In this document: positions 1 to 20,000 of the stretch, piece by piece
How positions within the stretch are numbered: the first letter of the stretch is position 1
How the letters are laid out: each line of letters starts with the position of its first letter
Made by a program: the position numbers and the translations under genes
Notes under the pieces: model-generated
Database searches by the model: none
What the model saw: the letters and a program-made list of their open reading frames with translations, nothing else
What the model was told of the DNA's origin: nothing
Assembly: GCA_008632985.1 (NCBI GenBank)
Contig: QPGO01000280.1
Location: 55,029-75,028, forward strand
Length of the DNA stretch: 20,000 nt
Direction of reading: 5' to 3'
Origin: Psammoneis japonica
Taxonomy: Eukaryota

Positions 1-1830
1 GCAGCTTCATTGAGCGCAGACGTGTCATGCTCTCTGTCCAGAATAAGATCCGCCACAATTGTGTCCCCTGATCAACCTGAGTCCACAGACAGAGGGGGAA
101 CAGTGGGAGGCGTCCCATCAGCTTGCCCAAAATGTTTCTGATTCCGTGTGCACAGTGCCGAAGCTGCTTCATCCAGAGCATCAACAGCAATCCAGTCCAT
201 GCATTCCTTTGGAGGGATCGCCGGATTCCGTGGAACTTGAACACTGTTGATCCCAGTGTCACGTTGAGCTCCGCACGACTTGATCTTCTGGAACAGCTTG
301 GTGGTCTCTGCTGCCTTGCGAAGGTTACGTAGAACAATCGCCTTTTTACGAGAAGCTGCAGCACTCTCCATTTCTAGCCAAGCAATCTTGTCGGCAATTT
401 CATTGTCTCGATGCTTGACGCTCTCAGCCGCGACCTGTCTACACTCATTCTGCGCTTGTCGTAAAGCTTGTTGACACTCTTCAAAGGCAGACGGGATCAT
501 GAATTTGCCACTCAGGCTGGTGCGGACATTTTGAATCTGAGCCGCATGATCAATGCGGGTCCGCATCATGGACAACACACGGGATAAGACACACACTCGA
601 CAACGTAAATCCGCCAACTGAGTCGACCACTCCGGTTCTCGGTGAAGGCGACACTTCTTTGCCACTGCTAAAGAAAACTGTGACAGATCCCCATCCAGCC
701 TTTCTGCCAATTCATGATCAGGAGTGATGGACTCCAAGAGTGAAGCAGACCTCTCCAAAACGTTCCGACTCTCTAGCATGGGATTGATGGTTTGTAGGCA
801 GGTGGCAACTTGAGGTTTCGAAGACGCTTGTAAGTCTCGAAAGGCTGTGCCTTCGGAAGATCAACAGTCGGGTTGCCAAAAAAAGCAATGGCATCAAAGT
901 CCACGAAGTTAGCGCGATGATCCGAAGCAATGCGGTGTCCAAATGCTTCACAGCCACCAAATCGTGCAGCGGCCAAAGCACCAGGGGCAGCTGAAACGAA
1001 ATCCAAGCGTTTTGACCCCCTTGTGCAAGTAGAAAATGCCGTGTTGCCTGTGAGAGAAAACATTGCATCGGAGAGATTGAACCATTGGGCCAAAGTGGAC
1101 AGAGAGTCGGTGTCAACAACGAAGTCCGTGTTAAAGTCCCCGAACAAAATAACCTCACGGTTGGAATCTGCAAGAAACTCTTGCAACAAACGAGACAGAT
1201 CAGTGCAAAATGCTTTGCGAGGGTCAAGGTGTTGGCGGCCTTGCTGACGCAAAAGATGAAGCTGCTGAGCGTGTGCTGTTGTTTTCCCAGGCCGTGTTTG
1301 ATTTTTGGCACAAACTCTGCAGCAGGAAATGAACATGACTTGTCTGCCATTTCTGCCATCAAATGTCTGGATAGACCAACGGCCTAACGGATCAGCCTCC
1401 TGAGAATGGCAGCGAGCAGACACCGCATTGCATGACAACAAAGCCGTGCCACCAGGTTTGTGTTGTGTAGAGAAAGGAGTTGAGCTGCAGGAAAAGGCAC
1501 CTCTGCCGTGATGGAGGGAGTTTGTCACTGCAGAACGGCAAACCGACAAAACCGAATGTTGAGCAGTGTCCAAACAAACTTCCGATGTGCCCACAATGTC
1601 AGCCTGCATCTCGTTTGTGATCTGACAGCACACAGCGAAGTCTCCTCCACGTTTGTCAAACTTGCTGCTGTTTGCATTGAAGGCGTGCAGTCTGGTGTGG
1701 TGTGAGAGCTTGGGCCCCACAGAGTCGCCAACGGAAACGTTTGTCTTCAGGCGGGAAAAATCGATGCATCATCTGGCAGAGGATTGAAACCGCCTGCCAT
1801 CCAAGAGAGTCTGCCATGTGGAAGAAGATG
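1..1830 (-). pseudogene. LINE ORF2 N-terminal part: apurinic-like endonuclease plus linker, disrupted
   Basis: ORF 773..1720 (APE motifs) joins ORF 72..779 through a frameshift at about 840-885 (the other frame reads RDLQASSKPQVATCLQTINPMLESRNV). There are in-frame TGA stops near 1770 and at 72-74, and the frame continues off the window. The true start is unresolved. Confidence 0.85.
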
Positions 1831-2089
1831 TGTCTGTTGAAACGGCACTGCTCATGGTTGGGCCACGCTCCTCCGAAGAGAAGACTGGGGCTCACAGCAC
1901 TGCCAGCAGGTTGAACCGAAGAATGAGGACACGGATGATTTGCAGATCTTGAAAGAAGGTTAAAGGTCCCATGACGGGAAGTCCGACGAAAAACATGAGA
2001 GAGAGCAGGCGGAGCAGATGCTCGGGAAAGGATGTCAGGAGGGCACCTTAATGTTTGAGGGGGTGGAGACGGCGAGATCCAACCCCTGG

Positions 2090-3899
2090 CTAAAAATCCT
2101 GCCCTTGGTCCGTTTGATCGTAGGAACATTCTGGAGTTTCCATGTGGTTGTGTTGTTTCTGAGCTGGAGGTGAAGCATGTTGAGATGTTTGGAGCATGGT
2201 GACCATCTGATTCATTTTGTCTTGCATGCTGGAAAACTGTTTGGTGTTGGCATCTTGCAACGCTGCCATGTCATTGGCATGCTGTTTTGAAAATGCACCG
2301 TGCAATGCGTCAATCTCCTTTGAGTGTTGAGCACAAAGTTCCACTGAGGCTTGATCAGTCTTGGCCTGCATTTGATTCAGCTGCTGTTGAACTTCAGCCA
2401 TCTGAGCAGACGTTAGAGACGAACTTGCAGATGACTGAGCAGCTTGAGCGCAAGAACAGGAAGGAGACTGCATGCCAGGATGTCCTTGCATCCCGCACGA
2501 ACACCCGAGAGGTTGTAAGGAGGATGGAGCGCACTCGTTCGACTGGGTAAAAACAGGTGGAGGAACGGCAGAACCTTGAGGAGTTCCGCAACCAGGCATG
2601 CCACCACGACCGGCCCCTCTGCCAGCAGACGGACGATTCAAGTGCGAAGGATCAGATTGGGGAGCTTGGGTGTCGGTTAACGGGGATGCATCCGAGAAAG
2701 TCAGTGATTCAAGGCTGCAAATGCTGGCTGACACAATGGACTTGCTGGCATCGGATTGCTCTTTGAACACTCCAGACACTTGGGGATGATCCGGAAAGGG
2801 AGGAGAAGTCCATGATTCTTCTGGAATGTTTGGAATTTCATCCACAACACATGTAGAGACAGTGGCATGGGCAGCTTTGAACTCGGCTCGTTTGACCAAA
2901 ATGTTGTAGCGTCCGGAGATGGTGTTTGTCGTGTGAATTGCCTTGACTCCTTTGATGGCTTTAATGTGATTTTCGAATTAAAACATCATGTCAGAATTCG
3001 TGTGCAGCAATGGAACCACACATGTGTCTTGATTGCGGTGGGCCTGAATTTTTGCAGCATTGTAAAAGGCAAGAGGAGACAAGCAACGAGTCTTGGCCAG
3101 GACAATGTGAGTCAGGAGCTTGTTGGAAGCACACAAAAGGGCTTTTCCTGCAGTGCGGTAATCGCCGAGCTGCACTTCAACAGCACAGGTCACTGCACGA
3201 ATCGGAGGAGCCAAATGGTCATTGTCCACATGAACAGCAGTCGGAATCAAAAAAAAAGAACTCGCCAAGATCCTTCGCAAACAATTTGGCAGCTTCTTCA
3301 ACAGGTGCATGCTTGGATGGAGTTGCAACACAGTGTGCCGGAGTGGCCGCATCAATGACAGATTCATTCCAACAGTGACGTTTCATGCCCACATTGTTCA
3401 AGTCAAGAACAGATTGAATGTGAGGGTGAGCACGAATTTCCTTAAGAGGCACCCCAGCCAGGATGCGATGACAAAGTCGATGAGTGACGGGACGTTTTTT
3501 GCCGCTACGAGTCGTTGAGACCACAAAGTGACGTTCATGCTGGAGGGAAGAAATCCACTCGGCCACGTTGACATTCGTAATTTGGTTGTTGTGGTTGTCA
3601 AAAATCCTTGCATCAGATTGGCATGTAAACAGAATCTGTTGTAGAGCTTGGAGGTGAGCCGCAGTGAGGGTCATGGGTTTGCACGACGCCTCCGGGCCAC
3701 GAATGTCAAAACGGAGAGTGATCTCCTTGAATTGTTGTTCTTTCGGCTTGGAAGAAACCTTGGTGGATGCATGATCAACGGTGACATCATCCGCCATGGT
3801 GTTGTCATTGTTCTTGGGAGGGGCATGGCTGCCGTCAGCAACGGAAGAAGACGCCATGGTGGGTCGGAAGTTCTGCGGAGAGCCTGGCATTGAAAACAT
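2090..3899 (-). pseudogene. LINE ORF1 (gag-like position), about 600 codons, with a Pro/Ser/Gly-rich segment and a C-terminal Gln-rich coiled coil; disrupted
   Basis: ORFs 3219..3899, 2978..3367 and 2090..2899 join through a probable frameshift at the A-run near 3250 and one in-frame stop at 2978-2980 (DMMF*FENHIKAIKGVKAIHTTNTISGRYNILVKRAEF). It lies directly upstream of the APE ORF on the same strand. Confidence 0.7.
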
Positions 3900-3931
3900 G
3901 CAGGTAAAATCAATGCTGACATTCGCAGAAT

Positions 3932-5602
3932 TGTGCGATCATGCAAGATGGAAAGCCAGCAGTGCATTGGTTGTGGAAGCTCAGTGCAGTGCAGCACAAT
4001 TGCTCAACCATTGAGAAGAAACTTCTCGTGGTGGCAATGTGTTTCAAAGAATTTCATTCCATGTTGCTTGGAGCGGATTGCACTGTTTTCACTGATCATA
4101 AAAATCTCACCTTTTGCACGCTCAACTCTCAACGAGTGCTCAGGTGGAGAGTCTTTTTGGAGGATTTTACCCCAACCTTTGAGCATGTTGATGGCAAGAA
4201 CAACCTGTCAGCAGATTGTTTTTTGTGATTGCCACGCATGGATCCACCAATGGAAGGGAAGTGTGCTCCAAACAAAGGCAAACTGACAGATTTCAAAGCA
4301 ATCGACACTGCCACGCTGCCTCATGAAGAGGAGCTCAACAACATGGATCGCGCATCTTGTTTTGCTTGCTGTCGGGAAGAGCCATCTCAGTTTCATTCCT
4401 CCTTTGTTGATGATCCGGAGCTGTGTGAATCATTCTTGAACTGCCCCTCACTTGATGAAATGCAAAACCCAACAACTGTGCAACAGATTCAGGAGCATCA
4501 ATTTGTTGATGTGGAGCTGAACAACATGAGACAACAATGCCCGGAACAATTCGTGATTGAACATGTGAACCAGCATCCTGTCATTTGCTGTTGTGCTCAT
4601 CCCAATGCTCTTGCAACAGAGTGGAAAATTTGTGTCCCCACTGTTTTGTTACCTGATGTGATCCACTGGCATCACAGGACATTGGGGCATGCAGGAATGC
4701 ACCGCATGCACTCAACTGTTGGCGCGCATTTTTGTCATCCTGTCCTTTGTTGGATTTGTGAGGAATTTCGTTGTGCTGAGTGTCAACACTTAGAAACTTT
4801 GGGTCCGGGACATGGAGAACTGCCTGAATGCAAAGCGTCCTTGCTGCCATGGAATGAAGTTGCAGTCGACCTCATTGGTCCCTGGAAGATTGACACTCAG
4901 GGCCAGGAGATTGAACTCAACACTTTGACTTGCATTGACGCTGTTTTGAATGTTGCTGAGCTTGTTTGCATCAACAACAAAACCTCCAAGCATGTTCCCC
5001 AGCAATTTGAAAATTGTTGGTTGTCTCATCATCCTCTTCCCAACCGTTGTGTTCATGACAATGGCGGAGAATTCATTGGAGAACACTTTCAACTGTTGTT
5101 GCAGCAGGCGGGAGTGGAGGATGTGCCCGCCACGTCCAGGAGCCCACAAGCCAATGCGGTGTGTGAACATGTGCATCAAACTGCTGGCAATGTCTTGCAT
5201 GCTTTGCCTCACCTTTGCCCTCCACAGAACATTGGGCAAGCCAACCAACTGGTGGATGATGCTTTGGCAATGACAATGCACGCAATGCGGTGTGCAGTGT
5301 CCCGAGCTCTCAAGGTCTCACCTGGTGCTGTGGTGCTTCATTGTGACATGACACAAGATCTGCCAGTGCTGGCAGATCTCGCCGCCATTCAAGAACATCG
5401 ACAAGCAATTGTTGGTGCAAATCTCCACAGAGCAAATGCCAAATGACGCTCCTGCGATTTTCAAGTTGGCAGCCAAGTGCTTGTCAAGACTGTTGGTCCC
5501 ACCAAGCTTGCACCTTGAGTGCATGGTCCTTGTCCCATTGTTCAATGGCTTCATGTGGTGGAGCAACTTGACGTTTGGCATGTCGCACCACATCGAGTTT
5601 GA
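3932..5602 (+). pseudogene. Ty3/Gypsy pol remnant: RNase H C-terminal part, integrase (zinc-binding region, DDE core, GPY/F region)
   Basis: RNase H motifs [40 protein letters not shown]. Integrase motifs HRTLGHAG, PWNEVAVDLIGPW, HDNGGEF, PQANAVCE, and GPCPIVQ (GPY/F). The order RH-INT is Gypsy-type. In-frame TGA stops at 4226, 5444 and about 5516 fall at expected Arg positions. Confidence 0.93.
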
Positions 5603-5711
5603 GGCCAAGGGTTTTTTCCCAACTCTTGGTCTTCCCTTGTTTCCTCTCATAAAATTTGAATTAGAATTTTAAAATTTTTGAGTCCCAAATGACTCTCATG
5701 ATTCGAGTCAT

Positions 5712-5723
5712 GGAAGGGAAGAG
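5712..5723 (+). other. Polypurine tract of the Gypsy element
   Basis: GGAAGGGAAGAG lies about 110 nt after the end of pol and is followed immediately by TG (tgcaatg), the canonical LTR start. Confidence 0.75.
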
Positions 5724-6072
5724 TGCAATGTCACGCACCCCATTTTTCTGATGTGTGGTGTCAATGATCCTGCCAGACACAAGAGGAGCCATTGTGATGG
5801 GCTTCGCTGAAAGCAACCTCATCACCTTGGTCTCTCTCTCACAACTTTGTTGTCACTCAAGTCTTTGTCTTGTTGGACCTTGCAGATCGAAGAGTGGAAA
5901 TGCATGTTTTTGAGAACGGCAATTTTGTTTGTGCAGTCATTTGGGGATCAAACCTCACCCAATCGGACACAATCGCCAATTCAAAAATTGAAACACCAAA
6001 GGTGGTGCTTGCTGAAATGGGCACATTGAAACACCATGTGTGGCGCTTGTTTCCGATTGGCGTTGAGCGAAG
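5724..6072 (+). repeat. Probable 3' LTR of the Gypsy element (right boundary not determined)
   Basis: Starts with TG directly after the PPT. There is no second LTR in the window to fix the end, so the end is placed at the MITE insertion. Confidence 0.45.
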
Positions 6073-6075
6073 TCA

Positions 6076-6921
6076 GGCTTGGTCTGCAGGTGAGCCGAGC
6101 TGGATCGGATCACTGGATCGACTCCTTCACAACCCAATGAAGTGTCAGTCCATCGAGTCAAAAAGTCGATCCGTGGCCTTCGTGGAACTGATCCGCCATC
6201 TCGGATCAGACGGTCTTCGAAGCAAAATGTTTTGCTCCGAAGACCGTCCGATCCGAAAATCCAGATTGGACGTCGGATCCAATTTGGAGGGTTCCATGCC
6301 ACCATCACGACAATGGCACAACATCACATGATTGTGACACAGAATGGCATGAGATTCAGCCATGAGGGCAAGGAACATTCTTGGCATTGTGGTCGAAGTC
6401 TTTCCATGCTCAAAATGAAGATGAGAAAGGTGGTGTGGCAACAGAGCAGCTTGTCAAACTGACAATGCGATGCAGATTTGTTGGAGAAACATTGAACAAG
6501 CAAAGTGACAAGCACCTGTCATGTGACTCGAAGTTTCAATGCGAAAACATTGCACTGGTTTCCCAGCTGCAAAAGTGACAGCTTTTTCTTCCTCAGCATT
6601 GCTGTGGACATTGAGTGACAACGATTCTCAATGATGCGGTCACATGTGCATGCAAAGCTGCGGCAACAGCATGGCTCTGTTGTCATGTCATTGCGTTGTG
6701 ACAAGATGTGAAGCATCATGGCCACACTTCTTGTTGTTCGCTGTTGTCAGTGCTTTGTCATTCTTGGGAGTTTGGAATCTTGAAACTTGTGTCGTTTTGC
6801 GACTCATCAAAATGTCAAATCCGATCCGCGATCCGATCCGGTTCCACCTGTCGACTAACGGAATTCTGACGCGATCCGATCCGTTGATCCGATCCGGCGC
6901 GGTTCACCTGCAGACCGAGCC
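6076..6921. mobile_element. Non-autonomous TIR DNA transposon (MITE), PIF/Harbinger-like, 846 bp
   Basis: 45-bp terminal inverted repeats at 6076-6120 (GGCTTGGTCTGCAGGTGAGCCGAGCTGGATCGGATCA...) and 6877-6921 match at 39/45. A 3-bp direct repeat TCA flanks both ends (6073-6075, 6922-6924). There are subterminal GATCC/GGATC repeats and no credible ORF. Confidence 0.82.
6201..6256. repeat. Near-perfect 56-bp palindrome inside the MITE
   Basis: Arms 6201-6227 and 6230-6256 match at 25/27 with a central TG. Confidence 0.9.
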
Positions 6922-7102
6922 TCATTCTTCTGAAGTTACCGTACTGAATGACGAAGAGGAAAGTCAACATTTTCCAAATAACAACAGTTTTATCCAAGAA
7001 ATGTGTGATTGAATATAAAATAATAATGAAATAAGAATAATACTTGAGTTGAATAGAGAAAATACAAGGACAAAAAATTTTGTCCTGCGGGTACAGAGAA
7101 AG

Positions 7103-7552
7103 TTAACAGTCCGGAAATGGACTCGAGTTTGGAGTAAATCTGGGAGCGTTAACACATGTGGCTGGGGTCGAAGATGGTCCGTAGCTTGCTGAACTACTGC
7201 AATCGAAGGTTCCACCTGTGGTAGTTGTGCAGCAAAGGGTGTTATCAGTGCCATTGCATCTGCCCACAGTACCATCAATGATGTCCTGACACACAGGGAG
7301 GTTTTCAATAACATTATCTGATATGACACAATATGTAGTGGGTGTGTCTGGGAGGGGACCATTGCCATCAGTGCCAAGGCATGAGTTGCCACAACTGGTG
7401 GAGCACGTTGTAGTGGAGACTGCTCCAAACTGATTCGAAACGCAATTGCTGCTAGCGGGGCAACATTTCGATTGCTGGCTCGAAGTGCCAGTGAGTGCCA
7501 AGTAGGCTAGATCGCAAAAATCATCTCTTGCACTTGTGCAGCCAGGATCAAC
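7103..7552 (-). other. Unique C-terminal cysteine-rich domain (about 150 aa, 16 Cys) of the giant protein
   Basis: Translation from [13 protein letters not shown] to PNSSPFPDC* has 16 Cys including two CC pairs and no hydrophobic TM or GPI tail. Confidence 0.85.
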
Positions 7553-10500
7553 TTGAGAAACGAGAGTAGTCAACGGGTCCGTGACAGGGTCCGTCTCGTC
7601 GCTATCGGCCGTGCCCACGTTCACGATCACGCCAGCTTCGACATCAGCCTGGGTGACCGTGTATGCCGTAGTCAGCACGCAGGGGTCACCTACTGCAACG
7701 GTAGCGCAAGTAGTGCTGCCACCCGTCAAGTCGTCGCTCACCACCACATTCGTCAGGGTGACGTCTCCATTGTTCGTCGCCGTAATGTTGTAAGTTAGAG
7801 TGTCGCCGAGACTCACGTCTTCCGAAAGGTCCTCGTCGGCATTACTCAGCAGTGTCTTGACTACAACCAACTGCGGGTTTTGCGCAACGGGAGTAGTCAA
7901 CGGGTCCGTGACAGGGTCCGTCTCGTCGCTATCGGCCGTGCCCACGTTCAGGATCACGCCAGCTTCGACATCAGCCGGGGTCACCGTGTATGTCGTAGTT
8001 AGCACGCAGGGGTCACCTACTGCAACGGTAGCGCAAGTAGTGCTGCCACCGGTCAAGTCGTCGCTCACCACCACATTCGTCAGGGTGACGTCTCCATTGT
8101 TCGTCGCCGTAATGGTGTAAGTTAGAGTGTCGCCGAGACTCACGTCGCCCGAGCCGTCCTGGTCGGCATTACTCAGCAGTGTCTTGACTACAACCAACTG
8201 CGGGTTTTGCGCAACGGGAGTAGTCAACGGGTCCGTGACAGGGTCCGTCTCGTCGCTATCGGCCGTGCCCACGTTCACGATCACGCCAGCTTCGACATCA
8301 GCCGGGGCGACCGTGTATGTCGTAGTTAGCACGCAGGGGTCACCTACTGCAACGGTAGCGCAAGTAGTGCTGCCACCCGTCAAGTCGTCGCTCACCACCA
8401 CATTCGTCAGGGTGACGTCTCCATTGTTCGTCGCCGTAATGGTGTAAGTTAGAGTGTCGCCGAGACTCACGTCGCCCGAGCCGTCCTGGTCGGCATTACT
8501 CAGCAGAGTCTTGACTACAACCAACTGCGGGTTTTGCGTAACGGGAGTAGTCAACGGGTCCGTGACAGGGTCCGTCTCGTCGCTATCGGCCGCGCCCACA
8601 TTCACGATCACGCCAGCTTCGACATCAGCCGGGGTGACCGTGTATGTCGTTGTTAGCACGCAGGGGTCACCTACTCCAACGGTAGCGCAGGTAGTGCTGC
8701 CACCCGTCAAGTCGTCGCTCACCACCACATTCGTCAAGGTGACGTCTCCATTGTTCGTCGCCGTAATGGTGTAAGTTAGAGTGTCGCCGAGACTCACGTC
8801 GCCCGAGCCGTCCTGGTCGGCATTACTCAGCAGAGTCTTGACTACAACCAACTGCGGGTTTTGCGTAACGGGAGTAGTCAACGGGTCCGTGACAGGGTCC
8901 GTCTCGTCGCTATCGGCCGTGCCCACGTTCACGATCACGCCAGCTTCGACATCCGCCGGGGTGACCGTGTATGTCGTCGTTAGCACGCAGGGGTCACCTA
9001 CTGCAACGGTAGCGCAGGTAGTGCTGCCACCGGTCAAGTCGTCGCTCACCACCACATTCGTCAAGGTGACGTCTCCATTGTTCGTCGCCGTAATGGTGTA
9101 AGTTAGAGTGTCGCCGAGACTCACGTCGCCCGAGCCGTCCTGGTCGGCATTACTCAGCAGAGTCTTGACTACAACCAACTGCGGGTTTTGCGTAACGGGA
9201 GTAGTCAACGGGTCCGTGACAGGGTCCGTCTCGTCGCTATCGGCCGTGCCCACGTTCACGATCACGCCAGCTTCGACATCCGCCGGGGTGACCGTGTATG
9301 TCGTCGTTAGCACGCAGGGGTCACCTACTGCAACGGTAGCGCAGGTAGTGCTGCCACCGGTCAAGTCGTCGCTCACCACCACATTCGTCAAGGTGACGTC
9401 TCCATTGTTCGTCGCCGTAATGGTGTAAGTTAGAGTGTCGCCGAGACTCACGTCGCCCGAGCCGTCCTGGTCGGCATTACTCAGCAGAGTCTTGACTACA
9501 ACCAACTGCGGGTTTTGCGTAACGGGAGTAGTCAACGGGTCCGTGACAGGGTCCGTCTCGTCGCTATCGGCCGCGCCCACATTCACGATCACGCCAGCTT
9601 CGACATCCGCCGGGGTGACCGTGTATGTCGTCGTTAGCACGCAGGGGTCACCTACTGCAACGGTAGCGCAGGTAGTGCTGCCACCGGTCAAGTCGTCGCT
9701 CACCACCACATTCGTCAAGGTGACGTCTCCATTGTTCGTCGCCGTAATGGTGTAAGTTAGAGTGTCGCCGAGACTCACGTCGCCCGAGCCGTCCTGGTCG
9801 GCATTACTCAGCAGAGTCTTGACTACAACCAACTGCGGGTTTTGCGTAACGGGAGTAGTCAACGGGTCCGTGACAGGGTCCGTCTCGTCGCTATCGGCCG
9901 CGCCCACGTTCACGATCACGCCAGCTTCGACATCCGCCGGGGTGACCGTGTATGTCGTCGTTAGCACGCAGGGGTCACCTACTGCAACGGTAGCGCAGGT
10001 AGTGCTGCCACCGGTCAAGTCGTCGCTCACCACCACATTCGTCAAGGTGACGTCTCCATTGTTCGTCGCCGTAATGGTGTAAGTTAGAGTGTCGCCGAGA
10101 CTCACGTCGCCCGAGCCGTCCTGGTCGGCATTACTCAGCAGAGTCTTGACTACAACCAACTGCGGGTTTTGCGTAACGGGAGTAGTCAACGGGTCCGTGA
10201 CAGGGTCCGTCTCGTCGCTATCGGCCGTGCCCACGTTCACGATCACGCCAGCTTCGACATCCGCCGGGGTGACCGTGTATGTCGTCGTTAGCACGCAGGG
10301 GTCACCTACTGCAACGGTAGCGCAGGTAGTGCTGCCACCGGTCAAGTCGTCGCTCACCACCACATTCGTCAAGGTGACGTCTCCATTGTTCGTCGCCGTA
10401 ATGGTGTAAGTTAGAGTGTCGCCGAGACTCACGTCGCCCGAGCCGTCCTGGTCGGCATTACTCAGCAGAGTCTTGACTACAACCAACTGCGGGTTTTGCG

Positions 10501-13500
10501 TAACGGGAGTAGTCAACGGGTCCGTGACAGGGTCCGTCTCGTCGCTATCGGCCGCGCCCACGTTCACGATCACGCCAGCTTCGACATCCGCCGGGGTGAC
10601 CGTGTATGTCGTCGTTAGCACGCAGGGGTCACCTACTGCAACGGTAGCGCAGGTAGTGCTGCCACCGGTCAAGTCGTCGCTCACCACCACATTCGTCAAG
10701 GTGACGTCTCCATTGTTCGTCGCCGTAATGGTGTAAGTTAGAGTGTCGCCGAGACTCACGTCGCCCGAGCCGTCCTGGTCGGCATTACTCAGCAGAGTCT
10801 TGACTACAACCAACTGCGGGTTTTGCGTAACGGGAGTAGTCAACGGGTCCGTGACAGGGTCCGTCTCGTCGCTATCGGCCGCGCCCACATTCACGATCAC
10901 GCCAGCTTCGACATCCGCCGGGGTGACCGTGTATGTCGTCGTTAGCACGCAGGGGTCACCTACTGCAACGGTAGCGCAGGTAGTGCTGCCACCGGTCAAG
11001 TCGTCGCTCACCACCACATTCGTCAAGGTGACGTCTCCATTGTTCGTCGCCGTAATGGTGTAAGTTAGAGTGTCGCCGAGACTCACGTCGCCCGAGCCGT
11101 CCTGGTCGGCATTACTCAGCAGAGTCTTGACTACAACCAACTGCGGGTTTTGCGTAACGGGAGTAGTCAACGGGTCCGTGACAGGGTCCGTCTCGTCGCT
11201 ATCGGCCGCGCCCACATTCACGATCACGCCAGCTTCGACATCCGCCGGGGTGACCGTGTATGTCGTCGTTAGCACGCAGGGGTCACCTACTGCAACGGTA
11301 GCGCAGGTAGTGCTGCCACCGGTCAAGTCGTCGCTCACCACCACATTCGTCAAGGTGACGTCTCCATTGTTCGTCGCCGTAATGGTGTAAGTTAGAGTGT
11401 CGCCGAGACTCACGTCGCCCGAGCCGTCCTGGTCGGCATTACTCAGCAGAGTCTTGACTACAACCAACTGCGGGTTTTGCGTAACGGGAGTAGTCAACGG
11501 GTCCGTGACAGGGTCCGTCTCGTCGCTATCGGCCGCGCCCACATTCACGATCACGCCAGCTTCGACATCCGCCGGGGTGACCGTGTATGTCGTCGTTAGC
11601 ACGCAGGGGTCACCTACTGCAACGGTAGCGCAGGTAGTGCTGCCACCGGTCAAGTCGTCGCTCACCACCACATTCGTCAAGGTGACGTCTCCATTGTTCG
11701 TCGCCGTAATGGTGTAAGTTAGAGTGTCGCCGAGACTCACGTCGCCCGAGCCGTCCTGGTCGGCATTACTCAGCAGAGTCTTGACTACAACCAACTGCGG
11801 GTTTTGCGTAACGGGAGTAGTCAACGGGTCCGTGACAGGGTCCGTCTCGTCGCTATCGGCCGCGCCCACATTCACGATCACGCCAGCTTCGACATCCGCC
11901 GGGGTGACCGTGTATGTCGTCGTTAGCACGCAGGGGTCACCTACTGCAACGGTAGCGCAGGTAGTGCTGCCACCGGTCAAGTCGTCGCTCACCACCACAT
12001 TCGTCAAGGTGACGTCTCCATTGTTCGTCGCCGTAATGGTGTAAGTTAGAGTGTCGCCGAGACTCACGTCGCCCGAGCCGTCCTGGTCGGCATTACTCAG
12101 CAGAGTCTTGACTACAACCAACTGCGGGTTTTGCGTAACGGGAGTAGTCAACGGGTCCGTGACAGGGTCCGTCTCGTCGCTATCGGCCGCGCCCACATTC
12201 ACGATCACGCCAGCTTCGACATCCGCCGGGGTGACCGTGTATGTCGTCGTTAGCACGCAGGGGTCACCTACTGCAACGGTAGCGCAGGTAGTGCTGCCAC
12301 CGGTCAAGTCGTCGCTCACCACCACATTCGTCAAGGTGACGTCTCCATTGTTCGTCGCCGTAATGGTGTAAGTTAGAGTGTCGCCGAGACTCACGTCGCC
12401 CGAGCCGTCCTGGTCGGCATTACTCAGCAGAGTCTTGACTACAACCAACTGCGGGTTTTGCGTAACGGGAGTAGTCAACGGGTCCGTGACAGGGTCCGTC
12501 TCGTCGCTATCGGCCGCGCCCACATTCACGATCACGCCAGCTTCGACATCAGCCGGGGTGACCGTGTATGTCGTTGTTAGCACGCAGGGGTCACCTACTC
12601 CAACGGTAGCGCAAGTAGTGCTGCCACCCGTCAAGTCGTCGCTCACCACCACATTCGTCAAGGTGACGTCTCCATTGTTCGTCGCCGTAATGGTGTAAGT
12701 TAGAGTGTCGCCGAGACTCACGTCGCCCGAGCCGTCCTGGTCGGCATTACTCAGCAGAGTCTTGACTACAACCAACTGCGGGTTTTGCGTAACGGGAGTA
12801 GTCAACGGGTCCGTGACAGGGTCCGTCTCGTCGCTATCGGCCGCGCCCACATTCACGATCACGCCAGCTTCGACATCCGCCGGGGTGACCGTGTATGTCG
12901 TCGTTAGCACGCAGGGGTCACCTACTGCAACGGTAGCGCAGGTAGTGCTGCCACCGGTCAAGTCGTCGCTCACCACCACATTCGTCAAGGTGACGTCTCC
13001 ATTGTTCGTCGCCGTAATGGTGTAAGTTAGAGTGTCGCCGAGACTCACGTCGCCCGAGCCGTCCTGGTCGGCATTACTCAGCAGAGTCTTGACTACAACC
13101 AACTGCGGGTTTTGCGTAACGGGAGTAGTCAACGGGTCCGTGACAGGGTCCGTCTCGTCGCTATCGGCCGCGCCCACATTCACGATCACGCCAGCTTCGA
13201 CATCCGCCGGGGTGACCGTGTATGTCGTCGTTAGCACGCAGGGGTCACCTACTGCAACGGTAGCGCAGGTAGTGCTGCCACCGGTCAAGTCGTCGCTCAC
13301 CACCACATTCGTCAAGGTGACGTCTCCATTGTTCGTCGCCGTAATGGTGTAAGTTAGAGTGTCGCCGAGACTCACGTCGCCCGAGCCGTCCTGGTCGGCA
13401 TTACTCAGCAGAGTCTTGACTACAACCAACTGCGGGTTTTGCGTAACGGGGAGTAGTCAACGGGTCCGTGACAGGGTCCGTCTCGTCGCTATCGGCCGCG

Positions 13501-16500
13501 CCCACATTCACGATCACGCCAGCTTCGACATCCGCCGGGGTGACCGTGTATGTCGTCGTTAGCACGCAGGGGTCACCTACTGCAACGGTAGCGCAGGTAG
13601 TGCTGCCACCGGTCAAGTCGTCGCTCACCACCACATTCGTCAAGGTGACGTCTCCATTGTTCGTCGCCGTAATGGTGTAAGTTAGAGTGTCGCCGAGACT
13701 CACGTCGCCCGAGCCGTCCTGGTCGGCATTACTCAGCAGAGTCTTGACTACAACCAACTGCGGGTTTTGCGTAACGGGAGTAGTCAACGGGTCCGTGACA
13801 GGGTCCGTCTCGTCGCTATCGGCCGCGCCCACATTCACGATCACGCCAGCTTCGACATCCGCCGGGGTGACCGTGTATGTCGTCGTTAGCACGCAGGGGT
13901 CACCTACTGCAACGGTAGCGCAGGTAGTGCTGCCACCGGTCAAGTCGTCGCTCACCACCACATTCGTCAAGGTGACGTCTCCATTGTTCGTCGCCGTAAT
14001 GGTGTAAGTTAGAGTGTCGCCGAGACTCACGTCGCCCGAGCCGTCCTGGTCGGCATTACTCAGCAGAGTCTTGACTACAACCAACTGCGGGTTTTGCGTA
14101 ACGGGAGTAGTCAACGGGTCCGTGACAGGGTCCGTCTCGTCGCTATCGGCCGCGCCCACATTCACGATCACGCCAGCTTCGACATCCGCCGGGGTGACCG
14201 TGTATGTCGTCGTTAGCACGCAGGGGTCACCTACTGCAACGGTAGCGCAGGTAGTGCTGCCACCGGTCAAGTCGTCGCTCACCACCACATTCGTCAAGGT
14301 GACGTCTCCATTGTTCGTCGCCGTAATGGTGTAAGTTAGAGTGTCGCCGAGACTCACGTCGCCCGAGCCGTCCTGGTCGGCATTACTCAGCAGAGTCTTG
14401 ACTACAACCAACTGCGGGTTTTGCGTAACGGGAGTAGTCAACGGGTCCGTGACAGGGTCCGTCTCGTCGCTATCGGCCGCGCCCACATTCACGATCACGC
14501 CAGCTTCGACATCCGCCGGGGTGACCGTGTATGTCGTCGTTAGCACGCAGGGGTCACCTACTGCAACGGTAGCGCAGGTAGTGCTGCCACCGGTCAAGTC
14601 GTCGCTCACCACCACATTCGTCAAGGTGACGTCTCCATTGTTCGTCGCCGTAATGGTGTAAGTTAGAGTGTCGCCGAGACTCACGTCGCCCGAGCCGTCC
14701 TGGTCGGCATTACTCAGCAGAGTCTTGACTACAACCAACTGCGGGTTTTGCGTAACGGGAGTAGTCAACGGGTCCGTGACAGGGTCCGTCTCGTCGCTAT
14801 CGGCCGCGCCCACATTCACGATCACGCCAGCTTCGACATCCGCCGGGGTGACCGTGTATGTCGTCGTTAGCACGCAGGGGTCACCTACTGCAACGGTAGC
14901 GCAGGTAGTGCTGCCACCGGTCAAGTCGTCGCTCACCACCACATTCGTCAAGGTGACGTCTCCATTGTTCGTCGCCGTAATGGTGTAAGTTAGAGTGTCG
15001 CCGAGACTCACGTCGCCCGAGCCGTCCTGGTCGGCATTACTCAGCAGAGTCTTGACTACAACCAACTGCGGGTTTTGCGTAACGGGAGTAGTCAACGGGT
15101 CCGTGACAGGGTCCGTCTCGTCGCTATCGGCCGCGCCCACATTCACGATCACGCCAGCTTCGACATCCGCCGGGGTGACCGTGTATGTCGTCGTTAGCAC
15201 GCAGGGTCACCTACTGCAACGGTAGCGCAGGTAGTGCTGCCACCGGTCAAGTCGTCGCTCACCACCACATTCGTCAAGGTGACGTCTCCATTGTTCGTCG
15301 CCGTAATGGTGTAAGTTAGAGTGTCGCCGAGACTCACGTCGCCCGAGCCGTCCTGGTCGGCATTACTCAGCAGAGTCTTGACTACAACCAACTGCGGGTT
15401 TTGCGTAACGGGAGTAGTCAACGGGTCCGTGACAGGGTCCGTCTCGTCGCTATCGGCCGCGCCCACATTCACGATCACGCCAGCTTCGACATCCGCCGGG
15501 GTGACCGTGTATGTCGTCGTTAGCACGCAGGGGTCACCTACTGCAACGGTAGCGCAGGTAGTGCTGCCACCGGTCAAGTCGTCGCTCACCACCACATTCG
15601 TCAAGGTGACGTCTCCATTGTTCGTCGCCGTAATGGTGTAAGTTAGAGTGTCGCCGAGACTCACGTCGCCCGAGCCGTCCTGGTCGGCATTACTCAGCAG
15701 AGTCTTGACTACAACCAACTGCGGGTTTTGCGTAACGGGAGTAGTCAACGGGTCCGTGACAGGGTCCGTCTCGTCGCTATCGGCCGCGCCCACATTCACG
15801 ATCACGCCAGCTTCGACATCCGCCGGGGTGACCGTGTATGTCGTCGTTAGCACGCAGGGGTCACCTACTGCAACGGTAGCGCAGGTAGTGCTGCCACCGG
15901 TCAAGTCGTCGCTCACCACCACATTCGTCAAGGTGACGTCTCCATTGTTCGTCGCCGTAATGGTGTAAGTTAGAGTGTCGCCGAGACTCACGTCGCCCGA
16001 GCCGTCCTGGTCGGCATTACTCAGCAGAGTCTTGACTACAACCAACTGCGGGTTTTGCGTAACGGGAGTAGTCAACGGGTCCGTGACAGGGTCCGTCTCG
16101 TCGCTATCGGCCGCGCCCACATTCACGATCACGCCAGCTTCGACATCCGCCGGGGTGACCGTGTATGTCGTCGTTAGCACGCAGGGGTCACCTACTGCAA
16201 CGGTAGCGCAGGTAGTGCTGCCACCGGTCAAGTCGTCGCTCACCACCACATTCGTCAAGGTGACGTCTCCATTGTTCGTCGCCGTAATGGTGTAAGTTAG
16301 AGTGTCGCCGAGACTCACGTCGCCCGAGCCGTCCTGGTCGGCATTACTCAGCAGAGTCTTGACTACAACCAACTGCGGGTTTTGCGTAACGGGAGTAGTC
16401 AACGGGTCCGTGACAGGGTCCGTCTCGTCGCTATCGGCCGCGCCCACATTCACGATCACGCCAGCTTCGACATCCGCCGGGGTGACCGTGTATGTCGTCG

Positions 16501-19500
16501 TTAGCACGCAGGGGTCACCTACTGCAACGGTAGCGCAGGTAGTGCTGCCACCGGTCAAGTCGTCGCTCACCACCACATTCGTCAAGGTGACGTCTCCATT
16601 GTTCGTCGCCGTAATGGTGTAAGTTAGAGTGTCGCCGAGACTCACGTCGCCCGAGCCGTCCTGGTCGGCATTACTCAGCAGAGTCTTGACTACAACCAAC
16701 TGCGGGTTTTGCGTAACGGGAGTAGTCAACGGGTCCGTGACAGGGTCCGTCTCGTCGCTATCGGCCGCGCCCACATTCACGATCACGCCAGCTTCGACAT
16801 CCGCCGGGGTGACCGTGTATGTCGTCGTTAGCACGCAGGGGTCACCTACTGCAACGGTAGCGCAGGTAGTGCTGCCACCGGTCAAGTCGTCGCTCACCAC
16901 CACATTCGTCAAGGTGACGTCTCCATTGTTCGTCGCCGTAATGGTGTAAGTTAGAGTGTCGCCGAGACTCACGTCGCCCGAGCCGTCCTGGTCGGCATTA
17001 CTCAGCAGAGTCTTGACTACAACCAACTGCGGGTTTTGCGTAACGGGAGTAGTCAACGGGTCCGTGACAGGGTCCGTCTCGTCGCTATCGGCCGCGCCCA
17101 CATTCACGATCACGCCAGCTTCGACATCCGCCGGGGTGACCGTGTATGTCGTCGTTAGCACGCAGGGGTCACCTACTGCAACGGTAGCGCAGGTAGTGCT
17201 GCCACCGGTCAAGTCGTCGCTCACCACCACATTCGTCAAGGTGACGTCTCCATTGTTCGTCGCCGTAATGGTGTAAGTTAGAGTGTCGCCGAGACTCACG
17301 TCGCCCGAGCCGTCCTGGTCGGCATTACTCAGCAGAGTCTTGACTACAACCAACTGCGGGTTTTGCGTAACGGGAGTAGTCAACGGGTCCGTGACAGGGT
17401 CCGTCTCGTCGCTATCGGCCGCGCCCACATTCACGATCACGCCAGCTTCGACATCCGCCGGGGTGACCGTGTATGTCGTCGTTAGCACGCAGGGGTCACC
17501 TACTCCAACGGTAGCGCAGTAGTGCTGCCACCGGTCAAGTCGTCGCTCACCACCACATTCGTCAAGGTGACGTCTCCATTGTTCGTCGCCGTAATGGTGT
17601 AAGTTAGAGTGTCGCCGAGACTCACGTCGCCCGAGCCGTCCTGGTCGGCATTACTCAGCAGAGTCTTGACTACAACCAACTGCGGGTTTTGCGTAACGGG
17701 AGTAGTCAACGGGTCCGTGACAGGGTCCGTCTCGTCGCTATCGGCCGCGCCCACATTCACGATCACGCCAGCTTCGACATCCGCCGGGGTGACCGTGTAT
17801 GTCGTCGTTAGCACGCAGGGGTCACCTACTGCAACGGTAGCGCAGGTAGTGCTGCCACCGGTCAAGTCGTCGCTCACCACCACATTCGTCAAGGTGACGT
17901 CTCCATTGTTCGTCGCCGTAATGGTGTAAGTTAGAGTGTCGCCGAGACTCACGTCGCCCGAGCCGTCCTGGTCGGCATTACTCAGCAGAGTCTTGACTAC
18001 AACCAACTGCGGGTTTTGCGTAACGGGAGTAGTCAACGGGTCCGTGACAGGGTCCGTCTCGTCGCTATCGGCCGCGCCCACATTCACGATCACGCCAGCT
18101 TCGACATCCGCCGGGGTGACCGTGTATGTCGTCGTTAGCACGCAGGGGTCACCTACTGCAACGTAGCGCAGGTAGTGCTGCCACCGGTCAAGTCGTCGCT
18201 CACCACCACATTCGTCAAGGTGACGTCTCCATTGTTCGTCGCCGTAATGGTGTAAGTTAGAGTGTCGCCGAGACTCACGTCGCCCGAGCCGTCCTGGTCG
18301 GCATTACTCAGCAGAGTCTTGACTACAACCAACTGCGGGTTTTGCGTAACGGGAGTAGTCAACGGGTCCGTGACAGGGTCCGTCTCGTCGCTATCGGCCG
18401 CGCCCACATTCACGATCACGCCAGCTTCGACATCCGCCGGGGTGACCGTGTATGTCGTCGTTAGCACGCAGGGGTCACCTTACTGCAACGGTAGCGCAGG
18501 TAGTGCTGCCACCGGTCAAGTCGTCGCTCACCACCACATTCGTCAAGGTGACGTCTCCATTGTTCGTCGCCGTAATGGTGTAAGTTAGAGTGTCGCCGAG
18601 ACTCACGTCGCCCGAGCCGTCCTGGTCGGCATTACTCAGCAGAGTCTTGACTACAACCAACTGCGGGTTTTGCGTAACGGGAGTAGTCAACGGGTCCGTG
18701 ACAGGGTCCGTCTCGTCGCTATCGGCCGCGCCCACATTCACGATCACGCCAGCTTCGACATCCGCCGGGGTGACCGTGTATGTCGTCGTTAGCACGCAGG
18801 GGTCACCTACTGCAACGTAGCGCAGGTAGTGCTGCCACCGNNNNNNNNNNNNNNNNNNNNNNNNNNNNNNNNNNNNNNNNNNNNNNNNNNNNNNNNNNNN
18901 NNNNNNNNNNNNNNNNNNNNNNNNNNNNNNNNNNNNNNNNNNNNNNNNNNNNNNNNNNNNNNNNNNNNNNNNNNNNNNNNNNNNNNNNNNNNNNNNNNNN
19001 NNNNNNNNNNNNNNNNNNNNNNNNNNNNNNNNNNNNNNNNNNNNNNNNNNNNNNNNNNNNNNNTTCACGATCACGCCAGCTTCGACATCCGCCGGGGTGA
19101 CCGTGTATGTCGTCGTTAGCACGCAGGGGTCACCTACTGCAACGGTAGCGCAGGTAGTGCTGCCACCGGTCAAGTCGTCGCTCACCACCACATTCGTCAA
19201 GGTGACGTCTCCATTGTTCGTCGCCGTAATGGTGTAAGTTAGAGTGTCGCCGAGACTCACGTCGCCCGAGCCGTCCTGGTCGGCATTACTCAGCAGAGTC
19301 TTGAACACAACCAACTGCGGGTTTTGCGTAACGGGAGTAGTCAACGGGTCCGTGACAGGGTCCGTCTCGTCGCTATCGGCCGCGCCCACATTCACGATCA
19401 CGCCAGCTTCGACATCGCCGGGGTGACCGTGTTGTCGTTCGTTAGCACGCAGGGGTCACCTACTGCAACGGTAGCGCAGGTAGTTGCTGCCACCGGTCAA

Positions 19501-20000
19501 GTCGTCGCTCACCACCACATTCGTCAAGGTGACGTCTCCATTGTTCGTCGCCGTAATGGTGTAAGTTAGAGTGTCGCCGAGACTCACGTCGCCGAGCCGT
19601 CCTGGTCGGCATTACTCAGCAGAGTCTTGACTACAACCAACTGCGGGTTTTGCGTAACGGGAGTAGTCAACGGGTCCGTGACAGGGTCCGTCTCGTCGCT
19701 ATCGGCCGCGCCACATTCACGATCACGCCAGCTTCGACATCCGCGGGGTGACCGTGTATGTCGTCGTTAGCACGCAGGGGTCACCTACTGCAACGTAGCG
19801 CAGGTAGTGCTGCCACCGGTCAAGTCGTCGCTCACCACCACATTCGTCAAGGTGACGTCTCCATTGTTCGTCGCCGTAATGGTGTAAGTTAGAGTGTCGC
19901 CGAGACTCACGTCGCCCGAGCCGTCCTGGTCGGCATTACTCAGCAGAGTCTTGACTACAACCAACTGCGGGTTTTGCGTAACGGGAGTAGTCAACGGCGT
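7103..20000 (-). CDS. Giant repetitive, acidic Thr/Val/Asp-rich extracellular (adhesin-like) protein of more than 4200 aa, 5' end outside the window; tandem DUF11/DUF7507-like Ig-fold repeats plus a Cys-rich C-terminus
   Basis: Uninterrupted 2108-codon ORF 7103..13429, continued upstream by the same repeat in ORFs 13401..15200, 15194..17488 and others separated by single-base indels. The repeat motif [27 protein letters not shown] matches the 'conserved repeat domain' pattern. Stop codon at 7103-7105. Confidence 0.85.
7553..20000 (-). repeat. Tandem coding array, 327-bp unit, about 38 copies in the window, nearly identical
   Basis: Exact 327-nt periodicity (for example, antisense shadow ORFs start at 7800, 8127, 8454, 8781 and so on). 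The array continues past the window end. Confidence 0.98.
18841..19063. other. Assembly gap (223 N) inside the tandem array
   Basis: Run of N. The flanks are in nearly correct repeat phase (222 nt expected), and indel density rises around the gap. Confidence 0.99.

Follow-up and report, generated by a model that had tools for sequence, protein, structure and literature searches.

What process has removed the dinucleotide TA from almost 7 kb at the left end of the window, that is, of the 20,000-nt stretch of DNA analysed here? By dinucleotide count, positions 1-6925 contain 48 TA against 445 expected (ratio 0.11). The mean over 1000 mononucleotide shuffles of the same segment was 444.8 TA (sd 15.7), and the minimum was 394. 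Hand counts of 40, 4 and 0 TA in 1-3960, 3961-5640 and 5672-6855, given in the earlier note on this DNA, were reproduced exactly; the corresponding expectations are 242 (ratio 0.17), 113 (0.04) and 82. TG and CA, described there as abundant, are indeed over-represented in 1-6925 (1.59 and 1.54). Other values for this segment are 0.63 for CG, 1.10 for TC, 1.17 for GA, 1.22 for AA and 1.21 for TT, with AA, AT and TT all lying within 0.94-1.22. TA is absent from stretches of up to 1186 nt (5670-6856), the next longest being 859 nt (4791-5650).

Positions 1-6922 form a nest of mobile elements, all of them dead. A LINE-type retrotransposon is represented by its 5' part at 1-3950 on the minus strand (Pfam Exo_endo_phos, E 2.1e-07; 2206 homologues at E<=0.001). 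The apurinic/apyrimidinic (APE) endonuclease domain is encoded in the ORF 773-1768, further ORFs are located upstream, to 3938, and the reverse transcriptase would be expected left of the window. This element has a TA rho of 0.17, and its retention of 40 TA counts against the explanation preferred below. On the plus strand, 3961-5640 is a pol fragment of a Ty3/gypsy-type LTR retrotransposon (Pfam RT_RNaseH, E 4.7e-13), truncated on the left side at the start of the LINE, with RNase H at 3920-4228 and integrase at 4229-5446. The rve match of this fragment (E 8.5e-4) falls under the Pfam cut-off; the top one of its 182 homologues is 53% identical and contains rve/Integrase_H2C2. The fragment has a TA rho of 0.04 (4 TA) and a CG rho of 0.39.

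The pol fragment is followed by a 31-bp AT-rich island (5641-5671, 19% GC), which has kept three TA, at 5650, 5662 and 5670 (rho 0.60), with TA-free blocks on either side. It is either a host intergenic remnant or a refractory piece of the LTR element. Such an island fits poorly with a mutator acting on a broad chromatin domain and, if it belongs to the LTR element, with a simple element-wide mutator too. An unclassified multi-copy repeat at 5672-6074 contains no TA (TG 1.64, CA 1.63). Its summed contig depth is 650-870, compared to about 26 for single-copy DNA, and a Pfam search with it matched no family. The purine-rich tract at approximately 5710-5721 could be a polypurine tract, with an LTR then following. 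Finally, 6075-6922 is a non-autonomous TIR element of 848 bp with terminal arms 6075-6120 and 6877-6922 (inverted repeat I1, 46 nt, 87% complementary) and an internal hairpin at 6201-6256 (I2, 27 nt, 93%). It is multi-copy and has a single TA left (rho 0.02). Three of the elements have a TA rho of 0-0.04, and the assignment of the block to three unrelated transposon classes (LINE, LTR, TIR) was confirmed.

The last base of the TIR element is 6922, and the first TA after the depleted block is at 6937, in agreement with the claim that TA returns just after about 6935. The flank (6923-7102), about 180 bp from the end of this element to the neighbouring gene's stop codon, contains 14 TA. Beyond 6937, true TA-free runs do not exceed 75 nt; a longer one of 279 nt extends across a gap of N. 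The gene itself (7103-20000, minus strand, stop codon at 7103-7105; Pfam DUF7507, E 1.2e-45) encodes a Cys-rich C-terminus preceded in the protein by at least 38 tandem 327-bp (109-aa) DUF7507/DUF11 repeats (38.1 copies, 95% matches); it contains an N gap at 18841-19063 and continues past the window edge. With a TA rho of 0.9-1.0 in 1-kb windows, it serves as an unaffected comparison. Within the window, non-transposon DNA is not equally depleted: the depletion stops at the TIR end, and TA rho is 0.69 in the flank and 0.58-1.0 in the gene, with an independent control of only about 1 kb (6923-7885, rho 0.58-0.82), since most of the right-hand DNA is one 327-bp unit repeated 38 times.

The direction of change was read from homologues. 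The integrase was compared with 19 homologues at 212 conserved columns. Among 40 single-step changes 10 are transversions, and the 30 transitions comprise 11 TA>TG/CA (6 TG, 5 CA), 11 CG>TG/CA and 8 other AT>GC; no other (non-CpG) GC>AT transition was found among these 30, compared to 19 AT>GC. Eight of the 19 AT>GC changes occur away from TpA, six of them at ApA/TpT. All four conserved tyrosine columns have changed to histidine, and no tyrosine occurs in 405 aa in the window. The LINE endonuclease, compared with 30 homologues at 128 conserved columns, has five TA>TG and three TA>CA changes. Its six conserved tyrosine columns contain H, H, C, C, F and C in the window, which brings the total of histidine or cysteine to nine of the ten conserved tyrosine columns of the two proteins. 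In the LINE alone, transitions outside TpA and CpG are unbiased (3 AT>GC vs. 5 GC>AT). On the sense strand, changes to TG and to CA at TA stand at 6:5 for the integrase and at 5:3 for the LINE, and thus both strands are affected about equally.

Sibling copies retain traces of the earlier state. We aligned 889 contigs of run X1, which may be the sample from which the window was assembled, to positions 1-7500 at >=80% identity, and read the best-supported 40 of 1869 rows of differences, which are not a random sample. Among these 40 rows, 23 sites have A/T in siblings and G/C in the window; at 15 of them the siblings read TA where the window has TG or CA (binomial p = 5e-5 against 0.25). Comparing copies in sequence context was suggested in the earlier note; in these rows it gives an excess of TA to TG/CA. 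In the same 40 rows, the other 8 of 23 differences lie away from TpA, three of five non-TpA A>G rows being at ApA/TpT, and 7 of 10 transitions in the opposite direction are CG in siblings and TG/CA in the window. At 6524-6525 and 6540-6541, two copies have TA and CA where the window has TG (loose-end consensus after 6512, aligned by eye). The copies differ and two sites show alternative products, and therefore at least a part of the change postdates the divergence of the copies. More distantly, TA rho within the region of the match is 0.32-1.02 in all 80 metagenomic relatives, compared to 0.04 in the window, and these relatives have kept the Tyr and Arg now missing from the window.

The loss of conserved tyrosines, the TA of the siblings and the ordinary composition of 80 of 80 relatives are three independent lines of evidence, and together they support the earlier proposal that TpA is converted to TpG/CpA on both strands within transposon DNA. 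The direction is from TA to TG or CA, the two strands have changed about equally, and the effect covers three transposon classes and spares the flank. AT>GC changes are not confined to TpA here; the remainder are mostly at ApA/TpT.

CpG decay is a second process on this block, and it supplies a part of the TG/CA excess. The CG rho of individual elements is 0.39-0.89, and 9 of 18 conserved arginines of the integrase are now His or Cys. This decay marks the DNA as probably cytosine-methylated. As the cause of the TA loss (48 vs. 445 expected) CpG decay was rejected, since it removes CpG and not TpA. The dismissal of 5-methylcytosine decay in the earlier note thus stands for the loss of TA. It does not stand for the excess of TG and CA, to which CpG decay contributed 11 of the 30 integrase transitions.

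In our reading, with a probability of about 0.8, the block 1-6922 was driven near saturation by a transposon-targeted mutation of TpA to TpG/CpA, with CpG decay alongside, and this process is kin to the one found in the alga B. natans (Mettrop et al., bioRxiv 2026 preprint; 10.64898/2026.01.13.699255). According to the available text of this preprint, TpA-targeted hypermutation with the same spectrum is already described and thus is not new as such; the author of the earlier note had known of no matching system. By analogy, the block would record, over the long term, a process of the kind measured in the mutation-accumulation (MA) lines of B. natans. Each event would be an A:T to G:C transition that hits the A of a TpA, on one strand or the other. 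The mutator would work on transposon DNA and cease within about 15 bp past the end of the last element; on the same DNA CpG has decayed to TpG/CpA, as would be expected in cytosine-methylated repeats.

As for the chemistry, an ADAT2/TadA-like enzyme may, tentatively and at somewhat less than even odds, deaminate adenine in DNA to inosine. The natural substrate of such enzymes, A34 of tRNA, is always preceded by U33, and the TpA context, if this candidate is correct, would be explained by that. Its targeting to silenced foreign DNA might depend on sequence-specific cues (small RNA or homology, for instance) and not on a broad chromatin domain. Since TpA is palindromic, attack on A and attack on T are indistinguishable here.

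One alternative, which we consider unlikely, is that T is attacked instead of A. A TET/JBP-type dioxygenase would oxidise the T of TpA in silenced transposons to 5-hydroxymethyluracil and then to 5-formyluracil, and mispairing with G or error-prone repair would turn T into C, read as A to G on the opposite strand. 5-Formyluracil mispairs with G, and given the palindromic target all data considered here fit an attack on T equally well. Moreover, dinoflagellate 5-hydroxymethyluracil (5hmU) takes the place of T preferentially in TA and TC, and a TET/JBP enzyme that makes it is reported, in the available text, to silence transposons (PMC11572971). However, TpC is not depleted in the block (TC rho 1.10, GA rho 1.17), the secondary context is ApA/TpT and not TpC, and 5hmU in this organism is purely hypothetical. 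The ApA/TpT context (6 of 8 non-TpA AT>GC changes in the integrase, 3 of 5 non-TpA A>G rows among the best-supported 40 of 1869 sibling rows) is the WA pattern expected from error-prone, polymerase-eta-like repair synthesis at methylated or damaged repeats, with A changing to G at TA and AA, and the CpG decay indicates that the DNA probably is cytosine-methylated. Still, we find such repair improbable: AA and TT are undepleted (1.22 and 1.21), so that T would have to be favoured over A to an extreme degree at the position preceding the target, and occasional repair patches would hardly lead to near-complete saturation. Polymerase eta also yields A>T and A>C, and no excess of these is seen among the single-step changes of the integrase (10 transversions of 40).

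The mutations could also have preceded insertion, if double-stranded transposon RNA was hyper-edited by an ADAR-like enzyme and then reverse-transcribed and re-inserted, the copies being born mutated. Sharp boundaries and a TA-retaining island would then be natural, two of the elements are retrotransposons, and ADARs prefer U 5' of the edited A (available text of 10.64898/2026.01.13.699255). However, for the sense strand this scheme predicts A>G and no T>C, whereas T>C and A>G at TA stand at 5:6 in the integrase and 3:5 in the LINE, and tyrosine has turned into both His and Cys. The TIR element, for which no RNA stage is expected, is as TA-poor as its neighbours (rho 0.02), and the B. natans mutations occur in situ, in single-copy integrated DNA, as the available text of the preprint states (10.64898/2026.01.13.699255). 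Editing fixed by retrotransposition is largely refuted by the strand symmetry, and we regard it as very improbable. Even less credible is the absence of any hypermutation, with families inherently poor in TA owing to ancestral composition, to selection (TA-specific nucleases, stop codons) or to a TA-poor donor. Some avoidance of TA may predate the decay, as intact ORFs are present in the five metagenomic relatives poorest in TA (rho 0.32-0.46). On the other hand, no relative among the 80 falls below 0.32, siblings in the same organism still have TA at the sites in question, and the replacement of 9 of 10 tyrosines and 9 of 18 arginines exactly as TA>CA/TG and CG>CA/TG predict is damage, not adaptation. 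For the bulk of the effect, the polarised changes refute inherent TA poverty.

Returning to transposon-targeted mutation of TpA, one may ask how widely it occurs. Where integrase relatives carry an organism name, it is that of a diatom in every case (5 of 5, 41-49% identity, among the 120 matches listed), and the name B. natans does not appear among the integrase matches listed. Among relatives of the LINE and of DUF7507, eukaryote names are absent. It is conceivable, if rather doubtful, that the window does not come from B. natans and that TpA-erasing hypermutation is a genome defence found more widely among marine protists and directed against transposons. If so, its targets would extend past integrated giant viruses and virophages to transposons, and the defence would reach saturation, alongside cytosine methylation, while being delimited by the element to about 15 bp and sparing a 31-bp island that lies between two elements. 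Such delimitation and the spared island would then point to a DNA base-modifying enzyme guided by sequence, through small RNA or homology, and not to an effect of a chromatin domain.

Among the known systems, fungal RIP, a genome defence, converts CpA to TpA, creates TA, lowers GC, and requires duplication and a sexual cycle. It is similar in that transitions in one dinucleotide context affect both strands of repeated or mobile DNA and leave a dinucleotide bias as a footprint. However, the direction is opposite, as here TA is destroyed, CA and TG are created, and GC goes up. RIP, which the earlier note had already set aside on these grounds, was rejected: TA is down to 0.11, CA is up to 1.54, and the polarity is TA>CA, not CA>TA. 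Deamination of 5-methylcytosine also yields TpG/CpA, but its target is CpG and not TpA. APOBEC3 and, on double-stranded RNA, ADAR provide deaminase-based restriction in animals and resemble the present case in that invading nucleic acid is hypermutated by base deamination in a preferred context, which for ADAR includes U before A. APOBEC3 causes C>T in retroviral cDNA, and both are strand-asymmetric, acting on single-stranded cDNA or RNA. In contrast, the changes observed here are A:T>G:C, fall on both strands alike, and extend to a TIR element of the DNA type. Dinoflagellate 5hmU is a base modification of a marine protist that prefers TA and is tied to the silencing of transposons; the available text describes it as an epigenetic mark, not a mutator, and it favours TC too, which is undepleted here (PMC11572971).

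The closest parallel is B. natans. According to the available text of the preprint, its MA lines acquire de novo TpA to TpG/CpA mutations in integrated viral DNA with a frequency of about 1e-7 to 1e-6 per site in each generation, the affected region having its de novo rate raised about 1000-fold; all 230 of 230 AT>GC mutations in two hypermutable regions are at TpA, 124 clusters in the genome show depletion of TpA together with enrichment of CpA+TpG, and low-TpA coding sequences are enriched in reverse transcriptase, endonuclease-RT and DDE domains (10.64898/2026.01.13.699255). There the rate was measured directly, whereas here the process is known from its footprint and the likeness is one of signature. 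As far as that text goes, the NCLDV insert has a rho of 0.45 and the virophage insert is undepleted, whereas here three transposon classes have 0-0.17, and some AT>GC changes, a minority, lie at ApA. Further differences are the boundary, sharp to about 15 bp, and the CpG decay that accompanies the loss of TA in this block. Nevertheless, four consecutive 1-kb windows (3001-7000) satisfy the cluster cut-offs of the preprint, and, within the same available text, the two cases share the TpA target, the products TpG and CpA, the involvement of both strands, the restriction to foreign or mobile DNA, and the ordinary composition of the adjoining DNA.

The block at 1-6925, a nest of dead transposons, contains 48 TpA dinucleotides (TA) where 445 are expected (observed/expected ratio 0.11). 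In 1000 mononucleotide shuffles of the same sequence the count was 444.8 +/- 15.7, with a minimum of 394. By parts, there are 40 TA against 242 expected in 1-3960 (0.17), 4 against 113 in 3961-5640 (0.04), and 0 against 82 in 5672-6855 (ratio 0); this recount exactly reproduces the hand counts of an earlier note made from the sequence. The two longest TA-free stretches of the block are 1186 and 859 nt, and the longest real one to the right of 6937 is 75 nt. Over the block the observed/expected ratios (rho) of TG, CA and CG are 1.59, 1.54 and 0.63, respectively.

The last element ends at 6922 and the first TA beyond the block is at 6937, so that TA does return immediately after the block, as the earlier note had claimed. 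Such a sharp right border argues for recognition of the transposon itself rather than of a broad domain. TA rho in the right-hand part of the window is 0.95, but this part is one 327-bp unit in 38.1 copies, and the independent non-transposon control thus amounts to only about 1 kb: the flank 6923-7102 (0.69), the C-terminus of the neighbouring gene at 7103-7558 (0.58), and a single repeat unit of this gene (0.82). A 31-bp island at 5641-5671 (19% GC) has kept three TA (rho 0.60) between two blocks where all or nearly all TA have been lost. The island has one of two origins: as a remnant of AT-rich intergenic DNA, it would be host sequence spared where two insertions meet, with the mutator keeping to element borders within a few bases; as part of the LTR element, it would be protected in some way.

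Three unrelated classes of transposons, LINE, LTR and TIR, were identified in the block, in agreement with the earlier note. The 5' part of a LINE on the minus strand occupies positions 1 to about 3950, with an Exo_endo_phos endonuclease domain in the ORF 773-1768 (E 2.1e-07). A near-length protein search with this ORF gave no match, whereas an exhaustive search of representatives yielded 2206 relatives at E<=0.001. A pol fragment with the Ty3/gypsy domain order lies on the plus strand at 3961-5640 (RT_RNaseH, E 4.7e-13, and rve, matched weakly and below the Pfam cut-off). It has 182 homologues with rve and Integrase_H2C2, with a top identity of 53%, and all five relatives with a named organism among the 120 listed are from diatoms (Fistulifera, three from Cylindrotheca, Ditylum). 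These are followed by an unclassified repeat without a Pfam family at 5672-6074 and an 848-bp element at 6075-6922 with 46-nt terminal inverted repeats (TIR), 87% complementary. The TIR element contains a 27-nt near-perfect hairpin at 6201-6256 (93% complementary, 2-nt loop), and GATCCGATCCG-like motifs and CpG abound in its arms (18 CG against 11 expected in 6801-7000). No Rfam family matched in 1-8000. The sequencing runs found with the locus are three contig sets of a single sample and study, none of them RNA. All four elements are multi-copy in X1, the run of DNA contigs that contains the locus and its sibling copies: in 889 contigs aligned to the locus at >=80% identity, the summed depth is 209-1702 per bin, compared to 26 over the single-copy region 7251-7500.

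The giant neighbouring gene (minus strand, 7103-20000, stop codon at 7103-7105) encodes DUF7507/DUF11 repeats, with at least 38 tandem units of 327 bp (109 aa) at 95% identity, an N gap at 18841-19063, and a Cys-rich C-terminal domain (7103-7558) for which no usable match was found in the protein atlas. The gene adjoins eukaryotic retrotransposons. Its relatives with an organism name are without exception from bacteria or archaea, and it may represent a horizontally acquired surface-protein family. Other DUF7507 relatives occur on contigs of up to 3.4 Mb. In the part encoding the C-terminal domain, CG rho is 0.48 and CA+TG rho 1.58, with TA at 0.58; this composition probably reflects the content of Cys (TGY) codons rather than leakage of the mutator.

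The direction of change can be read from lost codons. The integrase ORF 4229-5446 was aligned with 19 of the 120 listed homologues, selected by coverage. None of its 405 residues is Tyr, which makes up 1.5-4.2% of the homologues, and Cys reaches 6.2% (1.7-3.6% in the homologues) and His 7.2% (2.8-4.2% in the homologues). At 212 columns 60% or more of the homologues have the same residue, and the window departs from it at 50 of these: 10 differences are multi-step, a further 10 are transversions, and the other 30, all single transitions, comprise 11 TA>TG/CA changes (6 TG, 5 CA), 11 CG>TG/CA and 8 AT>GC of other kinds, without any further GC>AT. Conserved Tyr is replaced by His in four cases out of four, and conserved Arg by His or Cys in 9 of 18. 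In the LINE endonuclease, compared with 30 of the 150 listed relatives selected for near-full coverage, six conserved Tyr columns have become H, H, C, C, F, C, with five TA>TG and three TA>CA changes and no bias among non-TpA transitions (3 AT>GC against 5 GC>AT). Over both proteins, nine of ten conserved Tyr codons agree with the prediction TAY>CAY/TGY, on both strands. The replacement of Tyr codons is damage, not design, and the block has undergone CpG decay alongside the loss of TA.

Sibling copies in the same organism provide a second comparison; X1 may be the source sample of the assembly itself, which limits this evidence. Written as window letter > letter in other X1 contigs, the differences comprise A>G at 339 places, T>C at 321, G>A at 404, C>T at 347 and transversions at 458. 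Sequence context was considered for the best-supported 40 of these 1869 places, a small and non-random part. Where the window has G/C and siblings have A/T, 15 of 23 such places are TA in siblings and TG/CA in the window, about a quarter being expected (binomial p = 5e-5). Among transitions of the opposite sense, 7 of 10 are CG in siblings and TG/CA in the window, and at three further places of the same 40 the window has CG and siblings TG/CA, so that here the siblings have undergone CpG decay. Among the 11 loose ends considered of 338, two consensus strings of 30 letters, aligned by eye to 6513-6542 and 6643-6672, contain five TA each, and the window none. At 6524-6525 and 6540-6541, the same by-eye alignment gives TA in one copy, CA in another and TG in the window; at each site a single ancestral TA was hit independently in separate copies. 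The earlier note had proposed a comparison of copies and named an equally TA-free consensus as evidence against its claim. An excess of TA>TG/CA is indeed present in the best-supported 40 of 1869 places, and siblings have TA at TG/CA sites of the window, contrary to an equally TA-free consensus.

A metagenome scan gave 80 loci encoding integrase relatives. Their TA rho is 0.46-1.08 over whole loci (median 0.77) and 0.32-1.02 in the matched region, compared to 0.04 in the window. The four Tyr columns lost in the window contain Y in 226 of 320 cells and F in 48, and R occupies seven of the nine lost Arg columns in almost every locus. Hence TA-poverty is not a family trait. The matched regions of the five TA-poorest loci (L041, L018, L014, L028, L012) have TA rho 0.32-0.46 and CA+TG rho 1.30-1.59, and their ORFs are intact with the conserved Tyr kept, so that there may be mild TA avoidance in this clade. 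These five may also represent active elements that face the same mutational pressure in nature. Together, the polarity from Tyr to His/Cys, the sibling copies and the ordinary TA content of relatives support TpA->TpG/CpA change on both strands of transposon DNA, as originally suggested.

Six of the eight non-TpA AT>GC changes at conserved integrase columns (4229-5446) occur at ApA/TpT, as do three of five non-TpA A>G sibling rows in 6289-6663 (best-supported 40 of 1869) and four of four in the first loose end. These counts hint that the mutator has WA as a weak, secondary preference; no bulk depletion of AA/TT was observed in 1-6925. The 48 surviving TA of the block are followed on the plus strand by A (27), G (15), C (6) and T (0). 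The counts suggest TAT as the mutator's best context and TAA as its poorest, in a small sample with 40 of the 48 TA in the LINE.

Several other explanations were considered. GC-biased gene conversion was rejected, as it is not specific to TA, and AA, AT and TT have rho 0.94-1.22 over 1-6925. An artefact of assembly or sequencing was rejected because the bias tracks element boundaries and single-copy X1 contigs match the locus (one difference in 672 nt and 0 in 606 nt), although the assembly and X1 may not be independent. Against RNA editing fixed by retrotransposition stand the strand symmetry, the sense-strand ratio of TA>TG to TA>CA being 6:5 for the integrase and 5:3 for the LINE, and the fact that the TIR element is equally hit. 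The same two observations argue for a mutator working on double-stranded genomic DNA, or on both its strands.

As for the chemistry, one candidate would be deamination of the adenine in TpA. The substrate adenosine of ADAT2/TadA, A34, is always preceded by U33, and deamination by such an enzyme would fit the TpA context. Adenine deamination is also the hypothesis of a preprint on the alga Bigelowiella natans, whose accessible text names Bn78255 as the ADAT2 candidate (Mettrop et al. 2026, bioRxiv 10.64898/2026.01.13.699255). Oxidation of the thymine of TpA is equally compatible, since TpA is its own reverse complement; according to the available account of dinoflagellate 5hmU, this base favours TA and TC and is tied to transposon silencing (PMC11572971). 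However, TC is not depleted in the window. WA-biased error-prone repair is a weaker rival, as AA is not depleted and there is no excess of transversions.

The earlier note knew of no matching system, and this is now superseded. According to the accessible text of the B. natans preprint, the mutation rate of two integrated viral regions in mutation-accumulation lines is about 1000 times that of the remaining genome, A>G and T>C account for 230 of the 231 mutations in these regions, all 230 of them on TpA, and the genome contains 124 clusters that are poor in TpA and have an excess of CpA+TpG; the low-TpA coding sequences are enriched in reverse transcriptase, endonuclease-RT and DDE domains (10.64898/2026.01.13.699255). 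By the cut-offs given there (rho TA <= 0.43 with rho CA+TG >= 1.52 over three or more consecutive 1-kb windows), 3001-7000 is a cluster. A secondary WA preference, hinted at here, is not reported in that text. Full-text searches of the literature yielded no other description of TA>TG/CA hypermutation. The block is thus a rediscovery, from sequence alone, of a very recently described phenomenon, and not categorically new.

Targeted hypermutation of DNA from A:T to G:C has so far been reported from a single alga, in a single preprint of 2026. To this the locus adds a very clean end state with explicit transposons of three classes at saturation, proof of the direction through Tyr to His/Cys and through sibling copies, strand symmetry, co-occurring CpG decay, and a border at base-pair scale that constrains target recognition. 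A source other than B. natans, which is considered less likely than not, would give the phenomenon a broader phylogenetic range than is known. It also has practical consequences. TA-free DNA has no TAA or TAG, and with only TGA stops left long spurious ORFs arise in all frames; 26 stop-to-stop ORFs of at least 100 aa on both strands overlap 1-6925. Products of such DNA lack Tyr and are enriched in Cys/His. Gene callers and homology searches are misled by these ORFs as well as by their composition. Base-editing research would also take an interest in a natural mutator that turns A to G in double-stranded DNA in a specific context. Both fungal RIP and APOBEC restriction have their mirror image in targeted A:T to G:C hypermutation.

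Follow-up and report, generated by a model that had tools for sequence, protein, structure and literature searches.

The first 6,921 nucleotides of the window, the whole 20,000-nucleotide stretch analyzed here, contain no TA preceded by a purine and followed by a pyrimidine (RTAY), and we consider this absence best explained as the final result of TA>TG/CA hypermutation that struck transposon DNA after its insertion. In the joint reading that we hold with moderate confidence, the rate of this hypermutation rises with the number of matches to RRTAYY and the agent is likely an adenine deaminase that works on DNA in silenced chromatin.

TpA loss in the transposon block

The 48 TAs in 1-6921 give an observed/expected ratio of 0.11. 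ATAC, ATAT, GTAC, and GTAT each occur zero times, as do CTAT and TTAT, and the survivors are ATAA (5), ATAG (1), CTAA (4), CTAC (2), CTAG (2), GTAA (10), GTAG (8), TTAA (8), TTAC (4), and TTAG (4), or by class RTAY 0, RTAR 24, YTAY 6, and YTAR 18. Our recount agrees with the preliminary description, which had reported roughly 48 surviving TAs without RTAY and a first RTAY, the GTAC at 6941, just outside the MITE. It had also put the share of RTAY expected by chance at about a quarter, a fair null since RTAY makes up 20-31% of the TAs in TA-rich relatives (49/193, 29/142, 78/255, and 8/41); under a null of 0.25, the probability of 0 in 48 is 1.0e-6. The test weakens when its 5' and 3' margins are fixed at those of the window itself (Fisher p = 0.022), and the rule is graded, not absolute, because 8 of the 146 TAs in the 20 kb upstream are still RTAY.

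Table 1. Features of the window
Feature	Position	Strand	Evidence and remarks
LINE-like non-LTR retrotransposon, 5' part, TA-depleted	1..3900	-	67 genome matches; right edge (3900) approximate, taken from related loci
LINE endonuclease domain	776-1768	-	PF03372 E 2e-7
Degenerate Ty3/Gypsy pol, 3' part	3920..5885	+	62 genome matches
Gypsy RNase H	3920-4228	+	PF17917 E 5e-13
Gypsy integrase-like	4229-5446	+	PF00665 E 8.5e-4, below cut-off
Gypsy purine tract	about 5712-5723	+
Gypsy probable 3' LTR	about 5729-5885	+	edges inferred from match starts and ends
MITE-like element	6075..6922	.	46-nt terminal inverted repeats
First RTAY (GTAC)	6941..6944	.	past the end of the MITE arm at 6922; TA density normal again just outside the MITE
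Host gene, near-identical 327-bp DUF7507 tandem units	7103..20000	-	internal control, without TA depletion

RTAY is absent from both the LINE portion (1-3880; 39 TAs) and the Gypsy portion (3881-5760; 8 TAs), and the MITE has 1 TA left versus 39 in its closest intact copy (L032). The excess of RTAR over YTAY tracks element orientation: on the LINE sense strand there are 21 YTAY and 4 RTAR, and an intact LINE relative has 78 versus 29. TpA loss is confined to foreign or mobile DNA and spares host genes at the loci sampled. The observed/expected ratio is 0.95 over 6945-20000, 28 of 29 full-length units of the DUF7507 array carry 13 TAs each, and six gene loci, a sample and not a genome-wide survey, have ratios of 0.43-0.67 versus 0.11 in the transposon block.

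Nature and context of the mutation

Because sister copies have kept their TAs, the cause of the loss is TA>TG/CA change after insertion. Fifteen of 24 MITE copies are intact and 9 mutated; over 828 sites, one mutated copy (L034) differs from an intact one (L035) by 44 A>G/T>C changes, 3 C>T/G>A changes, and 0 transversions. The LTR pairs of single elements are often discordant (TA kept in 13/13 vs 0/15, and in 4/13 vs 15/15), and a 388-bp high-copy MITE has kept 761 of 809 TAs in 30 alignments, for which young age is an alternative reason. Comparison of 20 Gypsy copies with a natural TA-rich copy found that 3399 of 3427 changed TAs had become TG (1858) or CA (1541), with 10 CG and 18 other outcomes. 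TA changes are almost pure A:T>G:C transitions, about equal on both strands and requiring the 5' T, with no strand bias relative to the element (x0.90). In the Gypsy set the per-base hazard at TA is 15 times that at CpG; non-CpG C>T stands at about 0.3%, and non-TA adenines far from TA show a private change in 44 of 22016 copy-sites. For the LINE comparisons we used a sister family, because none of the 30 loci compared offered a TA-rich close copy of the LINE subfamily found in the window.

Survival depends on the flanks in both families. The Gypsy counts are RTAY 45/968, RTAR 99/545, YTAY 262/1184, and YTAR 245/423, and those of the LINE family 2/134, 7/81, 23/222, and 23/103, in the order of loss that had been predicted (RTAY > RTAR/YTAY > YTAR); the opposite outcome, survival independent of flanking bases, was seen in neither. 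The preferred sequence, RRTAYY, is largely palindromic, and the rate climbs with each match. From zero to four matches, survival is 147/193, 177/400, 273/1047, 52/1111, and 2/369 in Gypsy copies and 13/37, 30/111, 11/202, 1/154, and 0/36 in LINE copies. The symmetric terms are 0.86 (Gypsy) and 0.69 (LINE), and the antisymmetric ones 0.35 and -0.07. A 3' pyrimidine beside the edited A raises the rate 3.0-fold (site-bootstrap 95% CI 2.35-3.99), purines at -2 and -3 raise it 1.7- and 2.2-fold, and a pyrimidine at +2 1.9-fold; the symmetric hexamer code carries an extra twofold tilt to the strand with the 3' pyrimidine. The earlier proposal of TAY as the preferred target is borne out by this pyrimidine, but only in part, much of the preference lying in the symmetric -2, -3, and +2 terms; a pure TAY model is outdone in fit by the hexamer model. 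From sequence alone, a lesion on the A of TAY and one on the T of RTA look the same.

Cross-validated nll falls from 3311 to 3023 and then 2762, the added flank terms gaining about as much again. The Gypsy-trained model fits the held-out LINE family better (nll 509 to 445) and scores the surviving TAs of the window as slow sites (p 1.6e-7). TAT and TAC have equal rates, TAG is slow (x1.6 vs x4), and TAAA slows the change with other terms in the model (x0.31, CI 0.18-0.49); with those terms included, a T-tract term (TTTA) has no significance (x0.72, CI 0.40-1.18). The rate at TACG is x0.74 (CI 0.44-1.07), where CpG methylation could mask any effect. Site-to-site scatter is large.

Beyond 3 nt, TA sites mutate independently: the strand choice between TG and CA is uncorrelated across 2-4000 bp (|z| never above 1.5), and no same-strand correlation was seen at 4-60 nt. 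An edited TA is accompanied by same-strand changes at adenines 1-3 nt away, an effect shown post hoc, with discovery and test in one family: of the 40 changed non-TA adenines lying that close to an edited Gypsy TA, 31 are on its edited strand (18.8 expected, p 3e-6; 23.2 expected among edited sites alone, p 0.0013). These bystanders are A>G only and none occur at 4-25 nt, and the C>T and G>A controls are flat. MITE bystanders exceed distant sites (9/198 vs 16/1306, p 0.003) and do not differ significantly from the other strand (9/198 vs 3/172, p 0.15). No excess was seen in the LINE family (2/168 vs 7/278), where the background is 2.3% and offset +1 was omitted. The commonest distant secondary site is AAT, with 13 of 71 events; a high AAT rate first found in MITEs (32/333) shrank on polarizing by private changes.

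A candidate deaminase and its alternatives

Strands uncoordinated beyond 3 nt, together with close bystanders, fit a DNA adenine deaminase that works distributively and within a tiny window. Such an enzyme would engage duplex DNA at the deformable TA step, open a few bases there, and convert A to inosine, to be read as G. Its hits would be single and distributive, spread over many cell generations, and its aim would be set by chromatin state, not by pairing of repeats. Homology pairing is disfavored because LTR pairs are unequally mutated and both the perfect tandem array and the high-copy MITE are spared. The enzyme likely acts as a genome defense. Profile searches (PF00383, PF02137, PF14437, and PF14439) recovered dCMP-deaminase-, TadA-, ADAT2-, and RibD-/guanine-deaminase-like genes and two A_deamin genes, among which no candidate stands out and no family is expanded or unusual. 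It counts against a deaminase that a natural enzyme deaminating deoxyadenosine was not known as of 2022 (PMC10188366).

One version of the deaminase explanation, a subset of it that we judge unlikely, has one of the canonical tRNA editors, an organellar-type TadA or ADAT2/3, moonlighting on single-stranded DNA, as the Bigelowiella preprint (10.64898/2026.01.13.699255) likewise suggests. TadA-family specificity had been suggested in the preliminary description, and the preferred 5' T and 3' pyrimidine agree with evolved TadA, which prefers YAY (PMC10188366, PMC12528748) and disfavors a 5' A (PMC10188366). The TadA-like (L093) and ADAT2-like (L096; HAE, CEPC, and CRNDRF motifs) genes, the named relatives of the latter being diatoms, could encode proteins that act on this DNA, and activity on DNA is reported for amphioxus ADAT2 (PMC10354150); since these are housekeeping genes, their presence says little. 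Against such an editor, CA is not a secondary target above AA or GA (CAN 10/6675, AAN 19/7842, GAN 15/7499, all small counts; chi-square p 0.18 before filtering), a 5' A is not disfavored, and TACG does not appear faster, though CpG methylation could hide an effect there. TAT matches TAC in rate, whereas among the eight ADAT2/3 tRNAs (PMC11802342), by the genetic code, a pyrimidine follows A34 in that for Arg alone and a U in none. The link to TadA is therefore not established. Polymerases eta and iota produce many transversions as well as hits at AA. Short-patch repair synthesis by an error-prone polymerase of this type, with T:G misinsertion in silenced transposon DNA, is quite improbable: the WA hotspots and tandem mutations described for somatic hypermutation (PMC6423074), the close bystanders that short patches could leave, and the prominence of AAT speak for it, and against it stand TA transversions in at most 18 of 3427 changes, AA not above CA or GA, bystanders that are exclusively A>G, and the missing same-strand correlation at 4-60 nt.

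A somewhat unlikely alternative, which carries more weight, places the lesion on the T of TpA (context RTA), for example an enzymatically oxidized T pairing with G, or on an adenine that is first modified and only later mutated, in the way that RIP methylates before it mutates. Read from the opposite strand, TA>TG is a T>C change, so all counts fit equally; a DNA-modifying enzyme would suit a symmetric duplex motif, and copies with more TA loss tend weakly to have lost more CpG as well (Spearman 0.47, p 0.037). We know of no thymine modification with near-complete T>C conversion, which counts against a T lesion, and eukaryotic 6mA is known from ApT of active genes, not from transposons, with 5mC alone in Phaeodactylum (10.1101/2024.10.28.620566). 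A search for MT-A70 gave no match, but neither did its control. RNA editing of the ADAR type, or reverse-transcription error, fixed at transposition is largely refuted and very improbable. Two genes with an A_deamin domain are present and ADAR prefers a 5' U (Mettrop preprint), but the MITE with its terminal inverted repeats, presumably without an RNA stage, is mutated alike, both strands are affected within each copy without strand runs, the two LTRs of one element differ, and TAG is slow. Avoidance of stop codons probably influences how TAR and TAY are balanced in the ancestral elements; as a cause of the loss, composition, selection, or assembly artifact has a near-negligible probability, being refuted by the paired-copy comparison, in which near-identical sisters keep their TAs, and by the same loss in noncoding MITEs. 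Eight contig pieces from run X1 also reproduce the window with 0-1 differing letters, a match that argues solely against consensus error because X1 may be the assembly's own sample.

The signature, namely a strict 5' T, a rate graded by RRTAYY matches, pure transitions, strand choice uncoordinated over long range, and same-strand bystanders at 1-3 nt, makes the hunt for the enzyme testable, as a candidate must reproduce it in vitro. A natural duplex-DNA adenine deaminase, if true, would matter both to base editing and to how genome defense evolved. Transposon dating and annotation in this lineage are distorted by the signature as well.

Comparison with known systems

RIP in Ascomycota, like the process here, makes transitions at a specific dinucleotide, stays within repeats, and has sharp edges. 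Its polarity is opposite: TpA is removed in the window, A:T>G:C dominates, and C:G>T:A predominance is not found. Nor does duplication appear to be the trigger, direct LTR pairs being unequal, the 327-bp array intact, and the 388-bp MITE spared, though young age could explain the last. RIP is further marked by an RID/DIM-2 methyltransferase and premeiotic timing; for DNA methyltransferases (PF00145), the genome here gave 27 matches among those listed. TadA of the ABE7.10 type shares A>G change with 5' T and 3' pyrimidine and small-window bystander edits; here, CA is not above AA or GA, TACG does not appear to be an optimum, the hexamer is symmetric, and the process is natural and unguided. Polymerase eta mutagenesis at WA in somatic hypermutation shares the TA hotspot and A>G excess, but here there are almost no transversions and AA is not favored. 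ADAR-type RNA editing would affect one strand per RNA molecule, whereas both strands are affected here.

The closest likeness is to Bigelowiella natans, in which TpA-restricted hypermutation of integrated NCLDV/virophage DNA is described (bioRxiv 10.64898/2026.01.13.699255), the one description of TpA hypermutation so far, without an enzyme. A search of the mainly open-access literature found no paper whose title or abstract dealt with loss of TpA in the transposons of diatoms. Both systems change TpA to TpG/CpA on both strands of foreign or mobile DNA only, unevenly between lines there and copies here, and independently of copy number (the NCLDV region there is single copy), and in both the deaminase is proposed and unproven. 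They differ in eukaryotic group, the host here being likely a diatom, in the near saturation of LINE, Gypsy, and MITE copies here, and in the flank analysis, which the preprint's main text does not contain; it reports an ongoing de novo rate about 1000 times background, whereas ours is a comparison of copies. Tentatively, and with rather less confidence than in the joint reading above, we suggest that diatoms may possess a natural chromatin-guided dsDNA adenine deaminase with a palindromic RRTAYY preference and a 1-3 nt window that sterilizes transposons, an adenine counterpart of RIP, shared or convergent with Bigelowiella, and a new class of A-to-G enzyme. The 231 de novo mutations of Bigelowiella can be scored for the signature, which bears on shared ancestry versus convergence.

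Absence of RTAY from the TA-poor block

Within the window, which is G000:C280:55029-75028, positions 1–6921 retain 48 TA sites (observed/expected, o/e, 0.11; TG 1.59, CA 1.54, CG 0.63). The four RTAY words (R, purine; Y, pyrimidine), ATAC, ATAT, GTAC and GTAT, are all missing there; RTAY makes its first appearance as a GTAC at 6941. The preliminary description had noted this absence, and it is borne out: as RTAY makes up 20–31% of TA in TA-rich relatives, 0/48 has p ~1e-6 (0.022 when conditioned on the window's margins). Eight contig pieces from sequencing run X1, which may be the assembly's own sample and so argues only against consensus error, agree with the window with 0–1 differences, and the gap is a real feature. 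It is also a graded rule: over the 20 kb upstream, 8 of the 146 TA sites are RTAY. Among the survivors, 31/48 have 0–1 matches to the palindromic hexamer RRTAYY and 0/48 have four, compared with 52/193 and 13/193 in an intact LINE.

Layout of the TA-poor block and the adjoining gene in the window
Feature	Position	Strand	Remark
LINE 5' part, endonuclease	start of TA-poor block	minus	domain match
Gypsy RNase H/integrase fragment and probable 3' LTR	within TA-poor block, before MITE		
MITE	6075–6922		46-nt inverted repeats
DUF7507 repeat gene	from 7103 (to 20000)	minus	TA normal; 223-N gap at 18841–19063

Mutation between sister copies and its sequence context

Twenty-four MITE copies were examined, of which 15 have a TA o/e of ~0.6 and nine, including the window's, 0.00–0.17. 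Over 828 sites, MITE copy L034 differs from the intact copy L035 by 44 A>G/T>C and three C>T/G>A changes, with no transversions. Twenty copies of a sister Gypsy family were each aligned pairwise to one natural TA-rich copy, L106:3572-8959 (G000:C196:99571-104958; TA o/e ~0.5–0.6; 163-bp LTRs 97.5% identical), which stands among ~20 heavily mutated siblings and permits polarising of mutation. Transversion divergence from L106 was ~0.0–0.5% in long alignments, and the per-base hazard at TA was 15 times that of CpG. The 3427 changed TA had become TG (1858), CA (1541), CG (10) or other (18); the rarity of CG indicates that a first hit protects the partner base and that a 5' T is required. Copy pairs agreed in TG/CA outcome at 0.54–0.79, so hits were largely independent between copies.

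Loss followed the predicted order, RTAY > RTAR/YTAY > YTAR, both in Gypsy (surviving 45/968, 99/545 and 262/1184, 245/423) and in the LINE family (surviving 2/134, 7/81 and 23/222, 23/103; five of nine copies used, four likely alleles or duplicates being dropped). We used a competing-risk model in which each strand has its own hazard and each copy a single dose. It was fitted to 3120 observations at 161 internal Gypsy sites, after 810 and 560 bp had been trimmed from the ends and 13 sites left out where the reference copy itself had probably changed. The proposal that TAY is the preferred target holds as far as it goes, a pyrimidine at +1 from the edited A raising the hazard 3.0-fold (CI 2.35–3.99; cross-validated nll 3311 to 3023), but is incomplete: adding a purine at -3, A at -2 and C at +2 (~2-fold each) lowered nll further to 2762, and the per-base -3 to +2 model improved held-out LINE data from 509 to 445. 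The -2/+1 pair has a symmetric part of 0.86 and a strand-specific part of 0.35 (LINE 0.57 and 0.33), the -3/+2 pair 0.69 and -0.07 (LINE 0.73 and 0.14), and -4/+3 contributes a further strand-specific term (-0.27, -0.34), pyrimidine at +3 being disfavoured. Survival dropped with rising RRTAYY matches, from 147/193 to 2/369 (LINE 13/37 to 0/36). When 500-bp windows of the loci fetched were pooled (1013 depleted and 269 intact, with only rough removal of duplicates), tetranucleotides ranked from ATAT 0.03, ATAC 0.15, ATAG/CTAT 0.29 and GTAC 0.38 to TTAA 3.36 at the top, which means that the rule of four classes does not hold without exception.

Within one copy, the choice of TG or CA showed no correlation between sites in any of eight distance classes spanning 2–4000 bp (|z| ≤ 1.5), which speaks against extended single-stranded tracts and against a stage as RNA or cDNA. 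Outside TA, 113 private A>G changes were counted, and 42 of them fell within 1–3 nt of the adenine of a TA on the same strand, for which the opportunity was 525/2396 (p 2e-4). With a single event allowed for each copy and site (15 copies, 39 sites), the TA beside such a bystander was edited on the same strand in 31/40 cases, post hoc (expected 18.8, p 3e-6; limited to edited TA sites, 23.2, p 0.0013). Neither control had a same-strand excess: C>T gave 12/40 where 17.7 were expected, and G>A gave 27/45 where 26.0 were expected. No bystander excess was found at 4–25 nt. Support in MITEs is partial (9/198 against 16/1306 far sites, p 0.003; against 3/172 on the other strand, p 0.15), and the more diverged LINE family gave none. 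The longest bystander run seen was four consecutive A>G from a TA, in the C521 Gypsy copy. Distant secondary sites favoured a 3' pyrimidine (27/9494 vs. 17/12522, p 0.02; LINE 85/2483 vs. 40/2913), with no 5' C preference found.

Mechanism and genomic targets

These patterns somewhat favour a distributive DNA adenine deaminase, which would bind duplex DNA at RRTAYY and edit within a window of a few bases. A thymine lesion on the opposite strand would leave the same pattern in sequence as an adenine lesion, and we consider it unlikely. An error-prone polymerase is an improbable source, as transversions are lacking and there is no AA preference. The TadA-type enzyme suggested in the preliminary description, a TadA/ADAT version of the deaminase reading, fares unevenly: the TAY part agrees with the YAY rule for TadA (PMC10188366, PMC12528748), but CA activity is missing, no preference for TACG is seen (CpG methylation could mask one), and tRNA substrates of ADAT2/3 mostly have a purine following A34 (PMC11802342). 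That identity is rather improbable, and the preliminary reading overall is partly supported.

Apart from a second A_deamin gene, deaminase matches in the genome look like a housekeeping set. Named relatives of the genome's ADAT2-like protein are diatoms, which makes a diatom the likely host. The second A_deamin (ADAT1/ADAR-like) gene (G000:C79:344171-345887, L102:1114-2830; the first is on C40) merits assay as a candidate, even though RNA is the substrate of its family. The same contig carries one open frame joining a zinc-dependent deaminase domain, DIOX_N and a 2OG-Fe(II) oxygenase (G000:C79:87318-88790, L095:313-1785, minus strand). The C5 DNA methyltransferase family has 27 matches (C43, C10, C59, C78, C27, C301, C297, C34 and others), at least five near full length and some with stops; C297 and C301 also carry LINE copies.

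LTRs of one element are often discordant in TA kept (C5, 13/13 vs. 0/15; C187, 4/13 vs. 15/15), element ends are frequently spared, and surviving TA cluster weakly over 60–300 bp (z up to 4.5; null imperfect). A 388-bp MITE (1535 search candidates) kept 761/809 TA, and intact MITEs are embedded in TA-erased flanks and were therefore inserted after the last exposure there. In the array adjoining the TE block, 28/29 units retain 13 TA per 327 bp. From the LTR, end, array and MITE patterns, we infer that targeting probably follows chromatin domains, not homology pairing.

The array belongs to a host gene of ~37 or more near-identical 327-bp (109-aa) DUF7507/DUF11-like units, without TA depletion although perfectly tandem-repeated; its distal units have single-base indels that may be assembly errors, and its C-terminal part is Cys-rich. 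L171–L200 are copies of the very high-copy young 388-bp MITE, mostly unmutated, with mutated copies elsewhere (L039, L054, L165). CpG loss differs widely among mutated blocks (CG o/e 0.23–1.0), and in L108:1-2500 (G000:C403) TA and CG are both nearly erased, grading into unmutated DNA. Contig pairs C41/C317, C297/C301 and C323/C595 share near-identical genes or TE copies; these probably uncollapsed alleles could date TA hits between haplotypes.

Comparison with known systems

Among the titles and abstracts listed in our literature search, there was no diatom report of TpA loss in TEs. Most similar is the hypermutation at TpA that integrated viral DNA undergoes in Bigelowiella natans, for which a preprint (bioRxiv 10.64898/2026.01.13.699255) reports AT>GC in 230/231 changes, all at TpA, in a single-copy target, with ADAT2 as a hypothesis; its main text has no flank analysis, and its supplements may hold flank data. 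The TpA process has been described once before, and what is new here is a sharper enzymatic signature of a putative enzyme.

Follow-up and report, generated by a model that had tools for sequence, protein, structure and literature searches.

Near-complete transition of TpA to TpG or CpA in clustered dead transposons of a diatom-type nuclear genome

All directed hypermutation of selfish DNA known to us, as in RIP and APOBEC, proceeds by cytosine deamination and drives the sequence towards AT. Fungal RIP (Neurospora and other fungi) marks multi-copy transposon DNA, in copy after copy, with a single kind of transition that occurs on either strand at a single dinucleotide, and the resulting dinucleotide signature contrasts sharply with neighbouring genes; CpA/TpG is converted to TpA (C:G>T:A), AT content rises, and stop codons are created. 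APOBEC3-type hypermutation of retroelement cDNA is host-inflicted and context-dependent and leaves dead but recognisable copies, with C>U changes on the minus-strand cDNA only, which are read as strand-specific G>A. ADARs, known to us only from animals, act on dsRNA. Their hyperediting produces A>G changes, preferably next to a 5' U/T, and the clusters can be so dense that an element is crippled; TAT is a poor ADAR context. The CpG decay of methylated transposons, by deamination of 5-methylcytosine, also yields TpG/CpA and is unable to remove TpA. A full-text word search of open-access papers and bioRxiv retrieved no paper on the hypermutation of TpA to TpG/CpA in diatoms or any other organism, and in a term search of Maumus et al. 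2009 (PMC2806351), neither hypermutation nor dinucleotides nor deamination came up.

The window, which is the whole 20,000-nucleotide stretch of DNA analysed here, belongs to a diatom-type nuclear genome, and its positions 1-6922 are a cluster or nest of dead transposons (a LINE, a Gypsy element, and a MITE-like element). A degenerate LINE-type non-LTR retrotransposon occupies 1..3938 on the minus strand and extends past the left end of the window. On the same strand, its APE endonuclease (773-1768; Pfam PF03372, 31.4 bits against a cutoff of 24.5) is accompanied by a part of the LINE beyond the endonuclease at 72-860, in a frame different from that of the endonuclease, and by upstream ORFs at 2090-2977 and 3219-3938. 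The endonuclease had 2206 relatives at E<=0.001 in an exhaustive HMMER search, unlike a word-indexed protein search, which gave no match. In a scan of viral contigs, no relative was found. Segment 72-860 showed 40% identity to residues 323-575 of P0122, and the endonuclease and the next 253 residues were collinear with this 1934-aa relative. By sequence, the element is a non-LTR (LINE) retrotransposon with an N-terminal apurinic-type (APE) endonuclease joined to a long ORF2, and its reverse transcriptase lies beyond the window.

A 5'-truncated Ty3/Gypsy pol follows on the plus strand (3920..5650), comprising RNase H (3920-4228; Pfam RT_RNaseH, 49.7 bits, exceeding the cutoff), an integrase ORF of 405 aa (4229-5446; rve, 20 bits, below the cutoff of 32.6), and a C-terminal tail to approximately 5650. 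Diatom Gypsy homologues, including named diatom proteins, matched it down to E = 3.7e-138. The order of the domains, RNase H first and then an integrase that has both the HHCC zinc finger and the DDE core, is that of a Ty3/Gypsy pol, and the invariant residues H149, H154, C182, C185, D214, D277, and E313 were all kept. The pol reads in a single frame over 1.7 kb with no frameshift and is broken by three in-frame stops on the plus strand. Two of them are TGA codons in consensus Arg columns, at 4226..4228 and 5444..5446, which form the 5' bound and the close of the 405-aa ORF, respectively, and the third, at 5516-5518, is of the same kind; all three probably arose by CGA>TGA.

Non-coding repeated DNA at 5651..6074 is probably the 3' end of the Gypsy element; eight contigs of other copies part from the window sequence at 5884. 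The MITE-like element (6075..6922) contains no ORF and is bounded by 46-nt terminal inverted repeats (6075-6120 and 6877-6922, 87% complementary), from which alone its class is read as probably that of a DNA transposon; no clear target-site duplication was seen on inspection by eye. The flank from this last transposon end to the stop codon of the adjacent gene (6923..7102) is single-copy and unaffected by the changes described below. The gene itself (7103..19997, minus strand) is a DUF7507/DUF11 repeat gene with 38 copies of a 327-bp unit and a GC content of 59%; its tandem array has frame breaks, which may be assembly errors. All the affected parts were multi-copy in run X1, with summed depths of 200-1900 compared with approximately 30 for single contigs, and runs X2 and X3 gave next to no coverage of the stretch.

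Positions 1-6922 contained 48 TpA dinucleotides, while 300 mononucleotide shuffles gave a mean of 445 and a minimum of 392. The observed-to-expected ratio (O/E) of TpA was 0.00-0.24 in each of the 14 bins of 500 bp that make up 1-7000, and the bins covering 7001-18500 had values of 0.67-1.09. It was 0.17 in the LINE, 0.03 in the Gypsy part (4 TpA in 1731 bp), 0.06 in the repeat at 5651..6074 (2 TpA in 424 bp), and 0.02 in the MITE-like element (1 TpA in 848 bp), and the non-coding parts were depleted as much as the coding parts. The initial annotation had placed the effect in 3932..5602 and the LINE endonuclease, both of which were affected; the actual extent was 6.9 kb and three transposon types, including a non-coding element. 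The right edge of the mutated block was sharp: normal TpA density resumed 15 bp past the last inverted repeat, with the first TpA at 6937 and 14 TpA in the 180 bp of the flank (O/E of 0.69). Mutation of each element prior to its insertion, or selection guarding the 3' flank of the gene, would give such an edge as well. These figures describe one window of the host genome.

When O/E values were strand-symmetrised, only TA (0.11) and CG (0.63) were low and only TG/CA (1.57) was high, with AA/TT at 1.21; this is the opposite of the C:G>T:A change with a rise in TpA that marks RIP. The rise in TpG/CpA matched the loss of TpA and CpG almost exactly: the Gypsy part had lost 48.3 TA and 37.0 CG per kb and gained 84.1 TG+CA, and the MITE-like element had lost 57.0 (TA+CG) and gained 53.3 (TG+CA) per kb. 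The six frames contained 333 TGA triplets compared with 66 TAA+TAG, and the open frames are long because TAA and TAG were destroyed.

Two separate point-mutation processes rewrote the block, both ending in TpG/CpA. One is the CpG>TpG/CpA change, the ordinary decay expected of methylated transposons, as these elements presumably were; CpG was low (O/E of 0.40 in the Gypsy part, 0.68 in the LINE, and 0.89 in the MITE-like element), TpG/CpA was gained, and Arg CGN codons had become TGN/CAN. The other is the loss of TpA, which is independent of the first. The two are uncoupled because the MITE-like element had almost no TpA left at a CpG O/E of 0.89, and because P0022, a protein of a second Gypsy family described below, kept 39 of 42 Arg and only 2 of 19 Tyr.

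The integrase ORF at 4229..5446 had been described as lacking Tyr and rich in Cys and His, and its 405 residues indeed comprised no Tyr, 6.2% Cys, and 7.2% His, compared with 3.0%, 2.4%, and 3.7%, respectively, in 33 aligned homologues; by arithmetic, the chance of a Tyr-free run of 405 residues at 3% Tyr is approximately 4e-6. The codons TAT and TAC were absent, and 25 TGY and 29 CAY codons were present. Against the homologue consensus, the Gypsy pol differed in 76 of 279 conserved columns, and the changes were attributed to TpA>TpG/CpA (18), CpG>TpG/CpA (21), other transitions (12), transversions (14), and multi-base changes (11). None of the eight consensus-Tyr columns was kept (six His, one Cys, and one Phe in the window), and most of the sites named in the initial annotation were borne out, with consensus Tyr read as His at AVHW, WHH, GHG, and SHHP and as Cys at NCSTIEK. 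All 15 changes at consensus Arg columns were of the CpG type. At conserved columns, CGY>TGY/CAY had added three Cys and six His compared with seven Cys or His from Tyr, so that the excess of these residues, formerly assigned to Tyr, came partly from Tyr through TpA and in larger share from Arg through CpG decay, which had been overlooked.

The LINE endonuclease likewise kept none of its six consensus-Tyr columns (three Cys, two His, and one Phe), and all eight Arg columns were kept. Among the LINE sites proposed earlier, RLHAFN, ISCCRVC, and STCTRGS coincided with consensus Tyr, and TAHAQQ fell in a column where the consensus is Ser at 63%. As the columns in which the window reads His or Cys are Tyr in the homologues, the changes are derived, and the closest homologues did not share the Cys and His, an outcome that had been set in advance as grounds for rejecting the claim. 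The evidence therefore supports the claim that Tyr>Cys/His is derived and damaging, and a product of TpA>TpG/CpA and not of codon bias or an altered code. Other copies of the repeats in the window carry TA: in run X1, among 40 listed differences (of 1869 differing places), 33 were transitions, of which 13 had TA in the other copy and TG/CA in the window, and none the reverse.

Outcomes on both strands were observed within one element, with nine TA>CA and nine TA>TG in the Gypsy pol and three of each in the LINE endonuclease. Elements on opposite strands were both affected, as was the non-coding inverted-repeat element. Along the Gypsy pol, CA was the outcome at nine of the 12 sites up to 5030 and TG at all six thereafter; by a count of runs (8 compared with approximately 10 expected), this clustering was not significant. 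Because TpA is self-complementary, A>G at TpA, as in the earlier description, cannot be told apart from T>C at TpA. The 48 surviving TpA were followed by A (27), G (15), C (6), and T (0), which makes TAT the most fully removed triplet, and TAT/ATA were clearly the best substrates. The survivors of the whole block were not strand-symmetric (18 GTA and 6 TAC), and those of the LINE on the plus strand numbered 18 GTA compared with 4 TAC, an asymmetry not expected under a strictly symmetric rule. A clean motif for an extended context rule was not derivable from 48 sites.

The adjacent repeat gene served as an internal control. Its TpA O/E was 0.94, and the 2118-codon ORF at 7103-13456 used 39 Tyr codons (38 TAC and 1 TAT), in line with the earlier judgement that an altered genetic code is unlikely. 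TpA was unaffected across the 38 near-identical copies of the 327-bp array; duplication by itself would therefore not be the trigger, and the analogy with RIP is the weaker for it.

Among 78 related metagenome Gypsy loci, TpA O/E was 0.45-1.08 and none fell below 0.45; one of them, the low-Tyr ORF L002, had normal TpA. As no locus out of 78 was in the depleted state, this state is uncommon. The loss of Tyr did recur in a second Gypsy family of metagenome proteins, in which, relative to the intact P0272, 2 of 19 Tyr were kept in P0022, 3 of 18 in P0287, and 0 of 13 in P0117. Against two less-mutated relatives, P0022 had 18 TpA-compatible changes, no CpG-type change, and two others; this family was read as protein, and the TpA-compatible class (e.g., Ile>Val) assumes a preceding T. 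The copies of this family differed at the same site (Cys in one and His in another, or Met and Thr), which indicates that the hits were independent among copies.

The block resembles the products of RIP in carrying, in multi-copy transposon DNA, a single type of transition at one dinucleotide of either strand, in its sharp contrast with a neighbouring gene, and in the independent outcomes in sister copies. It differs in direction, as TpA became TpG/CpA (A:T>G:C), GC went up, and no stop can arise from the change. The host is also of diatom type and not a fungus, and while the affected parts were multi-copy and the single-copy flank was spared, the 38-copy array was spared as well. It shares with ADAR hyperediting a dense A>G change next to a 5' T and with APOBEC3 the dead but recognisable copies. 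Changes confined to the sense strand and to elements that pass through RNA, which ADAR would leave, were both absent from the window: the two strands were hit equally, a DNA-transposon-like element was hit, AA was unaffected, and TAT was the best substrate. Compared with APOBEC3, the change was A:T>G:C and strand-symmetric, and a non-retro element was also affected.

We consider a fast, transposon-directed, TpA-specific A:T>G:C hypermutation at the DNA level to be the best reading, with a probability of approximately 0.55. The near-exhaustive change of TpA to TpG or CpA is an A:T>G:C transition limited to the TpA step, and the process would act on double-stranded genomic DNA after transposon insertion; in the simplest chemistry, an enzyme would deaminate the adenine of 5'-TA-3', on one strand or the other, to hypoxanthine. 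Codons for Tyr (TAT/TAC), the Ile codon ATA, and any TA spanning a codon border would be destroyed by such a process, which, being incapable of turning a sense codon into a stop, would leave long open frames encoding crippled proteins. Action on DNA, targeting, and an enzymatic nature are what we infer: the presence of both strand outcomes in one element and the hits on opposite-strand and non-coding elements argue for DNA rather than RNA, and the normal TpA 15 bp beyond the last inverted repeat, with the adjacent gene untouched, points to targeting. We know of no natural DNA adenine deaminase of such specificity. A lineage-appropriate candidate class may be the stramenopile-restricted CDD/CDA-like deaminases fused to SAM and Tudor domains, which, in Iyer et al. 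2011 (PMC3239186), are predicted from domain architecture only and are linked by the authors to RNAi-type complexes and a possible action on selfish elements; nothing in the window ties this family to the TpA signature.

A slow chromatin-linked bias, in which error-prone repair synthesis in silenced, methylated transposon DNA gradually turned TpA into TpG/CpA, seems rather unlikely to us; a possible route would be patch repair after 5-methylcytosine deamination by a polymerase mispairing at T or A. The block is wholly transposon DNA, CpG decayed within it (O/E of 0.40-0.68 in the Gypsy part and the LINE), and TpA depletion varied by element (0.17 compared with 0.02-0.03), as different ages might give. 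The loss of TpA did not track that of CpG, however, since the MITE-like element combined the lower TpA (0.02) with the higher CpG (0.89) and the LINE the reverse (0.17 and 0.68), and P0022 lost 17 of 19 Tyr while keeping nearly all its Arg, with only two non-TpA changes against 18. The lack of any frameshift in 1.7 kb of the Gypsy pol also speaks against slow decay. Polymerase eta favours A:T mutation at WA motifs, and such a signature was ruled out, as AA/TT (1.21) was not depleted; GC-biased gene conversion was ruled out by normal AT, AA, and other W-containing steps. Changes of A>G next to a 5' T might instead recall ADAR-like A-to-I hyperediting of RNA (with its 5'-U preference), fixed by reverse transcription, with copies mutated before insertion. 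Two of the three elements are retroelements, and edges at the element ends would then be automatic. This is nonetheless improbable, because editing of the template RNA cannot give the sense-strand T>C that equalled A>G in the Gypsy part (9:9) and the LINE (3:3), the most completely depleted element was the non-coding one of DNA-transposon type, and TAT left none of the 48 survivors.

We find it highly improbable that the pattern is a sequencing or assembly artefact, with a modified base at TpA misread as G or C or with a polishing error. The window does contain an N gap, the frame breaks of the tandem array may be errors of assembly, and the assembly may itself derive from the only run that contains the stretch. 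Against this, the contigs of run X1 contained 65% of the 31-mers of the window, a 672-bp contig matched 5087-5758 with one difference, each site was a clean TG or CA with no mixture, and Tyr>Cys/His also appeared in proteins of another Gypsy family from unrelated metagenome assemblies. An evolved property of the elements, such as selection against TA, biased codon use, or a variant genetic code, could be imagined from the persistence of long open frames and the intact HHCC and DDE residues, and we give it next to no credence: conserved Tyr was gone at every tested column, the pol was broken by three in-frame stops, non-coding parts were just as depleted, other copies carried TA, and the neighbouring gene used TAC/TAT 39 times.

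Beyond the favoured TpA-specific hypermutation of transposon DNA, we tentatively suggest, at somewhat less than even odds, that some diatoms have a genome defence whose chemistry mirrors that of RIP. An enzyme would be guided, perhaps by small RNAs, to the chromatin of transposons, would there deaminate adenine, or convert the T:A pair in some other way, specifically at TpA in genomic DNA until none is left, and would kill elements through the loss of Tyr and ATA-encoded Ile while their frames stay open. If true, this would rank as the first natural system of A:T>G:C hypermutation in DNA, the counterpart in nature of the engineered adenine base editors. The enzyme behind it, editing the A:T pairs of DNA in a context of two bases, would be of clear interest to base editing. 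As hypermutated copies keep long ORFs, gene callers report them as proteins, for example as Tyr-free integrases in metagenome protein sets, and repeat libraries and transposon age estimates built on neutral decay will be in error for these copies. With TpA O/E, or the Tyr content of pol ORFs, as a simple index, the question would become testable across all diatom and stramenopile genomes. A TpA-erasing, GC-driving process would, if true, represent a new chemistry of genome defence in a major group of marine primary producers.

Transposon DNA fills positions 1–6922 of the window and comprises four parts. A minus-strand non-LTR retrotransposon (LINE) extends up to 3938 and contains an APE endonuclease (773–1768, minus strand; PF03372, 31.4 bits), a segment after the endonuclease (72–860, minus strand) collinear with a 1934-aa relative (P0122), and upstream ORFs. 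The frame shifts between the ORFs at 773–1768 and 72–860, while P0122 is continuous across the same stretch; the LINE has therefore acquired one or more indels, in contrast to the adjacent Ty3/Gypsy pol. This 5'-truncated pol (3920–5650, plus strand) encodes RNase H and integrase in one reading frame, with diatom proteins (Fistulifera, Cylindrotheca, Ditylum, and Cyclotella) among its homologues. The 5' ends of the LINE and the truncated pol adjoin, no more than about 20 bp apart (3910–3940), which suggests that one element was inserted into the other; the remaining Gypsy half would then lie beyond the window. A repeated non-coding spacer of about 420 bp is followed by a MITE-like element (6075–6922) with 46-nt terminal inverted repeats (87% complementary). 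This element has an internal near-perfect palindrome (6201–6256) and arms rich in GGATC/GATCC, its two arms differ mostly as TG versus CG, and no clear target-site duplication was found for it. The whole of 1–7100 is multi-copy in the sole public sequencing run with this stretch (880 contigs matched at 80% identity or more).

A DUF7507/DUF11 repeat gene (59% GC) occupies the minus strand from 7103 to the window end, with 38 copies of a 327-bp unit (38.1 units at 7559–19,997 by TRF, 95% matches, no indels). The ORF breaks near 13,401–13,456, 15,194–15,200, 17,488–17,500, 18,141–18,153, and 18,467–18,475 in this near-perfect array may be assembly errors, and an N gap (18,841–19,063) lies inside the tandem-array region.

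The integrase ORF (4229–5446, 405 aa), described in the initial annotation as Tyr-free and rich in Cys and His, indeed contained no Tyr, 6.2% Cys, and 7.2% His, compared with 3.0%, 2.4%, and 3.7% in homologues, respectively. This composition arises because TpA is nearly absent, and the absence reaches beyond the ORF to the whole block. The observed/expected frequency (O/E) of TpA was 0.00–0.24 in all 14 bins of 1–7000, and 48 TpA were counted in 1–6922, compared with a mean of 445 and a minimum of 392 in 300 shuffles. By part, TpA O/E was 0.17 (LINE), 0.03 (Gypsy), 0.06 (spacer), and 0.02 (MITE-like element). The TpA conversion ends where the transposon block ends: the 180-bp flank (6923–7102) held 14 TpA, the first of them 15 bp past the inverted repeat, and the neighboring gene had a TpA O/E of 0.94. 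With the strands pooled, only TA and CG were low and only TG/CA were high; AA/TT, AT, and the rest were normal. The 48 surviving TpA were followed by A (27), G (15), or C (6) and never by T, and ATA was also rare among them (6), TAT/ATA being clearly the most completely removed triplets. The survivors showed an unexplained strand asymmetry, with GTA outnumbering TAC by 18 to 6 over 1–6922 and by 18 to 4 in the LINE zone.

Among 78 related metagenome Gypsy loci, TpA O/E ranged from 0.45 to 1.08, and none resembled the window. The two lowest loci were L040 (0.45) and L026 (0.47); L026, with a CpG O/E of 0.54, TG of 1.71, and a normal Tyr content (2.8%), may reflect mild decay or another base composition. 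Relative to the baseline of these loci, the gain of TG and CA in the Gypsy part was 84.1 per kb, against losses of 48.3 TA and 37.0 CG. The corresponding losses and gains per kb were 57.0 and 53.3 for the MITE-like element and 59.0 and 44.4 for the LINE, for which the baseline is less apt. The vanished TA and CG are now present as TG and CA.

The direction of change was determined by aligning 60 of 120 listed homologues to the Gypsy read-through frame. Of the 279 columns in which the consensus reached 60% or more, 203 were unchanged and 76 changed, with inferred causes of TpA type (TA>CA, 9; TA>TG, 9), CpG type (CG>TG, 13; CG>CA, 8), other transitions (12), transversions (14), and multi-base changes (11). 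All eight consensus-Tyr columns were changed (His 6, Cys 1, Phe 1). For the LINE endonuclease, compared with the 100 best of 150 listed relatives at a consensus of at least 50%, 79 of 106 columns were kept; where the consensus was Tyr (six columns), the window has Cys in three cases, His in two, and Phe in one, and all eight Arg were retained. When the window was compared with other copies from the same run (at least 80% identity), transitions (A>G 339, G>A 404, C>T 347, T>C 321) exceeded each transversion (36–74). Among the 40 listed of 1869 differing places, 33 were transitions; in 13 of these, the other copies had TA and the window TG or CA, and the reverse was found in none. The homologue consensus and the TA in other copies thus identify the window copy as the derived one, in agreement with the earlier proposal that its Cys and His replaced conserved Tyr. 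As the neighboring gene uses TAC (38) and TAT (1) normally among 2118 codons, the genetic code is not at issue.

Tyr is not the only source of the Cys/His excess, to which it had been attributed: seven Cys/His at conserved Gypsy columns derive from Tyr, and nine derive from Arg (CGY>TGY/CAY). CpG decay is therefore a second process beside TpA loss. All 15 changes of consensus Arg in Gypsy were of CpG type (Cys 3, His 6, Trp 2, Gln 1, stop 3), the three in-frame stops among them (4226, 5444, and 5516) being CGA>TGA in every case. CpG decay truly operates in the block, yet the two processes are uncoupled: CpG O/E is 0.89 in the MITE-like element (TpA 0.02) and 0.68 in the LINE (TpA 0.17), whose endonuclease kept 8/8 Arg and 0/6 Tyr.

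Tyr content was below 1% in four of the 218 homologues retrieved (P0063, P0117, P0022, and P0287; median of 3.3%). These four represent one other Gypsy subfamily from metagenome protein sets and are about 48–50% identical to the window integrase. Against P0272, a relative that is intact and has 29 Tyr in 754 aa, P0022 kept 2/19 Tyr (Cys 10, His 6) and 39/42 Arg, P0287 kept 3/18 Tyr (His 9, Cys 6), and P0117 kept 0/13 (His 6, Cys 5, Arg 2). When three Tyr-poor copies were pooled over the columns in which P0040 and P0035, both less mutated, have the same residue, retention was 0/12 for Tyr, 22/43 for Ile (Met 9, Val 8, Thr 3), and 80% or more for each of the remaining residues. In such columns, TpA-compatible, CpG-type, and other changes numbered 18, 0, and 2 in P0022, with more background in P0063 (15, 8, and 8) and P0117 (15, 5, and 20); as the subfamily is known as protein alone, Ile>Val, Asn>Asp, and the like are TpA-compatible only if T precedes. 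Different copies showed Cys versus His, or Met versus Thr, at the same column, and thus they were struck independently from a TA-bearing ancestor. Judging from these protein sequences, the Tyr-poor subfamily is a second, independent case of TpA-type loss. A partial case, P0003, comes from another source (Tyr: 3 kept, His 4, Cys 3; 25/27 Arg kept). Tyr>Arg (TAY>CGY) occurred several times in the hypermutated family (P0035, P0117, and P0022), and the window CG at 6661–6662 faces TA in other copies; both TpA positions are therefore convertible, yielding a new CpG, which is not expected under a single-hit rule with strict TpA dependence.

The change is a near-complete A:T>G:C transition confined to TpA. 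Both strand outcomes occur within single elements, the affected DNA includes retroelements in either orientation as well as a non-coding inverted-repeat element, and conversion is independent of CpG decay and possible with almost no other change (P0022). The initial interpretation is supported with these corrections, and we consider a previously undescribed, TpA-specific, transposon-directed A:T>G:C DNA hypermutation to be the best explanation (probability of roughly 0.55), the description being far firmer than the mechanism. Such hypermutation, in the sense of fungal repeat-induced point mutation (RIP), would act on genomic double-stranded DNA after insertion and far faster than the background. 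As TpA is self-complementary, the attacked base may be either A (5' T neighbor) or T (3' A neighbor). The simplest transition-only chemistry would be deamination of adenine to hypoxanthine, which pairs with C; alternatively, a modified thymine could mispair with G.

A slow chromatin-linked mutation bias is a weaker candidate and would have to operate uncoupled from CpG decay; the P0022 pattern, the intact Gypsy frame, and the normal AA/TT also argue against it. RNA hyperediting fixed through retrotransposition is improbable: the A>G change in a 5'-T context resembles ADAR editing, but single-strand and RNA-only features are absent, the strand symmetry contradicts it, and the inverted-repeat element is affected too. 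An artefact is unlikely, as 65% of the window 31-mers are common to contigs of the run, a 672-bp contig matches the window with one difference, and assemblies unrelated to this one show the pattern again. The loss of conserved Tyr, the in-frame stops, the equal depletion of non-coding parts, and the codon use of the neighbor rule out selection, codon bias, and a variant code.

Transposon-directed hypermutation of this kind resembles RIP in its copy-wise, context-specific transitions in transposon DNA. However, RIP acts at CpA, where it converts C:G>T:A and raises TpA, the reverse of the window. The untouched adjacent 38-copy tandem array, the lesser depletion of the LINE than of neighboring elements, and the lack of strand symmetry in surviving TpA also speak against a strict analogy. 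Deaminases that are restricted to stramenopiles and carry fused SAM and Tudor domains were described by Iyer et al. (2011, PMC3239186), who also proposed anti-selfish-element roles for algal and fungal deaminases; the stramenopile SAM/Tudor deaminases are a lead to the candidate enzyme, nothing more. No description of a TpA-erasing signature was found by full-text searches of bioRxiv and the open-access literature or by searching for relevant terms in the principal paper on diatom retrotransposons (PMC2806351).

By the genetic code, TA>TG/CA never makes a stop from a sense codon, and TAA and TAG are themselves destroyed (TGA 333 versus TAA+TAG 66 in six frames). Because no stops are created and TAA/TAG are erased, a dead integrase retains a 405-aa ORF, and copies of this kind appear among predicted metagenome proteins because their frames stay open.
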